Origin: Octopus vulgaris
Lineage: Eukaryota
Reading direction: 5' to 3'
Length of the DNA stretch: 64,000 nt
NCBI GenBank assembly: GCA_951406725.2
Contig: OX597820.1
Coordinates: 20,832,001-20,896,000, forward strand
Both the position numbers and the translations under genes were made by a program. Below, one piece after another: positions 1-64,000 of this stretch. The notes below the pieces were generated by a model. That model saw only the letters and a list, made by a program, of their open reading frames with translations. It made no database searches and was not told the origin of the DNA. The first letter of the stretch is position 1. Each line of letters starts with the position of its first letter.

Positions 1-870
1 TTAGCTATCAGCCTTAAGAAGACCAACATCATGGGCCAGGCTACATCGGACATCCCAAACATACATATTGGAGATCACAGATTACAAGAGGTGGAGAAGT
101 TTACCTATCTGGGCTCTACCGTCACCTACATCCTTGACGCTGAGCTCAATATACGCATTGGCAAGGCAGATGGCCCAATCTCCAAACGGGCTTGGGACAA
201 CAATAAGCTGACCAAGACCACGAAAATGAAGATCTACCAGGCATGTGTACTCAGTACTCTACTGTATGGAAGTGAGACCTGGAGCACCTGCGCTGCCTCC
301 GAAAAATCCTCCGCATCAAATGGCCGAATCATATCTCCAACAAAGATGTCCTCAGACAAGCAGGAATGCCAAGCATGTTTGCACTCCTCACACAAAGACG
401 ATGAGATGGCTTGGGCATGTTAGCCGTATGAAAGATGGCAGAATCCCCAAGGACATACTCTACGGAGAGCTTGATAGGGGTACTAGGTCTGTGGGTAGAC
501 CGATCTTACGTTACAAGGATGTTTGCAAAAGGGACATGAAGGCCTGCAACATCAATATTAGCGGTTGGGAAGCAGTTGCCGGCAACCGTGGAGAATGGCG
601 ACGTACCGTAAAAGAGGGAATACAAAGGAGTGACAGAGAGAGAGAGGAGAAATGGAAAGAAAAGAAGAGATGTCAACAAGAGACTATGGCATTACAACCA
701 GCCAGGAACAGTCTTCGCTACATTTGTGGTACCTGCCAGAAGGAGTGTTTGTCCAGGATAGGACTACACAGCCACAGCAGGAAATGTATCAGGACATGAA
801 ATATAAAAGCCGGACTAGACTACTTTATGCTCAACTCCATTGTCTCCCGAGACAGAAAGGATGCCAACCA
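1..870 (+). mobile_element. RTE-clade LINE, 3' part of ORF2 (RT C-terminus plus C-terminal Zn finger), degenerate; continues left of window
   Basis: Overlapping frames 31-423 and 245-799 give RTE-type motifs FTYLGS, KIYQACVLSTLLYGSETW, RWLGHVSRM..GRIPKDILYGEL, GRP..RYKD, and CGTCQKECLSRIGLHSHSRKC; frameshifts/deletions; short 3' UTR ending near 870. Confidence 0.9.
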
Positions 871-872
871 AT

Positions 873-2384
873 GCATAAACTAAGAATATGCAAAAGAAAC
901 TAATAAATTATAATAACTAAGGAATTTATATACAATCATAAATATTTAGGGGTGAAAAAAGTATTCATACAGAATAAATTTATGATTTTCTAAGCCACAA
1001 AATACTGTTAAAATAATTTTTTTACTAGAACTTTCTCGTTTGTTCCAATAATCTTATCAGTTGTCATTTTTAAGTGTCAAAACGCTAGCTTCTTCATTCA
1101 GCACTGAGACAACATAAAGTAGTATCGTAATAATGGTGAAAAGTAAAGAACTCACAAATACAGTGAAAAACTTAATTATTGAACAGTGGAAAGCAGGTAA
1201 AAGTTACAGGAAAATATCAGAGATCCCTTGTATTCCATTTTCTACCATATCTTCATTTATTCAAAGATATAAAAAATCAGGAACTGTTGAAAACAGAATA
1301 AGATCGGGTGCACCACGCAAGATTTCCCCTAGATCTTTAAGAAAAATGAAGTGAAGAATTGAAAAAAAATGCAATGATCACTAGAAAGGAGCTGCAAGAA
1401 GATTTGTTAGCTTGAGGGACTAGTGTTACCTTATGAACAATCAGCAATGAACTTTATAGGAATAAACTGGAGTCATGCTCTCCTAGAAAAACTCCGCTGT
1501 TAACTAAAAGGCATAGAGATGCCAATTTAAAATTTGTTTATGAACATAAAGATAAACCTGATACATTCTGGGAAAATGTTCTATGTACAGACGAGTTGAA
1601 AATTGAATTGTTTGGAAGAAATTCACATAGCCATGTTTCGAGAAAAGATGGTACTGCCTATTCGCCGAAAAACACAATTCCTACCATAAAGTTTGGAGGT
1701 GGCAACATCATGGTGGGGGGGTGTTTCTCTGCAAATGGTACTAGCAATTTACATGTGATAGATGGTAGAATGAATGCAGAGATGTACCAAAATATTTTGA
1801 ACAATAATTTATGGGACTCTGTAAAAAAGCTCCGGCTTTGTGAAGGGTGGGTTTTACAACAGGATAACGACCCTAAGCACATGGCAAAGTCTACCAAAAA
1901 ATGGATTGTCGATCACAATATAAAATTACTAGAATGGCCAAGCGAGTTCACCTGACTTGAACCCCATTGAAAATTTGTGGAGTTATTTGAAAATTAAAAT
2001 TTATTCAAGAGCCCCAATGTGCATTTCAGATTTGAAGAAAATTTGTCAAGAAGAATGGGAAAAAATTCCTAAAGAAACATGCAAGTCATTAATTAAGAAC
2101 TACAAGAAGAGATTGGTTGAAGTGGAACTGAATAATGGTTATGCTACGAAGTATTCAATCAGAATTATCTGTTATTTATGTTCTGTACGAATACTTTTTT
2201 CACCCCTAAATATTTATAATTGTATATAAATTCCTTAGTAACTATAATTTATTAGTTTCTTTTGCCTATTCTTAGTTTACGCCTGTGTATGCAAATATAG
2301 TATTGGTATATCCCATTTATGTTCATTAGAAATTAGATATATAAAGAATTTTGACATGTACGAATATTTATTTCCCCCCCACTG
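873..2384 (+). mobile_element. Tc1-family DNA transposon with long IR/DR-type TIRs; left TIR truncated by the LINE
   Basis: 873-974 is the reverse complement of about 2181-2282; right TIR ends ...CCCCACTG (2384) followed by TA; inner (2184-2206) and outer (2357-2384) direct repeats gtacgaata...cccc. Confidence 0.9.
1133..2160 (+). pseudogene. Tc1 DD34E-type transposase pseudogene
   Basis: HTH region and GAPRK motif (1133-1354); TDE near 1590; KFGGGNIMV.GCF; QQDNDPKH; DLNPIENLW; interrupted by stops (e.g. TGA 1352-1354) and frameshifts. Confidence 0.9.
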
Positions 2385-2399
2385 TATATATATATATAG

Positions 2400-2612
2400 T
2401 TAACCCAAACATGATAACACAAAGAGAAAACACAACAACGCGAGGACGTGGAACAAGTATAGTGTTATTGGACGCTCAGGAAAGGAAAGAAAGAAGGAGG
2501 ATTTAACATTTTGAGCGGAGCTCTTCGTCAGAAACATAGAAAAAGGAAAGATCCAAGGAAGGGAAGATGGAGGAAAAAAATTACCAACAAAACACATATG
2601 GTCACATTTTGA
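2400..2612 (-). mobile_element. Penelope-like element terminal fragment with decayed minimal hammerhead (2501-2536)
   Basis: Minus strand reads gttt-CTGACGA-a-gagc tcc gctc-aAAA-tgtt-aaat; sits between (TA)n tracts; PLE assignment inferred from the hammerhead architecture. Confidence 0.55.
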
Positions 2613-2665
2613 AGGTATATATATATATATATATGCACACGCACACACAGAGCATTGAATTTGTC

Positions 2666-3004
2666 TTGTAATATATTGACAAGAAAGTAATATTTCAAAC
2701 ACAGTATAGCCATGAAAACAGCAGAAAGATTGCATAGTTTACCCTTAGAAGATGGAAAAAGTTGCCAGCAGACAGCCATGGGACTCAAACCCGCACCCTT
2801 CAGATACTGAACAAGTACTCTACCATTAAGCTAAACTGCCTGCTGACAACAATCTCTTCAAATTAAATGTCATAGTTTTTTCGGAATGCAACAACATTTG
2901 TAAACAAACTTTTGCCATCTTATAAGGGTAAAATATCTATTTTTTCTGCTGTTTTCATGGCTACACTGTGTTCAAAATATCACTTTCTTGTCTGCATATT
3001 ACAA
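2666..3004. mobile_element. Non-autonomous element with about 97-bp inverted arms enclosing a tRNA-like sequence
   Basis: 2666-2763 is inverted relative to 2907-3004; minus-strand tRNA-like fold at 2771-2840 with A box (tagcttaatggtagag) and B box (ggtttgagtccc). Confidence 0.65.
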
Positions 3005-3015
3005 AACATACATAT

Positions 3016-3477
3016 ATATAAACTGGGTGCATTATTGAAACTCCGACGTCTGGCAGCTTACTTGGCAGACACCCATAAAATTATTAACTATCTTACAAAC
3101 AATAACTCTGTGCACCTTTTCAAACTCTACCTGTCTAACACCCACGGACATGTTTACAAAGTCAGAAACAGCACAGCTCCCATGACTTTCAGAAACATTT
3201 TTTCACGCTAAGAGTTGCTGAAGTATGGAACAATCTGCAGGCATCAGTTGTTAGTTGTCGGAGCACTGCATCCTTCAAAACTTCCATGCTTCCTGAGATT
3301 CGCCAACACTACACCTGATTTTCTCCCCTCCATACACATGCAAGCATGTATCTAACTCATATACTGTTCATTTCCCAGACATTTGTACGTTATTGCATAT
3401 GCTTTATACACACTTTTGACAAGTTGTGGTGCACCTGAGCACTGTATACAATAATTTCATTATTATCATTATTATTG
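3016..3477 (+). mobile_element. CR1/L2-group LINE 3' fragment
   Basis: Translates (with frameshift) to LRRLAAYL..THKII...HGHVYKV...HFFTLRVAEVWNNL.ASVV......FK, typical of a CR1 ORF2 end; ends in (ATT)n; shorter relative at 13673-13900. Confidence 0.75.
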
Positions 3478-3660
3478 TCTTTCTGTAAATTGAAAATTTA
3501 GAAAGCTGACAAAAAAATTTATTAAGTCATGCAAGTGGCCATATGGATTAATTGTCTAATTGCATGATTGGCTCCCTCATAAGGATAATAGATGATCTCT
3601 GATCTTTCTCTCCCTGTGATTCAGTAATTCAGTTTTATCTGTTTTTCTTTACAATTACAG

Positions 3661-3755
3661 CGTATGAAAAATCGACTGTTCACCTGTTGGGTGAATCCAA
3701 ATAACATGGATTGTAAACTGGTTGGGCCTGAGACGATGTGTTTTTGCCAACATAG
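3661..3755 (+). CDS. FAM221A: FAM221A-like, first exon in window (RMKNRLFTCWVNPNNMDCKLVGPETMCFCQHR)
   Basis: Polypyrimidine tract plus AG at 3659-3660, GT at 3756; resembles recalled FAM221A motif NRLFVSW...MDCKLVGPETLCFCTHR; phase 0 to 2. Confidence 0.9.
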
Positions 3756-3939
3756 GTATTTATTTGTTCAATATCTTCTTTGATGATTTTGTTTCTGCTT
3801 ACATGTGAACCCTGTTCTTCTTCCCACTGAACTTAGCTTTTGACCTCCCTGGTTCACTATGCTAATGGCACAAATCCCTATTCACTATTGGTAGATCTAA
3901 ACCCTCCTGTAACTCTATATAGGGTAAAGGGTAAAGGGT

Positions 3940-4260
3940 AATGGACCTCCTTTGGTCATGAAAGACCATGGGATTGAACCTAGAAAGTTACCTTCTCAGG
4001 CACAAGTCTGGGCAAAGTTGTTTTTATGGAAGACCAGCAACCCCCTGTGCCTACCAGCTGCCCTTCTTCATGCCACCAATGTTATCCAAGGGAAAGGCTA
4101 AGGTTGATACAGCTAGGCATTAGTGATGTCACAACTCATTTCTACAGCTGAGTGAACTGGAGAACCTAAGATAAAGTGTCTTGCTCAAGAACACAGCACA
4201 CAGCCCAGTCCTGGAACTGAACTCATTACCTCATGATTGTGGGCTTGATGCTCTAACCAC
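3940..4260 (-). mobile_element. tRNA-derived SINE family D, diverged copy
   Basis: Homologous to 7378-7712. Confidence 0.7.
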
Positions 4261-4419
4261 CTATATACACTTCTAGAAAGAGTAACCTGTTGTCGCCCAA
4301 ATCTATTTCCACTACGTAACTTCTTTTATTTATTTTCTTTCTTTTTTCATTTTATTTTTTCCAATCATGTTTGTTTTTCCAACCCCTCATATATGTATTA
4401 TACATGTATGCATGTGTTT

Positions 4420-4473
<54 letters not shown>

Positions 4474-4476
<3 letters not shown>

Positions 4477-4688
4477 GTTTGTGTGTCTGTGTTTGTCACC
4501 CCAACATCGCTTGGCAACCAAAGCTGGTGTGTTTACATCCCAATTTATGTTCGGCTAAAAAGTGACCGATAGAATAAGTACTAGGCTTACAAAGAATAAG
4601 TCTGGGTTCGATTTCCTCGACTAAAGGTGGTGCTAGCATGGCCACAGTCAAATGACTGAAACAAGTAAAAGAGTTAAAAAGTAAAGAG
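4474..4688 (+). mobile_element. SINE family A, 3' half
   Basis: Shared tail ...gatagaataagtactaggcttacaaagaataag...gtcaaatgactgaaacaagtaaaagag. Confidence 0.75.
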
Positions 4689-4720
4689 TGTATACAAGGG
4701 TGTGCTGAAAAGGTCCTGCT

Positions 4721-4949
4721 TTAACCCTTTAGTGTTTAAATTGGCCAAATCCGGCCCAATATATTCCACATATTTTATATTCAAACTGGCCATATCTAGC
4801 CTCTCACACCTAACCTACAATGTCATTCTAAAAATAAACAATCACATCATTGAAACCTCAAAGCTACAAGGTAATGCATGATTAATTCAAAACATTTAAA
4901 TAAAAAAAGCATTACATTTAACAGAGTATTCTGAACACTAAAGGGTTAA
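4721..4949. mobile_element. piggyBac-like MITE (family P1) nested in a mariner-type MITE fragment
   Basis: TTAA-CCCTTTAG...CTAAAGGG-TTAA; host sequence gtgctgaaaaggtcctgct/aggtattacgaaaggtctgg is split at TTAA; relatives at about 21163-21330, 21674-21877, 48586-49136. Confidence 0.75.
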
Positions 4950-5353
4950 AGGTATTACGAAAGGTCTGGTTGGAGATTGGCTGTCCAATGGGCTACAAAC
5001 ACTTGGAATGATTGTGAACCTCAGCCCTCTAAAATTCCTTAAATGCTTGTCTTCCCTACAGCTGTTGACCTATGAAAGGTTCAAGAGGAACATTGAAGGA
5101 ATCAATGTAATCAGTCTAAATGGCCAACAAGGGCTGTGGGCACTGCCCCTTTCTCCAGACCCAACAAAAAGAAAACAAATATTAAACTCTACCTCCTCAA
5201 ATTTGAAATACTGTTATCTTTTATCATTCACTTGTTTGAGTCCTTGGACTGCAGCCATGGTGGGGCACCACCTTGGAGGGTAACCCCAGTACTCATTTTT
5301 TTTTTATGCCTGGCACTTATTTTAACAGTCTTAGAAAAAAACAGTTTAATATA

Positions 5354-5530
5354 GTGGGGTACTGGAAAGTTTCTGGCTTTAAGGGTATTGTAAAAAACCT
5401 GTTTGGAGGCCCAACCTTCTGAGTTCTTTTACAGGGCCTAGAAAACCTGAAGGACCGGTGCGATAAGTGTGTGAATTTGAGAGGGAGTATGTTGAACAAG
5501 ATCATAATTAACATCAGCAACCCCTCATAT
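5354..5530. mobile_element. Mariner-type MITE, internally deleted
   Basis: Reverse-oriented homologue of 28341-28556 and 38639-38856. Confidence 0.65.
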
Positions 5531-5557
5531 ATGTATTATACATGTATGCATGTGTTT

Positions 5558-5596
<39 letters not shown>

Positions 5597-5728
5597 TCAA
5601 TATAGGGTGGCAAAAAATTTTCGCAGAATTTTTTTTGCCACCAGCGGCCTAGTGGGAAAAAAGTAGTGGGTTGAATGGCCTATTATGGCCGTTCCTTAAT
5701 TTTGCTGTTATATATATATATATATATA

Positions 5729-5887
5729 CGACGGGCTTCTTTCAGTTTCCGTCTACCAAATCCACTTACAAGGCTTTGGTCGGCCCGAGGCTATAGCAGA
5801 AGACATTTGCCCAAGATGCCACGCAGTGGGACTGAACCCAGAACCATGTGGCTGGTTAGCAAGCTACTTACCACACAGCCACTCCTG
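5729..5887 (-). mobile_element. SINE family A, 5' half
   Basis: Reverse complement of ggagtggctgtgtggtaagtagcttgc...gggttcagtcccactgcgtggc...gaaagaagcccgtcg. Confidence 0.8.
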
Positions 5888-5968
5888 TTTTTATTACACA
5901 GCTGTATTTATTTAATTCATCATTCCCTTCCATTATAAAGTATCTCTCTATTTTTATCTTACTTCCAG

Positions 5969-6159
5969 ATATAAGCAACACAAGACTGATTTTGAGACCA
6001 TTCCAACTACAAGACCCATCATGCTTCCATGTCGTGTTAATGGTTGCTTATGTCAGTCATACCATTATGTTTATTCTACTGGAAGCAATTTTCTCAGGTG
6101 CCATTGCAAACATCCAGTTGAAGATCATTCAACACTCCATCCATTCAAGTGTAAGAAAG
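5969..6159 (+). CDS. FAM221A: FAM221A-like exon (YKQHKTDFETIP...LPCRVNGCLCQSYHYV...RCHCKHPVEDHS...CKK)
   Basis: ttccAG at 5967-5968, GT at 6160; Cys/His-rich FAM221 region; phase 2 to 1. Confidence 0.9.
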
Positions 6160-6337
6160 GTAAAGACAAAACAACAAAAACAAAAATGAAATTCTACATG
6201 TCCATGTGTACACTAATCATCATCATCATCATCATCATCATCACCACCACCATCACCACCACCATCATCATCTACAGTCCAGAATGTTGTTGTGTGTATG
6301 TGTGTATGTATACATGTGTGTGTAAATGTCTATATAC

Positions 6338-6410
<73 letters not shown>

Positions 6411-6412
6411 CG

Positions 6413-6724
6413 TCTGGCCTCCGTGCCGGTGGCACGTAAAAGCACCATCCGTTCGTGTCCGCTGCCAGCCTCGCCTGGCACGTAAAAGCACCATCCGTTC
6501 GTGGCCGTTTGCCAGCTCTGTCTGGCACCTGTGCAGGTGGCATGTAAAAAGCACCCACTACACTCACGGAGTGGTTGGCATTAGGAAGGGCATCCAGCTG
6601 TAGAAACTCTGCCAGATCAGATTGGAGCCTGGCGCAGCCATCTGGTTCGCCAGTCCTTGGTCAAATCATCCAACCCATGCTAGCAAGGAAAGCGGACGTT
6701 AAATTATGATGATGATGATGATGA
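6413..6724 (+). mobile_element. RTE 3'-UTR-derived repeat (family E) with (ATG)n tail
   Basis: Same sequence as the 3' UTR of the RTE fragment at 27623-28281; internal repeats ggcacgtaaaagcaccatcc. Confidence 0.75.
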
Positions 6725-6829
6725 TATATATATATATATATACAAATTGAGATAGGGGTTGTAAATGCAACCCTCCATGGGATAACATATATCCAATATA
6801 CTGCTATATATATATATATATATATATAT

Positions 6830-7027
6830 AGGCGCATCAGTGGCTGTGTGATAAGTAGCTTGCTTACCAATCACATGCTTCTAGATTCAGTCCCACTGTA
6901 TGGCACCTTGGGCAAGTTTCTTCTAATATATCCTCGGGCCAACCAAAGCCCTGTGAGAGGATTTAGTAGACGGAAACTGAAAGAAGCCCATCGTATGTAT
7001 GTGTAAATATGTGTGTGTATTTGTTAT

Positions 7028-7074
<47 letters not shown>

Positions 7075-7325
7075 GTATGTATATATATATATATGTATGT
7101 ATATATATATATGTTTGAGTGTCTGTGTTTGTCCCCACCAACATCACCTGACAACTGATGCTGGTGTGTTTACGTCCCCGTAACCTACCGGTTCAGCAAA
7201 AGAGACTGATAGAATAAGTACTAGGCTTACAAAGACTATGTCCTAGGGTCGATTTGCTCAGCTAAAGGCGGTGCTCCAGCATGGCCGCAGTCAAATGACT
7301 GAAACAAGTAAAAGAGTAAAAGAGA
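6830..7325 (+). mobile_element. SINE family A, full length, internal (TA/TG)n
   Basis: tRNA-like head (tggctgtgtg..aagtagc / gttcagtccc), central microsatellite, (GTAAAAGA)n tail. Confidence 0.85.
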
Positions 7326-7377
7326 TAGTAAAGAGTATATGCATAAGTAAATGTAGGGATAAGCAAGTTAGATCAGT

Positions 7378-7712
7378 AAAAGACCCCCTTCGGTCATGAG
7401 TGACCATGGGTTTGCACCTAGAAAGTTACCCTCCCAGGCACAAGTCTGGGCAAGGTTGTTTATGGAAGGCCAGCAGTCGCCCATGCATACCGGCCTCCCC
7501 TCTCCACGCCACCAGTGTTGTCCAAGGGAAAGACAAAGGTCGATACAGCTTAGCACCAGTGACGTCGCAACTCATTTCTACAGCTGAGTGAACTGGAGCA
7601 ACGTGAAATAAAGTGTCTTGCTCAAGAACACAACATGCAGCCCGGTCCGGGATTCGAGCTCACAACCTCACGATCGTAAGCTCGATGCTCTAACCACTGA
7701 GCCATGCGCCTT
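7378..7712 (-). mobile_element. tRNA-derived SINE family D
   Basis: Minus strand: ggcgcatggctcagtggttagagc...gagctcgaatcccggacc, then gagcaagacactttatttcacgttgctccagttcactcagctgtagaaatgag; copies at 13090-13432, 28583-28825, 33930-34248, 40210-40392. Confidence 0.8.
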
Positions 7713-7882
7713 AGATACATGAGATACAAAAAATGTATATATAATATTATATACATAAAGGAGCCAATTTACACAGAATAGAAATGATATCAAGAATGAA
7801 AGGGTTTAAATTTGTAATACTTTTCTTCAACCCCTTTAATTCTCAATATCACTTCTATTCTGTTCAAGTTGGGCCTTTTTGT

Positions 7883-9325
7883 ATACTCTTTACTCTTGCT
7901 TTTACTCTTCTACTTGTTTCGGTCATTTGACAGCAGCCATACTGGAGCACTGCCTTTAGTCGAGCAAATCAACCCCAGGACTTATTCTTTGGAAGTCTAG
8001 TACTTATTCTATCGGTCTCTTTTGCCGAACTGCTAAGTTACAGGGACGTAAACACACCACCATCGGTTGTCAAGCGATGTTGAGGGGACAAACGCACACA
8101 CACAAATATATATGCACACATACATATCATCATCATCATCATCATCATCATCGTTCAACGTCCGTTTTCCGTGCTAGCACGGGTTGGACGGTTTGGCCGT
8201 GGTCTGGGAAGCCAGGAGGCTGCACCAGGCTCCAGTCTGATCTGACAGAGTTTCTACGGCTGGATGCCCTTCCTAACGCCAACCACTCCGCGAGTGTAGT
8301 GGGTGCTTTTTACGTGCCACCTGCACAGGTGCCAGGGTGGGTCTGGCATCGGTCACGATCGGTTCGAGCTTTTAACGTGCCAGCGGCACGGAAGCCAGCC
8401 AAGGCGGCGCTGGCATCGGCCACGTTCGGATGGTGCTTTTTGGGGGTGCAGGTAATATAGGGAAGCACCAGTGGGGAGGGTTGGGGTAAGGAGGAATGAT
8501 GACAGCTAGGGTTGATGCAGGTTCGTAGGAAATAAAACGTAGGACATCACGAGTGGGGGAGGGGACTGGAAGGAGATAGCCGGTTGAGGCAGTGACAGAT
8601 TCAATAACAGGAGGAAACGTAGGATAGGTGGGGCGGTTGATGAGCTGCGGCGCTAGCTGCTTGTCTTGGTGGTGGGGGGAGGGGTAATACACAGTGAAAG
8701 CATGTGAGGTGGAGGGGTAGGAGGGAGAGACACACATAATGGTGGTGGGGGAGGGCATATCCGGTGTAGATGGTGTGAACAGTGAGAACAGTGTTCACCG
8801 GTATTGGTGGTGGGGGTGGGAAAGGGCGGGCGCTGCGAATGGTGAAGATCGAATTAAAGGATTGAAGGTACTTTAGAGAAACGGGCGGAAAATGGCGATG
8901 TTTTTTGGGGTAGCATAGAGAAAGAAAAAGGAAAGCAAAGCACGTTGGTGGTATAAGTTCAAAACATTTAAACGGTAGGCAAATGTATGTATGTATGAAA
9001 AAGAAGGGAGAAATCTTAGCTTGCTATAGACATCGCTGTGAATCGGAGAAGAAATGATAGGAGTGGGGAGAGAAGGTGCATATAAGTAGATTGACCGGAA
9101 GTCTGAGTTGGGGAAGAAGGAAGTTTGGTTGAGGCTAATAATGGCGATTTTGGGTTTGAAGGCACCGCGAATGGTGAAGATCATACATATATACGACAGG
9201 CTTCTTTCTGTCTATCAAATCCACTCACAAGGCTTTGGTCGGCCCGAGGCTATAGTAGAAGACACTTGCCCACGGTGCCACAGAGTGGGACTGAACCCGG
9301 AGCCATGTGGTTTGTAAGCATGTTC
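7883..9325 (-). mobile_element. Nested cluster: SINE A split by family E repeat (8127-8442) and a GC-rich insert (8443-9183)
   Basis: SINE A tail 7883-8126 and head 9184-9325 flank the inserts at the SINE's internal microsatellite. Confidence 0.7.
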
Positions 9326-9489
9326 ACATATACTTAAATGACAAACCTCTAGAAAGTTCTAGTTTGCTACAGTCTCAGTGTTGGCTTGGATCAGCTTTCT
9401 CCATTCTGGTTTCGAGAAGACTAATTTCTCAAGATCGGTATTTATGCAGTGTGTTACATGTATGTATGTATGTATGTGTGTGTGTGTGT

Positions 9490-9770
9490 GGAGGCACATG
9501 GCCTAGTGGTTAGTGCATCGGACTCACGGGTTTGAATCTCAGACTGGGCAATGTGTGTGTTTATGAGCGAAACACCTAAGCTCTACGTGGCTCTGGCAGA
9601 AGGTAATGGCAGACTTCTGTTGACTCTTTCGTCACAACTTTCTCTCACTCTTACATCTTGCAGCTCACCTGCGACGTACCGGCGTCCCGTCCAGGTGGGG
9701 AACCTATATGCCAAGGAAACCGGGAAACTGGCCCTTATGAGCCAGGCATGGCTTGAGAAGGAACAAACAA
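9490..9770 (+). mobile_element. tRNA-derived SINE family C
   Basis: ggaggcacatggcctagtggttag...gagcgaaacacctaagctc; related to 55715-56003 and 56970-57270 (-). Confidence 0.75.
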
Positions 9771-10620
9771 TTTATGTATGTTTGTATGTATGTATGTATG
9801 TATGTAAGTAAGTATGTTGGTATGTATGTATGTATGTACATATGTACTATGGTCTTTTTCAGTTTCCAAATTCATTCATAAGGCTTTAGTTGGCCTGGGG
9901 CTACAGTATAAAGCACTTGACCAAATTACCACACAGTAGAACTGAACTTAGAACCCTGTAGTTATGAAGCAAACTTCTGAAACACTCAAATGCACCTGTG
10001 AATAAACACACCTGCATCTACACACACACACACATACACATGCAGGTATCTGTGTATATGTATACACACATACATCTGTGCAAGCATACAGACCTACATA
10101 CATATATGTACATGCATACACAACTACATACATACACAAACACACACATACACAGCACATCCTTCCTAAACACGTTTATTACATAGCATTAATGATTGTG
10201 CTAATTAATTATTCTTCAACAGAGCAGAAGATTCAAATTCACTGAAGTGGGCTGAATAAAGCAAAAAAAAAAGCCTTGTTTTATTGGGTTATGTCCCTTT
10301 AAATTCTGAATCTAAATTTCCCTGAGGTCAATGACCGTTACCTTTCTTCTTTCAGGGGTCATTAAATCAAGTGGCACTTAAGTACTACAGTTAATTTAAT
10401 TGCTTACATCTCTCACAAATATATATATATAGGTATTATTTTAGCAGCACTTTGTCTGTCTTAATGTTCTGAGTTCAAATTCTACCAAGGTCGACTTTGC
10501 CTTTCATCCTTTCAGGGTCAGTAAATTAAATATTAATGAAACACTGGGGTCAATGTAATTGACTAGTCCCTTCCTCCAAAATTTCAGACCTTGTGCCTAT
10601 AGTAGAGCAGATAATTATTA

Positions 10621-10690
<70 letters not shown>

Positions 10691-10691
<1 letters not shown>

Positions 10692-10996
10692 GAGGCGCAA
10701 TGGCCCAGTGGTTAGGGCAGCGGACTCGTGGTTGTAGGATCACGGTTTTGATTCCCAGACCAGGTGTTGTGAGTGTTTATTGAGCGAAAACACCTATAGC
10801 TCCACGAGGCTCCGGCAGGGGGTGGTGGCGATCTCTGCTGTACTCTTTCGCCGCAACTTTCTCTCACTCTTTCTTCTGTTGGCCTGCTCGCTTAGCCAGC
10901 GGGGTGGTGTCATTTGAAGGCTAAAACAATGCGAAGCGCATTGTGACCAGCGATGTGTAGCAACATCTGATAGCCTGGTCGGTCACGGTGATCACG
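10691..10996 (+). mobile_element. tRNA-derived SINE family C
   Basis: A box tggcccagtggttagggc, B box ggttttgattccc; close copy at 48791-49101; head shared with 20752-21065. Confidence 0.8.
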
Positions 10997-11603
10997 TAGA
11001 TATATATATATATATATATAATGTATGTATATATATATAAAATACGTTCATATTTAGCTGTGTAGTGAAGAAGCTTGTTTCCCAACTATGCTGTGTTTCC
11101 CAACCATGCTGTCTCACTGCATAGCAACTTGAGCAGATAATTTCTACAATAACCCCAGGTAGACCAAAGCCTTGTGAGTGGATTTGGAAAATGAAAACTG
11201 AAAGAAGACCATCATGTATGTATGTATATGTGTGTGTATGCATGTACCTTTGTATAGGTACACACATGATGGTTGTGAATGGGCATCATCATCATCATCC
11301 TACAAGCAAAGCTGGTCATTTCCAATCTTCTATGGAAAACATGTCTAGTCGAGGGTAAATATTACCTTGCTTGGATGTAGGTGAGGCTTGGCAACAGGAA
11401 GGGTAGATAGAAAGTAGGGGAAAGAAAGGAATGTGAAAGAATGAGGAGAAATGACTGGCTTCCATACAGTTTCCATTTACCACTTTCTTACCACTTACTT
11501 GGCCCAAGGCATTCATAGAAAACACATGTTCAGAATGCTGTACAGTGGGACTGAACCTGAGACCATATGATTATTAGGCAAACTTGTTAACCACACAGCC
11601 ATA

Positions 11604-12382
11604 CCGTAAATCCTCGAGTATAGTCCGCCCTTGAGTATAATATGCAGGGAATTTTTAGGGGGACGTACCTCTGAAAATCCTAAACCTTGTGTATAATATG
11701 CACCACTTCTCTAACTTGAGTTGTACTTAATTAAGCCAGCAGCACGTAGTCGAACAAACACTTCGCACATGCGTAATACAATAATGGTGATGTTCTTAAC
11801 TGTTATATGGGAATGTAAATATGTTTGCAAATTGTTTTTGTTACATGTTATTCTGTGTACTGAATACTTTTATTTAATTAAAGGTTTCTTACTGCAAGTT
11901 ATGGATGATTCTTTTTGACTTCATTGCTTTCAGGCTTAGCTTAAGGTATTTTCGCGCCCAACATCACAAAATGCATCTGAATAAACATTGCCAGACAGCA
12001 AATAGAGACTCGAACATTGCTTAGAAAATATTTTTCATTTTTAACGTCGTAGGGTACTGGAAGGTTTCTGGCTTTAAGGGTATTGTAAAAAGCCTGTTTG
12101 GAGGCCCAACCTTCTGAGTTCTTTTACAGGGCCTAGAAAACCTGAAGGAGCGGTGCGATAAGTGTATGAATTTGAGAGGGAATATGCTGCTATGGGTGGA
12201 ATCACAGGTTTCTCTTTTTTGCTTGATGGTTACATGAGATTGGACGACAGTGGAGCTGGTAAGCTCTAAAGAATTCTATTGCGCTTTGGTATATCTACTT
12301 TGTTTGAGTCATAAACACACAATAAGGATTTTAACCTTTAAATTTTGGGGGAAAAATGCAGATTATACTCGAGGATTTATGG
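11604..12382. mobile_element. TcMar (Tc2/pogo-like) MITE carrying a templated insertion
   Basis: TA-CCGTAAATCCTCGAGTATA...TATACTCGAGGATTTATGG-TA; sister copy 45069-45590 lacks the 12049-12320 insert. Confidence 0.8.
12183..12319 (+). pseudogene. Partial duplicate of FAM221A exon 3' end, donor site and intron start
   Basis: Matches 12735-12871 with about 7 substitutions counted by eye. Confidence 0.9.
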
Positions 12383-12597
12383 TACTCTCGCCTCACTTTG
12401 TATTTAAGAATTCTAGTTTGCCTTTTTTACATTTTTTCACATTTTATAAAAAAAAGGAATTTTATTTAAATTTTCATACTGTTCATAGTTACATCAATGG
12501 CACCCTCTCCATTTAAAAACGATCTTGTTAATGGCATAACATTTTATTAACATGATTTATTTATTCTCTATTTTTTAAATTCTCTTCTGCAAACTAG

Positions 12598-12810
12598 AAA
12601 CTTGTTGCAAGTGTTTTGGCTTTCAAAACTCTACAACTTGTGGTTGCGGCTATCCAATAAATATGCATCAAACAGTGATTGAAACGCAGAAGGAGAGAGA
12701 AGAAAGAGGCCACCCCATTGGGCAACCGACTCCTTATGCTGCTATGGGTGGAATCACAGGTTTCTCTTCTTTGCTTGATGGTTACATGAGATTGGACGAC
12801 AGTGGAATTG
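12598..12810 (+). CDS. FAM221A: FAM221A-like exon (CKCFGFQNSTTCGCG...PYAAMGGITGFSSLLDGYMRLDDSGIG)
   Basis: AG at 12596-12597, GTAAG at 12811; closely resembles conserved PYAAMGGLTGFSSL..GYMRLDDSGIG; phase 1 to 1. Confidence 0.92.
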
Positions 12811-12865
12811 GTAAGCACTAAAGAATTCTATTGCACTTTCGTATATCTACTTTGTTTGAGTCATA

Positions 12866-13003
12866 AATACATACATACATATATACATATGCACACATAC
12901 ATACATACATACATATGCACACATACATACATACATATGCACACATACATACATACATACATACATATGCACACATACATACATACATACATTCATGTAG
13001 ACA

Positions 13004-13037
<34 letters not shown>

Positions 13038-13452
13038 CACACATGCATGTAGACATATATACATATACATGCATGTACATGCAGGGTAAGGGTAAAGAAC
13101 CCCTTTGGTCATGACTGGCCATGGAATTGCACCAAGAAAGTTCCCTTCTGAGGCACAAGTCCGGCAAGGGTGTCTATGGAAGACCAGCAGTCGCCCATGA
13201 ATGCCAGCCCCCCCCCCACTCTCCACGCCACCGTTGTTATCCAAAGAAGGGCAAAGACTGATACAGCTTGGCACCAGTGATGTCGCCAACTCATTTCTGC
13301 AGCTGAGTGAAGTGGAATATCATGAAATAAAGTGTCTTGCTCAAGAACACAACACACAGCCCAGGCTGAGAATTGAACTCATTACCTCATGATTGTAAGC
13401 CCAACGCTCTAACCACTAAGCCATGTGCCTTCATACATACATACATTCATTC

Positions 13453-13485
<33 letters not shown>

Positions 13486-13672
13486 TACATACATACATAT
13501 ACACACACATACATGCATACATTCATACATACACACATACATACATACATACACACATACATACATACATACACATACATACATACATACACACACATAC
13601 ATACATACACACACATGCATACATACATACACACATGCATACATATACACACACGCATACATACATACATAC
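12866..13672. repeat. (CATA/CA)n microsatellite field interrupted by SINE D (13090-13432)
   Basis: Direct inspection. Confidence 0.9.
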
Positions 13673-14638
13673 ATCAAAACTTCCAGGCTTCCTGAAATTC
13701 ACCAACAGTACACCTGACGCTCCCACCCCACCCCCGTTTCTTTTTCTTCCTTTCTGTCTTTCTTTCTTTCTTTTTTGTTTAGACTTTTTTCACTGTCCAC
13801 TTCCTGTGCACATTCTATGTTCTGTCCATGCAGTTTTGGTTACTTTCTTTGAGGAGTTGCAGTGCACCTGAGCACTGTATACAACAAGATCATTATTATT
13901 ATATTATATTATACATGCATACATACATGTGAAGGCACGTGGCCTGGTGGTTAGGTAGTTGCACTCACAATTGCTAGATCGTGGGTTCTATTCCCTGACT
14001 GGATGGCGTATTGTATTCTTGAACAAAACACTTCATTTCCTGTTGCTCCAGTCTCCTTTTGACCGGTGGATGGTGGGGTACGATGGCCTTCTCGCCTAAC
14101 CAGTAGGATGGCATCATTCGAAGGCTAAAACATGCAAAAACGCATTGTGACCAGTGATGTGTAAAGCCATTTGATAGCCTGGTCAGTTATGCAATCACAT
14201 ACATTTGTCTTTCATCTTTCAGAGGTCAATAAAATAAGTACCAGCTGAGCATTGGGGTCAATGTAACCAACTTACTCACTTTCCCGAACTTGTTGGCCAT
14301 TAGTGCCAAAATTTTGAACCAATTACATATAAGGTGCATCTGGAGGGAAAGGTGGGCTGGATCTGGGAAAGAGCTGTGAAAACATTTTGTTATCAAGAAA
14401 TACATTTCAAAAAGTGAAAGTGGCCTGAATCTAGAGTCATGTGTATATGAAATAAATTCTGAAAACTGAGTGGCATTCTAATGAGGTGGGCAGAGTTTCT
14501 AAAACTGGATGGAATGTTAAAGTTGCAATTGTGAGCAGTGCTATGATTTATAGAAGAAAACATAATCATTTGATATGTATTTCTTATAGAATTCTGCCAT
14601 TCTTCAAGCCTTTTCTCTAGCATTTTATTGATGCATCC

Positions 14639-15626
14639 TTAACCCTTTTGAGACCAGCCCGGCTGAAACCACCTCTGGCACTGTAGTAAAAATGCCTTGT
14701 TTTCATAAGTTTTGAATTAAAATCTTCCACCAAACCTTAGTCACAATTTATGCTCCTAACACTAGCTTAATGATAATGAAGTTATTTTACTAAATTCTTT
14801 GTTATATTTAAAATTAATTGAAAGAAACACAGAGCATCTCAACAGAAATATGGTAAAAGAAGGGTTAAAATATATAATAGAGAAACAATTCTTAACCCTT
14901 TTGATACCAACCCTGCTGAAACCAGCTCTGGCTCTGTAGTAAAAACGTCTTGTTTTCAAAAGTTCTGAATTAAAATCTTCCACCAAAATATTAGTCACAA
15001 TTTATGTTCCCAACACTAGCTGAATGATAATTAAGTTATTTTACTGAATTCTTTGTTATATTTAAAATTTATTGAAAGAAACACAGAGCATCTCAACAGA
15101 AATATGGTAACAAAAGGGTTAAAATATATAATAGAGAAACAATTCTTAACCCTTTTGATACTAACCCAGCTGAAACCACCTCTGGCTCTAAGTACAAATG
15201 TCTTGTTTTCAAAAGTTCTGAATTAAAATCTTCCACCAAACCTTAGTCACAATTTGTGTTCCTAACACTAGCTTAATGATAACAAAGTTATTTTACTAAT
15301 TTCTTTGTTATATTTAAAATTGATTGAAAGAAACACAGAGCATCTCAAAATAAATACAGTAACAAAAGGGTTAAAATATATAATAGAGAAACAATTCTTA
15401 ACTCTTGATACCAACCCGGCTGAAACCAGCTCTGGCTCTGTAGTAAAAATGTCTTGTTTTCAAAAGTTCTGAATTAAAATCTTCCACCAAAATATTAGTC
15501 ACAATTTATGTTCCTAACACTAGCTGAATGATAACTATGTTATTTTACTAATTTCTTTGTTATATTTAAAATTAATTGAAAGAAACCCAGAGCATCTCAA
15601 CAGAAATATGGTAACAAAAGGGTTAA
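14639..15626. repeat. Tandem array of 4 piggyBac-like MITEs (family P2), period about 253 bp
   Basis: Units at 14639, 14892, 15146, 15398, each TTAACCC...GGGTTAA (fourth starts TTAACTC), separated by the identical spacer aatatataatagagaaacaattc; solo copy at 43371-43600. Confidence 0.9.
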
Positions 15627-16007
15627 CATGTATCATAATGATTATGAATTTGTGTAAGCTGATATAGTAATGATAAAAAAGGACAGTGCCCCTCTCAGTG
15701 TTATATAGGCTCATGAGGCTGGTTTCCTAGTTTCTGTGGTATATATATTCCTGCTGGAGAGGGAACCAATCATTTGTAAAATTACTCATTTTTGCCACTG
15801 AGTGGACAAGAGCAACATGTAAAGAAGTGTCTTGCTCAGGAACACAACTCATTGCCCGGACGATGAATCGAAACAACAATCTTATGATCATGAGTTCAAC
15901 ACCCTTACCACTATGCCATGCACTTTCACAGGTGATAACTTAAATAAGAACACAAAGAACTGAAATTCTTCGTGACTCGAAAATAACTTTGTATTTCTTT
16001 GTTACAG

Positions 16008-16103
16008 GAGCTCCATGTGAAGAAATTTTGTCTCAACCTATTGTATCATCTGATGACCCCTTCCTCCGATCTCAGCTTAGTTCTTTAAAAACCCTTGGTT
16101 CTG
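16008..16103 (+). CDS. FAM221A: FAM221A-like exon (APCEEILSQPIVSSDDPFLRSQLSSLKTLGS)
   Basis: ttacAG at 16006-16007, GTAAG at 16104; aligns by eye to P..E.L..PI...D.PFL; phase 1 to 1. Confidence 0.85.
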
Positions 16104-16579
16104 GTAAGCCTTCTTTCTAAACATTACTCTTAAATTCTTGTAAAAATACAAAGCTGTTGCAAAGTGTAAATTGATCATATACATGGTGTATGAATCAGCC
16201 ATTATTACAATACTTCCACTAAGAAGGTTGATGTAATCCAGTGTACCCTCCCCACAAGTTTCTGGCCTTATACTATTCATCATCATCATTTAACATCCAT
16301 TTTGCTATGCTTGCATAGATCAGACGAATTTGTTGAGATAGAATTTCTATGGCTGGATACCTCCCTTATCCCCAACCATCACTCAGATTTTCTATGGCTG
16401 GATTGGACACTGACAGGTTGTCACCACTGTGACTGAGGAGTCCTATCTAACCCAGCTTTAAATCAGAGTGTTCTTCTACTAGACAGACTGCCAATCAAGG
16501 CTCACGAGTTCTGTCCACCCTCTGCTGGGTTTTACTTTTAATACTGCAGGGTGTCAAGTATTCACCCTCCTCACCAAGC

Positions 16580-16978
16580 AAGCTTCGTGAGGTTGCTGAT
16601 TTAGTAACCGATGACTCATCGGTTTCACAAATAAGGTTTGTTTAAGGATGTTGAACGAACCACCCATGTTTCCAAAGGTGAATTATCCAAACCTCTAAGA
16701 ATTCCTTTCAACATATGGTTATGATGCTCCCCCACTACTTCTACTCATGATCAGATATATCGTCAGCCACTAAGGGACATGCTCAACTGGTTACGGTCAA
16801 ACAACCGACAAGCAATTCTGTGGTATTGAGCAGAATATTTGCTGTAGCCCATCTTTTATACCAAGACAAAACAATGTGCATGATAACACTTCCAATCAGT
16901 TGAGATCAGGAGCCATGAGAGCCACTGCCTGGTACTGCATCAGAGCATTTATTATTATTATTATTATTTATTATTATT
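16580..16978 (+). mobile_element. Unclassified retroelement 3' end with (ATT)n tail
   Basis: GC-richer non-coding segment ending in (ATT)n; no second copy seen in window. Confidence 0.4.
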
Positions 16979-17034
16979 ACCCTTGTGGAAAATAAATGAA
17001 ATCATTATTATTATTATTATTATTATTAAATTAG

Positions 17035-17129
17035 GTCTTTCACCAAAAGAGGTAGAAGTGCTTGAATCTTCTCTTCGGCGACCAGGAGAAAAAGATATGG
17101 AATATTTTGAACGCCGGTATCAGGAACGA
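17035..17129 (+). CDS. FAM221A: FAM221A-like exon (LSPKEVEVLESSLRRPGEKDMEYFERRYQER)
   Basis: AG at 17033-17034, GTAAG at 17130; resembles SSLRRPEEDDMAFFERRYQER; phase 1 to 0. Confidence 0.9.
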
Positions 17130-17936
17130 GTAAGAAAAACATTAGCAATATTATTAACCCTGCCCACTCTCCTTTTATTCTGTTTCCAAGAAACTGTATC
17201 AATAGATATGTATATGATATGATATATATGCATAATGTAATATATATGTATAACATCATTGCCTCACTGTGTCAACCAGACCAGAAAATATGTATATATC
17301 GTATGCTTCTGTCACTTGAGAAACAATATCATGTGTTAAAATGCCACCAATCAAAAACTAGTACAAACTTTTCCTCCGACCCACATATATATATTCTTAC
17401 TCTTTACTCTTTTACTTGTTTCAGTCATTTGACTGCGGCCATGCTGGAGCACCGCCTTTAGATATCTTCGAACTGAGATCTGCTCAATCAGGGCTGATCA
17501 AGGGCTAAATAGAGGCATAAGACAAGATTTACAGAATAATTTTATCATCAGATACTGGCATGACTATGTGGTTAAGAAGCTTGATTTGTTACCATGTGGT
17601 TTTAAGTTCAGTCCCACTACATGGCACCTTGGGCGATTGTCTTCTATGGTAGCCCTGTGTCAACCAATGCTTTGTGAGAGAATTTGGTAGCTGGAAAGCC
17701 TTCAAGGCAGTGCCCCAGCATAGACATTGTTCCATGATGGAAACAAGTAAAAAAAAAAAGTTAAAATATTAACACTCTCTTCAAATATTAATTGTAATAA
17801 AAATAAAAAATAAAAAATATTTTTTTAAGAAGATATCATATTAAAAACTTTTATGGCTTTTTTCAAATATTTTTTTTTTTTTTTCTGTAAAGTAGATTAT
17901 TGTCATTTTGAAATTGTCAATTTTCATTAATTTCAG

Positions 17937-18032
17937 CTTAAAGAGAAGAATACTGCTCTGCCAAATCTTGCACTGCCAAGTACTTCACAAGATACTTCGA
18001 AAAAGTATAAAAGAGCTACTTCAAATAAATAA
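17937..18032 (+). CDS. FAM221A: FAM221A-like last coding exon (LKEKNTALPNLALPSTSQDTSKKYKRATSNK*)
   Basis: tttcAG at 17935-17936; phase 0; open to TAA 18030-18032. Confidence 0.75.
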   Translation, partial: LKEKNTALPNLALPSTSQDTSKKYKRATSNK

Positions 18033-18086
18033 AATCCTCGATTGTATTACACTGCATAAATTCCTATGAATTCTACATTCTTTGTA

Positions 18087-18092
18087 AATAAA
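18087..18092 (+). terminator. Candidate polyadenylation signal of FAM221A-like gene
   Basis: First AATAAA fully downstream of the stop; other AATAAA hexamers follow, so the site used is uncertain. Confidence 0.35.
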
Positions 18093-18608
18093 ATCTGAAC
18101 AACTCCCATGGTCCTATGCTGCCATACTAAGAGAAAACAGTTTTATGCCAAGATTAAAAATTTTTAAAGACTTAAGTTCATTTTGTTGCTGGAAATTTTA
18201 AAACCAAATAGAGTTGCTTCTGCTTAATTACTTACTGGATAATTTCATAACCTGGTTAATTGCATCACTTCTGAGTCTCAAATCTTTATAAAATTTGTCA
18301 ATTAAATGCATATGCAAATTCATCAACTTTGCTTAATTGCATAATCTGGTCTGTAACTTTTAGTAAAAATTGACAAAATCTAACATAAGACTGAACATTT
18401 TGATTTGGTATAAATGAAAGTCATTTTGGAATCTTCCAATTCCATAATGAGTTCAAATCACACCAACACTTCGTGCTTGAAATCTGCTGGTGCCAAGAGA
18501 ATCAAATGTATTCAAATTATCTTTACCAATTCAATAAATTTAATACAATCAATGTTCAGATTCTGTTGCGTTTTCTTTATCATGTCATAAATTTTTCTGA
18601 TAAATAAA

Positions 18609-19012
18609 TCATCATCATCATCATCATCGTTTAACATCAGCTTTCCTTGCTAGCATGGGTTGGACGATTTGACTGAGGACTGGCGAACCAGATGGCTGCA
18701 CCAAGCTCCAATCTGATCTGGCAGAGTTTCTACAGCTGGATGCCCTTCGTAACGCCAACCACTCCGACAGTGTAGTGGGTGCTTTTAAAGTGCCACCGGC
18801 ACGAGGGCCAGTCTGGTGGTACTGGCAACGGCCACGCTCAAAAATGGTGTTTTTTATGTGCCAGCTGCACACGAGTCAGTACAGCAGCACTGGCAACGAC
18901 CTCACTCGAATGTTTTGTTCATGTGCCACCAGCACAAGTGCCAGTGAGGTGACGCGGACAACGATCACGCTCAAATGGTGCTCTTTATGTGCCAGACAGC
19001 TGCTCTGGCAGT
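18609..19012 (-). mobile_element. Family E (RTE 3' UTR) repeat
   Basis: (CAT)n then cgtttaac...gcatgggttggacg...; other copies near 35375, 37220, 42511, 53225, 55385, 60832, 62810. Confidence 0.75.
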
Positions 19013-20053
19013 GATCCCACTTGGATTTTGAAAACATAATTTTGAATCAGTCAAGGAATATATGATATTTTGCTGGAGTATGGAGAGAACTTGTGCAGTG
19101 TATTGTCCATTGAATGCACGAGAACATGTTAAAGATAAGTGCACATAGCTATATTCCATTCAATGCTGCTTGGTGCAAGTGTAATAAATCTATTTCAGCT
19201 TGACAAAGCTTCCTACACATCAGCAAACATACTATTTGTTAAAGTGACAGTATGTTGTCAACTTAACGTGACAGTCTCATGAAAGGGAAGAATGCTACTG
19301 TTATTTAACCCTAGGAAACATTAAGTTGACAACATGCTATCACTTTATCATGCTGCTACAGCATAAATCTCTCAGAGAGATTTAGCAATGTATTATTTCT
19401 ATTTTCATACTATTTGCTGTTCTAATATTAGAGCAATGAGCTCATAATGTCCTTGAATAATAGCTTAGTATGCATAGCTGATCAAGTGCAACAATGCAGA
19501 AATGCATGTTTCCTATTAGGCACAGGAGGGGCTGTGTGGTAAATAGCTTGCTTACCAACCACATGGTTCCGGGTTCATTCCCACTGCGTGGCACCTATAC
19601 AAACCATATAGTACCCCAATACATAAGAGTGTAATGTAGTGTCCTGTGCAGTAGAAATCCAGTAAATTCCAACTAGTGAAGATTATTTCATGAAGCATAT
19701 AAAGAATATAAAGAAAGTCAGGAGAAATGAGTTGAATATATTTATTGTACCATTCGATAACCCTAGGATGACTGCTGTTTTTTGTATATGTATACTGGAG
19801 TTACAAAATTGATGTAACCATGTTATTCTGGTGATCTGAAGAGCTAGCCTTCTCTACCTGCATTTGTCTGTAAAATATATGATAACACTATGCAATTTAT
19901 AGCATACACACTAATGTAGACATGTAAAATAATTTATTATACACTAAAATAAATTATTTTTGTATGATGCTGATGATGAAATGGCAGTCATCTATGGATA
20001 TCAACTGGTGAAATAAATATATTCATCACATACCTCCCAACTTTCTTTATATT

Positions 20054-20100
<47 letters not shown>

Positions 20101-20101
<1 letters not shown>

Positions 20102-20370
20102 ATGTATTTATATTATATAGAGGGCATTACTATACATAAATGCCACATGCTAGGAGGGACTCTTAAAGTCAAAACTACCAAAATAAATAAACACATCATA
20201 CCAAATGTAACTCTCAAAGCAAGTCATTTATTGTTTTTAAATGACTTGCTTCCAGAGTTGCATTCAGTATGATGTGTTTATTTATTTTGGTAGTTTTGAC
20301 TTTAAGAGTCCCTCCTAGCATGTGGCATTTATGTATAGTGATGTCCTCTATATAATATAAATAAATACAT
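20101..20370. repeat. Long near-perfect palindrome (about 125-bp arms) in (TA)n context
   Basis: ...catgctagggagggactcttaaagtcaaaactacc... versus ...ggtagttttgactttaagagtccctcctagcatg...; centre near 20232. Confidence 0.85.
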
Positions 20371-22020
20371 TTAAGTGAAAAAATTGGTGGATTTTTTCTC
20401 TTATGAATTTTTTCATGCTAACTATTTGATAAATTCTTATAAAGATTTTATCCTATTTTTAAATTATATATATATATATAAATATATATATGATGGGCTT
20501 CTTTCAGTTTTTATGTACCGTATCCACTCACAAGGCTTTGTTTAGCCCAGGGCTATTAGAAGGCATGTGCCCAAGGTGTCATGCAATGCAACTGAAGTTG
20601 AAACCCTGTGGGTTGGAAGCAAACATGTTAGTCACACAGCCATCATATATAAATAAAAGATACCCCAGCACCACCATGTGGCTGAACACATTTGGTATAG
20701 GAATGAAACTCAAGAAACACAATGTTTTGGTTGCATATATGTCCTGTATTGTGGAGGCGCAATGGCCCAGTGGTTAGGGCAGCGGACTCGCAGTCGGAGG
20801 ATTGCGGTTTCAATTCCCAGACCGGGCGTTGCGTGTGTTTAGTTTATTGAGTGAAAACACCTAAAGCTCCATGAGGCTCCGGCAGGGGGTGGTGGTGACC
20901 CCTGTTGTACTCTTTTGCCCCAACTTTCTCTCACTCTCTGTTCCTGTTTCTTGAGTAATGCTGCAATGGACTGGCATCCCATTCAGCTGGTGGGAACACA
21001 TATGCTAAAGAAACCGGGAAACCGGGCCAATGAGCCTGGCTAGGCTTGAAAAGGGCACATAAAAATAAATAAATAATACATCCTGTATTATGAAGACAAG
21101 AAACTATATCATAATTATATTCTATCAGTATTCAAATAAATTTCCTTTATTCACAAGTTTACCTTACCCTTTAGTATTTAAACTGTCCAAATCCAGCCTC
21201 TTATACCTATCCTACAATGTCATTTTAAAAATAAACACTCACATCATCAAAATCTTGGAGCTATAATTCCAAACAATGTGAATAAATAAACGTTACAAAT
21301 AACAGAGCAATCTGAATGCTGAAGAGTTAATCTTGGACTTGGCACTTTGATTTTGAAAATGGCAATATAAATTCTTAAAAAATTTGTTTTACATAAACAG
21401 GAAATTGCAATGAAACAGACTCTAACAAAAAGACAATTCAATAACATTTAAGTAAACATTTTTATTATGAAAAGAATATTCAAGACATATTAGGCAGATC
21501 TTACTGATTCATGTTTGAGACTTTTAGTTCCCCAGTCACCACAAAAAAAAAAAGAAAAAAAAAACAATCTTAAAAATAATATTTACAAACATTTTTTTTT
21601 TCTGTACAGTTTTGCGATTTGATAATTGCTGACCTTAGAATGCATAATATACAACTTGTACTTTAATTAAATTTTAAACCTTCAACATTTAAACTGGCCA
21701 TATCCAGCAAAAGTATCCTACCTGTTTTATGTTCAAACTAGCAAGATCTCTCACCCCTAACCTACAAATGTCGTTTTAAATCATTGAAATGTTAAAGCTA
21801 CAAGATAATGCATGATTAATTCAGACAATGTGAAGGCATTACATTTGATTAAGTAATCTGAATACTAAATGGATCAATGCTTATTACTGAAAGACATTTT
21901 CAGAAAGTGCACTACAGAAGTTGAATTATAATTTACTATAACTTAAACAGATTAAGAAAGCTGTCATAAACAGTCATGTTATATATATATATATCCACAT
22001 ATATATATATACATATATAT

Positions 22021-22148
22021 ATATCTGTATTATAATATGTGACAATTATTTGGTTGTAACCGAATCGTCACAAATTATATTACAGATAAATTCCTCTATT
22101 TACATAATATCGAGGTCTCTTTCATTCATTTGTTGTCTTACTATTTCT

Positions 22149-22205
<57 letters not shown>

Positions 22206-22334
22206 CTGTATTATAATATGTGACAATTATTCGGTTGTAACCGAATCGTCACAAATTATATTACAGATAAATTCCTGTATTTACATAATATCGAGGTCTC
22301 TTTCATTCATTTGTTGTCTTACTATTTCTATCAA
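22021..22334. repeat. Tandem duplication of an about 130-bp unit separated by (TA)n
   Basis: 22021-22152 is nearly identical to 22201-22333. Confidence 0.85.
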
Positions 22335-22732
22335 TATATATATATATATATATAAATTAATCAAAGGACATAGTAAGTATGTCTACCTGCTTGAAATAAC
22401 AGTCAAAACTCTTATTAAATCGCCAAAAATAAACTGATGATAACTACAGAAATCAAACAAAAGCAAAATCAGGTTAAGACAATCTACTAACATACATTTA
22501 AGTATCTGGATTCACGTGGACCGGTTTCTGCACTGGCAAAATAAGCCTTAGCTTCATCAGCACGCATTACCATGATTAGAGATTCCTAACCCATCGTTTT
22601 GAAGTCTGTGCTGCAACTGATTCGTTTGGCACTGAAATCACAGCAGCCACCAGTCTAAAAATAATCTCGATACAATTTATGAGAAAAATAATTCATGAAA
22701 AGTTAATTAATGACACCTTTGCAAATTAATAT

Positions 22733-22766
<34 letters not shown>

Positions 22767-23076
22767 TAGAAAAAAAACACCTTTTATCAATTCAAAATGA
22801 ACAATTAAATAACACCATCTAGAAAATTACATAAAATAGGAATATAAAAAATAAAATAACAATAATATACCAATGATTAAGTAAATTGCAAAATAATAAT
22901 AAAAATGTATATACATTTTTATTATTTATAAAAGGTGTTTTTTTATTATTGATAGAAGGTGTTTTTTTCTAATTTTTATATATATATTATATTTTTTGAA
23001 ATTTGATTTAGTATTTCTAAATTGAATTTTCTCCTGTAAGTTAGGAATAATATTCCCTCAAATTATTATTATTATC

Positions 23077-23121
<45 letters not shown>

Positions 23122-23751
23122 CAATAAACAATGTTTTCATTGTATCCAAAACTACCACCATAATCTTTCAGGGAAAAATAACTTTACATAAGCTAATATT
23201 AATCTTTTAGCCTAATATTAGTCATAAGTTAATATTAACCAATGAATTTTCTTTTTAAGCATTTCCTCCAAGTATTTTTGACAATGATGAAGTATTTAGC
23301 AGAATAACTCTAATTATCAGGGTGCTGTTTAGAACATGAAATTTTGATGGAGGTTTTTAATTGGGATAATTTTAAAACAGGCTATTTGTATATCATAGAA
23401 GTAAGGATAGTCTTGGACAAGTTGGTATCAAAAAGGCTGAAGATATTTTCTTATCACATATTTGCTAAACAATTGTTGAAAAGAAAAAAAATTAAATATT
23501 CAGACAGAGTGTGCAAGTAAATTAGAATTATTATTTTTATTTATTTACTTTTCGTTTTGTTTAATAAATAATTTTAAATGGCGGTGCCCCAGCATGGCCA
23601 CAGCTCATGAGCTGAAACTTGATGAAATAAAAAAATTTTAAAACGTAATGTGTTTTTTCTTTTTGCATTTTCTTTTCTCCTCTTATTGTTTTACCCTTCA
23701 AAAACTGCAATTATTGGAAAAATTTGATTTAAATAAAACTTCTCCAATGAT

Positions 23752-24172
23752 GCAAGAGTGGCTGTGTGGTAAGTAGCTTGCTTACCAACCACATGGTTCT
23801 GGGTTCAGTCCCACTGCGTGGTACCTTGGGCAAGCATCTTGTACAATAGCCTCTGGCCGACCAAAGCCTTGTGAGAGGATTTGGTAGATGTAAACTGAAA
23901 GAAGCCCGTCGTATATATATGTATATATATATATGTATGTATCTGTGTGTGTATATGCTTGTGTGTCTGTGTTTGTCCCCCCAACATTGCTTGACAACCG
24001 ATGCTGGTGTGTTTACATCTCCGTAACTTAGTAGTTCGGCAAAAGAATAAGTACTAGGATAAGTACTAGGCTTACAAAGGATAAGTCCTGGGGTCGATTT
24101 GCTCGACTAAAGGTGGTACTCCAGCATGGCCACAGTCAAATGACTGAAACAAGTAAAAGAGGAAAAAGAGTA
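23752..24172 (+). mobile_element. SINE family A
   Basis: Full head-microsatellite-tail structure. Confidence 0.85.
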
Positions 24173-24892
24173 AATGTTTCTAAACAGTTATATCTAGTTA
24201 GCATCTTGTTTTTATATATATATATATATATATATAATTCATAAGTTTTGACATCTAAATATTAAATCCACCTCAGATCATTTAGAATATTGTTTGAACA
24301 ACTTGTGAGAAAAATGAACACAGTGGAAATGGAGAAATGTTCATGGCAAACCGTATCTTATAAGTGGAATAACAGTTTGATGAAATTCTACAACGGGCAC
24401 AGGGACACACGCACAGATAGCTGTAGTCCAATGAAGGAAACAACTAAAAGGTAAAAATGTAATAACAGAAAGGTGAAAAGAAAACCTAATTACAAATTAT
24501 TGGTAGCATTTATTAATCCTGGATTGTCAGAGGCTTTGTAAGAAAGGAAGACATAGAAAGAGATGAAGTATTGTACCTTCTAAAATTTACAGAATCTATT
24601 TGCTTGATTTTAAAAGAGGCAAAAAAAAAATTCATATTAACTAGCATGGGTGGCAAAACCAGATGGATACAGGAAATATTGGCATAGTATACTGTATTTG
24701 ATAGCATATAAGATGCATTTCCCAAATCAATGTCTCATAAAAATCAACCCAACCCCTATATACAAAGTTGCTTTAAACACTAGATGCTTTGATGCAGTAA
24801 AATATTTTTTGTGCTGCTGAAATTGAGGTGCCATCTTTTATGCCATATGATATGATGTATAAAGAGTGTTATGGCTTATTAGAGGATTATAT

Positions 24893-25312
24893 AGGCGCAG
24901 GAGTGGCTGTGTGGGAAGTATCTTGCTTACCAACCACATGGTTCCGTGTTCATTCCCACTGTGTGGCACCTTGGGGAAGTGTCTTCTACTATAGCCTCGG
25001 GCCGACCAAAGCCTTGTGAGTGGATTTGGTAGATGGAAACAGAAGGAAGCCCGTCGTATATATATATGTGTGTGCGTATATATATATATATATGTACGTG
25101 TGTGTTTATATCTGTGTTTGTCCCCCCAAAATCTCTTGACAACCAATGCTGGTGTGTTTACGTCCCCGTACCTTAGCAGTTCGGCAAAAGAGACCGATAG
25201 AATAAGTACTAGGCTTACAAAGAATAAGTCCTGGGGTTGATTTGCTCGACTAAAGGTGGTGCTCCAGCATGGCTGCAGTCAAATGACTGAAACAAGTAAA
25301 AGAGCAAAAGAG
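24893..25312 (+). mobile_element. SINE family A
   Basis: Full head-microsatellite-tail structure. Confidence 0.85.
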
Positions 25313-25854
25313 ATATGTAAATTTTGAGATTCTTAAAAACAGTAAAATGCAACATATATCCTATGATCATATTGTAGTATTTACTATCGTGAAACAGTGT
25401 GTCCTCTGAAAATCAAGAATATAATATATAATTAGTAACGTTAGAATACGTATACAAGGACAGCTAGTACCTAAATGAACTAAGAAGGGGATGTGAAAAT
25501 GTCAAAGATTTTGGATTAGGGTAGGTTAAAACATGCATGACATGAATTTAGAGAAATATGAAATTATTGTGTGACAAAATCTCATTTGCTTTTAAACAGA
25601 CTAAAAAATTAAAATTAATGATGTAATTTAAAAATGCAGATATTTGTATACATTAACACAACATTTAAAATATAGATTGATTGCTATATATACATCTAAA
25701 AAGAGAAGAAAATGCACGGAGAACTACATACATATAAATATACACATGTCAATTATATACTTTTTATTTATTATTTTGTACATTACTTAATTATTGGTAT
25801 ATGTTTTTATCTTATATTTAATTATTTTCTAAATGGTATAGGCGTTTAGAGTGT

Positions 25855-26019
25855 AGGCGTAGGGGTGGCTGTGTGGTAAGTAGCTTGCTTACAAACCACA
25901 TGGTTCTGGGTTCAGTCCCAAGGTGTGGTACCTCGGCAAGTATCTTCTACTATAGCCTCGTGCTGACCAAAGCCTTGTGAGTGGATTTGGTAGACGGAAA
26001 CTGAAAGAAGCTCGTCGTA

Positions 26020-26082
<63 letters not shown>

Positions 26083-26290
26083 ATGCTTGAGTGTCTGTGT
26101 TTGTCCCCCAACATCGTTTGAGAACCAATGCTGGTGTGTTTACGGCCCCATAAGTTAGCGGTTCAGCAAAAGAGACTGATAGAATAAGTACTAGGCTTAC
26201 AAAGAATAAGTCCTGTGGTTGATTTGCTCGACTAAAGGCAGTGCTCTAGCATGGCCACAGTCACATGACTGAAACAAGTAAAAGAGAGAG
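25855..26290 (+). mobile_element. SINE family A
   Basis: Full head-microsatellite-tail structure. Confidence 0.85.
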
Positions 26291-26371
26291 ATATAATTTA
26301 ATTATATCATTGCTATTTCATTGTCGAATTGATAAAAGGTGTTTTTTTTCTAATTTATATACATATATATA

Positions 26372-26403
<32 letters not shown>

Positions 26404-26477
26404 AATTAAATAATATATATATAAATTAAATTAGCGATATATATATATATATATATACATGTATATATATACACATA

Positions 26478-26516
<39 letters not shown>

Positions 26517-26980
26517 ATATATACATATATATTCCGAATAATTGTCACATATTACATTTACAGATATATATAATATATCTATATCTATATATAACATACG
26601 AGCATGGAGTGAGCAGGACTTTTATTTCATTGATTTACAATTGTTTCCTCAAAATTCTATCCCGGAAGGATTAACTATAGTGATGTCTGTTTTGGCAGCT
26701 GATGATGGGTACACACATATTTGTTATGCTTGTTTGTGGATTCATAATTTGTGGGGATTGCTTACTATGGTATTGTTTGGTTTTCATAAATAACCTGATT
26801 AGGCTAGGACAATGCTTAGATACTGGTGTCTAGTTTTGGGAGGCTCTATGGCATATATTATAAAGCAATATGCAACCACTGATACATGAGGCATCTTAGA
26901 CACAAAATTGAAGATTAATTCTTCAGAATCATGAACATTATTGTCAAATAATATGGGTGCAGGTATGGCCGTGTGGTAAC

Positions 26981-27378
26981 AGGTGCAGGAGTGACTGTGT
27001 GGTAAGTAGCTTGCTTACCAACCACATGGTTCTGGGTTCAGTCCCACTGCATGGCACCCTGGGCAAGTGTCTTCTACTATAGCCTTGGGTCGACCAAAGC
27101 CTTATGAGTGGATTTGGTAGACGGAAACTGAAAGAAGCCTGTCATATATATGTATATTTATATATATGTGTGTGTTTGTGCCCCCAACATCGCTTGACAA
27201 CCGACGCAGGTGTGTTTACATCCCCACAACTTATTGGTTCGGCAAAAGAGACCGATAGAATAAGTACTAGGCTTACAAAGAATAAATCCTGGGGTCGATT
27301 TGTTCAACTAAAGGCGGTACTCCAGCATGGCCGCAGTCAAATGACTGAAACAAGTAAAAGAGTAAAAGAGAGAGAGAG
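26981..27378 (+). mobile_element. SINE family A (head start duplicated at 26955-26980)
   Basis: Full head-microsatellite-tail structure. Confidence 0.85.
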
Positions 27379-27622
27379 TAATGCTTCTGAAATCAACTTT
27401 TGAGGTAAGAATTGTAAATTAACAAAATAAAAGGATTTGCTTACTCTGTTCTCCATGGTTATAGTTGTAGATTTTTGTCAATTTTTTGGCATGTGTGTGA
27501 CATAACAAATAATCTCTGAATTATCATTTATCTCATGGCTTGGATCCATGGATGAGCTTTGTAGGGTAACCTCTAGGGTCACCACCTAAATGAAATTATC
27601 TATATCATCATGATATACATTG

Positions 27623-28281
27623 TCATCATCATCATCATTTAGCGTCCGCTTTCCATGCTAGCATGGGTTGGACGGTTCAACTGGGGTCTGGGAGGCCAGA
27701 AGACTGCACCAGGCCCAGTCTGATCTGGCAATGTTTCTACGGCTGGATGCCCTTCCTAACGCCAACCACTCCATGAGTGTAGTGGGTGCTTTTTACGTTC
27801 CACCGGCACAGGTGCCAGACGGGGCTGGCAAACGGCCACGGTCAGATGGTGCTTTTTATGTGCCACCGGCACGGGGGCCAGGCGGGGCTGGCAATGGCCA
27901 CGATCGGATGGTGCTTTTTACATGCCACCAGCACGAAGGCTAGGCCAGGCTGGCAACGGCTACGTTCAGATGGTTCGCTTACGTACCACCGGCACTGGTA
28001 TCACAGCTGCAATTTCCATTGATGTTGATCGATTTCGATTTTGATTCTCACTTGCCTCAACAGGTCTTCACAAGTAGAGTTTTGTGTCCCAAGAAGGAAA
28101 GGTATGCATAAGTGGACTGGCTACATCCCAGGTAGAGGCCATGGGTTATGGTCTCACTTGTCCTGCCGGGTCTTCTCACACACAGCATACTTCCATAGGT
28201 CTCGGTCTCTAGTTATTTCCTCGGTGACACCTAAAGTTCGAAGGTCGTGCTTCACTACCTGGTCCCAGATTTTCCTGGGTC
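27623..28281 (-). mobile_element. 5'-truncated RTE LINE (ORF2 tail, 3' UTR, (ATG)n tail)
   Basis: Minus strand from 28281 translates RPRKIWDQVVKHDLRTLGVTEEITRDRDLWKYAV, an RTE-type ORF2 C-terminus; identifies family E as RTE 3' ends. Confidence 0.8.
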
Positions 28282-28340
28282 TATATATGATATATATTTT
28301 ATCATATGTATAATATGTATATTATCATATATATAATATA

Positions 28341-28556
28341 CGAGAGGTGTGCTGAAAAGTTCCCAGCTTTGGGTAGAAGAAAATACAGGAGGATCAGCTA
28401 ATTATGATTCTATACAACACATTCCTCTCTCAGATTCACACACTTATTGCAGAGGTCCTTCAGTTTTTCTAAGCCCTGTAAAAGAAATTAGAATGTTAGG
28501 CCTCCAGCCTGGCCTTTTGCAATATTCTTCAAACCAAGAACTTTTCAGCACCCCTA
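28341..28556. mobile_element. Mariner-type MITE
   Basis: TA-cgagaggtgtgctgaaaagttc ... gaacttttcagcacccct-ATA; sister at 38639-38856. Confidence 0.75.
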
Positions 28557-29256
28557 TATATATCATCATATATACATATATGTGGAGACATGTGGCTTAG
28601 TGGTTAGGGTGTCAGCACCGTGATCGTAAGATTGTGGTTTCGATTCCTGGACCGGGCGACGCGTTGTGTTCTTGAGCAAAACACTTCATTTCACATTGCT
28701 CCAGTTCACTCAGCTGGTAAAAATGAGTAACGCTGCGATGGACTGGTGTCCCGTCCAGCTAGGGAACACATATGCCATAGAAACCGGGAAACTGGGCCCA
28801 TTAGCCTGGCTAGGCTTTAAAAAGAGCTCATGTATTTTTTTTATATACATATATAACATCACACACACATATATATATGAGTGTGTGTGTTGTGTGTGTG
28901 CACGGGGTGTCTTTGCATCTGTGTTTTTCCACCACTACTTGACAACCAGTGTTGGTTTGTTTATATTCTCATAACTTAATGATTTGGCAAAAGTAACTGA
29001 TACAGTAAGTACCAGACTTATGAAATAAGTATTGGGGTTGATTTGTTTGACTAAAACCCTTTGATGCAGTGCCCCGGCATGGCCATAGTCCAATGACTGA
29101 AAACTACAGGAAAAAGATTTACCTTTGATACTTCTGCCTTGGAAGTACAACCAAAGTACGAGATGAATACTGGGAAGCAATTTCATTGGCTGCCAACCTG
29201 TGCCAAACTGCAAGGGGCCAGTAGAATACAACACAACTACAAACTTCTCAAAGCAA

Positions 29257-29680
29257 TTATTTCTTATTTCTTTATTGCCCACAAGGGGCAAAACATAGAG
29301 GGGACAAACAAGGACAGACAAACGGATTAAGTCAATTACATCGACCCCAGTGCGTAACTGGTACTTAATTTATCGACCTCGAAAGGATGAAAGGCAAAGT
29401 TGACCTCGGCTGAATTTGAACTCAGAACGTAATGGCAGACGAAATACCTATTTCTTTACTACTCACAAGGGGTTAAACACAGAGGGGACGAACAAGAACA
29501 GACAAATGGATTAAGTCGATTACATCGACCCCAGTGCATAACTGGTACTTAATTTATCGATCCTGAAAGGATGAAAGGCAAAGTTGAGCTCGGTGGAATT
29601 TGAACTCAGAACATAGCGCAGACGAAATACTGCTAAGCATTTCGCCCAGTGTGCTAACATTTCTGCCAGCTCACTACCTT
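29257..29680 (-). mobile_element. SINE family B (Nin-domain-like core) with duplicated 3' part
   Basis: Core gcctttcatcctttc..ggtcgataaattaagtacc present twice; relatives at 40843-41240, 48175-48408, 50731-51645, 54826-55055. Confidence 0.75.
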
Positions 29681-29861
29681 TAGTTCTCCTACAAGCAACA
29701 ATTTCAATGGATGTTCATGTTTGGTCATTGAAATGTAACAAGTTCCATCAAAAGCTTTAAGGACAGCTGGCAGAAGTTGATTCATACTACAAGGGCTACT
29801 CACCAGCCAAGTATCTACACCAACATATTCAAATAAACAAGAGAAATGGCTGATCTGTTGT

Positions 29862-30065
<204 letters not shown>

Positions 30066-30734
30066 TATGTGAATAATGAATTGTGTCAAATGAATGAGAG
30101 ACGATGTTGTAGAGTATATGGTTTATTAAAATTGAATGTTTATTTTGCAATCTGATTTTCATGCCGCTGTGGATTTCAGGCATGAACATTCTCACCTGAA
30201 GATTGCAGTGGCATGAAACTTGAAGAGTGAGATAACCATTCAGTTTTGATAAACTACATTAAGATACATTGTTGTCTGAGTATAAGGATCATAGATTGAC
30301 ACTATATGAAAGACAGAGTTTATGATCCATGCTTACACGGATATTACATGTATAGATTTCTAGTTGACAGGTAAATGTTTCCATTGGAACAAAAACTATC
30401 ATCATCCAATTTACATTACACAACACAATCTTGATTCTGTTTTGCCTTTTTTTTTCAACAAATATTGTGAGGTGAGATCAAAAGGAAAATAAGAGAAAAA
30501 TTAATGAAGAAATATATAGAAATATTCCAGTTTGTTTTTGACATCTGATATGTTATCAAGGATATTTCTAAAATACAAACCCCAATGAGTGTCAAGAAAT
30601 AATATTTGTTTAAAAAAAAAGGAAAAAAGGGGAAAAAGATAAAGAAAAAATGTTTGATGATAATTAAACATAGAACTACATATAAAGTTACAATTATCTT
30701 TCATGATACTATTTTTGAAATATTAAAATGATAT

Positions 30735-31035
30735 AAACAGTTGCAGTGTGGAAGGTGTTTATAAGCCATTTAAGAAACACACAAAAACCGTTAGATTCAC
30801 TTCAACATTTAAATTTAATTTGCCAAAATATTTTCGCCGCTTTGAGATCGCGACCTGTTCACTGACAAAACTCCGTGCTGTATCATTTGACAAATTAAAT
30901 TTAAATGTTGAAGTGAATTTAACGGTTTTTGCATGTTTCTTAAATGGCTTATAAACACCTTCTACGCAGCAATTGTTTTCGTTCCAGCACGCAATCTCAG
31001 ATCAGGTCACTTGCTATGCAAGTATATCTCCGTAA
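30735..31035. mobile_element. Penelope-like inverted terminal structure (arms 30735-30827 and 30886-30979)
   Basis: About 93-bp inverted arms around a hammerhead-like core; right arm extends further; PLE identity inferred. Confidence 0.6.
30819..30869 (-). ncRNA. Candidate minimal type I hammerhead ribozyme with G3:C8 core
   Basis: Minus strand: uuuguca-GUGAACA-g-gucgc[gaucucaaa]gcggc-GAAA-auau-UU-uggcaaa; 7-bp stem I, 5-bp stem II, one-bp stem III with palindromic loop. Confidence 0.6.
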
Positions 31036-32208
31036 AATAATATAAACTTTTATCAATAAATTGAATAAAGAATTCAAATTTTTTTGTTTTAATTAAAATT
31101 AATGAGATTCTGATAATGTCATAGACTTTTCTCTTTCGTCCTCAAAGATCATCTCCAATAAAATGCAGTGTTGAATTCTATCTGAAATGCTGTTTATAGT
31201 AGGAAGACAGGTTTATAAAATGCTCAGCTTCTTCTGTGATGCCATTTTCATTGAAGGAGTAAATATTTGCATAAGTTTTAAATGCTTATCATAATAAGAA
31301 ATGCAATACAGAAATGCATAAGGGACTCTCATTTCTGAGCATTGTCAAAAATGTTTCATCATAACAAATATAGTTATTCCCCTTGATTAAAAGAAATCCA
31401 CTTAAAAGCTCCAGCATATGAAACTGCCGGATCTGTTCAGGTTTGGGCACAGATTTTTTAATTAAATTTTTTTTAACTAAACAGATTGAGACATCGTATA
31501 CTGGTGGTGACATTTAGTAGAGATGACCCAGAAGTTGTTCCTCTTCAATTACTATCACAAACAGCAGTAGCTTTCTTCAGCTGGATACACATTGTTGACT
31601 GGTTGAAATTACCCAAAGACAACTTTAACACAAAATAACTTTTAAAATATCAAATTTTATCAAAAATGGTCAAAGTAAACCATGTTCTGTGTGAGACATT
31701 CCACCAGTATACAAAATTTCAAACTGTTTAGTCAAAAGACATTAATTAAAAAAAATCTGTGAGCCAAATCAAACAGATCCAAACTGCTTCTCTAGGAAAA
31801 TGAATTCTTAAAATTTAGGGACACTTAATACACACATGCACTCAAATATATACACACATGGTATTATATACATCTTTTTTTTTCTAATTTTAAAGAAAGA
31901 GAAATTCAATATCCACGTTTCTTTAAACAACTTGATTTTTACTAATAATCAGTCACATTATTTGTCTTTAAGAAAACCATAAATAAGGATGAATGCTTGC
32001 AAAGTATTTCTGTCAGTAATATGCACTGATAAAAGTTATTTAATAAATGCAGAATGGGTTTCATATTTACATTTCCTAACCCAGGTGCTGGTTTATTTAG
32101 AAGACTGTTTATTTTTTTATTTTCCTTGATTAAAAATTTTTTTTAATCCATTATAAATCTTTGAATATATAACTAAATGAGTTTCTTTTTAACTGGCACT
32201 CTTTGATA

Positions 32209-32296
32209 TCATCTGCAACATGATGATTTCTTAACAGGTTCACTCTTCAGTTCCAAAACTTTTTCCAGTTCTTCGTCCTCTTTCTCTTTCAAAACA
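32209..32296 (-). CDS. Rab44/Rab46(CRACR2A)-like GTPase, last exon (VLKEKEDEELEKVLELKSEPVKKSSCCR*)
   Basis: Acceptor at 32297-32298; phase 2; TGA 32209-32211; C-terminal CC prenylation motif similar to CRACR2A KKKSCCG. Confidence 0.88.
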
Positions 32297-32714
32297 CTGA
32301 AAAGTGAATAAAAATAGATAAATAAATAAATAAATAAATAATGTTTCCCTTAACTGTAACAAAAAACAAAACAAAACAAAAATTGCTTGCTTTAAGCCTT
32401 CAGGTCCCTTAGGCTCTGGAGCATAGTCCAGTCTCCACAGAATTTAAGCAACTGAGAATGAAAGATTCCCTTCATAAGAGAACAATTGCTGCAAGGTTAA
32501 TTCCTCTCCCCATACCCTCTAGCAATTGCTCTTTGGACTCATTTTCAGCTGAGTGGATTAAAGTAATGTGAAAGGAAGTCCTTGCTCAAGAACACAATGA
32601 ACCACCATGTTAGAGAATTGACCAGCCCCATGACCTAACAATGAGCCCCTCACCTAAACCACCACATGATATACCTTCACTTAAATTAAGATCAAGAAAT
32701 AGGCAGAGGTGCAG

Positions 32715-33426
32715 GGATCTTAACCTTTTGACCAACAGATTTTTTAAATAATTTTTCGTAACTAAACACTTTCAAACTTCGGACACTGGTAGAATGTGTC
32801 ATATAAAACATCTTTTACTCTAAGCGTTTTTGAGAAAAACTTATATTTACGAAGTAATTTCACGTCAAAGTAGGCCTATTTCGGTCATTTCAACCAATCA
32901 ATGATGTGTATTCAGCTGAATAAAATTACTGCCATTGTTTGTCAACAACAACTATCGACGTTGTATTTTTCGTTTGTCACTGTTATTTATGACAACCCTA
33001 ACCTTAAAACCATAACCCTAACCCTAAAACCTTAACCTTAACCCTAAAACCCTAACCCTAAAACCTTAACCCTAACCCTAGCCCTAAAACCTTAACCTTA
33101 ACCCTAACCCTAAAAATCCTAATCCTAACCCTAAAACCTTAAAGCTAAAACCAGTACAAACGCACGAACGATAAATACACCTCTGATAGTTGTTGCTGAC
33201 AAACAACGGCAGTAATTTTATTCAGCTGAATACACATCATTGATTGGTTGAAATTACCGAGATAGGCCTACTTTGACGTGAAATTACTTCGTAAATATAA
33301 GTTTATCTCAAAAATGCTAAGAGTAAAACATGTTTTATATGACACATTCTACCAGTGTCCAAAGTTTGAAAATGTTTAGTTACAAAAAATTATTTTTAAA
33401 ATCTGTACGTCAAAAGGTAAAGATCC
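32715..33426. mobile_element. Long-TIR MITE (Merlin/MULE-like) with internal telomere-like repeats
   Basis: About 260-bp TIRs GGATCT...AGATCC; flanks gaggtgcag / taggtgcag (9-bp TSD with 1 mismatch); degenerate (TAACCC)n at 32995-33150. Confidence 0.8.
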
Positions 33427-33597
33427 TAGGTGCAGTTTGGTGTTCAAGAAGCTTGCTTTGCAAGCCAGTGCTCCAGCATGGCCGCAGTCCAATGATTGGT
33501 ACATAAATCAAATGTATTTAATTTCAAAAGAAACAGAGGTTTGACAGTGATTTACAATGTTACCAATTTAATTTTGAAAGACATTTGTGCTACTTAC

Positions 33598-33674
33598 CAT
33601 GCCATAGCATGCATTGCTTCAAACACCCGGCTTCCATCTTTCGCACTTGTCTCATAAAATAGAGCATTATTTTC
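33598..33674 (-). CDS. Rab-like GTPase exon with G5 (ENNALFYETSAKDGSRVFEAMHAMA)
   Basis: AG/GTAAG boundaries; phase 0 to 2; ETSAK motif. Confidence 0.9.
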
Positions 33675-34893
33675 CTACAACAATACAAAGTATTCAGAGT
33701 CAAAAATCAAAATAAGAGAATAACAAATAGTGTATGTTTTAGGTATATTTTAACATATAGGCACAGGAGTGACTGTGTAGTAAGAAGCTTGGTTCCTAAC
33801 TACATGTTCCAGGTTCAGTTCCACTGCATGGCACCTTTGGCAAATTGTCTTCTACTATAGCTTCAGGCTAACCAAAGCTTTGTGAGTGGATTTGGTAGAT
33901 GGAAACTGAAAGAAGCTTGTCGTATATTACTGAGACCCCCTTCAGCCACAACACCGACCATGGGATTGCACGTAGAAAGTTACCCTCCCAGGCACAAGTC
34001 CGGGCAAGGTCGTTTATGGAAGACCAGCAGTCGTCCATGCATAACAGCCCCATCCCCTTCACACCACCAGTGTTATCCAAGGGAAAGATAAGGGCCGATA
34101 CAGCTTGGCACCTGTGACATCGCAATTCATTTCTACAGCTGAGTGAACTGGAGCAACATGAAATAAAGTGTCTTGCTGGTCCGGGATTCAAACTCACAAC
34201 CTCACGCTTGTAAGCTCGACGCTCTAACCACTGAGCCATGCGCCTTCACAAATCAACTATTACTTTGGTACAGTTAATCATAACTCCCATTTCTTTTCTT
34301 TTAAATTTTCATGTATTTGTCAATTGGAAGATAGAGTCGAGGGCTCAGCAGATGAGGCAAATCTGTCAAGATTTGGCTGAGGACTATGGAAGGGGATCAG
34401 GCCTAGAACAGGCTCATAATGTCAGATAAGCAGTGAGCAAACAAGTTAGGTAGAGGTCTTGCAAGGCCCAATACTCCATGATAAGTGAGAAGAAATAAAA
34501 CCAAGACTCTTAAGTTTCACGTATATAATATATCATGTCTTTGTGTCTGTGCTTGTCCCACACACACTACCACTGCTTGACAACCGGTGTTGGTTTGTTC
34601 ACATCCCCATAAATGAGCAGTTCAGCAAAAGAAACAGATAGAACAAGTGCCAGACTTAACAAAGAAACATCAGTTCCAGCATCAATTTGTTCAACTAAAA
34701 CCCTTTAAAAGGGATGCCCCAGCATGGCCGAGGTTCAATGACTAAAGCAAGTGAAAGAAGAGAGAACATTAGTACACCAACTGGAATAGTAAAATGAAAG
34801 GAATTCTGGGATGTCAGATTGGATTTCTTGTCTTATTTAGTTTGAGGCTCTTTATGTTCAGAGTTCAAATCCTACCGGATGCAGTTGGCTTAC

Positions 34894-35004
34894 CTGAGCA
34901 AGTCTGGATGCCACCTTGTACTGTTTTGAAAGCTCACTGTAATCTGTGTACAAGTCTGTTTTGTTACCAACAATAACGATAACTGTGTTTGGATCAACAG
35001 TTTC
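34894..35004 (-). CDS. Rab-like GTPase exon with G4 (ETVDPNTVIVIVGNKTDLYTDYSELSKQYKVASRLAQ)
   Basis: Strong acceptor ttttcttttcttccAG and donor GTAAG; phase 0 to 0; GNKxD motif. Confidence 0.9.
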
Positions 35005-35971
35005 CTGGAAGAAAAGAAAAAGACTGTTATGCTTAAAGACGGAGTAAATGCTTGAGCTGAGAGCAAGGAAGCGGAAAAGGAATTGAAGTAGGAGCGTAGG
35101 TAGGGAGAAAGAGATAGAGATAGAAAAAGAGGGAGAGAGAGAGAGATGGTGGGAGGAATGTGGTGTAAGATTAATGGTCTGGAGTGCAAGATGAATAAAG
35201 AGGAAGTATTTAACGGAACATTAAAACAAGAAAATTGCAGCAAAGCTGCATAATAGTGATGTCAACCATGACATGTAGACCGTCATAATTAGTTTGACAT
35301 CCACATTGCATTTTTACTCTTCACTTCCATTTTATTCTGACATATGCATTGTGTTTATATTCTTCAAGGGCATCCTGGTGTTAGGAAGGGCATCCAGCTG
35401 TAGAAACTCTGCCAGATAAGACTGGAGTCTGGTTTGTCAGACCTCAGTCAAATCGCCCAACCCATGCTAGCATGGAAAGCGGACGTTAAACGATGATGAT
35501 GATGATGACTTCCATTTTATTTTGACAAGTGCACTACATTTTTATTCTTCACTTTCATATTATTTTGATATGCGCATTGCATTTTTAATCTTCGCTTCCA
35601 TTTCATTTTGACATACACATCGAGCTTTTATCCTTCACTTCCATTTTATTTCAACAAGTGCATCGTGTTTTTATTCTACACTTAAATTTTATTCTGACAA
35701 GTCCATTGCATTTTTATTCGTCCCTTCCATTTTATGAATCCAGTATTCCTCATGCGCATTGCATGTTTATTACTTCTCTTTCAGGTTCTTACTCAAAACT
35801 CTTTACAGATCACAACCATGTCACAAACCTTGGCTGTGAGGAGCACTTCACACTCCAATATATGTGAAAGAATATTACGTAGAAGATAAGTTTGAGAGAG
35901 AAAAACAATTATTATATTATGTAAGTAGGTGTAGCTGCCACTTGCAAGCAAGTACATAAGCACAAACACAC

Positions 35972-36008
<37 letters not shown>

Positions 36009-36383
36009 TTCTGTTTTTGTCACATTTTTTTCTTTCCTTGTTTTTACCCCTCTGCAAAGGAATTTTATTTAATTCTTTCGCAGGAAGGGCTAGTTCGACA
36101 AGTCGTGTTCTGTCCTCACCTTCGAAACATGCATGGAGTCATACTAGGGACAGCTGATGAAGGGGAATTTTCCTTGTGTTGTTTGTCTTGTACTCTGTTT
36201 TTTCGTTGTTAAAAATAAGGTCCGTTTCCATGTTTGTTTTTACGTTTTCGTTTCTCGTTGAGTTCTACGTCTATTTGTGGTGTCCTGTACTCACGTATAT
36301 ATATTTATACATGCATGTATATATACATGTAGATGTAGGTACGTACATATATGTATGTATGTAGGCATATATTTTATTTATTA

Positions 36384-36439
<56 letters not shown>

Positions 36440-36569
36440 ACACATGGCACAGTCACAAGTGTGTAGTAAGATGCTTGCTTCATGACTACATGGTTCCGGG
36501 TTCAGTCGCACTTCGCAGCACCAACAGTGATGTCATGTGATAGTGGTGGGTACAAACACAGACACACAA

Positions 36570-36615
<46 letters not shown>

Positions 36616-36990
36616 ATGTATATACATGATGGGCTTCTTTCAGTGTCTACCTACCTCATCCACTAACAATGCTTTGGTCAACTCATGGCTATAGCAGAAG
36701 ACAGTTTCCGAAGGTGCCATGCAGTGGGACTGAACCCGAAACCATGTGTTTGGGAAGCAAGCTTCTTACCACACAGCCATTCTTGTGTTTGTGTACATTT
36801 ATATAATTTAGTGGTTAAGAGACTTATAGTTTACCAGACTTAGAAATAAAAATAATGTACTGTGGTTGATTTGTTAATTAAAACCCTTCAAGGTGGTACC
36901 CCCAGTATGGCTGCAGTCCAATGATCAAAACAAGTAGAAGGAAAAAGGTTCAAATGATGCAAATGCTGTATAAATGGCTTTTCTACTTAC

Positions 36991-37105
36991 ATTCACACTT
37001 GTTAACCAGTTACGAACATTAATTAAGGAGTGCTCAGAAGTTACATCATACATAATCAAAACACCATCTGCCTTCCGAAAGTACTGCTTTGTGATGCTGC
37101 GAAAT
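36991..37105 (-). CDS. Rab-like GTPase exon ([38 protein letters not shown])
   Basis: Within ORF 36925-37173; RabF3-F5 motifs; FRKADG typical of Rab44/45/46; phase 2 to 0. Confidence 0.92.
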
Positions 37106-38289
37106 CTTGAAATAAAGAAAACGTTTTTGTTATTAAATAACAGTAATGAACAATAAATTTCTACTATAGGCACAAGGCCTGAAATTTTGTGTGGGGTGGG
37201 GTGTCACATAATTAGCACCTGTGCTGGTGGCACATAAAAGCACCTTTCGAGTGTGGGGCATTGTGGAGGCAATGACAAATGACCGACACTTTGGCAATAT
37301 GCTGTGCTTGAGAAGAAGACCCATCAAGTCAAGTGATATTGTAGCCGTGGCAGTTATTGATGTCATACACAAATGGCACGTGTGCCGGTGGCATGTAAAA
37401 GGATTCATTGCACTCTTGGATTGGTTGGCATTAAGAAGGGCATCCAGCCATATAAACCATGCCAAATCAGACTGGAGTCTGGTGTCAGCCCTGATCTTGT
37501 CTCAACTTGCCAGCTCTGGTCAAACCAACCAACCCACATAAAAGCACCCAGCACACTTTGTAAAGTGGTTGGCGTTAAGAAGGGCATCCAGCTTTAGAAA
37601 CCATACCAAATCAGACAGGAGTCTGGGGCAGCTCCCCAGCTCTGGTCAAACCGTCCAACCCATACCAGCGTGGACAACAGATATTTAAGGATCACACACT
37701 CACACACACAAACAGTAGAACCATAGTTTATGATTTCAATTCATTCCAGAAGCTGCTCATTACCCAAAATGTTTGTGAACTGAAACTATGTTCTCCATAG
37801 GAAATTCAAGAGATGCACAGTGAATTCATGCAGGGATGTGCACTGAATGAAAGATAAACAGCAACTTATACCTCTCCTGCAGCTACACCCAGCTTGTGGC
37901 CAAGCCTTGTTGCTGTCTTGCAAATTCGTTATCTGAGACACCACTTGCCACCTGAAACATTTTATGTTCGAAAAATTGTTTATGAAATAAGGTATGTGAT
38001 ATATACATAGATCATCACACCTCATCATCATTTAACATCTGCCCTCCATGCTGGCATGGGTTGGACAGTTTGACAGGAGCTAGTCAGGTAAAAGACTACA
38101 CAAGACTGTGTCTGTTTTGGCATGGATTTTATGGCTGGGTGCTCTTCCTAACACCAAATACCCCACAGAGTGAAGTGAGTGCTTTTTACATGGCACAAGC
38201 ATAGGTGAGGTCAGTTTTGGCATGGCTTTACAGCTTGATGCCTTTCCAAATGCTACCTACTTCACAGTGTGAACTGGATGCTTTATATA

Positions 38290-38566
38290 TATATAAATTT
38301 AAAATAAGGGTGAAAAATTGAATATTAATTTGATTAATATTAATTTAAAACCAGTGGTCTAACATATAGAAAAATCCGAAGATTCAGAAAAATTATATAA
38401 CATACATATAAGAGGGATAACCACTAAGTGGACATCCATTATACTAGAAGTAGACCCCCTATGGTCTTACCACTAAGAAAGGAATGTTCTGAAGAAAACT
38501 TTAGCAAATGCCATAGGGGTTGACTTCTAGTGTATGGATGTCCACTTAGTGGTTATCCCTCTTATA

Positions 38567-38572
<6 letters not shown>
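38290..38572. repeat. Asymmetric hairpin element in (TA)n; relative at 52953-53110 in opposite orientation
   Basis: Inverted arms about 38405-38464 and 38511-38568; AT-rich side 38290-38420 is the reverse complement of about 52980-53110. Confidence 0.65.
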
Positions 38573-38626
<54 letters not shown>

Positions 38627-39607
38627 TACATACACACATGAAGGGGTGCTGAAAAGTTCCTGGCTTTGGGTAAAAGAAAATACAAGAAGATAAGTTAATT
38701 ATGATTTTATTCAACATATTCCCCTCTCAGATTTGACCTTTTATTGCAGTGGTCCTTCAGGTTCTCTAAACCCTGTAAAACAACTCAGAAGGTTGGGCTT
38801 CCAACCAGACCTTTCATGATACCCTTAAAGCCAGGAATGTTTCAGCACCTTCTCATGTGTACACACACACACATTTACATACACATATATAAGTGTGTAC
38901 AAGAACAGTCCATTTGACAAGCTTCCTCTGGCTTCTGTCAACCTAGTTCTACTCAATGTATTTAGGTTGACCTCTGACTGTGAAAAAAAGATATTTGTCC
39001 AAGCTATCACTCAGTGAGATGAAGCTTGACATTTCGTGACTGCAACACAAATGTCTTAACAATTTGTTTTACACTTCGTCAATCAGGCATAAAACAGTGT
39101 CGCACATACAATGAAATATGTAAGCCAGTCATACAATAAATGATTCGTACTAGTTTTGTAATATAAGGCATTCATCTATCATAACCTATACTGTAAACAA
39201 AATCATATAGGTACAGACATGGACATGAAGATAAAAAGTTCACAGTGTAACGATGTGATTTTGAGTTCAGTTCCACTGTGCAGTATCTTGAGCAAGTATC
39301 TTCTACTATAGAAGATACCACTAATGCCTTGTGAGTGAATTTGATAGATGGATAATGTGAGGAAACCTGCTATGTATGTATGCATATGTGTATGTATGTA
39401 TGTGTGTGTGTATGTTTGTGTATGTATGGATGGGTGTGCATGTGCATGTATATGTATGTATGTATGAATGTGTGTGTGTGTATGTGTGCATGTCTTTTGT
39501 GTTTGTTGTCACCATCTCTGCACAACTAGTGTTGGTTTGTTTATGTCCCTGTTACTTAGAGGGTTTTATGCATGATAAGATCACATTTGTATAAAACATG
39601 GATTTAC

Positions 39608-39689
39608 CTCTCTTGTCCTGCAGTGTCCCACAGTTGCAAAGCAAACAAATGGCCACCAACCTCAATGGATTTTATTCGGAAATCAACAC
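39608..39689 (-). CDS. Rab-like GTPase exon with G3 (GVDFRIKSIEVGGHLFALQLWDTAGQER)
   Basis: AG/GT boundaries; phase 1 to 2; WDTAGQE motif. Confidence 0.93.
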
Positions 39690-40449
39690 CTGGACATGCA
39701 AATGAATGAATGTTTATTAGCTTAGATTTAAATCTTGAAGAATTCATTTTTTTGGTTTAGAAATTTATTTTTCTATTACAGTATTCATAAATGGTAAAAA
39801 GTAAATCTCCTTCCTGAGTGATATAGACTTATAAGGGCCAGTTTTCCAGTTTCCATAGAAGCAAAGTGGCTAATACCAGTGGCATGTGGAAAGCTCCTCT
39901 CAAGTGTTAGGCCACATGGAGGTAATGAGCAAGACTTTCGGTATTATGTTGTGCTTGAGAAGAAGACCTATCAAGCCATGTAAAATCACAGTCGTGGCAG
40001 ATGCTGGTGTCGTGCAAATGGCACCCAAGCTGGTGGCACATATAAGCACCCATTACACTCTCAGAGTGGTTGGCAATAGGAAGGACATTGAGCTATAGAG
40101 ACTTTGCCAAATCAGAGTGGAGTCTGGTGCAGCCTTGGTCAAGCCATCCAACCCATGCCAGCACGGACAACAGACGTTAAATGATGATGATGATAATGAT
40201 GATGATGTATTCCCCACCTGGATGGGAAGCCAATCCGTCGCAGAATTACTCATTTTTGCCAGCTGGGTGGACTGGAGCAATTTGAAATGAAGTGTTTTGC
40301 TCAAGAACACAACGCGTCACCCCGTCCAGGAATCGAAACCACAATTTTACGATCATGAATCCAACATCCTAACCACTAAGCCATGTGCCTCCATGTTTAT
40401 GAATAAATATTTAAAATAGAAAACAAAACAAAAAAAAGACAGAATTTAC

Positions 40450-40567
40450 CTATTGTTGCAGCAAATGTTGGTTGAAAATCATCATGGCAAAATCGATGAA
40501 TGAAACTGCTTTTCCCAACACCTGAGTCACCTACAAAAACTATCTTGAACACTCTTTCGGGTGTTTT
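40450..40567 (-). CDS. Rab-like GTPase exon with P-loop ([39 protein letters not shown])
   Basis: AG/GT boundaries; phase 0 to 1; resembles CRACR2A PDRLFKIVFVGNSAVGKTSF..RFC. Confidence 0.93.
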
Positions 40568-40842
40568 CTAATAAATGAGAGAAAGAACAAAATTAAATAA
40601 AATAAAATAAAATAATATTTGAAATATTACTCAAAAATAATTTCATTTTAAACTTTTGACTGTTATATTACAGCTTATTCAGAAGATGTAGCTGTGTGGT
40701 AAGAAGCTTGCTTCTCAACCACATGGTTCTGTGTTCAGTTCCACTGCATGACACCTTGGGCAAGTATCTTCTACTATAGAATGTAGGCTGACCAAAGCCT
40801 TGTGAGTGGATTTGGTAGACAGAAACTGAAAGAAGCCGAAAT

Positions 40843-41240
40843 AGGCGAGCTGGCAGAATTGTTAGCACGCTGGGTGAAATGCTTAGCAGTATTTCATCTG
40901 CCGTTACGTTCCGAGTTCAAATTCTGCCGAGGTCAACTTTGCCTTTCATCCTTTCAGGGTTGATAAATTAAGTACCAGTTACGCACTGGAGTCGATATAA
41001 TCGACTTGATCCCTTTGTCTGTCCTTGTTTGTCCCTTCTATGTTTAGACCCCTGTGGGCAATAAAGGAAAAGGTATTTTGTCTGCCGTTACGTTCTGAGT
41101 TCAAATCCCGCCTAGGTTGACTTTGCCTTTCATCCTTCCGGGGTCGATAAATTAAGTACCGGTTATGCACTGGGGTCGATGTAATTGACTTAATCCCTTT
41201 GTCTGTCTTTGTTTGTACCCTGTAGGCAATAAAGAAATAA
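40843..41240 (+). mobile_element. SINE family B (partly duplicated) inserted inside a SINE A-like copy (40685-41497)
   Basis: Host sequence gaaactgaaagaagcc resumes as gaaactaaaagaagcc after the insert. Confidence 0.7.
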
Positions 41241-41710
41241 GAAACTAAAAGAAGCCTGTAGTGTGTATGTGTGTGTGTGAAGTGTATGTATGTGTTTCTG
41301 TCTGTGTTTGTCCCTCCACCACCACTTGGCAACTAGTCATCCCCGAAACTTAGTGGTTCAGTAAAAGATTCCAACAGAATAAGTACCAGGCTTGAAATAT
41401 AAGTACTGGGGTCCATTCGACCAAAAATTCAAAGTGATGCCCCAGCATGGCCGCAGTCTAATGACTGAAACAAGTGGAAGATAAAAAAGATAAAAGAGTC
41501 GTTATTTAGAACAAGGGCTACAAAACATCCTGTCCAATGATATAAAGACACTGCAAGTCTGCTAATGTAGACTGGTTCTTCTTTTATTGACACAGAAAGG
41601 ATGAAAGACGCAAGAACTGAAGTGAAATTGCAGAAGACTTAAGGAGTGGGTATTGGTTAGTTCAATCTGTCCTCAAAAGATATGTTAGACTGACAAAAGG
41701 TTGCAAAATA

Positions 41711-42124
41711 CTCTCTTTTACTCTTTTACTTGTTTCAGTCATTTGACTGTGGCCATGCTGGAGAACCACCTTTAGTCGAGCAAATCGACCCTAGAATTTA
41801 TTCTTTGTAAGCCTAGTACTTATTCTATCAGTCTACTTTCAAACTGCTAAGTTACGGGGATGTAAATTCACCAGCATCGGTTGTCAAGTGATGTTGGGGT
41901 ACAAACACATACATACATACATATATATACATACACACACACATATATATATATATACATATATACGATGGGCTTCTTTCAGTTTCCGTCTACCAAATCC
42001 ACTCACAAGGCTTTTGTTGGCCTGAGGCTATAGTAGAAGACACTTGCCCAAGGTGCCATGCAGTAGGACTGAAACCGGAATCATGTGGTTCGTAAGCAAG
42101 CTACTTACCACAAAGCCACTCCTA
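41711..42124 (-). mobile_element. SINE family A
   Basis: Full structure, reverse orientation. Confidence 0.85.
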
Positions 42125-42159
42125 CACAGTGTCATACAAAGGAAAATAAGGGTACTTAC

Positions 42160-42205
42160 AGCAGACTCACCAGCTCTCTCTCCATTGGACACCACCAGGG
42201 AGTTC
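42160..42205 (-). CDS. Rab gene linker exon (NSLVVSNGERAGESA)
   Basis: tttctttgtAG / GTAAGT; phase 2 to 0 fits neighbours. Confidence 0.7.
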
Positions 42206-42449
42206 CTACAAAGAAAATATCAATCAGGTTATTTTAAAGTTGCAAAACGTTAATGGTATATGGAGTGGTGCTTTCTTCAATTACACTGGCAGAATAGTAT
42301 AGTGAATAAAAGAGTGAGTGATGGAAGAATGAATGACGGAAGGTTGAATGAAGGGGTCATATTGCAAGTTTTCATAACGTACATATGTCAAACTATCTGA
42401 CCCATGCCAGCATGGAAAACACCTACTAAATGATGATGATCATAATGAT

Positions 42450-42484
<35 letters not shown>

Positions 42485-43044
42485 CACATATATATATATA
42501 TTCATCATAATCATTTAATGTCTGCTTTCCATGCTAGCGTGGGTTGGACGATTTGACTGATAACTGGCGAACCAGATGGCTGCACCAGGGTCCAATCTGA
42601 TCTGGCAGAGTTTCTACGGTCGGATGCCCTTCCTAATGCCAACCACTTCGAGAGCGTAGTGGGTGCTTTTACGTGCCACCAGCATGAGGGCCAGTCAGGC
42701 GGTACTGGCAACAGCCACACTCAAATGGTGTCTTTTACATACTGCCTGCACAGGAGCCAGTCCAGCAGCACTGACAACGACCTCACTCGAATGTTTTTTC
42801 ATGTGGCATATATATATATATATATATAAATATTTTATAATTATATACATAATTATAACAAGGCATCGGCTTTACGCCTCACCACACACTGCATGAAATA
42901 GATGCTAAAGCCCCCATTACCACCAAAAAATCTCCAAGAATAACACACTATATTGTAGTCGAGCAAAAGAAAAATAATGTATCAGCCAGGTCCAGCTAAC
43001 TGCGTACAAGATTGTGTTTCAAGCTCAAAGTAAAAATATTTTAC

Positions 43045-43088
43045 CTACTTCTCTCATCAGTGACTATTTTTATTTCTACACTGACCTC
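43045..43088 (-). CDS. Rab gene linker exon (EVSVEIKIVTDERSR)
   Basis: ttttaccAG / GTAAAA; ends phase 2 matching the next exon; start phase does not match the upstream exon found. Confidence 0.6.
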
Positions 43089-43370
43089 CTGGTAAAATTA
43101 TTATTGATTTTATCCTTTTATTATAATTAATATTTGAATAAATTTACTCCATCATCGGAACTGTATTACATGCGGTCTAGATCTTAACACACTACACGTG
43201 GGTATAAAAGAAAGATATGAATTCTACTTGGCAGTATATTTTTATGAGTGTGGATGGATATGGTCATAAAATGTCACCGATCGCATGCATATTTTGAGAT
43301 ACTTGTAAATTTATGCTATGGAATATGGAATATTGTCGTTGATGAGAGCAGTAGGTGAAATATTTTTACT

Positions 43371-43600
43371 TTAACCCTTTCATAACTGTATTTATTTTGA
43401 GATGTTCTGTGTTTCTTTCAATTAATTTTAAATATAACAAAGAATTTAGTAAAAATTTCTTCGTTATCATTAAGCTAGTGTTAGGAAAATCAATTGTGAC
43501 TAAGGTTTGATGGAAGATTTTAATTAAGAACTTTTGAAAACAAGACATTTGTACTTAGAGCCAGAGCCGGTTTCAGCCAGGCTGGTAATGAAAGGGTTAA
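43371..43600. mobile_element. piggyBac-like MITE family P2, solo copy
   Basis: TTAACCCTTT...AAAGGGTTAA; reverse complement of units in 14639-15626. Confidence 0.8.
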
Positions 43601-43873
43601 GCTTGAAACACGATCTTGTACACAATTAATCGAATCTTTTTGAATCCTTATTTTTCTTTTGCTCGCCTACAATATAGTGTTTTATTCTCAGAGATTTTAA
43701 GGTGGTAATAGGGGTTTTAAGTACTTCGGTACACACTGTAAAGTGGTTGGTATTAGGAAGGACATACAGCCATAGAAACCATGTCAAAGCTGTTAATGAT
43801 GTTTGACACAGTCTCCTGGCTTGTTGAGTCCTGTTCAATCATCCAACCCATGTCAGCATGGAAGACAATCATT

Positions 43874-43923
43874 ATGATGATGATGACGATGATGATGATG
43901 ATGATGATGATGACGATGATGAC

Positions 43924-43963
<40 letters not shown>
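43874..43963. repeat. (ATG)n trinucleotide repeat, tail of a decayed RTE-type copy
   Basis: About 30 ATG/ACG units after ...caacccatgtcagcatgg. Confidence 0.85.
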
Positions 43964-45068
43964 TATTTTGTCAAATTTTACTGAAATAAATGAATAAATA
44001 AATAAAATAAATAGTTCTAGAACTCTTACATTAATTAAACATGAAAATTTGAATTGAAGAAACGGATTAATAAAAACGCATCTGTTATGAAGCTCTGGTG
44101 ATACTACTTGGTCATATAAAATAATATCTAATTACTTAACTTCATGGCACAATAAACAAATACATAAATAAATATATATATAAATAAATAAATATATAAA
44201 TAAATAAATAAGATTCAAAAGATACACTGAGTTTTGTTTTACTCATTCAAACACTGGAGATTTTATTTTTTACTTGTCTGGTAAAAGACGGATATTGCCA
44301 ATTGATGGTCTTTTGTAACATCAACTAGCTTCTCTCAACAGGGATTTACAGATATATTATATATGACAAACTTTCCTTCTTCAGACTAATTTAATCTATC
44401 ACGAACAAGTAATTAGAGTTTTGTGCATTGCAAATAAACACAATTTCTGATCTCATGGGCAATGTTTTGTTTAACACGAGGTTAACATCATAAATATACT
44501 GTTTTGACATAAATTAAACCCAGTTAAAGGGATATTGGTACAAAACAAAGAAAGGAAGTTGTGTTGTACATAAAATGTATGAAAGATATATTATTAAATA
44601 CTTATATAAGTAAAGATTGGTACAAGCATGCAAGAAAATTTACATCGATAACTGTCATATACATAAATATATCTAAGTCACAATGGTAACAGCTATACAA
44701 AGGTGTTAATAAACTGCTTTATATATGTCTAGACACAGGCATGGTTGTGCAGTTAAGAAGTTTATTTCCCAACTTCTTAATTCAGGTTCTGCCTACTAAA
44801 TCCATTCACAAGGTTTGGGTTGGTTTGGGACTGTTGTAGAAGACACTCGTTCGAAGTGTCACACAGCGAGACGGAACCCACAACTATGTGGTTGGGAAGC
44901 AAACATCTTAATCACACAGCCATGCCTGTGCCTATTAGTGGAAATTATTTAAAAAATATATTTTCAGAACCTTTTGGAACAAGCAGGCAAAAAAAATTAC
45001 ATTGATGACTATCATATATATAAATATATTTAAATCACAATGGTAACACCTACATAAAGGAGTTAATA

Positions 45069-45590
45069 CTGTAAATCCTAGAGCATAGTCTGCCCTTGAG
45101 TATAATACGCAGAGGATTTTTAGGGGGCTGTACCTCTGAAAAACCTAAACCTTGTGTATAATACGCACCCCTTCTCTAACTTAAGTCAAGGAGGTCTATA
45201 AAATGTCCTTGGTTTGTAAAACTGTATACGGTAACGTCCTTTATTATTATTGTATATATAACATAGTTAAAATGTGTAGCTTTTTTGTGCATTTTGTTTG
45301 CAGAAAATAAAGAAATATCAGTAATAACAGTAATAATGTTTAATAAATGTTGCTTATTACAAGTTATGGATGATTCTTTTATGACTTCATTGCTTTCAGG
45401 CTTAGCTTTAAAGTATTTTCACACCCGACATCACAAAATGCGTCTGAATAAACATTGCCGGACAGCAAATAGAGACTCGAACATTGCTTAGAAAATAATT
45501 TTCATTTTTAACCTCGTGTATGATACGCACTAGGGATTTTGACCTTTAAATTTTGGGGAAAAAATGCAGATTATACTCAAGGATTTACGG
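45069..45590. mobile_element. TcMar (Tc2/pogo-like) MITE
   Basis: TA-CTGTAAATCCTAGAG...CTCAAGGATTTACGG-TA; homologous to 11604-12382. Confidence 0.8.
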
Positions 45591-46769
45591 TATACTGGTT
45601 TATATATGACCAGGCATAAGTATGGCTGTATGGTTCAGAAGCTTATTTCCCAACCTCTTAACTCAGTTTCCATCTACCAAATCCACTCACAAGGCTTTTG
45701 GTCAGCCAGGGACTGTAGTAGAAGACAATTGCCTACAGTGCCATGCAGTAAGACTGAACCCGAAACCATGTGGTTGGGAAGCAAGCTTCTTAACAACATA
45801 GCCACATCTGCACCTATAAAAACATATTTAAAAATATTTTTTCATATTTTAAAACTAAACCGTGATATAGATTCAAAGATCATATGTAGGACAAATTAAC
45901 TGGAATAAAGCCTTCAGTAGCATTTTGTATATATCAAAGAAACCCAACAGTAATAACTGGATATTTCTTTTGGTTCTCTTTTTTGTGTCATCTGTATTTC
46001 TATTCATACTTTGAGTAAAAATGCAAAAGACTATTCGTTATTCAATTGTATGTTGGTCATAAAAGAATTTAATGGAAGTATAATTTGTATTCTGTTACAT
46101 GAAAAAAATATAGTATTGTTTGTTGATTATATTTCAAGAGAAAACTTACAGCTGTGCTTGGGGATATGTTTAGAAAAAGTTATATATCAAAATAAAGTAT
46201 TCATGAAGAATAACACAAAATATTCGGATAAAGTAATAAAAAAACACAACAATAAAGTCAATAGATATATATATATAGGCGTGATTGTGTGGTTCAGAAG
46301 CTCACTTTGCAACCTCATGCTTCAGAGTTCAGTCCTACATGCAATATTGTGAGCAAGTGTCTATGCCTTGTGATTGGATTTGGTAGTTGGAAACTGTGTG
46401 GAAACCTGCTGTATGTGTTTGTGTGCACATATTTGTCACCCCGCCCTGCTTGACAACCAGGTTTGATTTGTTCGATCAAATCTTTCAAGGGGGTGCCCCA
46501 GCATGGTCACAGTCCAATGATTGAAAAAAGTGATGGATAAAAGGTGAAATAGAGTCACGCAATAATATAAAAAGATAAAGTTTTTCAGGTTTTTTTTTTC
46601 TCTAGTTTCAGCTCAGAGCTGTGGCCATGCCGAACCACTGCCATTGCATGATATTTAAATAATAAAAGTGCAAATATTAAAACTGAAAAAAATAAAAAAA
46701 CGAAGTGATGCTTCAAAAGAAATCCAATTCCCTTAGCAATGGACATTACAGGAAAGATACTTTACATAC

Positions 46770-46853
46770 TTTTGTGATATCCTCTTTTCATTATTACAAT
46801 ATAAAGCATTTGGGTTCCTTTTTGATGAACGTGTATTTAGGTCTTGAAGTTCT
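46770..46853 (-). CDS. Rab gene linker exon (ELQDLNTRSSKRNPNALYCNNEKRISQ)
   Basis: ccttttctacattAG / GTATGT; 84 nt, open in phase 2 to 2. Confidence 0.6.
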
Positions 46854-47282
46854 CTAATGTAGAAAAGGAAATATTTCTTGCCATTTACTTGAACAATCAA
46901 ACAGGGATGAACTGATATAAACCCAACCTAATTCTTCCTTTATTTTTTATAATCTCTTGCTTATGATATTTTTATATTTGGTTCCATGTATGAATGTTCA
47001 AGATAAATTATTTTTAACAAACTCAAATACACACACACACCAACACAGACAGACAGACACACACACACACCTACACAGACACACACACACACAGAGGCAC
47101 ACCACTGATTTTGGCAACTGTCGATTCAGTACTTCTTTCAATCCAGACATAATTAATCTAAATTTCTTGCAACCATTGTTAATAACATTTTTTACAATCA
47201 TGCCTTCATGATACACACGTTTATTCGCTAGTAAGATACCATGAAGATGGAAACATAACTAAAATAATATAAAGATATATGC

Positions 47283-47680
47283 ACGGGAGTGGCTGTGTGG
47301 TAAGTAGCTTGCTTACCAACCACATGGTTCCGGGTTCAGTCCCACTGCGTGGCACCTTGGGCAAGTGTCTTCTAATTTCGCCTCGGTCCGACCAAAGCCT
47401 TGAGAGTGGATTTGGTAGATGGAAACTGAAAGAAACCTGCCGTATATATGTATAAATATGTGTGTCAGTGTTTGTCCCCCCACCCCAACATCGCCCGACA
47501 ACCGATGCTGGTGTGTTTATGTCTCTGTAACTTAGTGGTTCGGCAAAAGAGACCAATAGAATAAGTACTAGGCTTACAAAGAATAAGTCTTGGGGACGAT
47601 TTGCTCAACGAAAGGCAGTACTCCAGCATGGCCATAGTCAAATGACTGAAACAAATAAGAGAGAGTAAGAGAGAAAAGAG
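47283..47680 (+). mobile_element. SINE family A
   Basis: Full structure. Confidence 0.85.
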
Positions 47681-49559
47681 TATGTGGCTGTTTAAAACTA
47701 AATTTCAATGCCACATGCTAACCCCTTAAAAACCCTTACTTCTTTCACTGCAAAGAATGCAGTGTCCCATTATGAAAAGCACAAAGGTGAATAGTGTCCT
47801 CATCCTTTACAGTAATGCTTCAAATAAAGATCCAGTAGGGGCCTAGAGTCAGGGTTAGATTATCACAAGATTTTAGATTTTGTTTTACATATTTGTGCCT
47901 TCATATTATTATAGTTGAAAGGTTGAGTGAACGTTTCCAAGTTTATAACATGTTTCTAGTGAATAAACAAAACGTGTATCATGAAGGTTTAGTATTAATA
48001 AAGTTATTAAGTAATATTTCACTCTTTTAGGAATTTACTCAGAATTACTTTTGTTAATCTCACTAAATAAACAATCTAGCATCAATTTGCTCAAGTAGGC
48101 CAACATCAAAGACTTATTTAAGCAAGATAAGAATGTGGGTTGCATAATAATATTATGCAAAATGGTTAAACCACTTATTTCTTTATTGCCCACAAGGGGC
48201 TAAACATAGAGGGGACAAACAAGGACAGACAAAGGGATTAATTCAATTACATCAACCCCAGTGTGTAACTGGTACTTAATTTATCGACCCCGAAAGGATG
48301 AAAGGCAAAAGTCGACCTCGGCGGAATTTGAACTCAGAACGTAATGAGATACGAAATACCACTAAGCATTTCACCTGGCATGCCAACATTTCTGCCAGCT
48401 CACCGCCTTAAAATGGTTAAACCACTTTAACTGATAGGAAAGGATACCAAACTTAAATTCTAGCTCAAACTGGTCTACCTAGTGTGCACACAAAGCTAAC
48501 ACAGCTCTAGTTATGATAGGCAAGATATGTATGTACCTATAAGCATTAAATATTTTCTACCTTGTTTACACTAAATTAATATTCCTTAAACCTTTAGTAT
48601 TTAAACTGGCCATATCCAGCTCAATATTCTATCTGTTTTATGTTCAGACTGATCATACCTGTCTTCTCATACCTATCCTACAATGTCATTCTGAAAATAA
48701 ACAATCACGCCATTGAAATCTTAAAGCTACAAGGTAATGCATGAGCAACTCAAAACATTGAAAATAAATAAGCATTACACTGGACAAAAGTGGAAGCGCA
48801 ATGGCCCAGTGGTTAGGGCAGCGGACTCGCGGTCATAGGATCGCAGTTTCAATTCCCAGACCAGGCGTTGTGAGTGTTTATTGAGTGAAAACACCTAAAA
48901 CTCCACGAGGCTCCGGCAGAGTGGTGGTTGCGGTCCCTGCTGTACTCTTTCGCCCCAACTTTCACTCCTTCTTCTGTTGGCCTGCTCACTTAGCCAGCGG
49001 GGTGGCGTCATTTGAAGGCTAAAACAATGCGAAGTGCATTGTGACTAGCGATGTGTAGCAACATCTGATGGCCTGGTCGGTCATGGTGATCACGGTGATC
49101 ACAATTGACAAAGCAATTTGAATGCTAAAGGGTTAATATATCAACATTAAATCTACTAAAATTCACTATTTCTGGGCACTTTTCCCAACGTTTTAGATCT
49201 CACTTCACATATTTCATGTATGCTGATACATTTCTGAATTTTCCAAACAGCAACACATCATTGTTTCTCCATTCATAGAAGTAAAATTATTAATTATTCA
49301 AGCCTTAGTACAATAATTCAAATGGTTGGACCCTGCTACAAAAAACCTTCGGTCTTCGATGTTAACATAACATTCTGCTTGATTATTAATTTTCCTTGAT
49401 CAGACTAATTACTGGTTAAATAAAGAAAATACAGTCCATACTTAGATCTTTTACTATGTAAAAAGTTTTTCACAAACCTATAGTCCATAAACTATATTGC
49501 ATTTTCAACAAATTTCATAAACTAATTCAAGATATGAAGCGAAACAATAAAGTACTCAC

Positions 49560-49637
49560 ATTGGAGTTTTTGGTCGAACATCACAGTTTTGTGAACTATT
49601 TATGCGATCTTTTTCTGACTGAGCAAAATTTTTCTTC
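49560..49637 (-). CDS. Rab gene linker exon (KKNFAQSEKDRINSSQNCDVRPKTP)
   Basis: aattttcAG / GTGAGT; 78 nt, phase 2 to 2. Confidence 0.7.
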
Positions 49638-49685
49638 CTGAAAATTTAATATAATGAAATGATTACTCTGCACAAGTATTATAGT

Positions 49686-49933
49686 ACTCTTTTACTCTTT
49701 TACTTGTTTCGGTCATTTGACTGCGGCCATGCTGGATTACTGCCTTTAGTCGAGCAAATCGACCCTAGGACTTATTATTTGTAAGCCTAGTACTTATTCT
49801 ATCAGTCTCTTTTACTGAACCGCTAAGTTACGGGGACGTAAACACACCAGCATTGGTTGTCAAACAATATTGGGGGGGGGGGGGCAAACACAGACACACA
49901 AACATATACACACACACATACATATACATATAC

Positions 49934-49971
<38 letters not shown>

Positions 49972-50115
49972 GACAGGCTTCTTTCAGTTTCTGTCTACCA
50001 AATCCATTCACAAGGCTTTGGTCGGCCCGAGGCTATAGTAGAAGACACTTGCCCAAGGTGTCACGCAGTTGGACTGAACCCAGAACCAAGCTACTTACCA
50101 CACAGCCACTCCTAT
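49686..50115 (-). mobile_element. SINE family A
   Basis: Full structure, reverse orientation. Confidence 0.85.
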
Positions 50116-50190
50116 AGTCTACTATACAGGTATTATCTGTATTAGTTGAGATTCAGACAATCAGGATTTTATTACAGCTATCTATACAGT

Positions 50191-50354
50191 AGGCACAGGA
50201 GTGGCTGTGTGGTAAGTAGCTTGCTTACCATGGTTCTGGGTTCAGTTCCACTGCATGGCACCTTGGGCAAGTGTCTTCTACTATAGCCTTGGGTTGATCA
50301 AAGACTTGTAAGTGGATTTGGTAGACAGAAACTGAAAGAAGCCCATCATATGTA

Positions 50355-50429
<75 letters not shown>

Positions 50430-50637
50430 TTGTGTGTCTGTGTTTGTCCCCCAAACATCGCTTGACAACCGAATCTGGTGTGTTTACATCCCCGTAACTT
50501 CGTGGTTCGGCCAAAGAGACCAATAGAATAAGTACTAGGCTTCCAAAGAATATGTCCTGGGGTCGATTTGCTCAACTAAAAGGCAGTGCTCCAGCATGGC
50601 AGCAGTCAAATGACTGAAACAAGTAAAATAGAGAGAG
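50191..50637 (+). mobile_element. SINE family A
   Basis: Full structure, head-to-head with the previous copy. Confidence 0.85.
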
Positions 50638-50800
50638 AAAGAAAATGTGTTAATTGCCCTTGGTTAGAGCAACAACATCACTTTCTCTCTCTTCCTCATT
50701 CGCAGATGGAGATCAAGAATCCAAATATTAAGGCGGCGAGCTGGCGGAAACGTTAGCATAGCGGGCAAAATGCTTAGCAGTATTTTGTCTGTCTTTATGT

Positions 50801-51612
50801 TCTGAGTTCAAATTCCGCCAAGGTCAACTTTGCCTTTCGTCCTTTTGGGGTTGATAAATTAAGTAGCAGTTGCATACTGGGTTCGATCTAATTGACTGGC
50901 CCCCTCCCCCAAAATTTCTGAGTTCAAATTCTGCCAAGGTCAACTTTGCCTTTCATCCTTTTGGGGTTGATAAATTAAGTAGCAGTTGCATACTGGGGTT
51001 GTTCTAATCGACTGTTCCCCTCCCCCAAAATTTCTGAGTTCAAATTCTGCCAAGATCAACTTTGCCTTTCATCCTTTTGGGGTTGATAAATTAAGTAGCA
51101 GTTGCATACTGGGGTCGATCTAATTGACTGTTCCCCTCCCCCAAAATTTCTGAGTTCAAATTCTGCCAAGATCAACTTTGCCTTTCATCCTTTTGGGGTT
51201 GATAAATTAAGTAGCAGTTGCATACTGGGGTCGATCTAATCGACTGTTCCCCTCCCCCAAAATTTCTGAGTTCAAATTCTGCCAAGGTCAACTTTGCCTT
51301 TCATCCTTTTGGGGTTGATAAATTAAGTAGCAGTTGTATACTGGGGTTGATCTAATCGACTGGCCCCCACCCCCAAAATTTCTGAGTTCAAATTCTGCCA
51401 AGGTCAACTTTACCTTTCGTCCTTTTGGGGTTGATAAATTAAGTAGCAGTTGCATACTGGGGTCGATCTAATTGACTGTTCCCCTCTCCCAAAATTTCTG
51501 AGTTCAAATTCCGCCAAGGTCAACTTTGCCTTTCGTCCTTTTGGGATTGATAATTTAAATAGCTGTTGCATACTGGGGTCGATCTAATTGACTGGCCCCC
51601 TCCCCCAAAATT
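50801..51612 (+). repeat. Minisatellite: 7 x 116-bp units inside SINE B (50731-51645)
   Basis: tctgagttcaaatt recurs at 50801, 50917, 51033, 51149, 51265, 51381, 51497. Confidence 0.9.
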
Positions 51613-52029
51613 TCAGGCCTTGTGCCTAGAGTAGAAAAGAATAGAATCCAAACACTAGATTTTTCCTTCTGGACATACTGTTGCTTATACAAACCAACAT
51701 AATAATCCTAGGCTGACCAATGCTTTGTGAATTTAATTTGACATTTAGGAACTGTGAAAACCAATTATGTGTGTGTGTTTGTGTGTGTGTGTGCGCGCGT
51801 GTGTTTATCCCCACCCCCACTCAATGCCTGACAACTGGTGTTGGTTTCTTTAGGTTCCCAGAGCTTAGCAGCTTTGGCAAAAAAAATCCCATACATTAAG
51901 TACCAGACTCAATAAAACAAAGCAACGGGGTTGATTTGTTCAACTAAACCCTTCTCGGTGGTGCTCCAGCATGGCCACAGTTCCATGACTGAAACAACTA
52001 AAAGATAAAAGAAACGATAAGGCCCATAC

Positions 52030-52257
52030 CTTTCAGTTGACTCAAGATCCTCCACAACGCTGATTGAACTTTGACTGCCAGTTTTAGAAAATGCTAATCT
52101 TTTCTGTTTCCCTGTCTTGTTATTAGAATTTTTGAGACCATTCTGTAGAATTTTATGACTAATGTGATCAACATCTTCATCCTCAACCTCTTGAATTGAC
52201 GTTAACTCATCCTCAAAACAGTCATCTGATTCTATGTCTTCATCTAAGTTGCCATTA
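52030..52257 (-). CDS. Rab gene acidic linker exon (NGNLDEDIESDDCFEDELTSIQEVEDEDVDH...SISVVEDLESTER)
   Basis: Within ORF 51909-52271; acceptor after a pyrimidine tract, donor GTATGG; 228 nt, phase 2 to 2. Confidence 0.7.
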
Positions 52258-52916
52258 CTGGAGTAATTCATGTCATGGTAAAAAAGAAAGACAAAACAAT
52301 ATAATTTTTGAATATTTAAACATGATTAAAATATCAAAATAGATTAAGCAATGTATTAATAGATAACATGAGATAAAGTTATGATGAGGTACCTTCTTTA
52401 GTGATGAGGTAAAAGTATATATCCCTCTCTCTCTCTTTGGGAGAGGCACAAGCACCTACACGTACATGTACACACACGGCAGTTACTTCCGCCTGCCGAA
52501 TTCAATCACAAAGCTTCGGTCAGCTCGGGGCTATAGTGGAAGACACCTACCCGAAGTGCCACGCAGTGGGACTGAACCCGAAACCATGTAGCTAGGAAGC
52601 AAGCTCCCTAACCATACAGCCATGCCATATAGATATATATAGAGAGAGAGGGATAGAGAGAGAGACATACAGAGACAGGCAGAAACAAGGAAAATGCCCC
52701 TTGTATTTGAATACTATGCAAATATTCTTTAAAAACTTTTCATATAATTTTTCCAAAATTTAATTGGTTTCCATGCTTACAGTTCAAGAAGTCTCAATGA
52801 CTGAAACTGGTACTGAAATGTTTTTTATAAAATTATTTTAGCATTTTCAACCGTGACTTTTTTTCCATATGTATATATATATATATATCAACTCTTGTGT
52901 TTCTTTTCAACCTTCG

Positions 52917-52947
<31 letters not shown>

Positions 52948-53104
52948 AACAGATATAAGAGGGATGTCCTGTACGTGGACATCCCTCTTATATGTATGTA
53001 ATATAATTTTTTCTAAAACTTCAGATTTTTTAATATGCTAGACCACTGGTTTTCAATTTATATTAATCAAATTAATATTCAATTTTTCACCTTTATTATT
53101 TAAG

Positions 53105-53151
<47 letters not shown>

Positions 53152-53469
53152 TGTAAAGTCATAAATGGCAGAGACATAGTTTCATAAAATTTTGTTTAAC
53201 AATAAGAAACTGCAATCTGACTGGATCCCATGTTAGTGGCACGTAAAAAGCACCATTCGAGCGTGGGTGATGCCAGTGCCACCTTACTGGCCCCCATGAC
53301 GGTGGCACATAAAAAGCATCCACTACACTCTCAGAGTGGTTGGCATTAGGAAGGGCATCCAGCTGTAGAAACCTTGCCAGATCAGATTTGAACCTGGTGC
53401 AGCTGCTTGGTTTGCTAATCCTCAGTCAAATCATCCAACCCATGCCAGCATGGAAAGCAGATGTTAAAC

Positions 53470-53508
<39 letters not shown>

Positions 53509-53588
53509 AATTCAAATATCATGACAAATTGCTTCATAACTTAAAAATATGTAAATAATTTATATTATTATATTTAATAATAAATAAA

Positions 53589-53973
53589 AGGAGTGGCTGT
53601 GTGGTAAGTAGCTTGTTTACCAACCACATGGTTACGGGTTCAGTCCCACTGCGTGGCACCTTGGGCAAGTGTCCTCCACTATAGCCTCGGGCCGACCAAA
53701 GCCTTGTGAGTGGATTTGGTAGACGGAAACTGAAAGAAGCCCGTCGTATATATGTATATATATATATATGTATGTTTGTGTCTGTGTTTGTCCCTCTAGC
53801 ATTGCTTGACAACCAATGCTGGTGTGTTTATGTCCCCGACACTTAGTGGTTCGGCAAAAAGAGACCGGTAGAATAAGTACTGGGCTTACAAAGAATAAGT
53901 CCCGGGTCGAGTTGCTCAATTAAAGGCGGTGCTCCAGCATGGCCGCAGTCAAATGACTGAAACAAGTAAAAGA
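53589..53973 (+). mobile_element. SINE family A
   Basis: Full structure. Confidence 0.85.
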
Positions 53974-54410
53974 GGAATACATGTCTGCCTTAATGCAAAA
54001 TGCAAAAAACCTTTCAAAATAATGCAGAATTTAAGCTTTGTCTTCAAGTGAAAGAAAATCCTTGTTATATACATATTCTCTTTTATCGTCCTATATGTTT
54101 TGTTGAATGATTCATTAAGGAGCTTTTTTGATGAGTATTACGGGATTACTTGAATCTATATATATTGTGACTTAAATTTATATATACATATATACTTCGC
54201 TGAATGTGCGTAAAGTCTGAAGTACATCCAGTGAAGTTTAAACATGGAAAAGCAGTACCTTAGCATATCTTTAAAAAGCATACATATACGTGTGTGTGTG
54301 TGCGTGTGCATGCAAGTCTGTTTGTATATATATATCTGTATATATTTTTGTATTCATAATTTATTTGCATACTCCAAATTTTACCATAAATGAATTTAAA
54401 AGCTGTGTGC

Positions 54411-54442
<32 letters not shown>

Positions 54443-54825
54443 GTGTGTGTTTGTGTGTATATATGTGTGTATATGCATGTCTATATACATGAGTGTGCAT
54501 ATATGTGTGTGTAAATTTTTGTAGAACATTAGAAATAAATGACATTGCTTTAGTGACTAAAACCTTCACAGCACTGCCCCAGCATGGCCATAGTTCAATG
54601 ACAAAAAATGATATAAGGTAAAGATGTGTGTGTGTGTGTGTGTGTGTGCACGTGCACTTATGTATGTGTACAGGTGTAGGTAGCAAAGTCGGGCCCCCTG
54701 ATAATATATGCAAAAGTATTACAGTAAGAACAAGTACCCCAAAACTCGCTAAGTATGAAAAACTATTTATTTAATTGATAAGAGTGATAAGAGCATTAGA
54801 TAACTGTTGCTTATATACAACAAAA

Positions 54826-55055
54826 GGTGGCGAGCTCGCAGAAACGTTAGCGCCCCGGGTGAAATGCTTAGCGGTATTTCGTCTGACGTTACGTTCTGAG
54901 TTCAAATTCCGCCGAGGTAGACTTTGCCTTTCATCCTTTCGGAGTCAATAAATAAGGTACCAGTTTCGCACTGGGGTTGATGTAATCGACTTAATCCATT
55001 TGTCTGTCCTTGTCTGTCCCCTCTATATTTAGCCCCTTGTGGGTAGTAAAGAAAT
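54826..55055 (+). mobile_element. SINE family B
   Basis: ggcgagct.gcagaaacgttagc head plus Nin-like core. Confidence 0.8.
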
Positions 55056-55714
55056 ATATATACAACAATAGCTGTCTCTTATAAAGAAAGAAATGTGTTT
55101 ATTCAGTTTTCCTAATTTGGTATTCACGATTTAATATCAAATTTTCCATGCTTGCATGAGTTAGGTAGAACTTATTGAGGCTGGTTTGCTGCAGTTATAT
55201 GTCCTTCCGGTCACTAACTTTTACCTGCTTTTAAATAAGGTAATATTTCCACATGGTCAAACATATTTTTACAGTAGATTTGAAATGAATACCATTGCTT
55301 GTGTGACAGTGATGCTCATTTACAACCAGCATGTGATGTAAAGAAAAGAGGTTCACACTAACACACACACACATGTATATATGAATCATCATCATCGTCA
55401 TTTAAACGTCCGTTTTTCTGGCATGGGTTGGATGGTTTGACTGCAGTCTGGAGAACCAGCAGCTGCACCAAGCTTCAATTTGATCTAGCAATTTTTGTAC
55501 AGCTGGATGCTCTTCCTAACGCCAACCACTCCAGAAGTATAGTGTGTGCTTTTTATGTGCCACCAGCACAGGAGCCAGTAAGGTAGGTCTGGCATTAATC
55601 ATGTTCAGATAGTGCTTTCTACATGCCACCAGCATGGGAACCAGTCAGGTGTCACTGGCATGAGCCACGTTTGGATGGTGTTTTTATATATATATATATA
55701 TATACATACATTGT

Positions 55715-56003
55715 TTGTCCCTTCTCAAGCAATGCCTAACACATAAGGGCCAGTTTCCTGGTTTCCTTGGCATATAGGTTCCCCACCTGGATGGGACGCC
55801 GGTGAGCTGCAAGATGCAGGAGGAAAGAGTGAGAGAAAGTTGTGGCAAAAGAGTCAGCAGAAGTTCGCCATTACCTTCTGCCGGAGCCGCGTGGAGCTTA
55901 GGTGTTTCACTCATAAACACACACATCGCCTGGTCTGAGATTCGAACCTGCGATCCCTCGACCGCGAGTCTGCTGCTCTAACCACTAGGCCACCTGCCTC
56001 CAC
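55715..56003 (-). mobile_element. SINE family C
   Basis: Reverse complement of 9490-9770; B box ggttcgaatct. Confidence 0.8.
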
Positions 56004-56364
56004 ATATACATACATACATACATATATGTATTTATATATATACATATATCAAACAATGATGATGATGATGAGATATATATATATATATATGACATGGTAC
56101 TTTCATTGCCCATCTACCAAATCCACTCATATGGTCACAGAAGACCCTTGCTTAAGGTGCCATCCAATGGGAATGAACTCAAGGCCGCAGGGTTGGGAAG
56201 CAAGCTTCTTAACCGCATAGCTACATCTGTACCTCTCTCTCTCTCTCTCTCGATATATATATATATACACATGGACTCAATCACATACACACTCATATAT
56301 GTACATAATGTCAGTGTGCACACATGATAGAGTGTAAATGATTTAAGAGGAAAACTGGGAATAA

Positions 56365-56515
56365 GAGGCATCACAATTGGGCAAGATAGAAGACTGCACT
56401 AGTTTGGTTGTGTGATGCACATGGATGATGACTGCAGCATAAAGAAGCACCATGATCTTGTTGGAATTGTTGAAAGTACTTGTAGAAGGGGTAGACTCAG
56501 GAAGATGTGGGACAA
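56365..56515 (+). mobile_element. Old RTE ORF2 fragment
   Basis: Decayed RL.xFG.VM.M...GR.RK.W motif. Confidence 0.45.
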
Positions 56516-56969
56516 TAACTTTTTATTTAAGCATACTTATTTGGCTATTGGCTCTCTACTCTGATAAGATTGTTTTGTTTATGTTTCAGCTGATTATTTC
56601 TTCAGTAATCTTTGTGTTTCTTCGACAAATTTTTCCAATAGCTGGGCAGTATATGCCAAGTTCATTGTCAGATAACATCCTTCGTGCTACAAAATCTCAT
56701 CTATTGCTCAACTGTGTACACTGTTCAGACAGTTAAGCAATTAACTGAAGAGGTCTGAAAATGATTGAAAATGCAATTAACCTGAACAAATCCACACACA
56801 TTTTGTATATGATGGAACCACATTATGTTACTATGTCATCTATGTGTGTGCACATACATTCACATGTGTGCATGAATAAAATATATCAAAATATGGTATT
56901 AATCTCCAAATATTTTAAAGCCCAAAATATCAGTTTCCTTCATTATGTTAAACTCTTTTTTTTTTTAAT

Positions 56970-57270
56970 TTGTTCCTTCTCAAGCCATGCCTGTCTCATA
57001 AGGGCCAGTTTTCCAGTTTCCTTGGCATATAGGTTCCCCACCTGGACAGGACACCGGTCTGTCGCAGGTGAGCTGCAAGATGCAGGAGGAAAGAGTGAAA
57101 GAAAGGTGTGGCGAAAGGGTCAGCAGAAGTTCGCCATTACCTTCTGCCAGAGCCGCATGGAGCTTAAATGTTTCACTCATAAACACACATATCACCAGGT
57201 CTGAGATTCAAACCCACGATCCCTCGACCGCAAGACCACTGCTCTAACCACTAGGCCATGTGCCTCCACT
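56970..57270 (-). mobile_element. SINE family C
   Basis: Close copy of 55715-56003. Confidence 0.8.
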
Positions 57271-58208
57271 ATGTTAAACTCTACAAACCGCAAATTTCAC
57301 ACAACTGAAGATTCATTAATTAACGTAGAATAACAATTTTAGTTAAACTTAACCTTTAGACAGACAAATAGACGCAAAATTTCTGTTTTCCATGTCATAA
57401 TCTTCATATGAGTTACACCTACCAGACTTAATAAAAATACTGGTCTATTAGCCATAACTTGATCAGTTCATATCTTATCATCTGCACTATATAATGTGTC
57501 TGGTAAAGACATCTGTCTTTCAATGATCTAGATCAGGCATCGGGAAATGATTTTCAAGAAGCAATGCCATTCAGTCAGTCCCATGGGTTACAGTCTGTCC
57601 ATGGCTGGTCAAGATCATGAAATTGCAATTAGGAACCAGTGATAATTATCCTTTAGCTTTATAAGTATAACTGGCTTACTATATAATTGAGTTATAGCAC
57701 AGGTACAAGACATTCTATTTAGGGGATAGATACAGTGAATTATATTCACTCAGTACTCAAATGGTAGTTATTCTGTTAACCCTGGAAGATCAAAATGCAA
57801 AGTAGACCTCAGCAGAATTTGAACTCAGAACATAAAAGTATGCAAGTAAATATCACAAGGTATTTCATCTGTCATTGTACTAATTCTGATAATCACAACT
57901 GTTAGGTAGTTAATCACATTGTTGCTCCGAGCTGCTCAAAATCTCTCAAGAACATAGAAAAGAAGCAATTTGAAAATTTTTCAGTTCGTCTTTCGTTTAA
58001 TCTTCAATCACTACAGAGAGAGAGAGAGACAAAGCTTTCAGTTAGGTTCCACTGAGCCTATGTATATCGGGACTAAAACTTTTATTTACAAAGCTTGCAA
58101 ATAAAATTGTGCTCATCTCACTGAATTGAGCCAACAAAAACAAAAATAAATTGAACCTTCCAATAGGCTGGATCGTTGTCATTGTCGTTGTCGTCATCAT
58201 CAACGAAT

Positions 58209-58473
58209 GCAGGAGTGGCTGTGTGGTAAGTAGCTTGCTTACCAACCACATGGTTTTGGGTTCATGGCACCTTGGGCAAGTGTCTTCTACTTTAGCTTCG
58301 GGTCGACCAAAGCCTTGTGAATAGATTTGGTAGACGGAAACTGAAAGAAGCCCATTCTATAAATATATATATATATAAATGAAAGAATGGAGTTGAACGA
58401 CGTTGCTACCCAGGTATCGGTTAACCGAATTATCCATAATAAGATAATTCATTCAACTACTCAAATATATATA

Positions 58474-58504
<31 letters not shown>

Positions 58505-58682
58505 GCGTATATATGTTTGTGTGTCTGTGTTTGTCTCCCTGACATCGCTTGAAAACTGATGCAAAACAGACCAATAGAATAATTACTAGGCTTACAAAGA
58601 ATAGGTTCTGGGGTCGATTTATTCGACTGAAGGCAGTGCTCCATCATGACCCCAGTCAAATGACTGAAACCAGTAAAAGAAT
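58209..58682 (+). mobile_element. SINE family A with an about 85-bp insert in its microsatellite
   Basis: Head and tail present; unrelated hairpin-containing insert at 58378-58465. Confidence 0.75.
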
Positions 58683-61600
58683 AAAAGCAGTTTTCTATAC
58701 TGGCATGAGTTTGGCAGCATGAGAGGCTCTGACAAGCCGCAGGGCTGTGCTAAGCTCCCTGTGTACTGAACAGTAAGAGTTGAAAGATCCCACATCATCG
58801 TGATTTGAATGAATGTAGACCAGTGAGACACTGAATCAGAAAATATGAGAACTAGCTTGTTTAAAACATTAAAATAATGTTTTTCCACTAAAAATGGAGA
58901 GTCAAATAATGTTAGGTTCAAACACTTTAATACAGATCAACACTTTAACTAAGAAATTTTCTCTGCTTATATGTTCATAATGACCTTCTCCTAAATAAGT
59001 TGCCATTCATGACTGAGTCCTGTCTGTCCTTGCTGTTAGTCAATAGCCAGGGCAATGTTTGACTGATACCAGAGCATGTCCACACCCACTCAGGTGAGCC
59101 AGCATTGCTTTCTCTCTTGGGTCCATAAAACAACAGATAAGCAGTGAATTGGCTGAATCATTAAGCATCAGACACAATGTTTCGTGATATTTGTTTTGAA
59201 TAACTGTGTTTTAAGTTCAAATCTCACAGAGGTCAATTCTGCCTTTCATCCTTTCAGAAGTCAATAAAAAAAAATGAAAAGAACCAGTCCAAGGCAGCAG
59301 ATTGATGGAACTGTAAAAAGATCAGACCAGATATTTTGCAGTATTTGTTCCAGTCCTTTGCTTTCCAAATTCAAATCCTACCACAGCTTACTTGGGTGGT
59401 AGACTTAACTCAGTCCCTAGGTCAACACCAATGGGCACCTTCAGCAGAGTCCACTCTGTTGCAAACATTCAGACCAGGTCCCTGGGTTAAGGAAATCTTC
59501 TTCCTTCTTAGTCTTGGACACCATGTAAAGGATCATGAACACTGACTTCCTTTCTGACTTAAAAGGATCAAATCAAATCTAAAAGAGCACAAAATATACA
59601 GACCAAATTGTTTTTGTTTAAAGACTAATTTTCTTTTTAAATTGTATATGTTGCCTCAATTCATTAAATTTATTTTCCAGGGGGACAATAATTGACAGAA
59701 TCAGTTGGGTTTTGGACAAAATACCTTCAAACTATTTGGTTGCATCTCTTTATGTTCTGAGTTCAAATTCCATCAGAGTTGCCTTTACCATCATCTCTCC
59801 AATCATCGTCAACAATTTGCTTAAGACCATGTTCCCTGCAAGTATGTGTTGAATGGTTTGAAAGGATCCAATGGGCCCAAAGACTGCACCAGGCACTAGT
59901 TTCTATGGCTGGACATCTTCCCTAATACCAGTGTCGATAAATAAATACCAGTAATATACTGAGCTTGATTCCAATTACTATATTTTCTTCTTCTGTCAAT
60001 TTATTTCAGCCTTGTCATAATGTAACAAATCAATATATCATAAAAACATTTGTTTCACTTCCACAACTCACTAAATCCATTTCTTCTTCAGAATAATAAA
60101 ACCAGCTGCTCATATTTCATCCAGGACAACACTTGCCAACACTGTATATATCTAAAATAGTTTTCATTTGATCCATCTTTGTTTTTGCTTAAAGAGCAAA
60201 GAAACTTATCCAGTATAGATTAGATGGTGTTAAACATCTATTGCCAGCTAATAGCTTTTGTCTCACACATATTTTTGAAGAGATATAACCAATTAAAAAC
60301 CAATCAATAATTGCACTGAAACTTTCACTTCCTTTTTCTCTGGCTCTTGTTATAAACAGTCATGCAACAAAACTTGTAGAAATAGTCTAAGATGGGAATT
60401 AATTACAAAGTTAAAAGAATCAGTCAGGATATTTTAGACTCTTTTAGTTTGTTATATCATGAGTACCAGATAGAAAGTATGAGGATATACCCTGGTATAT
60501 TTCAACCATTGTTTCAGTTAAAGGCTTAATCCCAAGGGTAGATGAGGCTCAGCCATAAATGGCAACCCATCTAAGAGAACAAAAACTATGGGTACTACTC
60601 ATACTTAGCACCATATCTTGCCATCTCAAGGTTTTGGATAAAGGCTTATGGTTAAAATGATTAGAGCAAAGATTTGACAGGTTGCATCCAATAATCTGGA
60701 ACCCTTTTGATACCAATCCACTTAAGATGCTCTTGGTTCTAAGATACAAACTTCTTATTTGAAAGTAATGTAAATTAAAATCTTCCATCAAAATTTCATG
60801 TCACCTGTCATTGCACTGATTAAAATTTTGCAATCATCATCATCGTTTAGTATCCATTTCCATGCTAGCATGGGTTGGACAGTTCGACCGGGGTCTGGGA
60901 AGTCAGGAGGCTGCACCAAGCTCCAGTCTGATCTGGCAGTGTTTCTACAGCTGAATGGCCTTCCTAATGCCAACCACTCCGTGAGTGTAGTGGGTGCTTT
61001 TTACATGCCACGGGAGGCTGGCAATAGCCACGATCGGTTGGTGCTTTTTACATGCCACTGGAGTGGAAGCCTGTCAAGGCGGCGCTGGCATCGGCCATGT
61101 TCGGATGGTGCTTTTTACATGCCACCAGCACAGGTATCACAACTACAATTTCCATTTGATTCTTATTTTGATGTTGATGTACTTGACTCAATAGATTTCC
61201 TCAAGCACAGCAGGTCGCCATACGATCCAAGGTAAGCACAGCAGGCCATCCTGCGATAGCAAGCTGTGTAAGACATTAATTGTATGCAAATCAATTCTCG
61301 CAACCTCTAGCTATTGGTTAGTAAAAATAAAATGTGCATACTACATCATATGAAATGTGGAGAATTCTAGAAATTATCTTACAATTAAAAATGAGTGAAT
61401 TTGGTTTTTGTATCTTGTATGCATTTGCACAGAAATGAGTATATTAGGTTCCTGTGCAGTAAATGTCAATTTATGTTCCAAACACCAGATTAAAAATGAC
61501 AAGTTATTTTGCTAAATTCTACATTTTTTCAAAATTATTTTAAGTAAAAGCTGTAGTTTATTTCAACATGATAAGAAAAGAGTTAAACATTAATGTAAGG

Positions 61601-64000
61601 TCTAACCATGGACAAAGAAGTTATTGAAAATCCTGTAGTTCCACAGTGGGGATTATGGAGAATGAAGGTGGCTGTTGGTACTACTAGGGAACTTGTCAGA
61701 GAACAGCTTAAATACCAGTTATTCCTTCAGGTTCAATAAAGTAAGTATCAGTAACTCTGCTAATGGTAAAATATGGAATAAGAATGTCTACCATCTTGCT
61801 GTAATATAGATACTAGAAAAGAATCTGAAGTTGATTCTAACCAGGTATTAAACATAATGTCTTTATTTTGTGAGATGCTCTAGGACATACTAGTTGACAC
61901 AAAGCCAGAGATTAAGGTTAGTCAGCTAGAAATAGTGGCTAAAGTACAATGTCAAAACTCCTATGTAACAGACCAAATGTATATTGGAATTAAAACATGA
62001 TTTGCAAATATACAACGAAGTACCATCTAGTATTGTACAACAACCCTAAAAAAGACACTTGTAATTCAAGATTTAATGTCACCAAACTTCAGGATAACAT
62101 CTCTACTAACTAAATTACAAGCATGTAATAACTTTTACAATAATAATAATAATAATAATAATAACAATGAATTCATGTAAAAAGTAATCTTTAGCAATGG
62201 AATCTTTGTCATGACATTTGCTTTGCCCCTTGTGTCAACTTTATTAATGTTCATTCTCTTGATTAGATCCTGTTCCATTTATATATCCAGTACAAACATT
62301 CCCTTACTTTCCGATCTATCTTCCTTCCTGGCCCACCTCTATTTCTCTCACCTTATGCCCCTCCATACTGGTATTTCCCATCAACCACACTTACACATTT
62401 GTTCATCATCCACTACATTCATCCCTACCTTTATCTCTAACCATTCGCTACTCTCCTTCCACACACTTATGAAATTACCCACCCTCTATTTCCTACCCCC
62501 AATCCAGTATCTACACCCCCTCTTTTACTCAAATTCTTATACCTAGACAGTTCTCTCAGAACCTCATCACCATCATCTTTATCTTGCTCCCAGCTATTCC
62601 TGCCCATTTTTATATAATTGGGGGGGGGGGGGGCAGCCATGTATCTCCTCTACAACAAGATATCTGTGCTTGTCCTTTTATTATACTTTAGTCCATTGAT
62701 CCTCGACATTTTTATCCTTGTATAACCCTTAAAATAAATTACATATCTCAGGGAAGCCCTGCACAAAAATCTCATTAAGATTTTGTTACATCTACAGCAG
62801 CTTAATAATATCATCATCATCATCATCAACGTTTAACGTCTGTTTTCTATGCTGGCATGGGTTGGACAGTTTGACTGGGGACTAGCAAGCCAGGAGGCCG
62901 CACCAGGCTCCAATCTTGATCTGGCAGAGTTTCAACAGCTGGATGCCCTTCCTAACGCCAACCACTCTGAGAGTGTAGTGGGTGCTTTTTACGTGCCACC
63001 GGCAAAGGAGCCAATCAGGCATCACTGGCATCGGCCACATTCGGACGGTGCTTTTTATGTGCCACCAGCATATGAGCTAGTCAGGAAAGGAGAAGGTGGC
63101 ATCAAACAGTAAATTGAATAAAACCAAATCCAAAACCCAGTATCATGTGTCATGTATGTTTCATCTTGATATTTATACTTATTTTCAACAATGTGAGATA
63201 TTTTATGAGTATCTGTGTGAATCCATGCAAACTTAGTTATGAGTGTACATATAAGTGAATGAATTTGATAGACATGAACTGTAAGAAACCCATCGTGTGT
63301 GTGTGTGTGCCTTTGGGTCTGTGTTGTTTCACACCAATGTTTGACAACCATTGTTAATTTGTTTACATCCTCATAACTTAGTAGTTCATCAAAAGAGACT
63401 GATAGAATAAGTACCAAGCTTAACAAAAACAGAAGTACTGGGGTCGATTCATTAGACTAAAGTCTCTTCAAAGCAGTGCCCCAGCATGGCCACAGCCTAA
63501 TGACTAAAACGATTAAAAGATAAAAGATAAGCCTGTATTAAAGGCCCACATCATAATATCCAAACAGTTTGATACACATGTCCTAATGTAGGATGAATGT
63601 TAAGAGTGACTTAACTTGTGCTTCAAGTGTATTAATGAAGTATTACAGGAGCTCAATAAAATGTTCTCCAATTTTGATATGACAGATATCTTTAATATTG
63701 TTACCACTCAGATAAATAGTCCTTTCTGCTACAGGCACAAGGCCTGAAGTTTTTTGGGGAGAGGCCTAATCAATTACATCAACCCCAGTGTTTCACTGGT
63801 ACTGAATTTATTGGCTTTAGGAAGTGATTTCTTTATATGAAATGAGGCAGTGAGATCACAAGCAAACCAACAGAAAGGAGTTTGTAGATAGAAGATGCAG
63901 AGCAAGAGTAGCAAGCAGAGAGATACTAGTGATATTTAGTCATTTAAATGACCAGAAAGATCCTGAGAAGTAGTTGACAGCTTCTATTACCTAAGTGACC

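What the first reader, a model, noticed from the sequence alone, without database searches (positions are those of the whole stretch)
30819..30869. Minimal hammerhead ribozyme candidate with a compensatory G3:C8 core swap
Seen on the minus strand: stem I uuuguca/uggcaaa (7 bp), core GUGAACA in place of CUGANGA, one extra G, stem II gucgc/gcggc, GAAA, then A15.1-[auau]-U16.1-U17. Established: positions 3 and 8 form a Watson-Crick pair in the active hammerhead and the G3/C8 double swap can restore activity; Penelope-like elements carry minimal type I hammerheads with a one-bp stem III and palindromic loop thought to act as dimers (here aauauu is palindromic). Inference: a natural core variant that CUGANGA pattern searches would miss, possibly marking an octopus retroelement family. 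Variant PLE hammerheads have been reported in other animals, so novelty needs checking.
Basis: partly seen in the sequence, partly recalled or inferred. Interest (0 to 1): 0.78.

Follow-up and report, generated by a model that had tools for sequence, protein, structure and literature searches.

The report
Penelope hammerhead with swapped core pair
This is the small hammerhead-shaped RNA motif of an octopus Penelope-type jumping gene, present in thousands of copies, in which a key core base pair is flipped (G-C instead of the usual C-G); it likely still cuts RNA in pairs or with protein help, and standard searches for the usual core would miss it.

Summary
Observation confirmed, and G3:C8 is a family trait. 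The motif lies in a ~207-nt unit with thousands of copies; 96 of the first 100 listed matches are G3:C8 and none is C3:G8. The unit is the pseudo-LTR/ORF-start junction of a Penelope-like element with a C-terminal GIY-YIG; L249 shows hammerhead-ORF-hammerhead. Its sister family in the same genome has a colinear C3:G8 hammerhead with compensatory stem II and III changes, and metagenome relatives have C3:G8 or U3:A8. So G3:C8 is likely a derived compensatory swap. Cleavage is untested. Against a strong need for it: templates were mostly capped, uncleaved RNA, and a mismatched G3·G8 form is in excess. The window copy is a decayed head-to-head insertion, probably inert. My searches found no natural G3:C8 report, but Lünse 2017 was unreadable. 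The scan noted a similar core in another genome (e1-7353390). Verdict: new variant of a known kind.

The parts
30819..30869 (-). Minimal type I hammerhead motif (stem I, core, stem II, GAAA, short palindromic stem III)
30856..30862 (-). Core positions 3-9, GUGAACA; G3 at 30862, C8 at 30857
30855..30855 (-). Extra G between positions 9 and 10.1, as in metazoan PLE minimal hammerheads
30836..30854 (-). Stem II (5 bp) and loop II; loop II is where the subfamilies differ
30826..30835 (-). GAAA, palindrome AAUAUU (30832-30827) and U17 (30826); predicted cut between 30826 and 30825
   Evidence: palindrome pairs between molecules in the cofolds
30735..30884 (-). Short PLE copy from the inferred transcription start to the first of two preferred 3' ends (unit positions 1-150)
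30767..30769 (-). ATG that starts the PLE ORF in full-length copies (unit position 116)
30886..31035 (+). Inverted, 5'-truncated partner copy (unit positions 58-207, with the ~57-nt tail)
30724..30738 (.). Left copy of a 15-nt AT-rich target-site duplication (one mismatch; overlaps the element end)
   Evidence: read by eye
31033..31047 (.). Right copy of the target-site duplication
   Evidence: read by eye

Best explanation
The motif is the pseudo-LTR hammerhead of an octopus Penelope-like retroelement family whose core pair 3:8 is G:C instead of C:G, likely a compensatory swap that keeps a weak, dimer- or protein-assisted self-cleaving ribozyme. Shown: family-wide G3:C8; position 56 nt before the ORF start in hammerhead-ORF-hammerhead elements; Watson-Crick 3:8 pairs in all five related lineages where a motif was seen. 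Inferred: transcription starts about 16 nt before stem I, and the capped RNA is usually reverse-transcribed uncleaved from one of two internal start sites into AT-rich or (TA)n targets, giving short and head-to-head copies like this one. Cleavage after U17 would happen only when two motifs pair through AAUAUU, or with help from the element's protein, as an occasional processing step and not as a requirement for insertion. The window copy itself is likely inert.
For: Family state: 1559 exact matches with positions 3 and 8 left free; 96 of the first 100 listed are G3/C8 and 0 are C3/G8 (hand count). Of 171 non-G3 copies, 0 of the first 100 listed are C3:G8 or U3:A8. Parent: L249 has an inverted copy, then motif, ORF, motif 4261 bp apart. 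The unit runs into the ORF in 7 loci, with the ATG at L249:5334 and GIY-YIG at E 1.6e-5. Conservation: old and young subfamily majorities differ at 0 of 42 core and stem sites, 5 of 9 loop II sites (Fisher p 5e-5) and 9 of 156 other sites. All 24 rows of the youngest ORF clade keep G3:C8. Covariation: the sister family (SH-aLRT 100) has C3:G8 in 51 of 51 hits, with double changes at 3:8, one stem II pair and 15.2:16.2. Relatives L351 and L356 have C3:G8 and L353 has U3:A8. Literature: in an anole PLE the C3G/G8C double mutant partly restores cleavage, cleavage needs the protein, and it is not needed for insertion (PMC11167929). Template: 45 of 91 copies start at unit positions 1-10 and 2 of 91 at the cut site; an untemplated G precedes the start in 19 of 40 copies against 15% background.
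Against: No cleavage or expression data were obtained. The 0 of 42 versus 9 of 156 contrast is not significant (p 0.21). Dead copies decay in the core as fast as downstream (3.3% versus 3.1%). G3·G8, a state expected to be inactive (by analogy with the C3G single mutant), occurs in 10 of 130 unselected copies (about 8 independent) against 8 of 1697 at other non-CpG C sites, in 44 of the first 100 of 343 non-C8 matches, and in 4 of 10 older ORF-bearing copies. The covariation rests on few lineages: 7 of 500 shuffles reached the score on 4 rows, three of them from one family. Six of 9 metagenome relatives showed no motif, most with short or repetitive flanks. Published metazoan minimal hammerheads cleave poorly even as dimers.
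Confidence: 0.72

Rival explanations
1. Vestigial ribozyme: the motif descends from a PLE hammerhead but no longer cleaves. The fold or sequence is kept for another job (5' UTR structure, downstream promoter element, protein binding) or by the family's youth, and G3:C8 is tolerated drift.
For: Templates were mostly uncleaved. G3·G8 copies are in excess and sit on several subfamily backgrounds. Core plus stems are not significantly more conserved than the rest of the unit. Cleavage was dispensable for insertion in the anole PLE.
Against: Two separate changes restoring exactly the 3:8 pair, with the other core positions intact, are hard to explain without selection on that pair. All five lineages with a visible motif keep a Watson-Crick 3:8 pair. 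The youngest clade is 24 of 24 rows G3:C8.
Confidence: 0.22
2. Efficient self-cleavage defines the ends of the transposing RNA (monomer or circular, retrozyme-like intermediate).
For: Two motifs flank the ORF in L249. L272 holds a direct tandem array of ~170-190-bp motif-bearing units. This role was proposed in PMC4209133.
Against: Only 2 of 91 copies begin at the cut site. 225 of 249 3' ends fall at unit positions 143-152 or 199-207, not at the cut site. The cap-type G signature points to uncleaved templates.
Confidence: 0.04
3. Chance look-alike inside a repeat (for example a MITE).
For: The fold z-score is only -1.25; there is no Rfam hammerhead match; the motif sits in an inverted repeat.
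Against: 0 of 100 shuffles gave a strict hit. The motif sits at the PLE pseudo-LTR/ORF junction. Colinear hammerheads occur in the sister family and in relatives.
Confidence: 0.02

Closest known systems
Minimal type I hammerheads of metazoan Penelope-like elements (Cervera and de la Peña 2014, PMC4209133)
   Same: Location in the pseudo-LTR, extra nucleotide between 9 and 10.1, G10.1-C11.1, palindromic short stem III, U17 common, mostly solo or opposite-strand copies.
   Different: G3:C8 core. That paper describes C3:G8 and a U3:A8 variant in Schistosoma. Stem I here is 7 bp, against 4-5 bp in its Schistosoma families.
Poseidon element of Anolis carolinensis, PAc (Frangieh et al. 2024, PMC11167929)
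   Same: Hammerhead at the pseudo-LTR/ORF junction, two internal RT starts giving a tail, AT-rich targets, uncleaved RNA as the main template.
   Different: PAc is naturally C3:G8, and G3:C8 was an engineered rescue. Its ORF starts inside the hammerhead and its tail class is 30-40 bp; here the ATG is 56 nt after the cut site and the tail is about 57 nt. The parent here has a Cys-rich linker that Penelope/Poseidon lack.
Natural U3:A8 core variants (Perreault et al. 2011, PMC3088659)
   Same: Compensatory covariation of the 3:8 pair in nature.
   Different: The section read lists U3-A8 only. G3:C8 needs two transversions and places a purine at position 3.
Nematis and Neptune PLE clades (Craig et al. 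2021, PMC8557442)
   Same: C-terminal GIY-YIG with CCHH-type Cys and His, Cys-rich linker, (TA)n bias, inverted 5'-truncated copies.
   Different: The linker is short like Nematis, but RT motifs A and B' are 130 aa apart, far more than in the Nematis and Neptune rows of their Fig. S1.

Membership tests
Hammerhead ribozyme (type I, minimal) | Three-way junction with stems I and II | tested here: met
   (pair probabilities 0.7-1.0 in the parent 5' end)
Hammerhead ribozyme (type I, minimal) | Canonical CUGANGA string | tested here: not met
   GUGAACA; no Rfam hammerhead match
Hammerhead ribozyme (type I, minimal) | Watson-Crick pair between positions 3 and 8, with U4 G5 A6 A9, G12 A13 A14 and A15.1-U16.1 intact | tested here: met
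Hammerhead ribozyme (type I, minimal) | Site-specific self-cleavage after H17 | not testable with these tools
   needs an in vitro assay or RNA end mapping
PLE minimal hammerhead | Extra nucleotide between 9 and 10.1; G10.1-C11.1; palindromic short stem III | tested here: met
PLE minimal hammerhead | Acts as a dimer | tested here: inconclusive
   Cofolds pair the palindrome, but the MFE structures are not the clean active dimer
EN+ Penelope-like element | Single ORF with PLE-type RT (DKG-type motif, YVDD) and C-terminal GIY-YIG | tested here: met
   motifs read by eye; Pfam RVT_1 was not hit
EN+ Penelope-like element | Partial-tandem pseudo-LTRs, inverted 5'-truncated copies, tail, AT-rich or (TA)n targets | tested here: met
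   ((TA)n after 123 of 218 ends; duplications of 8 nt or more in 6 of 37 copies)
Nematis clade | Short CX2-5CxxC linker before the EN | tested here: met
   CxxC then 7 aa then C, as in the Nematis rows of Fig. S2
Nematis clade | No insertion between RT motifs A and B' | tested here: not met
   130 aa here, and 126-134 aa in the 52 of 83 homologs where both motifs were found
Nematis clade | Groups with named Nematis RTs in a tree | not tested
   no named reference sequences were available to the tools
Naiad | N-terminal GIY-YIG | tested here: not met
   the EN is C-terminal
Non-LTR retrozyme | Non-coding direct tandem units bounded by cleavage sites | tested here: not met
   The unit continues into a coding PLE, and copies are solo or head-to-head; the one tandem array seen is L272

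The most novel reading that the evidence does not exclude
The first natural, catalytically active G3:C8 hammerhead lineage, reached from a C3:G8 ancestor through a G3·G8 intermediate that still occurs among source elements. One PLE clade would then have sampled C:G, U:A and G:C at 3:8 and C at position 9, and PLE groups reported to lack hammerheads after CUGANGA-based searches may hide such cores.
Probability: 0.35. Interest if true: 0.72.

Novelty: new variant of a known kind. Interest (0 to 1): 0.55.

Why it matters
The 3:8 pair lies in the hammerhead's catalytic core. In the papers I could read, G3:C8 appears only as an engineered partial rescue. A multi-thousand-copy natural family with a C3:G8 sister gives a matched natural pair for testing whether PLE hammerheads are selected for cleavage, which is an open question. 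It also shows that descriptors fixed on CUGANGA or UUGANAA undercount hammerheads. The copy ends support, from a mollusc genome, the in vitro model of internal RT initiation on uncleaved RNA.

Tried and rejected
L093 looked like a parent (unit fragment just upstream of a GIY-YIG) but is a single 5'-truncated copy inserted into an unrelated repeat. A Naiad parent was rejected because the EN is C-terminal. A MITE reading of the inverted repeat was rejected because the arms are two head-to-head PLE copies with different 3' ends. A C3:G8 subfamily inside the family was not seen. G3·G8 as a single clade was not supported: it occurs on several backgrounds. A peak of 5' ends at the cut site was not seen. 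Rfam found no hammerhead in the window region or in L249, L306 and L076. The viral collection held no relatives. The structure string was misplaced for stem II and was redone. The careful protein tree did not finish; the quick tree is cited. Ten loci that repeat the insertion of L033 inside a larger repeat were dropped from the counts. Literature searches for a natural G3:C8 core found none. Lünse et al. 2017, the most relevant paper, is not held, so priority is unsettled. Expression and RNA ends were not examined.

Full report
Observation. The 51-nt motif is at 30869-30819 on the minus strand as described, with G3 at 30862, C8 at 30857 and the predicted cut between 30826 and 30825. Stems I and II appear in the MFE fold, but the energy is unremarkable (z -1.25). 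Rfam reports no hammerhead among 34 matches at E up to 10. A descriptor with a free Watson-Crick 3:8 pair finds only this site in the window; 0 of 100 shuffles gave a strict hit and 9 of 100 a relaxed one. The 3' part of the motif belongs to one arm of a 93-nt inverted repeat.

It is a family trait. The region is a repeat (746 candidates, 40 scored). A 30-mer with positions 3 and 8 free matches 1559 times; of the first 100 listed, all on C1, 96 are G3/C8, 2 G3/U8 and 2 U3/C8 (hand count). A 28-mer from the 3' part matches 4959 times. Copies differ by about 3.6% from the majority sequence. The two common stem variants turn U-A into U-G (13 of 73 and 5 of 71), and the window copy carries both. 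Among 171 non-G3 copies, none of the first 100 listed is C3:G8 or U3:A8.

Anatomy of the copies. The unit is about 207 nt. Of 91 copies sampled by their 3' part, 45 start at positions 1-10 and 2 at position 60, the cut site. Of 249 3' ends, 89 lie at 143-152 and 136 at 199-207 (207 is the end of the query, so a few of these run on into the ORF). (TA)n follows 123 of 218 ends, and 6 of 37 full-length short copies show duplications of 8 nt or more. Many copies are head-to-head pairs with one short and one long end. The window holds such a pair, 30735-30884 (-) and 30886-31035 (+), with a 15-nt duplication read by eye. This matches the tail and inverted-copy structure described for PLEs (PMC8557442, passages and two supplement look-ups seen) and the two internal RT starts shown for the anole element (PMC11167929, parts 1-2 of 4 read). 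In 40 copies without parent sequence upstream that begin with A at position 0, 19 have G at -1, where the parent has C, against 15% background (p 2e-6; a few rows are not independent). I infer transcription from A0 and a reverse-transcribed cap; this signature is recalled from LINE biology and comes from no call. The templates were therefore mostly uncleaved.

The parent. L146 links the unit to a GIY-YIG ORF through a microsatellite-rich 3' UTR of about 1 kb; 470 places share that junction. [quoted passage not shown] L249 shows inverted copy, motif, ORF (broken in this copy), motif, with the two motifs 4261 bp apart. The unit's 3' end runs into the ORF in L256, L257, L262, L269, L271, L273 and L275, and the ATG lies at unit position 116. 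The linker resembles Nematis, but RT motifs A and B' are 130 aa apart, so the clade is not assigned.

Is the pair real? Two ORF lineages about 12-15% apart both carry G3:C8. All 24 rows (22 loci) of the youngest clade have it; the older clade has 5 intact cores, 4 G3·G8 and 1 U4 change in 10 rows. Old and young majorities differ at 0 of 42 core and stem sites, 5 of 9 loop II sites and 9 of 156 other sites; only the loop contrast is significant. The best protein relative, P0001 (54%, named Octopus vulgaris by its source), belongs to a second, young family in G000. That family's motif is colinear, with core CUGAUGC in 51 of 51 hits (loci overlap in tandem arrays). A four-row alignment shows double changes at 3:8, one stem II pair and 15.2:16.2, with 43 of 43 cells paired and 7 of 500 shuffles reaching the score; this is effectively two lineages. 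Of 9 metagenome relatives, three show a motif behind the ORF: L351 and L356 C3:G8, and L353 U3:A8 with C9. The two octopus families are sisters (SH-aLRT 100, quick tree), so G3:C8 is most simply derived. A distant 781-aa PLE family has U3:A8 in 16 of 17 hits among loci L065-L095.

Evidence against a strong need for cleavage. C8 to G occurs in 10 of 130 copies not selected on the motif (about 8 independent), against 8 of 1697 at other non-CpG C sites. Genome-wide, 44 of the first 100 of 343 non-C8 matches are G8 (hand count). These sit on several backgrounds, so they are recurrent, recombined or an old polymorphism; I cannot tell which. Dead copies decay in the core as fast as downstream, as expected after insertion. 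In the window, read-through from the inverted arm removes stem I (pair probability 0); starting at position 0 gives about 0.5, against 0.7-1.0 in the parent.

Mechanism. Shown: location, family state, covariation and end distribution. Inferred: a capped transcript starts just before the motif and is copied by target-primed reverse transcription from one of two internal sites. The hammerhead would cleave weakly, as a dimer through AAUAUU or with help from the protein, and is not required for each insertion. I put about 0.95 on the PLE-hammerhead identity and about 0.65 on retained cleavage in source elements.

Novelty. PMC4209133 (parts 1-2 of 4 read; one supplement file searched, one not searchable) and PMC3088659 (passages and section 8) report natural U3:A8. 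G3:C8 appears as an engineered variant in PMC11167929 and PMC3884650 (passages). PMC6765202 and PMC7229834 were seen as passages and the 2026 retrozyme preprint as part 1 of 5 (its supplements are closed). Searches found no natural G3:C8 and no octopus PLE hammerhead. Lünse et al. 2017 could not be read and may contain such variants. The scan's own notes hold one similar, unsettled G3:C8-type motif behind a Penelope RT in another genome and no look-alike of this sequence. Verdict: real feature, new variant of a known kind, interest 0.55.

Noticed in passing
L306 and L301-L330; L353:2497: The young sister PLE family (open frames up to 1312 aa, about 99% identical copies) has C at core position 9 in 51 of 51 hits; a metagenome relative combines U3:A8 with C9.
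   Followed up: partly
L243:2471-5470 (-) and P0001-P0083: This C-terminal-EN PLE group has a long insertion between RT motifs A and B' (126-134 aa spacing in the 52 of 83 homologs where both motifs were found), like the insertion-in-fingers region described for Naiad/Chlamys and telomerase.
   Followed up: partly
L065-L095 (e.g. L072, L076, L083): A 781-aa PLE family with a long Cys linker carries a U3:A8 hammerhead with an ACAUGU palindrome; a separate canonical C3:G8 motif lies in L076.
   Followed up: partly
L146:4075-4100 and 470 genomic places: The sequence just before the unit reads like a branch point plus 3' splice site (ACTAAC ... CAG) and also like an initiator; PMC4209133 notes an intron ending at helix I in Drosophila Penelope.
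   Followed up: no
L272: Direct tandem array of at least seven ~170-190-bp motif-bearing units separated by (TA)n; it could allow dimers within one transcript.
   Followed up: no
L033, L034, L041-L043, L052, L054, L058-L061: One head-to-head insertion has been multiplied as cargo of a larger dispersed repeat with 95-99% identical flanks.
   Followed up: no
L093:935-1375: A ~400-bp multi-copy element with short terminal inverted repeats, inserted in (TA)n.
   Followed up: partly
window 32715-33426: 263-nt inverted arms (92%) enclosing a degenerate AACCCT telomere-like tract at 32994-33134.
   Followed up: no
window 31429-31780: A second, MITE-like inverted repeat about 400 bp from the finding.
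   Followed up: no
unit position 2 (window 30883): A short upstream ORF of about 22 codons starts at the unit's 5' end and spans the hammerhead in the older subfamily (read from the sequence).
   Followed up: no
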